Part shown: positions 1-64,000 of the stretch, piece by piece
Numbering within the stretch: position 1 is the stretch's first letter
How the letters are laid out: each line of letters begins with the position of its first letter
NCBI GenBank assembly: GCA_964016885.1
Contig: OZ024751.1
Location: 6,572,001 to 6,636,000, forward strand
DNA from: Eledone cirrhosa
Lineage: Eukaryota
Length of the DNA: 64,000 nucleotides
Direction of reading: 5' to 3'
Notes under the pieces: model-generated
The model's database searches: none
Seen by the model: the letters and a program-made list of their open reading frames with translations, nothing else
What the model was told of the DNA's origin: nothing
Position numbers and translations under genes: made by a program

Positions 1-75
1 TGTATATATACATATATTGTTAGTTCTATCGTTACTTTGGTATATTATTGTGGGTTAGATTTTGCCTACCACAAT

Positions 76-218
76 GTTCAATTTGTCAAGCTATTTAAAC
101 GAATGTTATTACTCTAAGGACCTAACTTATCGAGTGCTTTGCTAACTCATCATTTCATATAAGTAGGCCGAATTTGCTTGCAAACCGCCAGAGATTCGAT
201 TTTACTAAATTTTCAATT
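76..218 (+). repeat. 3' end fragment of TA-associated repeat family P (homologous to 52353-53590)
   Basis: Aligns by eye to the reverse complement of 53113-53250 (TGTTATTACTCTAAGG...TATYGAGTGCTT...GCCAGAG.TTCGATT); ends in (TA)n. Confidence 0.65.
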
Positions 219-250
219 ATATATATATATATATATTTAAAAGAATAGAG

Positions 251-321
<71 letters not shown>

Positions 322-354
322 AAAGAATAGAGCTATATATATATATATATATAT

Positions 355-612
355 ACTTGTGTATAATGGTAGCTATGGTGCTTCCATAGGCAGTAACCCA
401 AAATTAGCACTCGATATTCATCAGAGTAGAGTGTAGATAGTATACAGAAAATGAAAAATCAGTGATGCATCTTGACTCAATTTATTGCGTGTTACAATTA
501 TTTCGCCGGCAGGTAGCTCGAGACATGGTCCTTGTATGGATCTGGCTGATTCTACGGCTGCAGGTTCCTTCAGACACGGGTAGTTCGTTCGGAGCAAATT
601 GTATCACTCTTG
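355..612 (-). mobile_element. PLE/retrozyme-like terminal fragment, family B
   Basis: Homologous to 28670-28924; contains an HHR and the TATCGAGTGC motif; 3' end abuts (TA)n at 355. Confidence 0.75.
488..578 (-). ncRNA. Type I hammerhead ribozyme, long stem II (family B)
   Basis: Minus strand: CGTGT-CTGAAGGA-[61 nt, GCAG..GTAG/CTAC.CTGC helix]-GAAA-TAATTG-TA^ACACG. Stem I CGTGT/ACACG is perfect; the core has one extra nucleotide. Confidence 0.7.
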
Positions 613-664
613 TTTATATGTTTATATATATATATAGAGATATAAACATAGTGTCTGCATTTCT

Positions 665-791
665 GTTTCTATGCAAATACAAGAGCAATAATGGCGGGGT
701 CATTCTACTGACATGAATTAAAACGAGGCTGTTTACATAATTGAAAACGAATCGAATATTATTAATATTCGGGAAACTCAGATTACATTTA
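665..791. repeat. Dispersed TA-flanked repeat family I (also 10160-10282, 17445-17594)
   Basis: Three copies share CAAGAGCAA.AATG..GGG.TCATTCTACTGA.ATG...ACGAATCGAAT.TTATTAATATTCG..AA.T.AGATTACA. Confidence 0.75.
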
Positions 792-1906
792 TATATATAT
801 ATAAGTGTGTGTGTGTGTAAAGTGAAAGGGAGAGATAGAGAGAGAAAGAACCAGATATATTAATAGAGAGAGAGAAAAATTGACAGCTTAATTTCAGTTC
901 AGTTCGAATGTTTTATTTCAAATCGAACATCATATTGCATATATACTGCGCTTCATTGCGAGACGTTCAGGTACTGTGTATATCATCATTTAATTGGGAA
1001 TTATGTTTGCTGGGCTAAACTTACTCTACATTTTCTGTTTCTCTTTGTTAGGGAACTATTATTGAAGAATGTAGAAATCGGAATTAACCGTGCACTGAAT
1101 GTATAGAAATTATATCTGAATGATCGATTCATTCAAAATATACATGTTGTATTTAGATTAGGTAGTGCATCATGGATAAATACCCATATGTTACAGCCAA
1201 AGTCGGAAGACGAAGAATGAGCAATGCAATCACCCGACAAAAGAACCCAAGGAAAGAAATTTCTTTCAATATGTGGAATCATTTTCTACTATAAGAAAAC
1301 GGCCAATTCATAAAAGGTGAAATCAATTGAATCATTAAGTAAAATAAGTGTATGAACTCATCTACCTCAGAACTATTGATTACTAAAGTTGACATCTGAC
1401 TTTAACAAATGAAGTCAGCGTAAATATCAATACGGAAAAAGATATTGAAAATTCGCTTTCAAATGTAACGAGGATATTGAATGTAATATGGCAATGTAAA
1501 GAGAATTTATCCATGCATGCATATACTCTTCATTTAACTACATTCTTTGTGTTCTACGAAATATAAGGTTTAAATAAAGAAGAGCGAGATCCTAGCATAA
1601 CGTTTGATTTTACCGATTGAATGTTAACTGGAATTAACTGAGAATTACTCATTGTTTGAAGGAGAAATACCAAGCCAGGAAATAGAATTCTATGAACATA
1701 TGGAAATTCGAATATAACCCAATAAATAAACTTTCATATACATTTACACCATAAATATAAAAATTACTACATAGTATTCGAAGCAATATTACATATACAT
1801 ACACGACGTTCAGCTAACTATAGTTAATAGTTTAGAAAATCTGCCTGATGAAAAGTGTGTGTATGTGAGGTATGTGCGGGGATGTATGTGTGTATATGTG
1901 TTGATG

Positions 1907-1984
<78 letters not shown>

Positions 1985-2028
1985 AAGTTAAATAAAAGTC
2001 AAATGATTAAAATTTAGCTTCGTTTATT

Positions 2029-2083
2029 ACTGCTATATATATTTCGGTGACAGCCATCTTTGGCTGTGACCTCTTCAGGCAGT
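2029..2083 (-). ncRNA. Type I hammerhead ribozyme, intact core (family Q)
   Basis: Minus strand: ACTGC-CTGAAGA-GG TC ACAGCCA AAGA TGGCTGT CA CC-GAAA-TATATA-TA^GCAGT. Stem I is perfect and stem III palindromic; paralog at 35882-35937. Confidence 0.85.
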
Positions 2084-2168
2084 TTGAATTAGTATGGTAT
2101 AGACAAGTACATATGGTATACAACCAACATAAACTCAAAATCTCTATATATATATATATGTATATACA

Positions 2169-2251
<83 letters not shown>

Positions 2252-2399
2252 GTATATGTGTGTGGGATGGAGTGTGAGTGTTAATGGTGTGCAAGTGTTT
2301 ATGTATAATTTAAGAATGGTTTTCAAAAGAGGGATGGGAAGAAAGTACTGCTAAATATAGATTACATTAGTAGAGATGAAACATCACTTTCATATGGAA

Positions 2400-2700
2400 C
2401 TAACGTCTACAAGACTAGAACTGTTTAATTCGTTTGAAATCATCAGGAATTTGTGAATAGGTTGGATAAGTCTGGTATTTCTTGAGTCCTTTTCAGTAGA
2501 GAAAGGGTAGAACAGACCGGAGTAGATGCAAAAAGAGGGGGATGATGGAAAATAAGAAAAAAAGGTGGAAGAGGAAGAATTAAAATGTGAGGTAGAAGTG
2601 GTGGGGAATGTGGGTGATGGAATTTAAGAAATGTTTATTTCGGTCAGAATTTTGTGCTAGATGGTCTGATGGTAAGAACGTGCAAACGGAAAATATATGC
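2400..2700 (-). mobile_element. PLE-like 3' fragment, family C, with decayed HHR-like motif (about 2412-2450)
   Basis: Minus strand CTGATGA-TTTC AAAC GAAT-TAAA-CAGTTCTAGTC, matching family C copies at 13343, 19645 and 52087. Confidence 0.55.
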
Positions 2701-2721
2701 ATATATATATATATATATATA

Positions 2722-3005
2722 TGCAGAGGTTATATTTGATTTGTTGGGATTCAACAAGCTTAAACATGTTTATAACTGATATAAAGCACTCAACAAGTTA
2801 GTGGAGTAAATACACAATATGTTAATAAATGGAAACTATATTTATAAAACCATATTTATTTTATTATACATATTTCAAGGGCAAATAAAACAAATCTGTA
2901 TTTTATCCGATGAAAGCGCACCATAATTTGCCTTGGTTGCCCTTGAAATATGTATAATAAAATAAATATGGTTTTATAAATATAGTTTCCTTTTATTAAT
3001 ATATC
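2722..3005. mobile_element. Fold-back TA-flanked element, family H
   Basis: Arms about 2817-2884 and 2937-3004 are reverse complements. The spacer carries a degenerate C(C/T)GATGA...ACC.AAA motif. Other copies at 27672-27800 and 30951-31389. Confidence 0.7.
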
Positions 3006-3109
<104 letters not shown>

Positions 3110-4065
3110 CACCCACAAACACCTAATAAAAGTTCACAAAATGTTACGATTAATACCCGGCACACACTAGTAAATACAATAATCTGTGTTTGATTCTAAT
3201 ACACATCATGATAGACCATATAAGTAAGGGTATTTCCTTGTGACTTGGCAATACAGTTTAATTAATAAATGATTCACAATATCATTAGTAGGAGTTATTT
3301 CTTGCATTAAAAAAGCAAACAGATATTTAACCCAAAGTGCTATCGCCCTAGCAATGAACGAGATTTCACATTAATACCGTTGGTCATGTATATTTAGAGT
3401 TTTCTAAAAGATAGCGTCTCATCTATCTGCACAATGTGAAATCTAGCATACACGAAGCGTTTGAAACCGGAGGTAGCAACTTTTATATGTTGCAGACAAT
3501 AACCATGAGATATATATATTCTTTGAGGATTCATTGAGTAACAATGTAATGTGAGGGAGTGATTAGAGAAGTTAATATCTCTAAACAGCACTACTAGAAT
3601 ATGTGACGTAACTTTATTGATGAAACACATGTTAGCATGTATAATTAAATAGCTTTTAATAATCACGCCTTGTCTGTTTTTCCTAACATATTGACGCACG
3701 AACAGTCTGACGTTACCATCACATTTTCACCTTTTTCTGAGCCTCAGGCTTATTATATAAGTGTGTATTCTGCTGTATTGTATAAGTTATTTTCCTTTCG
3801 CAATATTCCTTGTTTAATTTGCATAAACACTTGAGAAACGGCTTCCAAATGGGAATTCCATTATTTTCTGCATCAGTGAAAAATCTATTATTAAATCTTG
3901 GATGTTTTACGTGTTATTTCAAGAGAAATATGTCAACATGTATTAATGTTGCCATTCTCTTTGATAAATAATTATAGTAATTAACAAGCCAAAGTCTTTC
4001 ACAATATGTATGGCATATATATATATATATTGTATATAGGATACATGAACATACATGCATACATA

Positions 4066-4114
<49 letters not shown>

Positions 4115-4177
4115 TAATACGTATATACATACTTGCATACGTACATACACACACATATACACACATACCCCCATATA

Positions 4178-4214
<37 letters not shown>

Positions 4215-4247
4215 GTGTGTGTATATATATACATATATATATATATT

Positions 4248-4282
<35 letters not shown>

Positions 4283-5360
4283 TGAGAGAGAGAGAGAGAG
4301 AGAGAGACACGTTTGCATGTGTGTTGGAGTGTCTATGTTTGTGTGTTTTTGAGAATTACACGTGAGTACGCACGAGTTGCGTTATTGTACACGTGAGCCT
4401 ACCTCTTTACCCAGAAAATTCTTAACAATTTCGATGCAAAATGTCGCATTGTTATTGAATGTGAGATTACGTAGACTAATTTTAATATACTGATACGGAA
4501 TTAACGTCGAGAGTATCAAATATATCTCCTTGTGATATATTTTCATAAATGTATTGCAACACCCTTGTGTATTACCCTTGTGCTTTTTATCGTCTCTTTC
4601 ATATACGTTATACTGTTGGATATTATTAGGTAATCGCGTTTATTGTCACAGTGCCAAGTTCAACTTTAAATTTCATTTATCGTAGGACGTTTTATGTACT
4701 AACGTCGTCTCAATCGATTACAGTCACTCTCAAAATATGTGGCTTCTCTGATGGTGCATACATAGTTCTTCCGCATAACATAATGTTACTTTTAAGTGTG
4801 GTAGCAAAGAACAGAAATTACCTTCAGACAATAAACAAGAGAAATAGCCACTTCATTCACAAACGTTGCCACCTAACGAAATATTCATTTGGGACTGGAT
4901 ATCATATATTAATATCATATTACGCACAGAAACTGTCTGATAAAATCATAATTCTAAAATAAATTATTTAATATGTTGATTCAAAATTGATGTGATGTTA
5001 TCCTAGACAAGATATGTTTGTATAATTCTTCCCTTATTTTAACTTAGATAAAAATGCCTGGAGAGCTATTTTAGTCTGCTCTACTTTTCTATAACAGTTT
5101 ACAGAAAGTATAGATTTTCAGCTTATTTTCTTCTTATTCTCATTTATCATGCATGCATCAATTCTCTTGATAGCAAATGATAAATGGACAACTCATGTGA
5201 GTCGACAGTTAAAGAAATGTTTTTATTCGTATTCATTTTATCTACTCCAGTAATTCAAATTTTATTATATAGTTTTTAACCTTTTTTATCGATATTTATA
5301 TATATACGTTGATGAATACAATTTTTTACATTTTCCTCATACCTCTATATATATCTATCA

Positions 5361-5396
<36 letters not shown>

Positions 5397-5729
5397 TCAT
5401 ATATTTACATATATAAGTCGATCCTAATTTATATAGCCGTTTTCTAAAACATTTCACTGATTTAAAAAACTAATTTTCTACTTAATAAAATTTATTTTCC
5501 CATAATTGGTGGATAAGTATTTTTTTTTACATTTGTGGTTATGATAAATGTGTACTATTTGGACTACGTCGATGTGCACAAATTGTTCATTTCAAATTAA
5601 TTTTATACAGTCATCATCTTTAAATGCTCTATTATTTCACGTCGTTTAATAATTTTACGCCTACCCACACCATATAACGTCCATATATATGTGATAATGT
5701 AGCGTTTCAGTTTTATATTTGGTAGCGTC

Positions 5730-5778
5730 TAAACCCATGCTAGCGTAGGAGATAGACGTTAAACGATGATGATGATGA
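5730..5778 (+). mobile_element. SINE/LINE 3' tail remnant with (GAT)n
   Basis: AACCCATGCTAGC..GGAGA..GACGTTAAACGATGATGATGAT resembles, from recall, L2/CORE-SINE 3' tails in cephalopods. Confidence 0.4.
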
Positions 5779-5981
5779 ATGAGGGGAACAGGGAGCTTTC
5801 ACCTCAATGTAAGTTAGTAACTTTGATTCTTTCTTATATATATATAACGAAATAGAGATAGAATGAGAGAGATATGTAAAACCACGAACGCAGTACCAAG
5901 TGTAATCGGCATCTTCCTATGATTAGTGGCCTTCATGGTCTTAGCAGATCAGGCTCCCCCCCATCTCTCTCTCTCTCTCTC

Positions 5982-6150
5982 TGCTACATTAAGTGTGGCC
6001 GGAACTCGAGTTCGGGAACAATTGAAGGTACCCGTTTACGTGTGTTATATTGAAGCGAATAACTATGTGTGGGTTTATTTAACATTACCTTTTGAGTATG
6101 CTGAGATGCAACCGGTCCTAGCAGTGATACCCATGCTAGTTCCGTTAATT
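5982..6150 (+). mobile_element. 5'-truncated copy of family D
   Basis: Direct repeat of 6774-6951; begins inside HHR stem II, with GAAA mutated to GGAA. Confidence 0.75.
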
Positions 6151-6559
6151 TATTATTATTTTCTCTCAACTTGAAAGTAAGTGAACAATTTTTCACATTT
6201 TTTATTGTTTTTTGTTTTAATACACACTATGATTCCTGTTATATATATTTTCTCCCACTCACCTATTAAATCGTACAAGTTTTGAAATAGACCGGTTTAC
6301 GCACCTGGTTGGTCGAAATATTTAGAATAGAAGTTAGACTCTAACTTACGCCCGGCACTATATCGCTGTATAACCGCCGGTAGGCATTTAATGTCCGTAA
6401 AGGTTTTAGGCACTACAACTGTTACTATCGCACAATTTCTCACCATAGGACTTGGAGACTAGAGCCAAATGCTACCATTCTATTATACAGTGATTGGAGA
6501 CTGAATTTCTGGGAGCGAGCAGAACTATTTGAATTTCGTCTCCTGTCATCACGTAAATT

Positions 6560-6951
6560 TATAAATCGGTAGCCAATCAGGAGACAGCATTGTGACGCGG
6601 AGAGATTCCAGTTACCAACATTTTACTGTGTTGGCCGTCACATACAGTCATAGCCGGCATGGAGTGGAGTCGAATTCTGTTATTGATTATGCGAAGCCCG
6701 CTGAGGAAGCGACATGCTCCGAATGTACATTGTTGCATAATATATGCGGACAGAGGGTGTAGTGCCCTCTGCTGCTGCATTAAGTGTGGCCGAAACTCGA
6801 GTTCGGGAACAATTGAAGGTACCCATTTATGTGTGTTGTATTGAAGCGAATAACTATGTGTATACTCTGGGAGTTTATTTAATATTACCTATTGAGTACG
6901 CAGAAATGTAACCCGTCCTAGCAGTGAAACCCCTGCTAGTTTCGTCAACTT
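6560..6951 (+). mobile_element. PLE/retrozyme-like element, family D (5' boundary uncertain)
   Basis: HHR at 6697-6807, TATTGAGTAC at 6890-6899, 3' end in (TA)n. Confidence 0.7.
6697..6807 (+). ncRNA. Type I hammerhead ribozyme with 84-nt stem II (family D)
   Basis: CCCG-CTGAGGA-[AGCGACAT...CAGAGGG TGTAGTG CCCTCTG...GTGTGGCC]-GAAA-CTCGAG-TT^CGGG. Stem I is CCCG/CGGG; stem III is the palindrome ACTCGAGT. Confidence 0.75.
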
Positions 6952-6959
6952 ATATATAT

Positions 6960-7088
6960 ATAGCTAGAACACTGGCAGTTAATATCGGTAGTGGTAGAGC
7001 ACTCAGTCCGTGGGACGAGTTTGGTACAAGTAATAACACATCAGTTAGTTCACTATACCGAGAACAATTGTTTCACCTTGTGCGGATC
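6960..7088 (-). mobile_element. Solo pLTR fragment related to the Naiad-type PLE at 32278-34190
   Basis: Aligns to 33540-33670; keeps the HHR 3' half TCC..GGT-GAAA-CAATTG-TT^CTCGGT and is truncated in the core; 3' end in (TA)n. Confidence 0.75.
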
Positions 7089-7098
7089 TATGCAGGGT

Positions 7099-7287
7099 GG
7101 ATTGGCAGTATCGGTAGAGGGTCGGGCACAATGCTTTGAAGCATAGAGTTGCCTCCCTTTATGATCTGAGTTCAAATCCCGTCGAGGTTAACTTTGCCTT
7201 TCATCCTTACGGGGGTCGATAAAATAAAGTACCAATAATGCACTGGGATAATTGCTGGCCTTGTGCCAAAAGTAAAACAATTATTAT
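7099..7287 (+). mobile_element. tRNA-derived SINE (octopus OK-like), full length
   Basis: A box TGGCAGTATCGG, B box GAGTTCAAATCC, body GCCTTTCATCCTTACGGGG.TCGATAAAATAAAGTACC, (TTA) tail; nine copies in the window. Confidence 0.85.
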
Positions 7288-7391
7288 GCGGAGTATTAGT
7301 AATTGGAAAGACCAATGGAAACAGTTTCCTCGGTCCGATTTAACAAGCTCCACCCATTCGTTAGTGGAATGCGGTCTGGTAACGTCCAATC

Positions 7392-7650
<259 letters not shown>

Positions 7651-8159
7651 TATATATATACCATATGGATGTGATTCAAAATTCGTGTGCCAAATCAAAT
7701 TCAGTATTCAAAATTTAGAAGATATATACTTCTATAGTAGTACACAGCTATAGTGTTTATAAAATCCCTACGCAATACTTCAATGTTGCATTACTTAATA
7801 TAATTCACATTACTTCGAACGTTGTAATGACCTTTGTTATGTTGTTATGTTATTCGTAGACATATGATAGGAAAATCAATTTGCCATTGTGAAAACTGAT
7901 TAATAATCTCTAGCCTCGGGATGTAATATATTCACAAGTAAACAAACGTTATTACTCATAATCGCTTTCTAATTGGGAAATCACAAATGTATGTTTAATT
8001 ACTGATTTAATTTTATTTAATTTTATTCGAGATGACCACTACTTAGGCATGTAACTAGTCACACCCATACATACACAAAACCCCTGTGTCACACACACAT
8101 TTATTAATGTATGTATTTATATGTCTAGCTATCTCTCTTTCTATACATACACACACTAG

Positions 8160-8220
<61 letters not shown>

Positions 8221-8223
<3 letters not shown>

Positions 8224-8362
8224 AGATAGAAAAATGCGTACAGCAAAAAAAAGTAATATTGTTGGAATATAAACCTTTAAAAATACAGGACAAGAAACTA
8301 AAATAAAACTTTATATTCCACCAATATTACTTTTTTTTGCTGTACGCATTTTTCTATCTGGT
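8221..8362. repeat. Inverted repeat with about 53-bp arms
   Basis: 8221-8273 (ACCAGATAGAAAAATGCGTACAGC...) is the near-perfect reverse complement of 8310-8362; the left end abuts (TA)n. Confidence 0.9.
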
Positions 8363-8639
8363 CTACTATTTCTTAAGGCAATGCAAGCAGCAACTATCTA
8401 ATAATTAAATGATCATAGTGAATTACTGACAAGTGATTGACATTTTAAAGTTCTTTTGAGTATAATTGCAATCTAGTTGAGGCAACTGGCTTAATGACAA
8501 AGCTAGTAAATCATGAATGCATTTGAGATGATTAGTGCATAATAGTGAATTGGTGAAACTTGTGCATTTCAATGGTGTTACAACAATAGATGTAAGTTAT
8601 ATAGTAGTAATACTTTATCATTTTAACTTTTTAGAATGG

Positions 8640-9040
8640 ACAAAAACCCATGCAAAGAAATGACTTTGACTGCAGTGATTCTCTCCAATTTACTTACAAA
8701 GCAAAACGTGGTCAAATACCTTATCATCTCTGATAAAATGCCCATTGAATCACTGAAAATCGGATGCATGGAATTCGTCATACAATGCACCTATTAATCG
8801 GAAGCCATCACATATATCAATGGATATAGGGAGTTGTTCACACTGGAAGACCATCACTTCATTTGTGACTTCATCAGTTATCTCCACGATTATCTCAGAC
8901 CCCCAATTGCATTGATGAGAGGTGATCCAATGTGTGAGCATGTAACTAATCTTATAGAAGTTGTTATCGACCACCTGGCTTTTAGTGACATTTGACTTAT
9001 TTGACTGATAATGATGTATTTTTAAAAAGTATGTGTACAT
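8640..9040 (-). pseudogene. Possible highly decayed hAT (Buster/Charlie-like) transposase remnant
   Basis: Weak peptide resemblance only (EITDEVT...; HFIRDDKVFDHVLLCK followed by shifted LERITA), with stops and frameshifts. Confidence 0.25.
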
Positions 9041-9630
9041 TCTTGTTACTATTTTAAGGCAATGCAAGCAACAACTATTTAATAAAATTTAAATTTAAAA
9101 ATGACCATTGTGCATTACTAGTTTAATGACATTTTATTAAGTCACAAAATTAGTCAGTCAGCCATAGAACAAGGATCAGGTGGCAAAAACATTGGCAAAA
9201 ATTTGTGTCAATTTAAGATTTCCAACATTGTTCAAATGAATCATATCTGGTTTGAAGTCAGATTTGTCAAATTTTGACCACTTTTCAATGTTGTGAAGAT
9301 TGGGCAAGTTCAATTTTTGAATCATTTCTTTCATGCAGTAATTAAACTACTTTTCCAAACGTCGTCATTTCTGGATTACCTCCCCTAGCGTCACGCTTAC
9401 TACTTACTCACTTGAACACAAGATTTATCAGCAAACTTTGATTATAAACTTTTTCCCGCTGGACCAAATTTCTAGATTTTTAAGCCAAAAGATGCGTAAT
9501 GATCTGTTCATGCTCATATAAGTTTTATCTCAGTTAAATAAAGTAGAGCCGCGCTGTACTGTCGTAAACAGACGATTGCCAACGAAAACACGACCACAAC
9601 GATATTACTAAACGGACTACCGACCGTTTA

Positions 9631-9660
<30 letters not shown>

Positions 9661-9665
<5 letters not shown>

Positions 9666-9851
9666 TGGAAGTAGAAGATCTACCGCGAACTCGACGATTT
9701 CGGCTAGCTACCTCTTCTGGGTATTTAGACGAAACCAGCAGGTCAGCAGTAGATAATCTACTTCCACTAATAGACCCACTCTGCATCTTACCATGTATCG
9801 AGTACTTTATTTATTTGTGGCTTTCTGGGTCCCAATACCGAAGACTATCAA
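9661..9851. mobile_element. Fold-back element, family E, with HHR 3' half
   Basis: ATTAGTGGAAGTAGA (9661) is inverted to TCTACTTCCACTAAT (9757). The plus strand has GAC-GAAA-CCAGCAG-GTC^AGCAG without the CUGA half; TATCGAGTAC at 9796; TA on both sides. Confidence 0.65.
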
Positions 9852-10808
9852 TATATGTATATATATATTATGCATGATCGATATCAAACGTTTCGTCTCG
9901 AGATGCAAGCGCCTGATGGTAGTGCACCATTTTATGGTAAAACAATATTATAATGTTACAGAAAAGGAAAGCAAATCTAAAGCTTCGATTCACGTCGTCG
10001 GGTTTGATGAATGTGTGGCTCTTTTATGTATGAGTCGTGGTACCTCTCATTGCATGACCATATATCAATAACGCATTATCTGCGTGTGAAGATGTTTGAA
10101 ATCAACATACATCATATACGCATCTCCGTTTTTTTTTGTGAGTCCATATATATATATACATTTACAAGAGCAAGAATGAAGGGTTCATTCTACTGATATG
10201 GCAATAAAATTGATGCTTGTTTGCATAATTACAAACGAATCGAATGATATTATTAATATTCGAAAAACTAAGATTACATTTATATATATATGTATATATA
10301 TAGAGTTTTGCGAGTTTTTGATATGAAATCGTGTGTCGAAACAAATATTGTTATACTGGGGGAGGGTCATATTTGTGTAATAATATTGCCAGAATTAATA
10401 ACAGAACACACTCACTGTTTGGTTGGTTTTCGCTTCTGTGTCTTTTATATCGGTTAATTTAATTTATTCGGTCCTCAATGTTGTCATTGACTGACCAACG
10501 GTCAAAAATACAGATACAATATAGACACAAACACATATATAGTCTATCAAAGTTATGTCGTTGCACATCCTCAACATCGTCATTGGTGCTATTATGTTTC
10601 CTCCCGTTGCATTGTATGCTTACGCCATCTTTATTTAGTCCGTTTATTTATTTATTTGTTTTTTTTTTTTGTTTTCTCTGCGCATGCGTTTGCGTGTGTG
10701 TATAGTGTTTTGTTTGATGTGTGTTCTTGTTTGGGAGACTGTGTATTGGTTAATGTATTCTATCTTAGCTTACTAGTGTGTGTTTATATGTGTTTGTTGT
10801 GTATGTAT

Positions 10809-10836
<28 letters not shown>

Positions 10837-10839
<3 letters not shown>

Positions 10840-11975
10840 TACTTCTCTCAGGTTACTGTGGTTTGTTTGGGTGTTGTTGTTATTCCATTCATTTTTTCTG
10901 TTTAGCCTTGGCCTTCTAAATTCTATTTCGCTGGCCTCTCTAATTTGCCTATATGCTGGGTCATTTCTATGTTTAGATATTATTCTAATTTCTGTGTTGT
11001 CCATGTTACTGTCGTGTTGTTGTCTTGCATGTTCGTATAGTACTGAACCGTTTTTTCGTCCTTTTAGTTCCCCCCAGTGTTGATCCATCCTTTCACCTAT
11101 GCTACGAGCTGTCTCGCCTATGTATGTTGTTGTCATGTGTCTGCAAGTACCCTCTGTACATCTTATGCTATAGACTACGTTTCTAGTTTTACAGTTTATC
11201 CGGGGGTTACTCTACATATGATACATTTCCTATTAGTATAGGGGGTTTTATTAAAAGGGTAGGTTTTTGATGATCAGGGATTTTATGGTGGTTCCTGGCT
11301 TTTCTACCACCTTAATCTTTAAGTGGGTCTTTCTCAGGGCCTTTCTACACTGGTTAGCTAATTTCTTTCCAGGGGTAGCGTCCACAAACATGACACTCTC
11401 GTATCTCTGTTTGTCGTAACATGAGGTGGCTTTCCCTATCTTATGTCTAGTCCTATCTAAGCTATTCCATGATTTGCTCCTGTATAATGGGCAAATTCCT
11501 TTCATGTCCAGTTCTATGAGGGTCTTATACTTCTCTGGAGTTCCTTCGTATACTCTGATTCTGTCTCTTTGGTCGTAGCCAGAGAGCTGCATGCAGTTGA
11601 TGAAGTGTTTGATGTGTCTTTCCATTTCTGTTGGGTTGCACACGCGGGACAAATTCTTCATTACTCGTACCAAATCTGCGATCAGAATATTAAACTTAGC
11701 ACTACTGGGCATTGCTGAGTTTTTGAGTATCAGGTATTTGGAGGCCATGGGTTTAGCATAGTGTGAGTGGAGTATTTGGGCTCTCTCGTCTATAGTGTTA
11801 ATGCAGAGTTCCGTGTCTAATACAGGTAGTCTATTGTTAGCGAGTTTGGAAGGGTAGTCGATAGTTACAGCTATACTCTGGTGTATGGAATTAGCTATCT
11901 GCTGGATGCTTTCCATTGTGTTACCTTCTAAATTAAACTTGTTACTGCTCTCTTGTGGGGATGTCCTTATTACTA
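10837..11975 (-). pseudogene. PLE RT C-terminal half plus GIY-YIG endonuclease (frameshifted)
   Basis: DYPSKLANNRLPVLDTEL, HYAKPM; then NCKTRNVVYSIRC...TYIGETARSIGERMDQH...RQIREASEI...PRLNRKNEW. Confidence 0.9.
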
Positions 11976-12461
11976 GGGGAACTAAAAGGGCGAAAAAAAA
12001 CGGTTCTGTACTATACGAACATGCTAGACAACAACACAACGGTAACATAGACAACATAGAAGTTAGAATAATATCTAAACATAGAAATGACCCAGCAGAT
12101 AGGCAAATCAGAGAGGCCAGCGAAATAGAACTTAGAAGGCCAAGGCTAAACAGAAAAATGAATGGAATATCAACAACACTCAAACAAACAACACTGACCT
12201 AAGAGAAGTATAAATAAATAAATAAATAAATAAATAAATACATACGCAACAAACACATATAAACACACACTAGTAAACTAAGATAGAATACATTAACCAA
12301 TACACAGTTACCCAAACAAGAACACACATCAAACAAAACACTATACACACACGCAAACGCATGCGCAGAGAAAACAAAAAAATAAACAAATAAATAAATA
12401 AATAAACAGACTAAATAAAGATGGCGTAAGCATACAATGCAACGGGAGGAAACATAATAGC

Positions 12462-12503
12462 ACCACTGACGATGTTGAAGATGCGCAACGAAAGAACTTT
12501 GAT
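12462..12503 (+). ncRNA. Minimal type I hammerhead ribozyme (family A1)
   Basis: ACCA-CTGACGA-T GTTG AAGATGCG CAAC-GAAA-GAAC-TT^TGAT; stem I is imperfect. The mirror copy at about 10545-10587 has core mutations. Confidence 0.65.
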
Positions 12504-12698
12504 AGACTATATATATGTGTTTGTGTCTATATTGTATCTGTATTTTTGACAGTTGGTCAGTCAATGGCAACATTGAGGACCGAATAAATTAAATTAACCG
12601 ATATAAAAGACACAGAAGCGAAAACCAACCAAACAGTGAGTGTGTTCTGTTATTAATTCTGGCAATACTATTACACAACTATGACCCTCCCCAAGTAT

Positions 12699-12760
<62 letters not shown>

Positions 12761-13002
12761 GTATTCTGAGTTTTTAATCGGGTAAAATTTTCAATCATAT
12801 TTTATTATTTGTTTGACCCGAATAGCTTGCTCGCTTCTATGGCTATGCGGTTAATGGTTTAACCATCGTCTCAGTGTGTTTGGCCTTTTAACGTATGTTT
12901 ATTGATCTAGTTCTCTCATTTCTATTGAGCGCTTACCATACATTTCGGAAGTTGTTTTTCGTTAATTTCCAATAGCCGAAATGTGATTCTCGCTAATTTA
13001 TA

Positions 13003-13034
<32 letters not shown>

Positions 13035-13049
13035 CATATATATATATAT

Positions 13050-13215
13050 CCCGAATTAAATCGGTGGTAACCACATTATATAAGGTACTCAATATATTTG
13101 TTGAGAGAAAATATCAATTTAATATAGGCTTCTACAGGACTAGAGCTGTTTCATTCGCATGAGAACGTATAGGAATTGCGGATGATTTCATAAGAATGAA
13201 ACAGTTCTAGTCCAG
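13050..13215. mobile_element. Decayed fold-back of family C
   Basis: GGACTAGAGCTGTTTCATTC (13137) is inverted to GAATGAAACAGTTCTAGTCC (13194); motif GTACTCAATA at 13085. Confidence 0.7.
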
Positions 13216-13342
13216 CATAATCAATGTCTATATTAATGACACACACACATACACACATACACATACACACACGTATACACACACACGCACATACTCACAC
13301 ACACACACACACATACCCCCCCCCCCCACATATATATATATA

Positions 13343-13506
<164 letters not shown>

Positions 13507-14420
13507 GTTTAGGAGGTATGAGATATTGAGACAGGAGGAGAGAAATATACTTTATTTTTATGAAATCTTTCATTGCTTTCATTTTTAGAAATCAATTAAT
13601 TGCTTTATTTGCAAGATTTCGCTATATTTCCCATTATGAAATTATTTAATCTTATTAATAACATTTAATATGATTTTTGCTAAACTATTCACGCAAGAAA
13701 TAAACATTGACGGAATATTTGTTTATAGGATTGGACTACTGTTGCTCTTATATTAGAGCCACCTCCATCAGAGTAAAAGATTTAATCAAATAAGTGCAAA
13801 TGTGATGAATCATATATGATTTATCAATTAACATGTCCTGATAATTTGGTGTAAGGATTAATAAATATCAGTGTATATGTGTGTGTGTGTGCGTGTGTGT
13901 GTTGTATTTAACGAAATAAACAATATTTATAATATTTATGTGATGTATTCATTGTACGCATTTGATCTGTTTATATCGGATTATTTGGATATACAAATAA
14001 TTTGGAACATTTAAATTATGTTCAGCTTCCCCAGCACGATTCGAAACCAAATTAACTTCCTAATCATAAACCACAATAAATATTTATTTCTAGCGAACTA
14101 TATGTAGGGATAGATCGAATTCCTTTACGTAAATGACATCGTCGAAGTCGTGCAAAACAGATATAAATATAACAGTATTAGAAACAAAAAAAAAAAGATC
14201 TTAAGATACAGCCTGAAGGCACAGCACTTAGAGAAACAATGTCGCGGGTGTTAACATGCATATAGAAGCATAACATACATATGCAATGAGTGAGAAGTTT
14301 CAGTGAGCTATATATAGAAGTCTATAGTTGCTTGTCATTATGATGTAGAAGGAGAAAATATAATGACATTATGCGAAGAAGGTGCATACAATAAGTTGCC
14401 AAATTAAACATTTCAAATTA

Positions 14421-14728
14421 CAGTTGTCCTCCGGTATTCGCGTGAGTTACGCTCCTATAGCACTCACCAAGACAACGCATCTTATGTAAGGGGCGTCCAA
14501 TAGGCCGGCAAGTACGGTATATTGTTGTTAATAATTTAGCGTTAAAAATATATATATATTGCCACGAAAATAGCCATAAAAACTCGCGGAAAATATTTAC
14601 CACTTCGCGAATATCGGTAGTTTCCACGAACAATTATTAACTAGGTTCTAAAGAAAATCCCCCGAATAACCGGGACAGCGAATGTCGGGACCGCGAATGT
14701 CGTGACCGCGAATGCCGAGGGTACACTG
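14421..14728. mobile_element. Tigger/pogo-like MITE (Tc1/mariner superfamily)
   Basis: TA|CAGTTGTCCTCCGGTATTCGCG ... CGCGAATGCCGAGGGTACACTG|TA: imperfect 22-bp TIRs, TA target duplication, subterminal GACCGCGAATG repeats. Confidence 0.85.
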
Positions 14729-14861
14729 TATACATGTTTAACCATACCGAAAAGATAGTGAATTGTATTTTATTGTTCGTTCGTTGCTTTTATTGTGTAT
14801 CGTAATGTATCATTCTAAAATGTATAACAAAAAACTAAACATAACGCTGGCCATTATTTTT

Positions 14862-14988
14862 TATGATCTGAGTTCAAATCCCGCCGAGGTTAACTTTACC
14901 ATTCATCCTTATGGGGTCGATAAAATAAAGTACCAGTAATGTACTGGGTATTTGCTGGCCTTGTGTCTAAAAAATAGAAACAATTATT
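14862..14988 (+). mobile_element. OK-like SINE, 5'-truncated
   Basis: B box GAGTTCAAATCC and a body matching 7099-7287. Confidence 0.85.
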
Positions 14989-15327
14989 TCATTTTATGGT
15001 TTCAATCGGGTCGTTAGATGGAACTACAGATATGCTATTTTTGCTTGTTTGCTCTTGTAAGGTTCAGGTTCATATATCTACTCATATATTTTATATGCAT
15101 TTGCCTCAGTGTCGTTTAAAGGATTTCGCCTGCAAAGAAGTTAAATAAGTCTATATTCTTTCACATACCATCAGTGCATCACTGTAAATACCTAATAAAT
15201 ATTATAGATCTCCATGTATGCCCTTGAGTACAGAGAAAATCAGTGAGAGAGTGAGAGCGTGTATGAGGGAAAAAGATTGTGCGTGTAAAGGAAGAGCGAG
15301 AGCAAAAGACAGAGAGAGAGGGAGATA

Positions 15328-15411
<84 letters not shown>

Positions 15412-16182
15412 TTAATAGGATCAGGGGAAGTTTTAGTGCAAACGCGGCAATATTTAATCTAAGATATTAAAATAATTATCGTCGAAAAGATAGTTCCCCT
15501 GTACAATGAGTGACGAATAATAACCTATTATAGCTTTATAACCAAATACCATTAAAGATCAATTATTATAGAAGTGTACAAAGTTGATACTCACTCTAAA
15601 TTCAATTAATATGCAAATATAAAGGCATTTGGGCTTAAAATTGATCGATGACGCATATAAAACATCATTGCTACTCAATAATCAGAGATAATTTTAAAAT
15701 GAAAATGAACTTGATTGAATGTGTGCTAAATGTGTTTGCTATAATAGTGTTAGATGTATTGTAATTCATTCCAGATTGAAATTATTTAATTTCGTAGGTA
15801 TGTAAAACATGCATGATTTACTACGTAATCACTGTAGCATGTAACCAAATTCAATCGAAGTATGTTCCAAACACAGCTATCACATTATAGCCGCCATTTT
15901 TGATTAGGCTGTTTATCCTAGATATATTATGTTTGATCTCCAGGGAAATCAAAGTCTTCGATGGAAATATCACATTTTAGTAAATTTAAGTTCGAGTCAG
16001 TCCCTTACACTTTGAGTATTTTCTAGGCCACTCATTTCTTTTTGCTTCCAGATACATCTGTACTATTGTCTAAGAATGGTGTGAAAATGTGTAATGTATA
16101 TATAGTGAGAGAATGATAGGGAGAGAGAAAGCAAGTGATAGAGATAGATAGATACATAAAGATACACACATCCACACACACG

Positions 16183-16228
<46 letters not shown>

Positions 16229-16231
16229 AAG

Positions 16232-16264
<33 letters not shown>

Positions 16265-16593
16265 AATATATGTGTGTATGTGTGTGTAACTGTTTGATAA
16301 AACATAGACAAGATTAGGCATCATCCCATTGATTGACATGATGAATAAAGTCAATTTGTTCAAGTTGCCTGATCAAAGGTAACTACTAATAAGTTATCAT
16401 CACCATTGAGCAATATATTTTGTACATATTAGCAGGGTTTATTGAACTGAAATAAATTAATTTGGTTGGGAATACCACGAGATAACGGCAGAAGATAACG
16501 ACAGGCTATCGTCACGTTTTCCAATATTTAATTTACGCACCTATTATTTTGATAACGTATTATATATGTATATGTCTCTCTATATATATATAA

Positions 16594-16833
16594 CCGTCTA
16601 CCACGAAGGTATAAAGAACTTTGCGAAATCTCGTCTAGCCCACCTCGGGATGATAAGATCTGACACTAGAGTCCGGGCAGGTATTCCAGAATGCTCTGTT
16701 CAAGATCCTATCATCTGCACCAAATGCAGATTGAAGCCGCTGGATTCAAGTGCCATTTGAGGCATAAACATAAACATTGAACTGAAAAGTGTGTTGAACC
16801 CTTATACATCGAATCGACCATCATCATCAACAT

Positions 16834-16836
<3 letters not shown>
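16594..16836 (+). mobile_element. RTE (BovB-like) LINE 3' end fragment
   Basis: YHEGIKNFAKSRL then ICTKC..(shift)AAGFKCHLRHKH, a C-terminal CCHH-like motif, followed by a (CAT)n tail. Confidence 0.55.
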
Positions 16837-16865
<29 letters not shown>

Positions 16866-16870
<5 letters not shown>

Positions 16871-17000
16871 GTACAGTTAAAATTTTAAGCACAGAATTTC
16901 ACCCTATTGCGGGATCTTCTGAATCATTCAGAAGATCCCGTAATAGGGTGAAACCAGTAATTCTTTGCTTAAACTATAATCTGTACTAATAATAAATATT
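16866..17000. mobile_element. Palindromic fold-back, family F, with HHR-like motif
   Basis: Symmetry axis at about 16925 (TCTTCTGAAT C ATTCAGAAGA); both arms carry CAGAAGA-TCCCG..ATAGGGT-GAAA. Confidence 0.75.
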
Positions 17001-17047
17001 TGCTTTGTGATTTATATATACATATATGTGTGTGTGTGTTTCTCTCT

Positions 17048-17089
<42 letters not shown>

Positions 17090-17750
17090 CTGTCTGTGTT
17101 GTGTGTGTGAGTGTGTGTGCGCGCGGGTGTGTGTGTGTAATAAAATGGCATATGTCTCCTTCCCTATGACAGTAAAATCTAATACAGTGATTATAACATG
17201 TAATAAAATAACAAATATTACATATAATATCCTATTATATCAAGCGATGGGTTAGAGTATTGTTTTACTAAATGTTATGTATTAACATAACTATTACGTA
17301 TTTACTCCAAGTTATACTGCTTCTAATGTAGACTTTAGAAGTCGACAGAAATCCTTATTCTGATGAAATATATTATATCATAGAATTATTTCATGTACAC
17401 TAAATGACCCATAGAGCTTACAAATATCAGTGGCAATATATTATATATGTATTTACCTCAGTTTTATTTGAATGCCAACACAAGAGCAAGAATGAGGGGT
17501 TCATTCTACTGACATGGCTTTAAAAATGAGGCTGTTTGCTATAATGGCAAACGAATCGAATATTATTATTAATATTCGAAAACCTCAGATTACAGGTATT
17601 GTATTCAGACACGTAGAGCGATAAATTAAAATATTTATTTTATTTATATACATACACACACACACACGCAAACACACACACGCAAACACACACACGCACA
17701 CGCACACACACACATATATATAAATACATACATATATATATGTATGTATG

Positions 17751-17854
<104 letters not shown>

Positions 17855-18029
17855 GGTTTGTTGGTTCACCACTGGATAGGACTATCATTCTGTATGGTCA
17901 ATCTCGATGTAATATTATGGAGAGCACTCAACGTAATGCAACTCACCCGTCTTCGTTTGTGTAGTTGGTGGTGCGAGTACAGAGTTAATTATTATAAAAT
18001 AACAGGAGGCTGGACTGGTGTAAATCCCT

Positions 18030-18060
<31 letters not shown>

Positions 18061-18062
<2 letters not shown>

Positions 18063-19198
18063 GGGGGCCAGCATAAAATTAGCCCTTAAGGAACATATGT
18101 TCAAATTTAATGGAAAAACATATGCCCAAGAGGAGGGAGCAGCCATTGGTGTTAGCATTGCAGGCGACATAGCTAACTTATTCATGGTATGGTGGGACAG
18201 TAGACTTAAACTTAAACTTAAAGAACAATTACAAGACCCCTTAACCCTGATAATATACTCCCGCTACGTTGATGATATAAACATCGTAGTTAAAACACCC
18301 CCACTAGAGAACAGTCAGGAATTAGAGAAAAACACAATGGAAAGCATCCAGCACATAGCTAACTCCATCCGCCAGAGTATTAGAGTAAATATAGACTACC
18401 CAAGCAAAAACCCCAACCATCGATTACCTGTACTAGACACAGAGCTCTGGCTAGATACCATTAATAACAAAAATCCAAATCCTCCATTCCCATTATGCCA
18501 AACCCATGACACCCAAATATCGGATCCACCGAAACTCAGCTGTTTCGGACCATACCAAAATCAACATACTGATTGCGGATTTGGTACGGGTGATGAGAAA
18601 CGTGTCCCGCATGTGCAACCCCGAAGAACTAGAGAGACATATACAACACTTCATCCACCGTATGCAGTTCTCTGGTTACAATCAGAGAGATAAAATCAGA
18701 GTGTATAGAGGAGCCAGAACCAAATGGGAAAAAATGGAAAATAATGACACAAATGGGACCTGCCCCTTGTATAGGAGCAAATTTTGGAATAGAATAGAAA
18801 GAACTAGGAATAAGGCTAATAGAATAAATTCATGCAATGATAGCAATAAATACCAGAGTGTAATGTTCATCGATACAACCCCTAGAGGTGAATTAGCTTA
18901 CAAATTTAGAAAGGCCCTAGATAAACATAAACTCAATATTAAAATAATAGAAAGACCAGGTACCTCCATAAAAACACTTATTAGCAAGACATACTCTTTT
19001 CAAAGACCCCCCTGTATAGATAAGAAACATTGCGTCTTTTCTGTGTGTAGATTCTATTTTTATTTCTATAAAATAGAATCTACACACAGAAAAGACGCAA
19101 TGTTTAGACAAATCACAGAGGCAATAAACATAAAAGAATTACAACCAAAATTAAATAGAAAACATGAGTGGAACAGCAACATCACAACTTACAATTAA
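18061..19198 (+). pseudogene. PLE reverse transcriptase with disrupted GIY-YIG
   Basis: QEEGAAIGVSIAGDIANLFM, YSRYVDD, DYPSKNPNHRLPVLDTELW. Frameshift at about 18470; the VVY/YIG region is missing; ends RQITEAINIKELQPKLNRKHEW. Confidence 0.9.
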
Positions 19199-19399
19199 GG
19201 ACAAAATGAAAACACACACGCACATAGAACAAACAACCAACCAGTAACATGTAAATAAACAAATAAATAAACGAATATAAACACACACAGACACCCGGAT
19301 GTGGCGCATGCGCAGACTGAGCACACAACACACACACAGAAACAAGATGGCGTAGGACAGAACAAAGTAGAGGCACAACAACAAAGAAAAGAATCCCCA

Positions 19400-19442
19400 G
19401 TCACTAAAGAGGTCACAGAATGTGTGACGAAAGAACTTTGAC
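19400..19442 (+). ncRNA. Minimal type I HHR (family A2), G5A mutant
   Basis: GTCA-CTAAAGA-G GTCACA GAATG TGTGAC-GAAA-GAAC-TT^TGAC; intact paralog at 36224-36266. Confidence 0.75.
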
Positions 19443-19598
19443 AATATATAAACAACCATCTGGTTGCGGAACCAACCAACTAACCGGAAATTTATAAGTT
19501 CTTAAATTTATAAATTTATTATAATAAATTGAAGTGAAACTCTGGTGCGTGTGTTTCTTATTGGCAACATGACCCTCCCAATGTATAACAATATATAC

Positions 19599-19644
<46 letters not shown>

Positions 19645-19646
<2 letters not shown>

Positions 19647-19772
19647 GATGATTTCTCTCGAATGAAACAGTTCTAGTCCTGTAGAAGCGCTCCTATATTA
19701 AAACTGTTATACTCTGCTCTGTATTGAGTACCTTACTTAATGTGGTTACCTTCGATTCAACCAGGAATAACT
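19645..19772 (+). mobile_element. Family C 3' terminal fragment
   Basis: TGATGA-TTTCTCTCGAAT-GAAA-CAGTTCTAGTCC..., TATTGAGTAC at 19722, TA on both sides; matches the reverse complement of 52087-52205. Confidence 0.75.
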
Positions 19773-19881
<109 letters not shown>

Positions 19882-20206
19882 CTATACATGTATGTAGGGA
19901 GCTTATAGATCGGACAACACACGCTGTCTTTTCGTGTGGTGAGTTATGATTGATTTTTGTATTCTGACACATATAAATATAACAACAATTTTGCTCACTA
20001 GACTCTGGAAATAAGTTGTGATAGTTGCACAAATATTTTCATATATTTTCCCAATGCAATCGTTATTTACATTTTACATTCTACATTTTACTTACATCCT
20101 AATGAAACATGGGTACATTTCAAATTTTGAAAAGAGAAGAAAACGGACCCATCAATTAGATACATTCCACCACCATATTTACACTTACAAGTCAATACGT
20201 CTGTTG

Positions 20207-20249
<43 letters not shown>

Positions 20250-20565
20250 GAATGTATGTATGTATATATACTTCAGTCAGTCAAAATAACCAAGTTTCAA
20301 CCGCAACATCTACAACAACAACAACAACAACAACAATATCACCGGAACACCGGCACCGATGTCTACAGCAACAACAACATCAGAATGAACACCAACAACA
20401 ATGTCTACAAAAACATCAAGAGGAACAACACCAACATCTACAACAACAACAACTGCGGCATCAAACAATAAAATAAAAACAAAAAAAAACAAACAACATC
20501 AACTGCCGCCGCCATCATCATCACCACTCGGACAAAGATCGGTCCTTAAGAAAACAACAACTTTT

Positions 20566-20717
20566 ATAATTGTTTCTGCTTTGGCACAGGGCCAGCAATT
20601 ACCCCAGTGTATAGCTGGTGCTTTGTTTAATCGACCCCGTAGGGATGAAAAGCAAGGTTAGCCTCAGCGGGATTTGGACTCAGGGCGGGAGGGGCGATAA
20701 CTCTATGCTGTAAAGCA
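20566..20717 (-). mobile_element. OK-like SINE (diverged)
   Basis: Reverse-complement match to the SINE body and B box. Confidence 0.75.
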
Positions 20718-20720
20718 ACT

Positions 20721-20892
20721 ATAATAATTGTTTCTACTTTTGGCACAAGGCAATTTTCCAGTGTATTACTGGTACTTTATTTGATTGACCCCGTAAGCAT
20801 GAAAGGTAAAGTTAACCGCAGCGAGATTTGAACTCAGATTATAAAGGGCCGTAACGCTATACTGCAAAGCAAGGCGTTCGACCCTCTGCCAA
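20721..20892 (-). mobile_element. OK-like SINE, tandem to the previous copy
   Basis: GATTTGAACTCAG B-box complement and body match. Confidence 0.8.
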
Positions 20893-21391
20893 ACAGGAAC
20901 ATCTTCAATTGTACGAACTCTTTTCAAAGTCAAGAGTTGACACATCTTAATATTAGTAATTACGGTAATATATATATATGCGTGAGTGTGTAAGTGAGTG
21001 GCGTGTGTGTGGTTGTTTCTGTGTGTGCGTGTGTCAGTGTGTCTGTCGTATGTATGAGTGTCACTAAGTGAGTGAATTTTTTTTTTCATGCACGTTGACA
21101 TAGAAATAATCGGGCTGGATACCAGATCGCGCAGTTAAACCACTGGGAATGAAGGACTCCTAGCACGTGTCAGGGCATTCTTCTAGGAGAAGGCATCTCA
21201 GGAAACTGGATTAACTCCGTCATTAAACCTGCGGCTCAGTAGGTAGCGATGATGTTGATCTTTTCTGCGTTTCGTGTTATAGCTACTGCCACTCAGAGAA
21301 TAGAATTGGCTCAGTGTACAGTCTTTCCTCACTTTAAAAATAATTTTCATGCATAGGCATTGCACGATAGCATTAATTATTAATCATTAAT

Positions 21392-21430
<39 letters not shown>

Positions 21431-22100
21431 GAATGCTATGGTTGATGGAGGCTCGGCTCTGTAAGGTATAGTAAATTTTAACCGCTTATAACAATTGTAA
21501 ATTGTTTAAAATATTAACCAAATTGTAGACAAAAACACCCCCCTCCTCGTGAGAGGGGTTTTCTGCCCGTTATTTGGTCCTTCGGGGTTAAATTACCGCT
21601 TATTGGGGTTTTGTGCCCAATATTTATTTTAAACCAAAAAAACATGGCTACAAAAAAGAATTTTCACAAGTCACTCCCACTCATTCCGTCTTCTTCTTCT
21701 TCAATCGTCACTTTACCAGAGAGAAGATTGTCTCTCTCTCTCCCTTCTCTTTCGCAAGCGACGCCAGTAAAGGAAAAAAATATATAGTTTCTGATAGTTT
21801 CAAAGAGCACGTGCTAAAAACGTGGAACATTCCTCCACGACGACGACAACGACGAGAAATGTGTGCGGTAAATACGGAAAGACATTTCATTCGTCTGACG
21901 TCATGAATAATATCAGTAGCAGCCGTAATAACAGCAGCAGCAGCATAAACAACAACAGCATTAGCAGCAACAACAACAGCAGCAGCAGCAACAACAACAA
22001 CAACCACAGCAAGAGCGGCGGCGGCAGTCGTAGTACCAGCAGCAACAACAAAAGTAACAGCAGCTCTGACGACGACGACAACAACAACAACAACAACAAA

Positions 22101-22530
22101 GAAAAACCAATCCCGTTTGCAGCTATCGCAAAGAACCTGGAAACCATCCTTATAACAAATGAGGAATTACAGGAAGCAAAGAAGATGGTGACGAAAACCG
22201 GACACCGAGCAATCTGCAAGGCAGCCGAACAAATTTTCGAAACCCAACAGCACTGTACGGTCACGTACCTTACAGTAAGCACAAAATCCCGTAGGTTTGA
22301 AAGAGCCACAGAGGCTCAAATACAAAAAGCCTTAGGGTCTGTGTGGCAGCGGAAAACGCATATCACCCGAGGCAAGAAATATGCCACCGTGGACGTGCTT
22401 TTTGCCACACCCCAGGAGGCAAAGGCTCAATCCTTAGTGACCCTAAGGAGCGAGGAAATGGTGTTGGTGCCCTCCTACAGCGGACAAAAAATTGTGAGGG
22501 TCAAACTAACCAAATTCCCACCCACCCCAA
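22101..22530 (+). pseudogene. Probable ORF1 fragment of a Tx1-like LINE
   Basis: Non-repetitive open frame upstream of ORF2 (RGKKYATVDVLFATPQEAK...YSGQKIVRVKLTKFPP, RRM-like); the frame degenerates after about 22530. Confidence 0.5.
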
Positions 22531-22952
22531 CCCACCCCCGTGATGGCCCCTTCTTGGCTGGCCGCGAAAAACAAATGCACAGCAATAAATACACACAACA
22601 AGAAATTAATGACTTACATAATTGAACACACAGACATTTCACAGCACGACTACTTAATACCAGCACGAATCAAAACACCAACGAACATATGACTGGTAAG
22701 AATAGCACAGAAACAATACACAAACATTAAAACGAAATTCCCCAACGCAGTTGGTGATTTCAGAGACCTAGGAGGGACACTCAACCGGAGAGTATATTCG
22801 GATATACTCACAGAAGAGCCGACGACCAGCCGAAGGGACGATTCAACGGTCCCTTCACTAGACGATCAAGTGAAAAGGGATGGAAAAAACCATCCTTCCT
22901 CTGCGAGAAGTAAGGTAAGTCGTCTTTCCCATCTTTTCCACTCCATTGCAAC

Positions 22953-25900
22953 ATGATCTCACTCAGAATAGGCAGTATAAATGCGCGTGGCTTGGGGTCG
23001 TCACGGAAGCAGGGCCACCTGCTCAACGACCTCAGGTTACTAAACATAAATGTAGCGGCTATCAGCGAGACCAGAATCTCCGAAGCACGGGCCTTCGCAC
23101 CGATCTTCGGCGGCTACGCTGTGTACGCGTCTGCCAGCCGTCCTGGATCGGGGGGAGGAGTTGCTGTGCTTTTTCGGAGAGGTTTGGATCTCGCCATACT
23201 GGCCATCTTCCTGGACCCAGACGGTAAGTTGGTAGTGCTGGACGTGACCAGCGGAGAAGGGCAAGATTTCAGGCTAGTGGGCGTCTATGCCCCGACAGGA
23301 GCAGGGCGGCCTGATTTCTTCCGGCGTCTGGAGACCTTTCTAGGAACGACCCGCTCTTTAGTGTTAGTGGGCGACTGGAACGGGATCCTAGATGCACGCT
23401 GGGACTGTGTGGGATTAGCGGATAGGGGAGGAGGATGAAAGAGCCTAACCAACCTGCTCAGGCGTTTTGAACTGTCTGACAGGTACCAATTGGATTTCCG
23501 AATGTGCCATTGTCGACTTGGAAAAATCGCATCGGGTCATCCAGATCATATCTAGATAAAGTATTTTATAGGGAAATAGATAGGTCTAGCATAAGCTGTC
23601 CACAATTCAAGGTAGTCAGCTACACGGACCATAAATTCGTGATCTGTGTGCTTGACTTAGATAGGCTTCATAGACGAGGACCCGGCTACTGGAAGCTAAA
23701 CGCGTCCTTACCAGCGGGCAATGCCTACAGAGACCGGATTAGCGAACTAGTTAAGCCAGCGTTAACGGGGGCCATCGTCAACAATAAGTGGTGGTTTGCT
23801 CTGAAAAGAGCGATTAGAATAGAGTCCATTAGGTTTAGTAAGGCTTTAGCTATAGAGAAAAATAGAGCAGAGGGAGAATTAGTTAGAAAATTAGATGAGG
23901 CGCTTAGCAAAGGCATCGCGATCGACGAACTTGCGGTGAAATTGGCCCTTGACCAATTCTTCAATGCAAAGAACGAAGGCTGCATTGTAAGAACTAGGGT
24001 GCGTGCTTTGAGACACGAGGGGACAAAAGCCGTTCAATGGGCCCGAGTGGCGGAGGCGCGTCGTGGCAACAAAGCCACGATCCGGTCTTTGGGGGACCAC
24101 GACGGGCGCATGCTACTCGATCCCGGGAAAATGTGTGAAGCTTTTCAGCGACACTTCGCTCAAATGTTCGGGGGCAGCGGCGAACCGGATGGAGGGATGG
24201 ACTTTAGTGTCTACCTCGACGGAGCGCCGCGGCTCTCGGCGACTGAGGCGGAGTATTGCGAAAAGCCGATAACAGCCGCTGAAATACGGGAGGCAATGAC
24301 TGGCTGCACAACGGGAAAAACACCTGGTTTGGATGGTCTGCCCTATGAACTTTACGTACAGATGACAGATTTGTTCGGAGGCCTCTTGGGGGACGTCTAC
24401 TGCAACTGGCAACAGAACGGGAGAATTCCCAGCTCTGTGAGCCGAGAAGCGGTGGCGCTGCTGAGAAAGGATCCGAACAAGGGAGATAACATAGATAATT
24501 TCAGGCACATAACTCTGCTAAACACAGAGTTCAAGATTTTGGCTTAGGTGCTAGCACAGAGGTTGGCGCTTGTCGTTGGTGGTCTGGTCGGAGGTCGCAG
24601 ACATGCACCATTCCCGACAGATCCATCCACGACAACCTCCACCTCATGCGATACATCATAGAGAGGGTAGCTAGGGAACCTGGCACGGGTGGGTCCTTGA
24701 TCAATTTAGATCAGTCGAAAGCTTTCGATAGGGTCGACCTTCGTTACCTAGCGGCAGTCCTGAAGGCGGCTGGCTTTGGGCCCGTTTTCAGAGGCTGGAT
24801 CGCTGCCATGCACAGCGACATCTGCTCTGTGGTGAGAGTGAACGGTCACCTTTCAGAACCGTTCAACATCACGCGCTCGGTACCGCCAAGGATGTCCCCT
24901 CTCGTCCCTTCTGTACGTATTGACTCTAGAACCATTACTGCACAAATTGGAGACGTTGAGCGGCGTCCCGCGCAAACTAGGATGCGGAGGATCCGTGTCA
25001 GCATATGCGGACGATGTCACCGTAGTGGTCTCGAACGCCAAACACATCGAGGCGATCGGCACTACACTAAAATAATACGAAGCGGTAACAGGAGCAATGA
25101 TCAACCAGGAAAAGTCAGTGGGCCTGCAGTTTGGCACCTGGAGAGGCAGGTCCATGCCGTCCAACAGCGTCGTCGGGCGCTGGATGGACAGGTTAAATTG
25201 CTAGGGGTCTTGGTCGGTCCGGACCTCCAGACAAACAAAAACTGGGACGAGGTGACGAGCAGGGGGGCTTCTCTCACCTAGAAATAGGCGGAGAGGAAGC
25301 TATCCCTGAAAGGTCGAGCAGAGGTGGCTAACTCGTACATCCCGTCCGTCATCTGCTACCGCCTGACCGTCGTACCTTGTACTAAGCCCCGTCTGACTGC
25401 GCTGGAGCGTTTGCTCTTTCGCTTTTTGTGGAAGGGACGCGCTCCGATGATTAGGCGGTCCATCTGCTGTAAACACCCGCTACGTGGAGGACTGATGATG
25501 CCGTGGCTGATGATGCGCAGACACGCGCTCAGGCTACGACATCTCCACCTCTTCCTCGACGGTGATCAGGTATGGTCGCCGTTTGCTAGACGCGTCTTTC
25601 CCCAGCTCGTCTCCTTGACGGAGCTGCAGTCCTGGGTCAAGCGAAGACCGAGAGGGAGCGCTTGGAGACTGGAATGTCTTCAGGCGCTCTCAGCCCTTGA
25701 CCAATCGGGCAATGTGATCGGTGAAAACTCCACCTCGGCGTTCTATAGAGGATTAGTGGAGGGTAAGTGCGACGACGTTCTTGGGGAAACTCTAGGCGTC
25801 GACGAAAATCAACTAGCCAATCTCTTCGGAAGAAGTTTCGGACCGGGGCCTATGGACAACTTCCAGAAATCCCTGGCATGGCAGTGCTACCGAGGAGCCT

Positions 25901-26366
25901 TGCCAGTTCGGGATAAACTCTACAGGCATGGAGGTGCCGTCAGCCTGGCATGTCCGAGATGCGCGCAGGGCGACGAAACCGTCCTGCACGCACTCGTCCA
26001 GTGTCCGAGAATTGCTGACGTGTGGGTTTATGTCGAGACCTGCTGTCGCGTGTAGGACAGATCCGGCTATCAGCTGAGTCCATCGTGAGGATTTCCCCGC
26101 CCTCTTCCTTTAGCCGGGAAGGGCAGGCAGTTTTTATCTGTCTGGTTGCCATGGCGAAAGAGATAGTATAGTGGACACGTTTGAAAGGGCTGAAGACGAG
26201 CACTTACCTCTTCGGTGATGCCCTGATTGACTTTTTCAAATTTCATTTGAAAAGGAAAATCAGAGTAGAGAGGGAAGTGCTCTCTTCCCAGCATTTTGTT
26301 GAAAGATGGGTGAGAGAAGCAAGAATGGCCCGAGTGAATGGGCCTATTCTGAGTATGTGTCTGTAA
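22953..26366 (+). pseudogene. Tx1-like ORF2: AP endonuclease, reverse transcriptase and zf-RVT, with stops and frameshifts
   Basis: SINARGL, ISET, VYAP, GDWN, SYLD, TDH; GPGYWKLN; TPGLDGLPYE; ITLLNTEFKILA; LDQSKAFDRV; RQGCPLSP and AYADD (shifted frame); CPRC...ETVLHALVQC. Confidence 0.93.
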
Positions 26367-26616
26367 ATTAAAGGTGGAAAACTGGGAGAGGGCACTTTCC
26401 CTGGTGGTCAGGGTCACTGTGGCCTTTTAATGGGCTTTCTCCACAAATGTCCCTCCGAAGTCTCTCCCCTATTGGGAAACTTATCATCGTTTTTTTTTTG
26501 TTACATCCTCTGTTTTTGTTTTTTACACGTAGAAATGCCCATTTTTACCGTCCTGTATTGTCCTGCACTGTCCTTAATGTCTACTTTATGTAAACTCTTG
26601 TGCTTAATAAAGAAAG

Positions 26617-26656
<40 letters not shown>

Positions 26657-26669
26657 TGTTGTTATTGAT

Positions 26670-27517
26670 ATTACAAGACGGCGGTAACTACGGCGGAGTA
26701 AGTTAGTTGAATTTTTATGAGTTATCGAAAGTTCTATATAATAATTTTTACATCGGTGTGTAGTTAAAGAACCCCTCTGACAAAGGAGGTGGTTTTTTTC
26801 AACTGTATCTCGCGTCCTTGAGGGCTAAATTTGCTTTTATTTATAATCATAAACCCAAAATGTTGTTTAAAAAAAAACATGGCGGACAAAAGAAATTGAC
26901 CACAGAGAGGAACAGCTACTTGTTCGGAGGGTGGAACAGCCAGTTCAACCCAATCACAAGGCAAAGAAAAAAACAAGAGAAACAGCAGCAGCAGCGACAG
27001 TGACAGTGGTAGTGACAACAGCAGCAGCAGCCACTGGAACAGTTGTAGCTGTTGGTTTGAATCACGGTGGCTTAAATCTTGTGAATTTAGTAGCGATCCT
27101 GTGTCTGCAGAAAATTGACCTTTCTATTTTGTTGTTGAGTAGCCTTTTATCGTTCCTAAGGATATACAGTAATTTAAGGTCGCAGAGCCTACAATAGTAC
27201 ATACCGGTACTGTATGCTCTTGCGGCCGACAACCTCGACCAGTTGATATTGTAGTCGATGTTTTTGTCCTTAAGTTCCCAGATTTTCTTGGCGAGGGTTG
27301 TAGAACGAATTAGTGCACGTTTCTTCATCAAATGTCTGTGCACATACCATCTTTTTTTAAACGTACCCGCGGTGGCTCCAATGTAATGCCAAGTGGAGTT
27401 TCCCGAGTTCACCGTGCACATGTACACTAGGCTCGAATCAAGGCACCTGTTCGCCAATGGGCACCTATCTGGTAGGTGACAATTGCAGTTTGAGGTGTTA
27501 TTCCGTACAGTTTCCAC
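26670..27517 (-). mobile_element. Naiad-type PLE 3' fragment (GIY-YIG ORF end 27062-27517 plus 3' UTR)
   Basis: CNC..CPLANRCLDSSLVY...YIGATAGTFKKRW...STTLAKKIWELK...CRLC...LLN...CRH: the Cys-rich Naiad-style endonuclease. Confidence 0.85.
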
Positions 27518-27529
27518 ACTGCTGTTTTG

Positions 27530-27631
27530 CTATAAGTAGCAAACTCTAGACCTACCAGTTCAGAGAAACAATTGTCAGCAATGTTAATAAAGCCCTTATT
27601 GTATAGCAAACCATGTTTCTCATCTTTCTTG
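27530..27631 (+). mobile_element. Family O fragment with HHR 3' half
   Basis: CTCTAGAC...GAAA-CAATTG-TC^AG...AATAAAGCCCTTATTGTA.AGC.AACCATGTT matches the reverse complement of 53835-53915; ends in (TA)n. Confidence 0.7.
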
Positions 27632-27671
27632 ATATATATATATATATACATATCTATATATGTATATATAT

Positions 27672-27800
27672 AAATAATATTAATAAATGGAAACTATATT
27701 TATAAAAACATATTTATTCTGTTATATATATTTCAAGGGTACCAAAACTTTGGTACGCCCTAATCAGATAAAATACAAATTTTGTTTTATAAATAGTGAC
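27672..27800 (-). mobile_element. Family H fragment
   Basis: Matches 2817-2885 and 30951-31060; minus strand CTGATTA-GGGCGTACC-AAA. Confidence 0.7.
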
Positions 27801-28109
27801 ATACCAGGAATCAGACCTTAACGGTTCAAGTTCCGTCTGGATAATGAAAGGAAAGAGGGAAAAAGGGAAGAAAGGAAAAATCAAATATTTAAAATTATTT
27901 TGATGAATGTGCAAATGAATTCGAAGCGTAGGGAAGTAAACAACGTTATTTTTAGACGCTAGGTAGATTTAAATAATGAGTAGGATATATATATATATGT
28001 AGGAAGAAGAAAGAGAAGCTTATATTTAAATTGTTACATTATACGTGAATTTAAAAATTGAAACGTTAAAAATTAAAAGTTTGTTGAAATATATATATAT
28101 GTATGTATA

Positions 28110-28361
28110 TAACTTAACTTTGATAACTGTGATAGGTTTCGGTCAGTATTGGCCCAGGCCATGTCTAACTTAATAGCACCAACTAGCGAAGTCTTTCAAA
28201 TCAGGATTTGGGCATCGTGGCCTACTGAGGCAGAGAGTTACTGTTTACGGAGTCGAATCCGGCATTTCTTGAAGGAATTTGTCCAAAGTCTTCTGGAACT
28301 TGATGGGGTCTGTTTCTCTTTATAATGTGATTTTGGTGTAATGTTAAGGAGAGCGGGGCCA
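28110..28361 (-). mobile_element. CR1/L2-like LINE 3' end fragment
   Basis: Frameshifted GPALLNITPK..KETDPIKFQKTLDKFLQEMPD resembles CR1-group ORF2 C-termini. Confidence 0.55.
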
Positions 28362-28416
28362 AATATTTATATATATATATACATATATATATATACATAT
28401 TTATATGTATGTATAT

Positions 28417-28463
<47 letters not shown>

Positions 28464-28464
28464 T

Positions 28465-28924
28465 ATTATAAAGAAAACGAAAAATCAGTGATATCATCTG
28501 GACTTAGTTTATTTCCTGTTACAAATGTTTCGCCGGCATGTAGCTCGAGTCATGGTCCTTGTATGGATCTGGCTGATTCTACTTCTGCGGGTTCTTTCAG
28601 ACACGGGTGTTATGTCCGGAGCAAATTTTATCACGTGTGATAAAGTGATAATATTTATCACGTGTGATAGAGTGATAAAATTTGCTCCGGACATAACACC
28701 CGTGTCTGAAAGAACCCGCAGAAGTAAAATCAGCCAGATCCATGCAAGGACCATGACTCGAACTACATGCCTGCGAAACATTAGTAACACGAAATAAACT
28801 AAGTCCAGATGCATCACTGAATTTTCGTTTTCTTTATAATATATACACTCTACTCTGATGAATATCGAGTGCTAATTTTGGCATACCGCCTACGGAACCA
28901 CCATAGCTACCACTATACACAAAC
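28465..28924. mobile_element. Tail-out fold-back of family B with two HHR copies
   Basis: 28465-28634 is the reverse complement of about 28672-28842; TA at both ends; HHRs at 28515-28605 (-) and 28701-28791 (+). Confidence 0.88.
28701..28791 (+). ncRNA. Type I HHR with 61-nt stem II (family B)
   Basis: CGTGT-CTGAAAGA-[61 nt]-GAAA-CATTAG-TA^ACACG; perfect stem I, 8-nt core. Confidence 0.7.
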
Positions 28925-28937
28925 ATATATATTTATA

Positions 28938-30916
28938 TTTAAAAGAACAAACGTGGTGTGTATTTGCTGGATAAGGTGTACTTATAAAAAGAGCGAAGCA
29001 AGAACGGGAGAAACTTTTCCTTCATTAGTTGTTTCCAGGGGGTCTTGCTCATTTCAACGCATTAAAGACAATATGTATTACACCAGGGCGTCAGTAAATC
29101 AAGAATGTTATTGGGAAAAAATGGAAAGAGAGAGAGAAAAATAGGAACAGAAGGGAAGAGTGAAGAAAAAGGAAAAAACAGCGAAAAAAAACGGGGAGCA
29201 ACACACCGAAGATGGAATCCTGAAGCAGATGTGTGTGAGGAACTGGAAGAGAGAGAAAAATTAAAGTCAACATCAGTTACTGAACATAAGTCCGAGATTG
29301 GTGTGGAAGAGAAAAAAACACGTCTGATCTCCACAAGAGTAAGTGAGAAAGAGACAGCTAGAGGAGCAGGCGAGAGAAAGAGTGAGGTGGCTAGCAGAGA
29401 GATGGAGAGTGAAAGTGAGAGGGAGAAAGTGGGGGAGAAAAAAGATGGGGAAAAGTTGATAGCACCAAAATAGATAGAGAGAAAGTGAGAACACGTCACA
29501 GCAAAACTTGATACAAATTTAAGAATAAACGGGCTGTGTGGTTGCTGCATAAGTTATACTTAGAAAAAGAGGAAAGCAAGAGCGGGAGAAAGTTTTCCTT
29601 CATATATATAAATATATATATACCTCCGGCTGGTGCGAGCAACGGCTAAAAAAAGTCGTTGGGACACGTAAATAAAGGGGACAGCAAGAGTGTAAACAAA
29701 CAAAGATGGTGAAGCAACGAAAAGTGAAGAAGAACGAGTCAAGTCCCAAATTTCCATGAATATAAGTTCGGTGAAATCGTGAACGAGAGAGAATAAAGAC
29801 CATCAAACCTGGTTGGAATGCGAGCAAGGAAGGAATTCCGTACAGGTCTAACGGGAGGAAGAAGGAATCTAGTCTGTGAATTCGGTGAACATAAGTTCTG
29901 TGAAATCGTAGACGAGAGAGAAAAAAGGTGAACCAGCCCGACCAAGCGTGCGAAAGAAAAGAATTACGCACAGTTCAAACGGGAAGAAGGAGGAGGAGGA
30001 GAGGTAGTAACAGAGAGTGAGTGAGTGAAGCGTGAGGAAGAGGCTAACAGAGAGAGTGACTGTTAGAGAGGGTAAAGATACAGAGAAAGAGGAAGCAGTA
30101 AGAACAAAATAGACGGGTCACAGCGGGGGGAAAAATATATGTAAAAATGAGAATAAACGTGCTGCGTGGTTGCAAAAGGGTTACATATGAATAAAGTGGT
30201 CCTTCATCAGTGATCTTCCAACCATCACAGGTATAACTTCGCTTTAAAGACCATATACCTCCGGTTGGTGCGTGCAACGGCTAAAAAAGTCGTTGGGACA
30301 CGTAAATAAAGGGGACAGCGAGAGTGTAAACAAACAAAGATGGTGAAGCAACGAAAAGTGAGGAAGAACGAGTCAAGTCCCAAATTTCCATGAATATAAG
30401 TTCGGTGAAATCGTGAACGAGAGAGAATAAAGACCATCAAACCTGGTTGGATGTGAGCAAGGAAGGAATTCCGTACAGGTCTAACGGGAGGAAGAAGGAA
30501 TCTAGTCTGTGAATTTATCTGTATCTTTACCCTCTCTAACAGTCACTCTCTCTGTTAGCCTCTTCCTCACCCTTCACTCACTCACTCTCTGTTACTACCT
30601 CTCCTCCTCGTCCTCCTTCTTCCCGTTTGACCTGTGCGTAATTATTTTCTTTCGCACGCTTGGTCAGTCTGGTTCGCCTTTTTTCTCTCTCTCGTCTACG
30701 ATTTCACAGAACTTATGTTCACCGAATTCACAGACTAGATTCTTCCTAACTTTTCGTTGCTTCACCATCTTTTTTATGTTTACACTCTCGCTGTCCCCTT
30801 TATTTACGTGTCCCAACGACTTTTTTTTAGCCGTTGCTCGCACCAACCGGAGGTATATGGTCTTTAAAACGAAGAAAAAAAACCTGTGATGGTTGGAAGA
30901 TCACTGATGAAGGACC

Positions 30917-30921
<5 letters not shown>
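28938..30921. repeat. Composite tandem plus inverted non-coding repeat, family K
   Basis: 29622-29882 is directly repeated at 30257-30515; 30518-30921 is inverted relative to 29865-30082 and 30190-30365; TA flanks. Confidence 0.8.
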
Positions 30922-30950
<29 letters not shown>

Positions 30951-30956
<6 letters not shown>

Positions 30957-31389
30957 ATATTAACAAATGGAAACTATATTTATAAAACCATATTTAACTC
31001 ATTATACATATTTCAAGGCCACCAAGGCAAACTTTGGTGCGCTTTCATCAAATAAAATATAATTGTTTCTACTTTAGGCATAAGGCCAGTAATTATCCAG
31101 TGCATTACTGGTACTTTATTTTATCGACCCCGTAAGGATGAAAGGCAAAGTCAACCTCGGCGGCATTTGAACTCAGATCGTAAAGGGACGTAACTATGCT
31201 GGAAAGCATGGCGTCCGACTCTGCCAATCCACCAATATTGACATACCCTGAAAAAATGCAACCATTCTGGTTGGAATCTACATTTGTTAATATATTGTAT
31301 ATTTACTCCAATAATTTGTTGAATGCTTTATATCAGTTATAAAAATATTTTGCTTGTTGTATCCCAAAAAATTAAATATAACCTCTACA
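30951..31389. mobile_element. Family H fold-back interrupted by a SINE
   Basis: Left arm 30951-31060 (-), right arm 31281-31389 (+, reverse complement of 2722-2832); TA at both ends. Confidence 0.7.
31059..31231 (-). mobile_element. OK-like SINE
   Basis: Reverse-complement match including the B box. Confidence 0.85.
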
Positions 31390-31406
31390 TATATATATAT
31401 ATATAT

Positions 31407-31493
<87 letters not shown>

Positions 31494-32139
31494 CGTGTAT
31501 GTTTGCACGTATGTATGTTGTGTCTACGTGTACAGAGGGCTTTGGTATATGTACGTTTGTAGGTATGTGTGTGTATGTGTGTTATATATGCATTTATGCA
31601 TGTATATTTATATATGTATATATAATTATATGTATACACACACATATATATATATATATGTGCGTTTGGTATATACCTTCGTATATGTGCGGGTATGTGT
31701 GTCGCTCCGGATTTACGTACGTGCGTGCGTGTTTATGTGTATCTGCATGTATATGTACGTACGGCGTGCGTTTTTGCGTATGCACGTGTGTGTACTATAT
31801 AGATATGTATATGTATATATTTAATCATTTTTACTTTTATGATTTTAATAACCTCTGTCATTTTCGTTGAAAATATTTTTTACATTATTCTTAACTCCGA
31901 AGCCGAGGTTCATTCGATTTCCTAAATAGAATATTAGTCTCCATTTATACCATAAATGTGGTTCTATCTTTGCGTATAATTGTTCTTGTCGTCCCACATA
32001 ACGACGTAATTATCTTCGCTTTTTTCCGTTTATTACTAGGAAACGTCTTCACAAACCAAAGTATCGTCTTCTTGTTTTCCCTCGGTTGCAACGTTTTTCG
32101 AAATATTTACTTCTGCGTTCACAGATTGACTTTTTTTAG

Positions 32140-32278
32140 TTTCAAAAATCCCGTTAAGAGTGAAAGCACGATTCTATGCTTAAACGTTAATCTGTTATTT
32201 TAATAAATATTTGTTCTATGGTTCTTATATATTTGATATATATTTATGCTTATCGAGCCCTCTTCGGATTTTAGTCTT
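32140..32278 (+). mobile_element. Family F 3' end (decayed HHR-like motif)
   Basis: Reverse complement of 54838-54963; CAAAAA-TCCCGTTAAGAGT-GAAA-GCACGATTC. Confidence 0.7.
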
Positions 32279-33421
32279 CATCTAAGTAATCTACGCTAGT
32301 GAAGTTGGTAGCTACTTTTACCCTAAGTACTAACTCATTAAAAATAGAAATTAAACTTTTTTAAAACGGTCCAGGTCGTGACCAATTTTATGTCTTGATA
32401 AGGTCAGATCATCGTCGCCGTATAATCTAATATATCTAAAATAAATAAGCCAACCAAGTCGTATACTTCAGCACTAACGATTGATTCCATTGAGACGTCG
32501 AATTGTTCTGAAGTGGTTGATTTCTTTGTCCAGGCTACTCCATTATTGAAGAGGAGGGTTTTCCGGCAATATGCGATGATCTCACTGTCTAAATTATAGA
32601 TGGTAGTGTAAGTGGTAGCAAAGTCCAACGCTTTGTTCAACAGTGTCACTGAGATTGACGGGTAAAAATCCACAATGTCGAATTGCATGAACTTCGCCTT
32701 TTTAGAGTTGAAAGAGTTAAACCACTTAATGACGGAGCCGCTGTTCCCTACTGGGGCAGGTTGGACTTGGTCCTAATGGTCTTAACAGTGCTCCTAATGA
32801 TAGCCTTACTGACTAGTCCTATCTCCATGCGTGTGGGTTTAGTAGTCTATACGTGGGATTAGAAGTAAAGTCTACCTTGTCATCCTTCAAGGTGAGAAAT
32901 GCCTCACTCTTAGCTAAGCATTGGAGTTTCTTATCTACCTTAAGGTTGGCAGCAAAGTCTTTAGTTTTTGTATTAATGTCGTGGTAGGCCGTGGGGTTAG
33001 CCTTCCTATATTTAGAGCTTATTGCGTTACGTGCCAAGTGGTTGTAAGCAGTGTTGTTGACCTCATAAATATTATTAGTTTTATCAGAAAAAACGAAAGT
33101 GTTATTGGAAGACCTAAATTTCCAAATGTCATTTCTAAGCTTGTTTTGGAAGGTGCTAGAGTGTTTGTGAAAGGAAATCTTAGCGACTAAGTCAAGAAGG
33201 TCCGCTTCTAAAGGAACGAATTCAATTACCTTAGGAGGGTAGGCTCTCGATTTCAGGTTGAATAAGTTATTGGTTCCTGTAATGTTAACATCAAAAGCTA
33301 GGGCTCACCATCTTAAGTGTTTGACGACATCTTCCGCTTTTTGTAGGAGAAACTTTGAGTAAATATGGTTGGAGAGAGTGGGAATATTCTTCAGCGAGTA
33401 ATCCAGTTCGTACAAATCCAT
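32278..33421 (-). pseudogene. Naiad-type PLE ORF, N-terminal domain plus RT (stops and frameshifts)
   Basis: DYSLKNIP..KAEDVVKHLRW*, FQNKLRNDI, FSDKTNNIY, AFLTLKDDKVDF..NPTYRLLNP, QFDIVDFYPSI, FDVSM..AEVYDLVGLFIL, LYGDD, VDYLD. Confidence 0.9.
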
Positions 33422-33638
33422 TCTAACGTTGGTGAGATACAAAGTTGTGTAAGACACGAGGATATAGAGAGCGCTCCCAGGGTAGAAAGCCAAACTTCCA
33501 CGTGGTGAAAAGAATCAGAAGACCGGTGCTGGAGACGTGTATAATAGTAGAACACTGGAGGGTTATATCCGTAGTAGTAGAGCACTCAGTCCATGGGTAA
33601 GTTTGGTAGATGTAGTTCCACAACAGTTAGTTCACCAT

Positions 33639-33681
33639 ACCGGGAACAAATGTTTTATCTTAAGTGGATCTTCAGCTCGGT
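33639..33681 (-). ncRNA. Minimal type I HHR in the Naiad pLTR (G12A mutant)
   Basis: ACCGAG-CTGAAGA-TCCACTTAAGAT-AAAA-CATTTG-TT^CCCGGT; the paralog near 7057 keeps GAAA-CAATTG-TT^CTCGGT. Confidence 0.75.
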
Positions 33682-33848
33682 CTGAGTGGATTTGTGCGGA
33701 AAAGGAAAAACAACCGTATGAATATGCATGCGCAGAAATGGTCACTTCTAGGCGATTTAATCCCACGGTCAAACGGTGTAAGGAATATAACTGCGAATGT
33801 CCGGAATATATTATTCGATTTGATCAGAATATTAGAATGTTGAGTTAT

Positions 33849-34172
33849 TCAATTTGGATCTTTGTAATTATTCAAAAGTTGTTTCCAGACGTGTGGAGAA
33901 CTTGAAAAAAGCCCAGTTCTTGAATTTAGACAATCGTCACTGCATAAACTTCTTAGGATATTGATCCTTTCTTTAATGCACAATCCACAGGAGGGATTAC
34001 CTCGCACGTATGGCTTGGAGTTATTGATAGCTTTCCACTGGATGGAGTAATCTATGTCTGAGTCTTTGAGGGACCACACGTGGTTCGCTGGTTTCGTGAA
34101 CGTTCGTTTGTCCGAGTATCTAAAGGTCGACTGATGGTTAAGGAAGAGTTCCTTAAACTGGCCCTCTGCCAT
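33849..34172 (-). pseudogene. GIY-YIG C-terminal part within the pLTR
   Basis: (CVG)MAEGQFKELFLNHQSTFR...NHVWSLKD...IQW...KPY..CGLCIKE...LNSR; similar to 27062-27517. Confidence 0.85.
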
Positions 34173-34370
34173 ACCTACACAGGATTTAACCTCTTATCTA
34201 TAAAATAAAAATAAAAATATATATATATATATAACATTTATGTTTATATATATATATATTCATATCTATATAAAATACACATACACATACACACACACAT
34301 AACATACACACACACACACACACACGTGTATATGTATATATATATATATACATATATACTTATATATACA

Positions 34371-35286
34371 CTAGAAATGGTACCCGACGTTGCACGGGAT
34401 AACGTATTTTGGAACGCGGGCCGCCAATAGACCTAATCTTGGAAAAACTGCATGCCTGGACAATATGTAAAAAAAATAAAACGAATACTCTGATGGTTGG
34501 ATAATCTTTAAGATTTTCCTCGATGAAGCAGAAAAAATGCAGGTTTTCACCTAAGGGATCAAGAAAATGAATTTTTTTTATGTGCATAATATGCCTTGAA
34601 ATTTCGGGGAAATCGGCTAGACGTAACGCATTCCACGAAGCCCTAAGAAGCTGAAAAAGTGAAGTTTTTCACCTAATGCGGGCCCTAGGCCATAAGAAAG
34701 TTGGATTTTCTTTGCTTACGGTAGGAAGTAGAGACTGACTAATACATAGTTGCAATTTCAAGCAAATCGGTCTGACGTAACGCCGCAAAAAATCCTAAAA
34801 TGTTAAAAAACGCAGTTTTTCACCTAATGGAGATAACAAAGTTGGATTTGCAGAACGCTCCCTGAAACATAAGTAATACACATGTAAAGTTTGAAAAAAA
34901 TCGGTTGGTTACTTCTCGAGTTTTAGGGATTCAAATTCACAGACACACATACACACACACACATACACACACACGCACACACACACACACATACATCCCC
35001 AGGGGAGTGACCTAATGCATACAGTCAGACATACAGACATATATTATAAGGGGGCGACGTTATAAGTATGTATCTATCTAACAAGAGAAAGACTAAGAAT
35101 TATAGAACGAGATGGCTAAATCGCCTAATCCGGTCCCTAGGGCATATAAAATTTCCTCAGAACACTCCCTGAAACATAAGTATTACATGTGTACAGTTTG
35201 AAAACAGTCGGTTGGGTAGTTCTCGAGTTTTAGGGTTTCGAACTCACACACACACAGACAGACATCATCAGTTTTATATATATAGA
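34371..35286 (-). mobile_element. Non-autonomous Helitron-like element
   Basis: Minus strand starts TCTATATATATAAAA...(GTCT)n and ends CCCGTGCAACGTCGGG hairpin...CTAG, inserted between A and T; internal duplication 34850-34960/35160-35260. Confidence 0.75.
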
Positions 35287-35881
35287 TAACAAATACATAA
35301 TATATACAGTAAATATATATTTAAAACATTGCCATTCATAGACGACATTTTTTGCGCTCCAACAAACGTATTTCTACGCCATTAACTTCATATTTTTAAC
35401 GAATATTATTTTAACCATTTCTATCATTTCTGAGTCGTTTCGAATTTGAGATCAAGAAACCTATTTCGTTACTAGATCATTGCAATAGTTATTGATTTTA
35501 TTAAATAGTTCTCTTGTTACATTGAAGGAGCATGTGACACATAAAAAATAGTTTTCTTTTTAAATAAATACTTCTATAAGATTTCTTTTATCTTGAATAT
35601 CGTCAGGCCTTCCCGACATGTCTAAGAAACTAAAACTGCAGTATCTTATATCACATAAGACGTTGTTGGAAAAAAATTTCATTTCTTACGCAAGTGGCAT
35701 GCCACTAAAAACCAGAAATACTTACACACACACAGACACACACACACATATATGTGTGTGTGTGTGTGTTTGTGTGCCTATATATATATTTGGATTTATA
35801 GTTGTATAAATCATATATATATACGCATGAGTATATATATATATATATATAGTGACGAAACATAAGTCAATTCCTTTATTT

Positions 35882-35937
35882 ACTGCTATATATATTTCGA
35901 TGATAGCCATTGAATGGCTATGACCTCATCAGGCAGT
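35882..35937 (-). ncRNA. Type I hammerhead ribozyme (family Q)
   Basis: ACTGC-CTGATGA-GG TC ATAGCCA TTCAA TGGCTAT CA TC-GAAA-TATATA-TA^GCAGT. Confidence 0.85.
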
Positions 35938-36068
35938 TACTCAGTTCTTAGATATGCAAGCTCTGTGTTTATAGTGTTGATGGTATCAGAGTCTTGGGAC
36001 ATATATATATATATCGTTTCTGAATTTGTTTAGCAAGATTCTTTATCTGAAAACGTGTGATGAAACCG

Positions 36069-36493
36069 ATATTGTTATACTTTGGGAAGGTCATGTTGCC
36101 AATAAGAAACACACGCACCAGCTATTTCACTTCAATTTATTATAAATTAAGTTTATAAATTTAGGAATTTATAAATTTCCGGTTGGTTGGTTGGTTCCAC
36201 AACCAGACGATTGTTCGTATATTGTCAAAGTTCTTTCGTCACACATTATGTGACCTCTTCAGTGACTGGGGATTCTTTTCTTTGTTTTTGTGCCTCTCCT
36301 TTGTTCTGTCCTACGCCATCTTGTTTTTGTGTGACGAAAGAACTTTGACAATATACGAACAATCGCCTGGTTGTGGAACCAACCAACCGGAAATTTATAA
36401 ATTCCTAAATTTATAAACTTAATCTATAATAAATTGAAGTGAAAGCAGTTGGTGCGTGTGTTTCTTATTGGCAACATGACCCTCCCAAAGTAT

Positions 36494-36500
<7 letters not shown>
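36069..36500. mobile_element. Non-coding tail-out fold-back of the family A2 3' end
   Basis: Arms 36069-36245 and 36328-36500 are reverse complements and match 19420-19592. Confidence 0.9.
36224..36266 (-). ncRNA. Minimal type I HHR, intact core (family A2)
   Basis: GTCA-CTGAAGA-G GTCACA TAATG TGTGAC-GAAA-GAAC-TT^TGAC. Confidence 0.85.
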
Positions 36501-36559
<59 letters not shown>

Positions 36560-36580
36560 GTATATGTATAAATATATATG

Positions 36581-36631
<51 letters not shown>

Positions 36632-36644
36632 GTATATATATATA

Positions 36645-38365
36645 AGGCGGGTAAAAATCCCGAGATCCATGGACGAGTTCTCTCCAGCGGTCTCTGTCCC
36701 TCATTATCGGTGCCATGTCCTGCGTCTCACACAGACCAGTGTCTGTCCTTAGGGCATCAACATACGTTAACCTTGGTCTTCCTCTTCTAGTGTGTCCATG
36801 TAGGGGCTCCCACAGGAGCACTGAGTGCAATGTCAACTCTGGATGTCGGTGAGCATGTCCAGTTAAGCTCAGTCTCCTCTGTGTCACTTTTGAGCTGACA
36901 TTTGGGATGCTCCCACACATCTCTGAGTTTTTCATCCTCAGTGTATACTGATTAATGTTCAGAGCCATCCTCAGCATTCTCGTGTAGCACCCATCCACCA
37001 TCTGAGTGATTTTCTTGGTCAGTGTCCAAGTCTAAGTCCCATACAGCAGCACAGACTCCACTACGGCAATGAAGAGGCGGATTTTCAGGTCTTTACAAAG
37101 GTCCGACTTCCACACGAATCTCAAGCTGTGGCACGCCGCCCAGGCTTTGCTCTTCCTCTCAACCACATCATCTTCCGTATTCCCAATCTTTGCTCCCAAA
37201 TAGAGGTAGCCCTCTACCAATTCTAGCGGCTTCCCGCCTACCTAGGTGATCCCCTTGGCTTCTTAACATTCTCTACCAGATATTTTGTTTTAGTCTCATT
37301 CATTCTCAGCCCCACACTCATCGACACAGTCTCAACCTTCCGCATCAAATCCTCTGCCTCCTTCACTGTATTTGTCACCAAAACTATGTCGTCGGCAAAT
37401 TCAGAATCCGATACCTTTTTCGCCTTAACTCTCCTGCTCTGAGCCGGTGCTACAGTAAAGCCAGAGTCCTGGTGTTTCTCCAGTGCAAGACGCATACAAT
37501 AGTACACTACGATGATAAAAAGTTAGGGAGCAAATGTATCTCCCTGGAGCACTCCAGCCAGTATCTCAAAGAACTCTGTCATCCCATCAGGTGTAATGAC
37601 TTGGGCTTTGGTGTTGGTGTAGAGCAGTGATATCAGGTCCACTATCTTCTTGGGGATTCCATAAGCCTGTAACATCTTCATCAGGCAGTAACAGTCCACA
37701 GAATCAAAGGCCTTCCTAAAGTCAATGAAAACCATGACCGCAGGAAGGCACTTTGCTCTATCTCCCTCTAATATCCTCCTCAGCATCAGGATGTGACTGG
37801 TGGTTGATCTTCCTTCTCTGAAGCCCTTCTGGTTGTCCCTGAGCTTCTTCTCCATCTCAGGTTGGATCCTGTTAAGAATCATCCTGTTGAGGCTCTTTGC
37901 CACAAGTGACGTCAGTGAGATCCCCCTGTAGTTGTTGCTGTTAGAGAGATCTCCCTTCTTTGGCACTGGGACGATGTTACTGATCATCCACTGATTCGGG
38001 TCAACTCCTTTCTCCAGTGCCCGGTTACAGAACCCCAGGATAATATCATCAAAATCACACCTTTTCATCACCTCTGATGCCACTCCATCTTCTCCATGAG
38101 CCTTGCCCTCCTTGATCCTCTTCTTGGCTCTCTGGAGCTCCTCTCTGGTGAAGAGCCCTGTCTCAACATCCAGTTCCTCAAACAGCCGCCTGATCTCCCC
38201 AGTGCTATGGGCTGTGGAGGGTGGCTCTCCTAGTAGGGTCCTAAAATGGTCTAGCCATTTCCTCTTCCTATCCTCGGGATAGGAAGGATCTGACTCGAAC
38301 ACCATCTCTTCCTCCCTGTGATCTCGTTGATGATCATCCAGCTCTCCTTACATCCAGATCTGTCA
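36645..38365 (-). mobile_element. RTE-clade LINE, 5'-truncated RT pseudogene
   Basis: [78 protein letters not shown]; several stops; 3' end in (TA)n. Confidence 0.92.
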
Positions 38366-38403
38366 AATCTCTCTCTCTCTCTCTCTCTCTCGCTCTCTCT
38401 CTC

Positions 38404-38436
<33 letters not shown>

Positions 38437-38446
38437 ATACGTATTG

Positions 38447-38505
<59 letters not shown>

Positions 38506-38894
38506 TATATATATATATATGAATATATATATATGTATGAATATATATTTATGTATGAATATATATTTATGAATATATATGTATGAATGTATATATGTAG
38601 CATAGTTTGAGAGAGTATAAAATATAAAATAAAGCGATTCTGACTTCGTGGTGTTATAAATGTTACCGATATTGGCGAGAACAATTCATTGCATTATCTA
38701 AAATGAAATGTGTAATGTGCGATAAATTGGTCATAAATATAATATTTCTGTATAACTCTATAGAGATGAAGCTGTGAAATCATGTATGTTATAGAGTGTT
38801 AACACGTCAACTCATATAAGAACTAATCATTACATAATAAAATGTCTACCAAAATATATTTAGGTCAAGCTCAACGTAATTTTCAAATAGAATT

Positions 38895-38981
<87 letters not shown>

Positions 38982-40019
38982 CGATTTTGTACGTTATCAA
39001 AAATGTACACATTTATAAAAAAAGTTTCGATACTTCGAAAATAATCACCCATGCTTGTGTCTCATGTATGAGACATCGTCATTGATCATCCTACCATTCA
39101 GCAGGTGATGCCATGACGAGACCTTGGAATAATCTCAGGATATTCTATTGCAAGTCGATACTATCTGCTAATCACAATTCCTGCCAGAAGGAGACGGTGT
39201 TTAAATACAGAACCTGCAGTTTTTTAAAGAAGTAATCAAAATATGTCCAACTATTAAAGGAATGAGTTGACAATATCAAACCTACGGGATTAAAAGTGAT
39301 AATGTAAGTACGTGTTACGAAATTAGCTTTAAGCTTAAGCAAAATATTAAATATGCCGACAACGAGAATGTTGAAATAACACGTGGAGCCTTTATATGTG
39401 TGGCTGATCCGATAAAAACAGTTACACATTCTCCCTCAAATACTCCTTCAGGGCACGTGTTACCAGAGATCGACCTGCCCTAAAAAACATGCTAATCTTG
39501 TTTACAATACTTTTGATCATTTATCCGCTCAATCAGAATTGATCGGGAGTAAACAATTATAACAACGACCTATTGTATATGTGCATTCCATGATAGGAAA
39601 AACATTATCATTCCTTATGCTGCTGTTTTCTTTTTATAAGTAATAGTATATCTAATATACTATGACTATATGCCTATATGTGTGCTTCATTTATTAAACG
39701 GACAGCGTGCGTTTGATGAACAGTTAGCTACTAATCGTGGTAGATTAAACTTCCGTTAGTAATTTATGTATATACCTTTTATTTGGTAAAGGCCCATCTC
39801 TGTTAAATATGTTTAATTTCATATTTTGTTGAGGGTGTACAGCAACGCTATGTTCGGTTGCAGAAATCAAATGATAAATAATGTTTACAGTGGCTCAAAT
39901 AAGAGAGAATTGTGTCATTGTTTCAGAAAGAAAAACTATAGAATTTAAAAGATATTCATAGAAAGAGAGGGCGGGAGAGAGAGAGGAAAAAAAGAGAGAC
40001 ATAGTGGGAACGAGAGAAG

Positions 40020-40052
<33 letters not shown>

Positions 40053-40876
40053 TTGCAGAGAGAAGGAGAACGTAATAGAAGGAGTGAGATGATGTGTAAA
40101 GTACGAAAATATCACGCTACTAACATTGTTGTCTGTAATGTTTTCTTATAATTTTAGCCTAGCATTTTCTGTGGCTAAGACTATACTGCCCCGGCCCAGA
40201 AACATAGCCTATTATGCCATCCCCTTTTCTCTCACTTCTCCCGTGGTCAAATAGATCTCACTTTTTCCTTCCTTTACCTCTAATCCATGGCATTTGTAGT
40301 CCTTTCCTCTACTTTCTTATAGAGACAGATCTGCTCTTCTCCTACCCCTTCCTCCTCTTTTCATTACTTAATTTTGTTTGTATCTTTTTTTTCATATTTC
40401 CATCATTGTATAACTTCTTTTTGTAAAATACATTTCACCTTTCCTTCATTGTATCTGTTTTTCTGCTGCAGCGTTACTATACTTCAACTGGTGTAAAACA
40501 AACAAAAAATTTCCCCTAACGAAACATTTCTGTACTTGTAATCTAATCACGCATTGTCTCAATAAAAATGTTCAATATATAAAGTACTCATTTCAGATGT
40601 TCGCATGATTGTTACATAATATCTAACACCATGCTCATTTATCATAATCTTTTTAAATTTCTTTCATAACCCAAATTTCTGCCTCAACTCTACATACACG
40701 TAAAGACCTCATATATATATATATATATATACACAAACACACAGTATATATAAATATATACACACACACGCACAGTATATATATATATATATGTATATTT
40801 ATTAAAATAACAGATTAAAGTTTAAGCAAAGAATCGCTGGATTTTTGTCTTCAAATTTATTATTATTATTATTAGA

Positions 40877-41057
40877 ATTGGCAGTATCGGTAGAGGGTTG
40901 GACGCCATGCTTTCTAGCTTAGTTACGTCCCTTTACACTCTGAGTTCAAATCCCGCCGAGGTTGACTTTGCCTTTCATCCTTACGGGGTCGATAATATAA
41001 AGTACCAGTAATGTACTGGGTAATTGCTGGCCTTGTGCCTAAAGTAGAAACAATTAT
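40877..41057 (+). mobile_element. OK-like SINE
   Basis: A and B boxes, body, (TTA)n on both sides. Confidence 0.88.
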
Positions 41058-41093
41058 TATTATTATTATTATTATTATTACTGTATATATGTA

Positions 41094-41136
<43 letters not shown>

Positions 41137-41138
<2 letters not shown>

Positions 41139-42107
41139 GATTCCTCGACCGGGTCCTTCATCCATTCGCCTTAGTACGAAATCGGCTGCCAGCAGAAACA
41201 ACAGTGGAGAGAGAAGCAACCCTGTCTGACTCCGGAGACAATGTCAAAGAACTCCGTCACACCGGACTCAGTCTGCACGCAGCAACTGGAGTTTTCATAC
41301 AGGGCCTTGAAAGTGGCGATCAATCTTGCAGGAATCCCGTGCAGTTGCGGGACATGGCATTCGCCGACGACATCGCTTTGATCGCTGAAAACAGTGCTGA
41401 TCTGCAGGCCCTAACAACATCTCTACTAGAGAGTGCGGAAAAGATCGGCCTGAGAATCAACACCAAAAAGACCAAGGTCATGAGAACAACCAGCAACACA
41501 GGTCCAGTGATCAGAGTCAACCAGCAGGACCTCGAGGAAGTCGATCATATCACCTATCTGGGCAGCATCCTGAGAAGCAGAGGCGACGCGGAGCTCGACA
41601 TAAGCTGGTCGTCTTCATGCATTAGCACCAAGATCAACTCCGCCTGTACAAGAACATCGTGCTGCCGACAGTGTTTTATGCGAACGAGACCTGGAAGAGT
41701 ATGGCAAAAATAGAGAGATGGGTGAACGCTTTCCACCAGCGGTGCCTGCGAAATATCCTACATGTGTCCTGGCGCGACCGAGTGCGAAACGAGGGCATCC
41801 TGCGGAGAGCCGAGTCGTGGACACTACAGAGAGTGGTCACGGAGCGTCGGTGCCGTCTGGCTGGCCATATTCTGCGTCTGCCAAATGAACGGCATTCGAA
41901 AACAGCGATGAACTGGACTCCGCGTGGTGGTAAACGGAAGCGGGGTTGCCCAAGGAAAACCTAGAGACGAACGTTGCGGAAGTAGCTGATGGCAGCCAAC
42001 ATCACCTGTCACGGTCTCGAAAAAGTTGCCGCTGATCGTGACCGTTGGCGAGTACTTACTGCTCGATGCGCCGAACAGCGCAGAAGAATCTAAGACTAAG
42101 ACTAAGA
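41137..42107 (+). mobile_element. RTE-clade LINE fragment with inverted 5' segment and (CTAAGA)n tail
   Basis: Minus 41338->41137 encodes GIPARLI...GVRQGC.LSPLLF; plus from 41330 encodes MAFADD, YLGS, YANETW, FHQRCLR, GKRKRG.P; tail CTAAGA x3; (TA)n on both flanks. Confidence 0.9.
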
Positions 42108-42200
42108 TATATATATATAAATGAGAGGTATAGAGATTGTTTTAGCAAGAAGCTAACGGCATTCTATAACATATATGCGACTATAACGTCAAGATATAAC

Positions 42201-42269
<69 letters not shown>

Positions 42270-42830
42270 TATATGTGTACATATATAAATATATATATAA
42301 AGAAATATACCCAGACATAATGAGTCTGTGTTTTTGTCAATAAAACATATGTATGTTCATTAAATGTAAGACATTTGTTTTTGTTTATTTGCAAAAATCA
42401 AATAATTCCCTGTTTCTCCATTAATTTAACTAGCAGAAAAACCACCCCGCGTGTGGTTTTCTGCTAGCATGTGTAGTGTGTATATTGTTATTATACACAA
42501 ATATATATGCATGTAAATATGATACATCAAATAAAATCGTAATTGACAATATACACAGAAATAGAACAAAGCTTATGATACACTGTCTTCTGTAATCAGT
42601 AATTCATGATATATTAAAAAAAAGACGACATTATATATAAACTGCATTAGGAGAAAATTAGCGACGGAAATATATGCGATTATAAGTGTTATAATATAAA
42701 CGGCACTAACCGGAAGTGTTGACATTTGATCATTTTAAAGAAGTAAATTTTAAAGATTAAGCTATAAAATAGATTTAATCGACAGCCACGAAATTTAACA
42801 CATAAATTATGTAACATTCATTCATTATTT

Positions 42831-43010
42831 TTGGCAGTATCGGTAGAGGGTCGGACGCCATGCTTTCCAGCATAGTTACGTCCCTTTACGATCTGAGTTC
42901 AAATCCCGCCGAGGTTGACTTTGCCTTTCATCCTTACCGGGTCGATAAAATAAAGTACCAGTAATGCACTGGTAATTGCTGACCTTGTGCCTAATGTAGA
43001 AACAATTATT
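42831..43010 (+). mobile_element. OK-like SINE
   Basis: A and B boxes and body match the other copies. Confidence 0.88.
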
Positions 43011-43329
43011 TATTGAAAGTAATCCAACTTATTTTACAAACGGGGTAAAAAAATATATTCTGGAATCCCGCAGACCTTCCTTTATTATAGTTAAGATTAT
43101 TACGGGATTTGAAACCGGAGCGAAAATAGTTTTACCATTCACAGTTGCTGCATACTAACTTCTTTCTTTCAATATCAACGTTCATTTCCCTTCTAGTCCC
43201 AATGAATTACTGCAATTAATTTAGACGCTGTATGTTACTTGTAAAATTGTAAATTCATTACCGTATATAAAAATATTAAGATTATCTTACTGTGTCTAAA
43301 ATCTGCCTTAATCTGGAAGGATCGATTCA

Positions 43330-43500
43330 TAGCGACCGAGAATACAAGACTACCCCTTCGACAGGAATCCAATCAGTCGCAGGGTTAAACCCCCAGCTAT
43401 TGCTGGTACACATTTTCACCTGAGCAACGTGAAATGGACACAACACGCAATCCAGCCCAGGAATAGAAGCCACGACATTATGTTCGTATGTCCAACACGC
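43330..43500 (-). mobile_element. Diverged second SINE type (CORE-like)
   Basis: GCAGGG...CCCCAG...GCTGGTAC.CATTT...GAGCAACGTGAAATG...ACACAAC...CAGGAAT.GAA.CCACG resembles reverse-strand CORE-type SINEs; recall only. Confidence 0.45.
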
Positions 43501-44673
43501 CAAGATATCGAATTAACTGTGTATGTTGTGGGGAAAAACACTGAATAATCCTGCGTAAGTAAAAGTGGACTAGTCAAAAAGTCTATAAATAAGAACTGAA
43601 GAGAGCTGTCACCGGAACTGTGTGTACGTAGTCTCGTTGTAGTCTCTCGTTCGTAGTTCGGTACCTTGGATGTTACCTTCGTTCCATACAGATATACAAC
43701 ACAGGTATGTCACACCATTACAACACGTTAGCTCACTGAACTATACATTTTACTTGTCATCTGGAATATATGTACAGTTGCTTACATTGTGGAATATGGG
43801 ATTATATAATTACATTTGAATTGACATCATCTTTAAGTTAAAATTAGTACAGAGTTGATATTCGATGCTATTTTTACAAGAGTGGACTAAATACTCACTA
43901 ACTCTAACTAGAAATTTTCCGACAAATTAGAAACCTCTGCCAATATATCAAATCAGCGTGGTAGCAAGATAATTTGAATAAGGTTCATTAATATATTCCA
44001 TGGAAACTGGTGGTGGTCTCCGTCGGCAATAATTATAATGTGAAGCGCAAGAGATTAAATAGTTCGTATGCCGTAGCAAGAAGAGGTATTCTTTGGTACT
44101 AGAAATTCATGTAGGAGAAATTAATTTCTTTTATAATAATTCTTTAAATTTATTTGGATTTCGTACGCTAACACAAGAAATGTAAATTATTTTAAAATAT
44201 CACAGAAACCGTTTATATATGCAACAAATGGAGATATTCATTTGAAAATGAAAACCTTAAATCATCAGATGATCCAGTATAGTGAAAAGCTAAATTAACT
44301 TGATTAACGAATAATGCAAATGATACGAATGTTCTCAGTTGGAGAATAAATAGGAGTGTTGTGAATTATTATACTATGCTCATTAGGCTATTAATGGTGA
44401 ACGATATCAAATGAGGGATCGTAGCTCAGCTGGCATATTGGCCATACTTTTTATGACACTGTGTAATAATGGATGGATTATCACACGTAAGAATGGCTCC
44501 TGATAAGTGACAATCCTTGCATGATTTAGAATTATTTGAATTCAGAGAATTCATTATCAATATTATATAATTATAACTTGCTGCGATTTTAATATTTTCA
44601 AAAGAGATATTATGGTTTTGCATGACTAGATGACTAACTGTGTTTGAGCATGCGTATATATATATATATATAT

Positions 44674-44853
44674 ATAATTGTTTCTACTTTTGGCACAAGG
44701 CCAGTAATTACTCAGTACATTACTGGTACTTTATTTTATCGACCCCGTAAGGATGAAAGGCAAAGTTAACCTCGGCGGGATTTGAACTCAGACCGTAAAG
44801 GGACGTAACTATGCTAGAAAACATGGCGTCCAACCATCTACCGATACTGCCAA
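44674..44853 (-). mobile_element. OK-like SINE
   Basis: Full reverse-complement match. Confidence 0.88.
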
Positions 44854-47793
44854 ATGTGTGTGTGTGCATATGTATACATATATAATTATATATACATGTG
44901 TGTGTGTATGTGTGTGTGTGGTATGTATGTGTGTGTGTGTGTGTATGTTACTATGGTGATCATGATTTCAATTGAAATATGGTGTCTCATATTATTCGCT
45001 AGGTAAGTAAACGCGGTCTTTTGTCTGTTAAAATGAAATCCGACTCACCTACTATTTGTTGCTATACATTTTACCTGAATTCTGGCAGTATATTTGTTAT
45101 GAAAACATTAATGCCATCGATTTGTATTCTGAAATGTTTACATTTACTTCTCTTACACAATAGTCATTAAATCTTTTTTTTTTCGGCATTTTCTTGTCTT
45201 ATATATTGTTTCTTTATTTTATATGTTTTTGATTTTATTTAAAATGGAATTCGACAAATGAAAGAAAAAACACCCAAAATACAATATGTCGTAGTATTGT
45301 GCATCGTTGGAAGTAATTTATATGTTTTTTTTATTGTTTAAAGTGTTATATTATATACGAAAACAGTGGTATTGATCACCAAGTGTGTGGAAGAGTTTGC
45401 ATGTTACATCAATTGTTTAATCATATAGAAATGTCATATTTACACGGTGGTCAGTATTGGAAGAACAACAGTTTCTATATTAATGAAACATTTTCGTTGT
45501 ATCTGTAATTTTCTTATACTAGAATTTTTTATCATACGCTGACGCGTATATGTGTGTGCGTGTGTGCATATAAATACATGTATATGTATATAAATATATG
45601 TATATCTATATGTATATAAATATAAACGCGCAAACACATACACAGACTTACATTCACACAAACACACACACAAACACTCACATTCACACAAACATACACA
45701 CATGCATTTACACGAACACACGCACACACACACATAGAGATACACACACAAACACTCAAACAGCGTAGTTTTTCACCACCCCTTCCTTCCTTTTACACAC
45801 CCATACATTCAAGCAAGCAGCAGGCGAAAAGAGAGAGGAGTAGTACGAGGTAGTCAAACTACTCCTCTCTCTTTACGTGTTGTGACAGAATCGCAGAAAT
45901 TTATATATAGATAAGTTATATTGATATTATCTTTGCTTTATTATATATTTCTCTGAACATACGCTGTGTGATCTCATCTATATTGGTTAATAGGTCTGGT
46001 AGAAATGAAACTAAAGATAGCACAAAAAAAAAAAAAAAAAACAATGTTTATGCAATTTCATTCTCCGGTCTCAAAAATACCCTGGAAATGTTCACAATGT
46101 AATTTTATACAAATTGATTTTCTATCTTTAGTTTCTTACATCTTACATTAAATCTCTCACTTAAAATAGCTGTAATAGTAGTCGAGTTTTATAGTTGATA
46201 AAACTGAGTACTTAGGTACGGAAAGAATGGAGAGCAGCGCCTATAGGGAATAGTATCTCAATAATACTATGCAAATAGATTATAATTAAGCCAAAGGGCC
46301 ACCGACATTATTTTTTTGTTTTTTTTAGAGAGCAATGCTATACGCCACTCGCATGATATTGGAAATATATGGCCTTGGATTCATCACAGGTGCCCACTAT
46401 GTTCCGTTTCTAACAATGAGGTTCCCAGGTTTCTCAACTATACTGATAGCATTTTATTACTTTTAATTACGATTAATATTATTAGGCATTTATAGAAACA
46501 TATTTTCTTTCCAAAACTCTATAGTGCGTTAGAATTTCACATACACCCCATGATATTTTGAATACTAACCTTCAAATGAAATTTGATTCGGAGAATTTTT
46601 TTTTATGTTTATAAGAACGGTGTATTTTCACATTTTTTAATGTTACATCTTCTGACTCGAATCAGTTGTTGAACTATTGATCTGTAAACACATTTTTTAG
46701 GTGGCCAGTCACGTGTGGAAAGAATACGTTGGAGGCATCACTTATAGCCATAGTTAAGTTATGTTGAACATTTTGTATAACATCAACAGCATTAAAAAGT
46801 GTTTCATTTGTCAATACACGAGGTGGAAAATATTTGAATATTTTTTCCATTAACACGTTGTCGAACACAACCATAGAACAAGATTAAAAGAAAAGAAAAA
46901 AGAACCCAATAAATATATAGTAAAATTACCCGGCTGATCACATCAAAAGTTTAATAGTATTTGATGTCGACATCACATCAATTTTATATCTTTTATTTTT
47001 CATTTGCTGTTCCAACGGTTGATACAACATAGTTCCCCAGAGATGAACCCTCACGAACTGCTATTATAACCATGCAGCTAGACTAAATTAAAATTATACA
47101 CCTAAATATTATCTTAATATAAAATATTACATGGTCACTTATAATACTAGAATGCTTTATGGCCTAGATGGAGATGTTTAAAAATATGTTGTCAACGGCA
47201 ACATATAATATCACATGATTATTTATATGAACGTGTATAAGAGTTTCATGTATTTATACACATGTTAACAAACACGTGTGTTCGTATGTGCTACAGACAG
47301 CAGTTTTTTCGTTACACTGACGGTTATTATCCTGGTCAGCCTTAGTGTTTGTACAGCAGTGTCTAAACAACATTACTGACGTAACTATGAAATATCTACA
47401 GTTTCTATCATCTATCATCACAGTGACGTAAAATATCTGTTTATTATACGTAAAAAATTTTATATTATTTCATAGACGCCTTTACATATACATGTATAAA
47501 CGAATGCATGTAAACGCATACATCCTCAGTAACATGCAAGCATACACATGCACACATACACACGCACGTATATATACATCATCAAGTTGTATGGCGGTGA
47601 GCTGAAACATTCATAGTCTAACTATAAAGGATTGATGTTAGTGGTTTGAAATCTTGCATGCATTAGTTTCAAATCTTCTTATTAATAACTACACTGTTCC
47701 TTTCCAGGAACTATGTTGAAAAATAAACTCCATTTGGTAATTCCATGAGAGTATCTTCGTCAACCTATTAACGTTTCAGCCAACTGTCCAATT

Positions 47794-47973
<180 letters not shown>

Positions 47974-48064
47974 ATTTACATATACATAAATTCATAGATA
48001 TATATGTGGCAACCGGTCACGTTGTGGCTCATTGAAGAATTAATAATTAAATAATCAGAGCAAT

Positions 48065-48234
48065 ATATCATAAATCATGTCCTTAGAATTATTAGATAAG
48101 ATATATACCATTTGCTCTCCCAATTACCATAATTAACCATATAAAAAATCAATTAGACCAGGCTATAAGAATATGCTAATTGGGAGAGAAAATGGTATAT
48201 ATTTTATCTAATAATTCGAAGGACATGATTTATG

Positions 48235-48240
<6 letters not shown>
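48065..48240. repeat. Inverted repeat with about 62-bp arms
   Basis: 48065-48126 is the reverse complement of about 48177-48240; the right end is in (TA)n. Confidence 0.85.
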
Positions 48241-48270
<30 letters not shown>

Positions 48271-48275
<5 letters not shown>

Positions 48276-48350
48276 TGTATATATAGTGTATTTTGCAATA
48301 CACTTTATGCTTAAAGTGTATTGCAAAATACACTATATATATACATTCAT
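48271..48350. repeat. Near-perfect 80-bp palindrome between TA tracts
   Basis: ATGAATGTATATATAGTGTATTTTGCAATACACTTTA TGCT TAAAGTGTATTGCAAAATACACTATATATATACATTCAT. Confidence 0.9.
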
Positions 48351-48377
48351 ATATATATGGCTATTTCAGAGCACCAA

Positions 48378-48416
<39 letters not shown>

Positions 48417-50727
48417 TTGTATATAATACTTAACCCAGAATACCATCCTGCGGGGACCCAAGCTAAGTAGGTCAGTCATCACCCACACCATATTCACACA
48501 ATGTTAACTGCGCCATCATTGTTCAGCTGATTTAGATATTTTGTGCTAATATTTCCAGCGTCAATAAGCCTGTCGTATTTTCCTAATACATTAAGTAGGG
48601 AATATTAGTACTGTAATTCAGCGACGTGCCACGTTATTCAAAGTGTGATCTAGCAATGGCATGGTGTGTATTGTGTGTATTCAATTTGTCCTCTGGGTGG
48701 AGTATATTCATATATTAATTCAGCGAGGCAATACGTCGTTTTTCATGCAGTCTGTATGATATATATTTTTAACTTCTTTCCTTATTGCTATGAGGGAGTT
48801 AACTTCCCGATGGCGAAACTGAAGTCTTCCAATGCTGGTTGTTCCACTGTCTTTGGTTCCAGAGGCCATGGTCGGTGTATTAACTTGGGTCCCACCAGGA
48901 TAATATTTTACCTTAGCTTTAATATATTTTAATAGATCTCTAAGTAGATAAGTTATTAATACATCTTATCCGTCATTGAGATTTAAGGGAGACAGAGAGG
49001 GAAAGACAAAAAAAAACGAAAGAAATAAAGATAGAGGAAAGCAGAGAGTATGCAGAAAAGCAGAGAAGAGACTCATATTAAGATATGTATATTGTTAATG
49101 TAATATTGTAAACATGTCAAGAGATATACAACAAATCAAACTACTAGCCCTAAATGCTATCAGGCGAAATATCGTGTATATGAACAACTAAATGTGAGAT
49201 AATTGGAGGACCTGTTTCGGAATTTTAGGAAACATTGGGCGTTTGTTTACGATATGATGTTTTAATAACTTCAGCCTGTGCCAAACGCGTTTCCCTGATA
49301 TCCATTTCAAACCTTATAATATAAAGACGAATGTTTAACACATCTATTTGAAAATAATATATTCACACAAGTGAATATATAAAAAAAATGAAAGGATAAG
49401 CATTAGGCCGGAATTATGAATATCTTTTAGGATAACCAAATGTTATGAATAATCAAGTATGTAGAAAAATAACATGTTAATTCTGTCGTGTTTTTATTTC
49501 ATTGTGTTGATTAACCTATTAACAGTATGCTTCTCTATATCTTTGGATAATTTAGGTTTGAAGAAATGTCTTTCCTATACATTTCATGTTAGCTATAAGT
49601 GGGCTTTTGCGTGCATGTGCCCATAATATAGTTGTGTGGTAACATTACGGCAAACATTTACTGCTTTTATTACTGATATACATTATAATTTTAGAAAACG
49701 TTTTCATACTTTGCTTTAGATTTCATGTAACTGTTTCATCTTTTATTCTCTTACGAATTTTTATGAAAACTTTATAGCTTTTTCTCGATTATATATGCAG
49801 TAGGTGTTTCGAATTACATCTAGTTATTCAAACGAACTTGTCAAATATTCTCCAAACAATGCATCTAATATTCTTTTGTTTTTGCTATTATTCAAATAGA
49901 ATGTCTGCACAGCTTCATACAATTCCCTAACTACTACTGTGATATAAAAAGGGCATTACAAATAATTGACGATATGCATATTAGGTTTTACGCGGATTAT
50001 ATCATTAAAAAACAAATAAATATTATTTTAATTCAAACGAAGAGTTTATGGTTTTTGATGTGCAGGAGAATTTTAAACAATATTATTGTGATTTTAAATT
50101 ATGCATTTTTGTTTTGTTATTTACAATATTTCAGCATAAATTTAAATGATTTAGAATATTTCACATTAAATAAAAGTTTGAAAAGAGTTGCATAACTTAA
50201 AATTATCCTTCTGGCTTGATTTGGTTATCAACCAACTGACATTTATTTTCTCTTCCACATCTCATTTCTCTCACTGATTTTTCATTTGTTGTTATTAACA
50301 AAGTCCATTAATGATTAGCAATTGATTTATATGACTCCTGTGTATGCTAAAACGTATTTTCTACTAATCAATGAATCAACAAATATTATCCAAATATTTA
50401 AGAAACAGAAAATATCTCTAATATCAATATTTCAAATTATTTTGTATATTTATGCTCTAGAGTCATTGATTATATACAGTGACAGCCAATGTTTTCGTAA
50501 CAGAAGAACATTAAACAAATTGATACTTGAATCCAATGTCGTTTACGCTTAAAGAACATATATATTACATATTTCAACAAGAAAACAATTTCAAAATATT
50601 GAAGAATATTGATTATATTCATGGTTGATATGTAGAGGAAATATAATCTGAAACAGAATTACCGTAACGAGAAATTTCTGAATAGTGACATACACAGAGA
50701 CAGACACAGATGCAGACACACACACGC

Positions 50728-50821
<94 letters not shown>

Positions 50822-50842
50822 ATATATATATATATTTATATA

Positions 50843-50904
<62 letters not shown>

Positions 50905-50975
50905 TTATATATATGTATACATATATATACATATATATATACATATATATATATAAACATACATATAACACATAC

Positions 50976-51036
<61 letters not shown>

Positions 51037-51907
51037 AATATATATACGTATGTCGGTGTTTGTGCCTGGGTGAATAAAACTATGTATGTATGTGCGTGCG
51101 TGTTCCTGATGTTAATGCGAACATGACTCAAAACAAAACAAGACATTACACAAGATATTTAAACAAATTTCCATTAAACAAGTTTTTTTTCCATTACAAT
51201 GTTAATACTAATCACTCATACGAATTAAAGAATGACAATTAAATTCCTCGTTTTCTTTACTACTCCAGGACCTAAAGGAAATTGTATCATCGCAATCGGA
51301 ACTACAAACCATAAACGTGACCACATTCTATATAACCTATAAACTCTAACCTAGAGTTCAGCATTGTTTATATTCAAACATGTAGCGTTCAAAATATGCG
51401 TTTCTGTTGTAGCCTCTCGCTGTTGATTTAAGCTAGAAATTATAACAGTGAACTCCTTGCTAATTATTCTATCCAGGTCCCTGAAATATGGAATGGAACG
51501 TTGCCATTTTCAGATTTCAAAATTTAGGAGGTAAATTGATATAAGTACATATATCAATATTATATGTTCGATTAGTTAACAAGCCCTTGACATATTGAGT
51601 TCACTAATACGTGAAGCACATTCATTGGAATATTGACAAAACTATTCGGAAATGATAGAAATTCAATAATGAGTCAATATATTTGGTTAATTAATCTAAC
51701 ACCTCCTCCTTTTGCTGATGGATAAAGACAATTATATGATAAAAAGACGTTATCTCTTTAATTTCCACCTGTCTACAGATCGTGGGCTAACAACAGAGAA
51801 TCATAAATATTCAAATATTCGTCAACCTCACAACATCAACATACCATTCAGAGTATTATATACACACTAAATGAATGTGCCGGCAATATGATACATTTCC
51901 CAGAGCT

Positions 51908-52070
51908 GGTGCTGAAAAGATCCTGGCTTATACCGAGGACTGCTAGGATGCCCAACCTTCCGCGTTCTCTTTACAGGGCTAACAAAAAGCTGCGTGAATC
52001 TGGGAGGAGAATACGTTGAATAACATTTTAATTAATTAACCGCTCGTCCCGTATTTTCTTTTACTCAAAT
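51908..52070 (+). mobile_element. Mariner-derived deletion relic
   Basis: TIR-like GGTGCTGAAAAG.TCCTGGCTT and the C-terminal peptide SCVNLGGEYVE*, typical of mariner transposase ends. Confidence 0.55.
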
Positions 52071-52086
52071 CGATATATATATATAT

Positions 52087-52268
52087 ACGTTATTCCGGGT
52101 TGAATCGGAGGTAACCACAGTAAGAAAGGTACTCAATACATAGCAGAGTATAAAAGTTTTAATGTAGATGAGATTCTACAGGACTAGAACTGTTTCATTC
52201 ATTAGAGATTCCTGATGATTTCTAATGAATGAAACCGTTCTAGTCCTGTAGAATCTCATCTACATTAA

Positions 52269-52272
<4 letters not shown>
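52087..52272. mobile_element. Tail-out fold-back of family C with HHR-like motif
   Basis: 52155-52206 is the reverse complement of 52221-52272; plus strand TTC-CTGATGA-TTTC TAAT GAAT-GAAA-CCGTTCTAGTC; TA on both sides. Confidence 0.85.
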
Positions 52273-52321
<49 letters not shown>

Positions 52322-52326
52322 CGTCG

Positions 52327-52352
<26 letters not shown>

Positions 52353-52357
<5 letters not shown>

Positions 52358-53590
52358 ATGGAAGTTCAGCATAATCGAAGCTCTGGCTGCAGCTAAACTA
52401 ACGAATGCAATAGGAATGTACAGCTAAGCACTCAATAATGTATTTTACCTTAGACTAATAACTGTTTATACTTTAGGCACAAGTCCAGCTATCACCCAGT
52501 GCATTACTAGTACTTTATTTTATCGACCCCGTAAGTATGAAAGGCAAAGTCAACCTCGGCGGGATTTGAACTCAGATCGTAAAGGGACGTAACTATGCTG
52601 GAAAGCATGGTGTCTGACCTTCTACCGATACTGCCAATCCAAAGTTTAGACAGCTTTGCAAATTGTAGATCGTGACCGGTAAAGCAACGAGAAAACTGAC
52701 TCATGATAATTTGACAAACCTGGACCATCGCGTCGATATTATGCAATATCTCCGCTAGATTTCTGTGAATCCGAATTCAACAAAATCCACTTGTAGCGTA
52801 TGCAAGTTATTGGTTGGTTTTGGAATATCGAACAGAGGTTTCACTTTCTCAACAGGTATCCTTTCTCTGCCGCACCGGGTGTGAATTTTAGCAGTAAGTA
52901 CTGCTGGCGGTCACATGGTTTTCCCAAAGGGAGGTAAGCCCCGGTTTTTGGCGGTCAAAATTAAAATTTTGAACAAAGGAATAAATTGCTTTCCACAAAC
53001 CGACTAAAGTTCTCGACCAGACGTTATTAAACAAGCATAAATAATTAACCAATCAATAGCATTGTCTAATTAAATTAATCAATTAATAATTAAGTCTAGC
53101 AGATAATTATACAAATGGAAGTTCAACATAATCGAAGCTCTGGCTGCAACTAAGCTAACGAATGCAATCGGAATGTGCAGCTAAGCACTCAATAGGCTAT
53201 TTTACCTTAGAGTAATAACATTACGTTTAGACAGCTTTGCAAATTGAAGATTGCGACCGGTAAGCCAACCGCTGGGACCGAAGCAACGAGAAAACCGACT
53301 CAGAATAATTTGACAAACCTGGACCGTCGCGTCGATATTATACAATATCTCCGCCAGGTTTCTGTGAATTCGAATTAAAAAAATCCAATTGCGGCGAATG
53401 CATGTTATTTGTTTTGGAAGATCGAACAGCGGTTTCACTTTCTCAAAAGTTATCCGTTCTCTGGCGCGCCGGGTGTGAATTTTAGCAGTAAGCACTGCTG
53501 GCGGTGACATGGTTTTCGCAAAGGGAGGTAACCCTCGTTTTTGGCGGTCAAAATTAAAATTTTTAACGAAGGAATAAATTCCTTTCCACA
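52353..53590 (-). repeat. Diverged tandem dimer of family P, first copy interrupted by a SINE
   Basis: 52354-52997 (minus the SINE) aligns with 53112-53591; (TA)n at both ends. Confidence 0.85.
52457..52641 (-). mobile_element. OK-like SINE inserted in family P
   Basis: Full reverse-complement match; absent from the second unit. Confidence 0.88.
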
Positions 53591-53591
53591 A

Positions 53592-53664
<73 letters not shown>

Positions 53665-53667
<3 letters not shown>

Positions 53668-54765
53668 GATAACAAGTTATCCCATAATCCAGTTAGAGGT
53701 TGTGAGTACTCTGCGTTGAGGATAGTTTTAACGTACGGCTTTGTTTGACTCAACAAGATGCTCCCATAGTTATGCAGCGAGTTCGCTGTAATTCCTATGC
53801 ACGTTATACTTGGAGTAATAATAGTGTAGGAATGAAGAGTAACATGGTTGGCTGTACAATAAGGGGCTTTATTTAAAGTACTGACAATTGTTTCGTTGAT
53901 CAGGTGAGTCTAGAGGTCGCTAATCGCTTGAAGTTGCGTCACTCGATCTCCAATAAATTATTTACCTCTGGTCAACACATCAGAGTACGTAAATATAAAA
54001 ATAAGTAACTTGAGGCAAGACATATATAGAAGAATAGCGTATAATCAAAACAATAACATCAATAATAAAACATATATAGTAAATATGTAGAGAGGTTACA
54101 GATGTAAAAAGTAAAAAAGTAAAAGAACCATGATTTGAACCAGCAATCCCAACATCTAAAAATTAGAACTGAACCACCTAGATTTTAACATATAGAATAC
54201 ACCATCACAATGTTATTAGCTGTCAAACGGCCAACTGGTCACTGGATCATAAATCTCTGAACATCTCTTTCACCCTCTCTCGCTGAACCAGCATCAACCC
54301 TATTAAGATAGAACAATCAGCAAAACATTTACAATAAACCTCTTCACCCCTAGCCCGTAAATATAATACATGCATCCCCCAATTAATCTCTAATTTATTG
54401 TTTTTTTCTTTTATCTGTCACTACACGTATCTATCTACATCTCGAAACTGATTTTTTCATGTTAGCACCAAGGGTTCCCTATATGAACACTTACTCACCA
54501 CTACTACTAACATACTATGTACTTACATGCATGCTCTCACCTATCTTTATTTATTTATTTATATTTTACCTTTTCTCATTTTCTTACTTTTTTAATGTAC
54601 CTTATCTTATCTTTTACTTTTTACTTTTTACTTTTTACTTTTTACTTTTTACATCTGTAACTTCTCTACCTATTTACTATATATGTTTTATTATTGATGT
54701 TATTGTTTTGATTATACGCTATTTTTCTATCTATGTCTTGCCTCGAGTGAATTATTTTCATATAC
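53665..54765. mobile_element. Tail-out PLE-like element, family O
   Basis: 53995-54125 is inverted to about 54630-54762; HHR on the minus arm. The spacer has a decayed PLE-like ORF end (..LNQHQPY.DRTISKTFTINLF). Confidence 0.75.
53878..53988 (-). ncRNA. Type I HHR with 82-nt stem II (family O), A9U
   Basis: GTACT-CTGATGT-GTTGACCAG...[AGAGGT/ACCTCT helix]...CTGATCAAC-GAAA-CAATTG-TC^AGTAC. Confidence 0.8.
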
Positions 54766-54784
54766 AAATGGCACATTACATGGA

Positions 54785-54822
<38 letters not shown>

Positions 54823-54834
54823 ATAATAATAAAT

Positions 54835-55032
54835 TAGAAGACTAAAATCCAAAGAGGGCTCGATAAGGATAAACATATATCAAATATATAAGAACCATAG
54901 AGCAAATATTTATTAAAATAACAGATTAAAGTTTAAGCAAAGAATCGCTGCTTTCACCCTTAACAGAAGATCCCGTGAAGGGTGAAAGCAGCGATTATTT
55001 GCTTAAAACTTTAATCTGTTATTTTAATAAAT
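54835..55032. mobile_element. Tail-out fold-back of family F
   Basis: 54906-54961 is inverted to 54978-55033; plus strand CAGAAGA-TCCC GTGAA GGGT-GAAA-GCAGCGATT. Confidence 0.8.
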
Positions 55033-55047
55033 ATATATATATATATA

Positions 55048-55100
55048 TGTGTGTGTGTAAAAGGTAAACAGTAATAAGAAAACAAATGGCACAGTACATG

Positions 55101-55150
<50 letters not shown>

Positions 55151-55203
55151 CACGTACTGTGCCATTTGTTTTCTTATTACTGTTTACATTTTACACACAC
55201 ACA
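55048..55203. repeat. Inverted repeat centred on a (TA)n tract
   Basis: 55048-55104 is the near-perfect reverse complement of 55147-55203. Confidence 0.88.
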
Positions 55204-56604
55204 CACTAACACACATATATATATAATTCCATGTACACTTGCGTATATATCTACGTACACACACACATCCGCACACGCTGACTGACAGATGCAAGCAAAT
55301 GAAAAACTACATAAATATACATATTTTCAGCAAAAGTGATAATAGATGTATATCTTGCTTAGAAACGGTGTATATTGTCATGCTAGTCAATTCAATGTTC
55401 ATATTTCCATTAAACGTTCATTGAATGTGTTAAATATCATCACTCGCTTATGATTGTATAAATATGGAAACAAACATAAGGAGAAACACAGAGAAATATA
55501 CATTTTTTTCCAAATGACTTATATGTATGTGTTTATTAGTTTAGAGCTTTTCCCTGACTCTGCGTGCCTTCTAGATTATATGCGCTTTAACGCAATGCTT
55601 TACTTCATGACAGGACGCTAAAGTATATCTGATAGAGTTTGAATATATAATAAAAGTGTAATATTATCGTATATAGCATCACGGAATATTATCGTTATGG
55701 AAATTGAACGAGGCATTCTTATTATAGAAAACAGAATATGGTTGAAATCATATTCCGAAATTATATACAGAACCTTCTTCTATAGATATATCATTTAGAT
55801 TCCTGAAGTATTGCTCGAATTTCTCAGCTAATAATTGTATGTATGTTTTGTTTATCAATTTTCATGCTTGTTACTCGTTCTAAATCTATTCATAATATAT
55901 TCTATAGATTATCACAACTGAACATGGCCGCCCGTGAATATTGCTAGAAATTATTTCAACTGACGTAGATATGCAATGTCTCTGTGGAGGACTTGGTGTC
56001 ACAAGTTATGATGTCACTGGTAAACCAAGGGGTACTGTTTATAGATAGTAAAGGAGTTCGAAAAAAACCGAATCTGGATTATTTACAATATTGTTAGAGT
56101 TGTATTGAATTGACATCAGTAAGAAATGTGTTTAAATTCACGTCATAAACCTTTAATCCTCATGGGAAACACATGCAGTCATTACACTGCATACATATAA
56201 CAAAGCTTGTTCAACTGGAAATAGTAAGCGAAGTTTCAGTTTTGAGGAAGTACCATACAATCTAAATAATACAGTGAAACACATGCACACATATGAACAA
56301 ATAGTCCTACTTTTGAAAAGTAAGTGGTAACAGTTGCACCGTGTTATGTGTAAGTGGTAACATTTAGAATATAACAATGTCTCATATTTAATATATTACA
56401 CATTATGTTTTTCTTCTTACGCATAGAAAAAGATGATAACAAAGTTCCACCATTTTTGTTTCTCTGGAGTATACTTACAGGATCATCAACCTATACTCAT
56501 ACACCCACAGGGAAAGTGACTAGTCTCATTAAGTAGTCGTAAATATGAATATGTAGTCTAACTCTATACCGAAATCGTCCTTTGGAATGAGTACTCTACT
56601 TTAT

Positions 56605-56654
<50 letters not shown>

Positions 56655-57653
56655 TATATCTATTGAGTGGGAGAGAAATAGAAAGTGTGGGAAAGGGATC
56701 TGAACTGTCGTAATCTTATGACTATGTCCCTGTGATAGACCTACAATTGATATTGGGAAAATAAAATAAAATTATTCTAAACAGAGAAAATATTCCCTAA
56801 TTATATTTTAGCAAATAGTTAATCTACATTACATTTTTATACTAGGTTAAAGCTATGGACCTTATTAACTCTCATTTTTTTAGTAAATCAATGGGCCAGG
56901 TATTTCAATGAGATCAAAGCTTTTGTAATTTTTCTTTGAACATTTTTCGATATTGTCAGTGAATCTTTCTCCAATTTGTAATTGTTGTAAGATCAATAAT
57001 GTTGAGTGAACAACATGCCGTTGAGATAAATATGTTACGTTTACTATAAATAGAAATACGAAACATCAACTTAAAACCCAAAATAGAATTCTTTTTATTC
57101 TAAGGAATGTTGTATACGTAAAAGGTAACCTTTTTCTTTTTCTTATTTCCTTGAAATTTGTCAAACTCGTCAAATACAGATTCAATTCCTGTCAATTCGC
57201 ATCAAAAACCAATATGGTTCTTTGATTTAATTTTCTTATATAAAATTAATAATATTTATGGAAGTCATTGGAATATACATCAATAAGTAGATACGACTAG
57301 AAATGTCTTTGTACGTATTTTGGTGAGGATCAGAGGAAATATTGGAGTATTGAAAATTCGCATTGATTAAATAATGTTAGACATTGCAGACAGATTGTCG
57401 TATGTGCTTCTATAATATTATGTCGGTAACTAAGCTGAAACGTAAAATAATTACAACGTGTATAATATATTTCAAATATCGGCTTCGACATGTAATTCCA
57501 GACTGTATCCGACAAAACTCTAGAAATGAAATTATAATGCTTTGACAACGGCTCGCCTCCTCCAGACACACAGATCAGCTATGAATACTAGACTATGTCG
57601 CCAAGATTAGTATTCTATACTCTCTCTTTCTCTCTTTCTCTCTCTCTCTCTAT

Positions 57654-57705
<52 letters not shown>

Positions 57706-59253
57706 TATATACGTGTGTGTGTCTCTCTCTGTTTCTATCATTGAAGCAACTTATGTACGTAAATACATATATAGAACTTGTGTATTATAATTCATATATC
57801 AATGAATGGTTAAAGAATGCAGTTAGGAAGCATTTAACGTTTAATCCAAATATGGAAATATCTGTTAATCGCTGTTGGTTTTATGGACACATTTCTGTGG
57901 GGATTGTACGTTGTTTTATCTCCTGCTTCCAATCAACATGAGTGGTGATCTTACGGGAAGTTAACCGCGTCGTATATATCGATTTGGATTTCACCATTCT
58001 TTGATTTTATCACCTGTCTGTTATGGCTGAGGTTTATAACGTCAGCAACGTCTTACACCAACACTTAATTAAATGACTAATTATTTAATCAATTAAATAC
58101 TTTAGTAATTAATTAACTAACAATTATTAACTTAATTATTCACTTACAAGCAGAATCTATATATATTATTAGCGACACAAACTTGTAAGAAATGTGTGCT
58201 GCGAAATATATTATCTAAACACTACTGCGAGACAAATCGAAAATAAGATTAAGAAATCATGAAAACCTATGATTTAGTGCATTGCCCCGTGAAAAAAACT
58301 AAACGTTATATCAATAATTCATTTTATTGTTCATTTTACAAATACTTCTGCAAATATTTGTCTCTTGAGAAATAAAGCTACAGCGGCTTAGTCACTAGTT
58401 CGCTTCATTTGCGATGTCGGCAGCAACAAAGATGTTTATGTTATTTTTATATTCGTGTCCTTTGTTTTAAGTTAAATAGAGAGAGACATCGATCGGAGAA
58501 AACAATGAGATCGCAACAAGTCATGTAAGATAAATAAATACACGAAAGACATATTCCAGTAAGGTTTTAGGTTCTTATTGATTTGTTAGTTTTCCTCTTC
58601 GAAAATAAGATATAAAATCCAATAAGAAATGTAATACTGAAATAAATAGAGAGTGAAATAATAAGAAGTACACACAAAAGAATAACAAAAGTAGTCGGAT
58701 TTACTTCATATTTCATTCGCAAATGAAAAGCACCTCTTCAGAATTATTAGATGTGATAGAATTTCCTTTCTCTAGCACCAGTTCACATTCTTTTTTTCTG
58801 TACAAATGTGCATATCTACTCGTACATATTTTATTTGTTAAATATTTATATGATATTTTCAAAACCTAATACGATATAATTAAGTCAAATGTAATGCCAT
58901 GTTGATATATTTTGTATTGTATGTTAATATAACTATTGTCTCTTTTCGTATTGATTATTTCAAACAAAAATATAAATCAAATAAAATGAACAAGATTTGA
59001 TGATTATGATATATATAAATATTTAATTATAGTACATTATAAAAATATTCTCTAATATTTACACAGCTGACATAATCGTATTAAGACAAATACCTCCAGA
59101 CGGATATATATATATATACATATATAAACATGTATATATATACATATATATATACATATATATATACATATATATATATACATATGTATATACATATATA
59201 TATACATATATATGTACATATATATATACATATATATATATACATATATATAT

Positions 59254-59334
<81 letters not shown>

Positions 59335-59522
59335 ATATAGAGAAACACACAGATACATGCGGACACACACATATACATGCATATATCCACATCCATCCTT
59401 CAGGGTTATAAGAGGCTTAGCTCTGTTTCTTGACCGCTGTATCACGTGATTGACTCCCCCTCCGCCTTTTGGGATTCTATCTCGCATCTTACAGACGTGT
59501 TTTTGAAACCCTTAATGAGGTA

Positions 59523-59612
59523 TCCTCTTGATAAGTCGGCAGACCTCACAAATATTATATATCTCTGTGATGTATTGTTTTTGATTATGCCACGAAACTA
59601 CGTAGTCGAGGA
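59523..59612 (+). ncRNA. Type I HHR, U3-A8 variant, 59-nt stem II (family M, copy 1)
   Basis: TCCTC-TTGATAA-GT C GGCA...TCACA..TGTGA...TGCC AC-GAAA-CTACGTAG-TC^GAGGA; predicted cleavage after 59607. Confidence 0.85.
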
Positions 59613-60112
59613 ATTTAGAAGCAGTTTAGGTATGATACATCTTATTACTAATTATATTTAATGTTTCTTCTCTCTTCATAATGTACTTTATAGCGCTGAT
59701 ACTGGTTCAGTCTAATCCATTCGGATTGGTTTGTCCCAGTTATTCATAGAGCAACATCGGTTAAGGTTGGCACCATTAACTCAAGGATGGATGTGGATAT
59801 ATGCATGTATATGTGTGTGTCCGCATGTATCTGTGTGTTTCTCTATATATTGTTTATAACTCCCTTTGGTCGAGTAACCCTTGAAGTGTAGTGACTGCTG
59901 GAAAGCTACCATTACTCATACTTCTTTCCCCCTTAACCACCTCTTCTACGGCCTCGATATAAATACCCCCTCCGCCTCCGTGGTATTTTTTCAGGGTTAT
60001 AAGAGGCTTAGCTCTGTTTCTTGACCGCTGTATCACGTGATTGACCCCCCTCCGCCTTTTGGGATTCTATTTCGCATCTTACAGACGTGTTTTTGAAACC
60101 CTTAATGAGGTA

Positions 60113-60202
60113 TCCTCTTGATAAGTCGGCAGACCTCACACAAATTATATATCTCTGTGATGTATTGTTTTTGATTATGCCACGAAACTACGTAGTCGAG
60201 GA
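60113..60202 (+). ncRNA. Type I HHR, U3-A8 variant (family M, copy 2)
   Basis: Same core and stems as copy 1; predicted cleavage after 60197. Confidence 0.85.
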
Positions 60203-60272
60203 ATTTAGAAGCAGTTTAGGTATGATACATCTTATTCCTAATTATATCTAATGTTTCTTCTCTCTTCATAAT

Positions 60273-60336
<64 letters not shown>

Positions 60337-60407
60337 AATGAAAGGTATAGAAAACATTGTAATGTATATATATGTATATACTGTATATATGTATGTGTTT
60401 GTGTGTA

Positions 60408-60525
<118 letters not shown>

Positions 60526-60526
60526 A

Positions 60527-61378
60527 TAGGTATTAGGATTGGTGCTCTGAAATAGCGATGCATACATGCATGTATGTACAATATATTTGGCAATAAACCG
60601 TATTTAATTAAAAACATTTTGAAGACCTTGCGCAATCATTTTTACCGAAAATCATAGAGGCTGGATTCTTATAGAATTCCAGTAATAATCAGGAACTGAT
60701 TATACAGAGCGATTGCCGGTCCAGTAAATATTAGGTATTAGGAGTGGTGCTCTGAAATAGCGATGTATGTATGAATGTATGTATAGTCTATTTGGCAATG
60801 TACCGTATGTTTACTTAAAAACATGTTGAAGACCTTGCTCTATCATTTTTAAAGTAGTGACTATGTCACTTACTTCTTTTTTTTTACAAAAGAAGGGAGA
60901 GAAGCTGACAGAGTCTGTTTTACAAATCTTAGAAGCTGGATTCTTATAGAATTCCAGTAATAATCAAGGAGATGATTATACAGAGCGTTTGCCGGTCCAG
61001 TAAAAATTAGGTATTAGGATCGGTGCTCTGAAATAGCGATGTATGCATGAATGTATGTATATTAATTAAACATACGTTATATTGCCAAATAAACTATACA
61101 TCGCTATTTCAGAGCACAAATCCTAATACCTAATATTTGCTGGACCGACAATCGCTCTGTATAATCAGTTCCTGATTATTACTGGAATTCTATAAAAATC
61201 CAACTTCTATGATTTTCGGCAAAGGCAAAGCGTGAAACAGATTCTGTCAGCTTCTCTCCCTTCTTTTGCCGAAAAAAAAGAAGTAAATGACATAGTCACT
61301 ACTTTAAAAATGATAGCGCAAGGTCTTCAAAATGTGTTTAATTAAACATACAGTATATTGCCAAATATATTATACATA
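60527..61378. mobile_element. Tandem plus inverted non-coding repeat, family L (about 280-300 bp unit), retrozyme-like
   Basis: Units start at 60527, 60732 and 61008; 61062-61378 is inverted; HHR-like 3' half at 61234-61252; TA on both sides; small fragment at 48359-48384. Confidence 0.8.
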
Positions 61379-61379
61379 T

Positions 61380-62155
<776 letters not shown>

Positions 62156-62191
62156 TATTATTATGTAATAAACAACATAAGGCAATTATTC

Positions 62192-62245
62192 CATTTACCA
62201 GTGGTTTCTTAAAAGCAAAAGGTTTTGCTTTCAATCCTCAGAATG
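62192..62245 (-). ncRNA. Type I HHR, intact core (family N)
   Basis: CATT-CTGAGGA-TTGAAAGCAAAA CC TTTTGCTTTTAA-GAAA-CCACTGG-TA^AATG. Confidence 0.8.
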
Positions 62246-62533
62246 AAAAATCCTGGTTTGTTTATTGAATATGGATTCTAAAAACAAAAATGCAATCTAT
62301 ATGAAAGTGAGGCTGGAAAAGGGAGTAGGAAAGGAAAAATAAAATAAAACTACACATCCAAACACACACAAAAAAAACACAAAAGCATACTTACACACAC
62401 ATACATATATACACATATATAAATATACGCATACACATATACATATACACATATATATATATATATATAAAGAGCGTACACCTACACACACATACACATA
62501 TATACACACGTATATACACATACATACATTCAT

Positions 62534-62571
<38 letters not shown>

Positions 62572-62613
62572 ACACACACACATACACACACACATATATA
62601 TACATGTACATAT

Positions 62614-62671
<58 letters not shown>

Positions 62672-63237
62672 GTGTGTGTACAAGCATACACATACACACA
62701 CACATATATATACACACATACATACATTCACACAAACATACAACGTACATACATACACATACATGAATGCACTCCACTACATATTCACACACGCAAATAA
62801 ATATAAGAAAAAAATATATAAATATATATTAACAAATTTTTGACAGCGATACATGCCCCAGCTAACAGGACAGACACGCGTGGTAAGTAATACACACAAA
62901 AGCACATATACATACGTACGAAATAGAGATGCTGTCCTCATCTGAAATCGCATCTGATCTGTAATTGGATTGACACTCCTACGATAAATCAACCGCCTTG
63001 AACTCCTTCTCTGCTCTTTACTTTTGCTACGGTTTTTATTTTGCTGATTCTACCTTCTGTACTCTTGTATATTTAAAAATTTTTTTCTCCCTTACCTCCC
63101 CTTATATTTTTATCTCCTCTTACCCCCCCCCCCATATATTCTTTTTGTTTTGCCCTTCACATACCTATGTGTATGTGTATGTATTTTTGTGTGTATATAT
63201 ATATATGTGTATGTATGTATATATGTACGTATATGTT

Positions 63238-63361
<124 letters not shown>

Positions 63362-63438
63362 CGTGTCTGTATGTGTGTATATAATTGTATATTTGTGTGT
63401 GTATATGTATGTGTATGTGGATAAACCAGGCCTTTTTT

Positions 63439-63492
63439 CATTCTGAAGATTGAAGGAAACTTTTTTTGTTTTTAAGAAACCTCTGGTGAATG
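63439..63492 (+). ncRNA. Type I HHR, decayed (family N; GUG site)
   Basis: CATT-CTGAAGA-[weakened stem II]-GAAA-CCTCTGG-TG AATG. Confidence 0.6.
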
Positions 63493-63939
63493 GATTAATT
63501 GCCTTGTATGGCTTTATTACTTTACTACTATATATACGTTTATGTAAGGTTCATTTGTCTTATCTAATACTGAGCTTTACACATACACACATGTATATGT
63601 GTGTGTGTGTATGTGCATGTGTGTATGTGTACGTGTATGTGTGTATATATATGTTTATATATATATATGTATATATATATATGTGTATGTATATGTATAT
63701 ATGTATATGTATAGATGTGTATATGTATGTGTATGTATGTATATGTGTGCGTGTGTATTTATTTATTTTTATGTATATGTGGGTTTGTGTGTGGGTGTGT
63801 GTGTGTATGTGTGTGTGTTTGTATTTAGTTGTGCGTTCTTTTGATATATACGTATTTGCATGTGTATAATTGTTTAGCTATGTATGTATATGTGTGTTTA
63901 CGTATTTATATGTGTGTGTGCGTTTATATTTTATGTTTT

Positions 63940-63995
<56 letters not shown>

Positions 63996-64000
63996 ATATA

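What the first reader, a model, noticed from the sequence alone, without database searches (positions are those of the whole stretch)
59330..60277. Candidate intact retrozyme: two U3-A8 hammerheads that would release a 590-nt non-coding RNA
Seen: near-identical ~290-bp direct repeats each hold TCCTC-TTGATAA-[59 nt]-GAAA-CTACGTAG-TC^GAGGA. Stem I is perfect, stem III is palindromic (ACTACGTAGT), and the GUC sites at 59607 and 60197 are exactly 590 nt apart. There is no ORF, there is a 70-bp inverted 5' piece, and both flanks are (TA)n. Established: C3-G8 is a Watson-Crick pair in the HHR core, so UUGAUAA is a double compensatory change. Tandem type I HHR retrozymes in animals yield circular RNAs and are thought to be mobilised by PLEs. 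Inference: this is a young non-autonomous retrozyme whose variant core and long stem II would evade standard CUGANGA searches.
Basis: partly seen in the sequence, partly recalled or inferred. Interest (0 to 1): 0.88.

Follow-up and report, generated by a model that had tools for sequence, protein, structure and literature searches.

The report
Hammerhead retrozyme borrowing a Hydra-Penelope enzyme
This is one of thousands of copies of a small protein-free jumping repeat carrying a predicted self-cutting RNA; its two-armed insertions pair two different fixed ends in every clear case checked, and a stretch shared with a young Penelope-type transposon points to the enzyme that likely copies it, probably from an RNA circle, into both DNA strands.

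Summary
Observation confirmed. The element belongs to a dispersed family: 6,893 exact U3-A8 hammerhead matches in the 3.0-Gb genome, 0 for the control. Every helix covaries across subfamilies, including the palindromic stem III. The 'long stem II' is a 6-bp stem, a 15-bp hairpin and a likely pseudoknot strand. U3-A8 is already described in Penelope-like elements (PLEs; PMC4209133). The '5' inverted piece' is a second arm with its own fixed 3' end. All 56 two-armed insertions with both ends on-site pair a short end (A, about 80 nt past the cut) with a long end (B, about 245 nt), never A/A or B/B. Co-resident Hydra and Neptune PLEs follow the same rule. Both arms share one template lineage, and 5' ends avoid the cut site. 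The 55 nt after B are colinear with the start of an intact young Hydra-clade PLE, not with Neptune, making it the likely helper. Cleavage, circles and mobilisation are untested. Verdict: new variant of a known kind.

The parts
59104..59330 (.). Left (TA)n target
59325..59403 (-). Inverted arm (unit positions 382-460); its 3' end is the long 'B' end, facing the left TA run; 5-nt overlap with the forward arm
59399..60282 (+). Forward arm, 1.5 units, 5'-truncated, ending at the short 'A' end in the right TA run
59399..59692 (+). Direct repeat 1 (partial-tandem pseudo-LTR)
59990..60282 (+). Direct repeat 2
59457..59466 (+). CCCCTCCGCC box (also 59967-59976 and 60047-60056), unchanged in three subfamilies; possible promoter element (inference)
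59516..59521 (+). 5' strand (TGAGGT) of a predicted pseudoknot with ACCTCA at 59543-59548
   Evidence: helix 1: 95% of cells paired; outer pair UA 57, UG 23, CG 7
59523..59612 (+). Hammerhead 1, type I: stem I 59523-59527 with 59608-59612; core U3-A8 59528-59534; stem II 59535-59541 with 59588-59593; hairpin 59549-59583; GAAA 59594; palindromic stem III 59597-59606; predicted cut after 59607
60113..60202 (+). Hammerhead 2, same anatomy; predicted cut after 60197
59608..60197 (+). Predicted 590-nt cut-to-cut monomer or circle (40% GC; circular MFE -152.5 kcal/mol, z -4.5 against 40 shuffles)
59608..59676 (+). Predicted long hairpin just before the A site, formed in all three subfamilies; it can sequester the 3' strand of stem I
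59685..59692 (+). Internal A site (78-85 nt past the cut), where copies end in (TA)n
59778..59839 (+). Predicted long hairpin just before the B site, formed in all three subfamilies
59850..59858 (+). Internal B site (243-251 nt past the cut)
59857..59911 (+). 55 nt after B, colinear with the sequence after the B end and around the start codon of a young Hydra-clade PLE; the ATG is lost here
60277..60528 (.). Right (TA)n target

Best explanation
It is one insertion of a high-copy, non-coding, hammerhead-bearing repeat (an animal non-LTR retrozyme) with Penelope-type ends, likely mobilised by a Hydra-clade Penelope-like element, probably from a 590-nt RNA circle. Shown: family, copy number, TA targeting, two fixed 3' ends, strict A+B pairing, shared template lineage of the two arms, hammerhead covariation, homology to the Hydra start. 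Inferred: two hammerheads on a tandem transcript pair through their palindromic stems III and cut; the monomer is likely closed by a host ligase; the Hydra protein, probably as a dimer, binds the sequence after B, nicks both strands of (TA)n and primes one strand at site A and the other at site B; each cDNA runs round the template for up to about five units; the two 5' ends are joined with short microhomology.
For: 6,893 pattern matches, control 0. Structure: 93.6% of cells paired, 66 cells with double changes, 0 of 500 shuffles as high, and at least one double change in each of five helices. 17 of 17 core and closing positions are unchanged in three subfamilies, against 412 of 606 columns overall. 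Ends: 45 distinct plus 11 two-armed insertions are A+B, with 0 A/A and 0 B/B; Hydra 12 of 12; Neptune 9 of 9 read. The two arms differ at 34 of 2,432 informative-site comparisons in 47 loci. 24 locus-private variants are shared by all copies at 17 of 71 loci, 12 of them across both arms. 1 of 144 arm 5' ends lies within 8 nt of the cut, against 4.1 expected. In 14 of 45 insertions neither arm is contained in the other. Anchored post-B score against young Hydra: 1, 0 and 44 of 1000 shuffles as high for the three subfamilies; against Neptune 261, 379 and 381. A-to-B spacing is 164-171 nt here, 172-174 in Hydra and 68 in Neptune. The Anolis PLE starts at two internal sites, extends both strands, needs RNA at the ORF start and is predicted to be a dimer (PMC11167929).
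Against: There are no cleavage, expression or circle data. The hammerhead region as a whole is not significantly more conserved than the rest of the unit (75/100, Fisher p 0.10). The Hydra family's own hammerhead has a C3-G8 core, while U3-A8 is in the Neptune pLTRs. Homology to Hydra is limited to about 55 nt, is marginal for the oldest subfamily, and was noticed by eye before it was tested; the regions before A, after A and before B are not significant. No true hybrid insertion was found. 105 within-locus differences involve alleles known from other loci, 30 of them between arms. Six of 45 insertions have nearly coincident 5' ends (2.4 expected), as fold-back would give. 'Private' means private among 90 sampled loci out of thousands. 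In the Anolis system, start sites did not differ between strands and hammerhead cutting was dispensable.
Confidence: 0.68

Rival explanations
1. Same family and helper, but the template is uncut linear multimeric RNA. The hammerhead cuts rarely or only to release transcripts, and extra units arise by template jumps rather than by going round a circle.
For: Uncleaved RNA is the dominant substrate of the Anolis PLE in vitro. 8 of 9 Xenopus dimers did not cut. Arms reading through the cut site fit this as well as a circle. 105 within-locus differences involve alleles known elsewhere.
Against: Private variants are shared by up to 7 copies over both arms (L071). 20 of 45 insertions total more than 2 units and 8 have both arms longer than a unit. 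The core is invariant and the stem III palindrome covaries. The circular monomer folds at z -4.5.
Confidence: 0.2
2. The helper is a Neptune PLE (or another family not sampled), and the Hydra-like stretch is a relic or a motif shared among PLEs.
For: Neptune pLTRs carry U3-A8 hammerheads and target (TA)n; their A end lies 82 nt past the cut, against 78-85 here and about 62 in Hydra. Neptune ends often lie near copies. Only a few PLE families were sampled, and 5' ends of other Hydra-type families were not recovered.
Against: No significant similarity to the Neptune family in any of four anchored regions; its A-B spacing is 68 nt against 164-171. The match to Hydra is strongest in the youngest subfamily, and young Hydra copies are 99-100% alike. 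Adjacency is expected from shared TA targets.
Confidence: 0.15
3. The inverted arm is made by fold-back self-priming of the first cDNA (or on an antisense template, as proposed for rotifer PLEs), not by a second priming from the target.
For: It was proposed from junction palindromes (PMC3846280), and it would explain arm identity. 31 of 45 insertions, including this one, have one arm contained in the other, and 6 have coincident 5' ends.
Against: 14 of 45 insertions have neither arm contained in the other. Both arms end in (TA)n at fixed sites. Both strands are extended in vitro.
Confidence: 0.08
4. A local duplication, assembly artefact or inert satellite with a chance hammerhead-like motif.
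For: Rfam does not recognise it.
Against: Thousands of dispersed copies with fixed ends, several subfamilies and compensatory changes.
Confidence: 0.01

Closest known systems
Animal non-LTR retrozymes (Cervera and de la Pena 2020, PMC7229834; Li, Clavereau and Pollet 2026, 10.64898/2026.07.22.740005)
   Same: Non-coding tandem units, one type I hammerhead per unit, GC below 50%, monomers to multimers, co-occurrence with PLEs, predicted dimeric cleavage.
   Different: 590-nt unit (above the 170-400 nt circles of 2020, within the 51-972 bp of 2026); U3-A8 core, branched loop II and predicted pseudoknot instead of the canonical loop contacts; fixed two-end, two-arm insertions in (TA)n; expression not shown.
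PLE hammerheads, including the U3-A8 variant of Schistosoma Cercyon (Cervera and de la Pena 2014, PMC4209133)
   Same: U3-A8 core, G10.1-C11.1 pair, bulge near the base of stem II, short stem I, palindromic stem III.
   Different: Longer palindrome (10 nt); 15-bp hairpin and pseudoknot strand in loop II; located in a non-coding tandem unit rather than a coding element.
Hydra-clade PLEs (Craig et al. 2021, PMC8557442); the 808-codon family in L271-L280
   Same: (TA)n target, partial tandems with an inverted arm, A+B rule, similar A-B spacing, homologous 55 nt after B, long insertion in hammerhead stem II.
   Different: No ORF; different hammerhead core; no detectable similarity elsewhere in the unit.
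Anolis Poseidon element PAc (Frangieh et al. 2024, PMC11167929) and the PLE 'tail' (PMC3846280, PMC8557442)
   Same: Two internal start sites downstream of the hammerhead; the tail is the stretch between them and is present at one end; AT-rich target.
   Different: Tail about 165 nt instead of 30-40. The genomic data here show strict one-of-each pairing, whereas in vitro no strand difference was seen.
Non-autonomous Chlamys PLEs such as MRC1 (PMC8557442)
   Same: Non-coding PLE riders with pLTRs, head-to-tail copies and similarity to autonomous families near the 3' end.
   Different: Most Chlamys lack canonical hammerheads; different host group and PLE clade.

Membership tests
Type I hammerhead ribozyme | Conserved core (3-8 pair, U4, G5, A6, A9, G12, A13, A14, A15.1-U16.1, NUH site) | tested here: met
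   All present with U3-A8; 17 of 17 core and closing positions unchanged in three subfamilies
Type I hammerhead ribozyme | Three helices supported by covariation | tested here: met
   stems I, II and III 96.9, 97.6 and 98.6% paired, each with double changes (cells count sequences, not independent events)
Type I hammerhead ribozyme | Stem I-stem II tertiary contact | tested here: inconclusive
   A 6-bp pseudoknot is possible and 95% paired, with one covarying pair; the same helix could be an inhibitory alternative fold
Type I hammerhead ribozyme | Self-cleavage | not testable with these tools
   Needs in vitro transcription
Animal non-LTR retrozyme | [quoted passage not shown] 2026) | tested here: met
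Animal non-LTR retrozyme | Non-coding, GC below 50%, dispersed multi-copy | tested here: met
   Longest frame 75 codons; GC 40%; 6,893 matches
Animal non-LTR retrozyme | Monomer size | tested here: inconclusive
   590 nt exceeds the 150-450 bp of PMC7229834 but lies within the 51-972 bp of Li et al.
Animal non-LTR retrozyme | No primer-binding site or polypurine tract; larger target duplications when present | not tested
   PBS/PPT not searched; target duplications cannot be read in (TA)n
Animal non-LTR retrozyme | Expressed as linear and circular monomer RNA | not testable with these tools
   No RNA holder listed; not evidence either way
Non-autonomous Penelope-like element | 5' truncation, partial tandem pLTRs, inverted 5'-truncated copy | tested here: met
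Non-autonomous Penelope-like element | [quoted passage not shown] | tested here: met
   56 of 56 A+B; tail about 165 nt rather than 30-40
Non-autonomous Penelope-like element | Sequence similarity to an autonomous family at the 3' end | tested here: met
   55 nt after B against Hydra: 1, 0 and 44 of 1000 shuffles; other regions not significant
Autonomous Penelope-like element | RT plus GIY-YIG ORF | tested here: not met
   No ORF
Hydra clade (for the candidate helper, L273) | RWK, DKT, CxCX5C linker, CxxC and CxH motifs, short single ORF, (TA)n insertion | tested here: met
   Read by eye in the translation against the description in PMC8557442; ends; Pfam found no family
Hydra clade (for the candidate helper, L273) | Placement in an RT phylogeny | not tested
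   No reference PLE proteins were fetched

The most novel reading that the evidence does not exclude
PLE integration is an obligate asymmetric double priming: one protein dimer on one RNA circle primes the two nicked strands of (TA)n from two different hairpin-marked sites. This would explain the PLE tail and inverted pLTR in general. The retrozyme parasitises a specific Hydra-clade enzyme by keeping the enzyme's ORF-start binding motif, and carries a pseudoknotted, dimer-acting U3-A8 hammerhead.
Probability: 0.4. Interest if true: 0.78.

Novelty: new variant of a known kind. Interest (0 to 1): 0.52.

Why it matters
How retrozymes get back into DNA, which enzyme they borrow, and why PLE insertions have a one-sided tail and an inverted repeat are open questions. 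This family supplies a matched pair (a young 590-nt rider and an intact young Hydra-clade ORF), two mapped start sites, a candidate binding motif and a strict quantitative rule (one A, one B), all testable in the existing in vitro PLE assay. It also shows that standard hammerhead searches can miss thousands of copies in one genome.

Tried and rejected
Rfam at E up to 10 gave no hammerhead, only microRNA-like noise from TA repeats. Sequencing runs: no RNA holder listed, three rows of one study holding 0.36-0.42 of the words; not evidence. Read-level support for this locus was not obtained. A short-stem-II relative with the same stem III: 10 matches, all apparent deletion or rearranged variants of the family. 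A C3-G8 version of the family: 0. Pfam PF26215 was not in the library. The A and B ends as degenerate repeats of each other: 23/35 in one subfamily (1 of 60 shuffles as high), not the best self-match in this copy's subfamily; weak. Similarity to Hydra before A looked good by eye but was not significant (65-303 of 1000). L119 (element abutting a Neptune A end) is explained as nested insertion in TA. A foreign 65-nt tail in L004 had no match. L108's 17/18 match to the A end is low-complexity. A 30-nt antisense match to another Hydra-type ORF (E 0.02-0.2) is treated as chance. The 5'-end histogram had a query-edge artefact and was redone. An intron reading was dropped because the AG at the unit boundary is not kept in other subfamilies. 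Not scored as A or B: 10 of 56 and 4 of 15 two-armed insertions with an off-site end, and 4 of 29 old loci that could not be classified; one Hydra locus (L278) whose second end fell 6 nt short of A without a TA flank; one Neptune locus (L169) with an off-site end.

Full report
Observation. The motifs, the 590-nt spacing, the direct repeats (59399-59692, 59990-60282), the lack of an ORF and the TA flanks are as described. The inverted piece is 79 nt and copies 59780-59858. Rfam shows no hammerhead among 73 matches at E up to 10.

Family. The window lies in a 3.0-Gb genome; earlier scan notes call it octopus, which I did not test. A strict pattern for this hammerhead matches 6,893 times, control 0; a C3-G8 version matches 0 times. 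I examined 90 loci: the 30 best DNA hits, 9 further hits, and the remaining 51 loci behind the first 100 listed pattern matches. I added 29 loci of an older subfamily about 78% identical. Subfamilies range from very young (arms differing by 0-0.3%) to old (5-6%); this copy's repeats differ by about 2%.

Ribozyme. On 89 distinct sequences (one per locus, from 118 loci) the proposed structure is 93.6% paired, with 66 doubly changed cells. No shuffle of 500 reached either value, and slid controls gave 34-53% paired. The count of pairs with a double change was not above shuffles (115 of 500), and related sequences inflate cell counts. Stem I goes UA to UG to CG and CG to UG to UA. Stem III stays palindromic through ACTACGTAGT, ACTGCGCAGT and ACTGTACAGT. 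The changed inner positions would close a loop of two bases or none in a monomer, which points to a double hammerhead (inference; the CG-to-TA change could be double CpG decay). The 59-nt spacer is a 6-bp stem II with a bulge, a 15-bp hairpin and a strand that pairs with the 5' flank of stem I. In the hammerhead fold this is a pseudoknot; about 40% of hammerheads are reported to use one (PMC3088659, passages). It has one covarying pair, and the same helix appears in a competing fold 1.2 kcal/mol more stable than the hammerhead fold computed without it. All 17 core and closing positions are unchanged across three subfamily representatives (this copy, one copy from L071, and a majority of the old subfamily), against 412 of 606 columns overall. 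The hammerhead region as a whole is not significantly more conserved (p 0.10). U3-A8 is known in nature (PMC3088659) and in PLE hammerheads (PMC4209133, parts 1-2 of 4 read), and occurs in this genome's Neptune pLTRs.

Insertion anatomy. Copies end at two sites, A (78-85 nt past the cut) and B (243-251 nt), each preceded by a predicted long hairpin in all three subfamilies. Of 91 insertions scored, 56 are two-armed with 3' ends outward: 46 A+B (45 distinct), 0 A/A, 0 B/B, and 10 with an off-site end. The 35 one-armed insertions are 21 A, 13 B and 1 other. Of 29 old loci, 15 are two-armed: 11 A+B and 4 off-site; 10 are one-armed and 4 unclassified. With independent choice, 56 of 56 has probability at most 2^-56 (my arithmetic). 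The same rule holds in two autonomous families: Hydra-type 12 of 12 and Neptune 9 of 9 (read by eye, where one end was B by query design). A one-sided tail is known qualitatively (PMC3846280 passages; PMC8557442 passages), and two start sites are shown for PAc (PMC11167929, parts 1-2 of 4). I found no statement of strict pairing in seven searches of a library that lacks most subscription papers.

Template. 48 of 50 A arms and 36 of 51 B arms run past the cut site, and only 1 of 144 true 5' ends lies within 8 nt of it (4.1 expected). A cleaved linear monomer is therefore not the template. The two arms of an insertion differ at 34 of 2,432 informative-site comparisons, whereas the median other arm differs at 9-74%. 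24 variants private to a locus are shared by all its copies (17 of 71 loci; 12 across both arms, one in 7 copies), alongside 206 private changes in only some copies. Against this, 105 within-locus differences involve alleles known elsewhere. In 14 of 45 insertions neither arm is contained in the other, which fold-back copying cannot give; 6 have coincident 5' ends. Junction overlaps are mostly 0-7 nt. A circle is the simplest reading; uncut multimers with template jumps remain possible.

Helper. I sampled Neptune, Poseidon-like and Hydra-type loci. A young family with an intact 808-codon frame has the Hydra hallmarks listed in PMC8557442; Pfam does not recognise it. Its A and B ends are 172-174 nt apart, against 164-171 here and 68 in Neptune. 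The 55 nt after its B end align colinearly with ours through its start codon. Anchored scores were reached by 1, 0 and 44 of 1000 shuffles for our three subfamilies (2, 0 and 40 against older Hydra), against 261-381 for Neptune. The other three anchored regions were not significant for either helper. I noticed the match by eye first, and 36 comparisons were made. In PAc the protein-binding motif is hypothesised to lie in the first 172 nt of the ORF. A pattern built on this motif plus a Hydra-spaced downstream word returned 45 Hydra starts among 46 matches. Against: Hydra's hammerhead core is C3-G8, Neptune's cut-to-A distance fits better, no hybrid was found, and other Hydra families' 5' ends were not recovered.

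Mechanism and odds. Family assignment about 0.92; double priming at A and B about 0.75; Hydra-clade helper about 0.7; circular template about 0.6; dimeric cleavage about 0.65. All of the biochemistry is inferred.

Comparison. It works like an animal non-LTR retrozyme and meets the operational definition of Li et al. 2026 (parts 1-3 of 5 read; supplements not seen). The link to PLEs is already argued there. PMC7229834 was seen as passages. The element departs in size, core and loop II. Earlier scan notes describe this family and the two-end rule on other DNA. I had reached the rule before reading them, and they are not independent evidence. They prompted the hybrid search; one note on a Hydra hairpin came after my Hydra match and agrees with it.

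Verdict. A real, ordinary-class element with an already described core variant. Its value lies in the insertion rule and the named candidate helper, which make PLE and retrozyme integration directly testable. Interest 0.52.

Noticed in passing
window 60527-61375: Two-armed insertion of a second non-coding family with a unit of about 320 nt. Its relative in L341 has intact U3-A8 hammerheads with stem III ACAGAGCTCTGT; the window copy's core looks decayed.
   Followed up: partly
window 35932 and 2078, minus strand: Canonical C3-G8 type I hammerheads with palindromic ATATATAT stem III, each followed by a short tail ending in (TA)n.
   Followed up: no
window 10837-12198 (-), 17998-19198 (+), 27062-27529 (-), 32404-33304 (-): Broken PLE remnants. 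The last two look Hydra-type; the 17998 family has near-intact relatives with frames of up to 859 codons.
   Followed up: partly
window 21798-26055; 36465-38347; 41048-41713: Decayed L1/Tx1-like and RTE-like retrotransposon frames, named from recalled motifs and not searched.
   Followed up: no
L091 (G000:C1:145870000-145877000): Neptune-type PLE with a 938-codon frame (RVT_1 and GIY-YIG), U3-A8 hammerheads in both pLTRs 4,979 nt apart, and A and B ends 68 nt apart.
   Followed up: yes
L273 about 2560-2670: The young Hydra family's hammerhead has core CCGAAGA (U4C) and an imperfect stem III palindrome, while older copies have CTGATGA and ACAATTGT: the active family seems to tolerate a weakened ribozyme.
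   Followed up: partly
L074: A whole two-armed insertion duplicated 2,554 nt apart, probably a later segmental duplication.
   Followed up: no
L085, L132: Insertions whose two arms start at the same base, forming perfect palindromes at the junction.
   Followed up: partly
L071 about 4205-4265: The junction between the arms holds about seven copies of a 10-nt stretch of the unit, suggesting RT slippage during joining.
   Followed up: no
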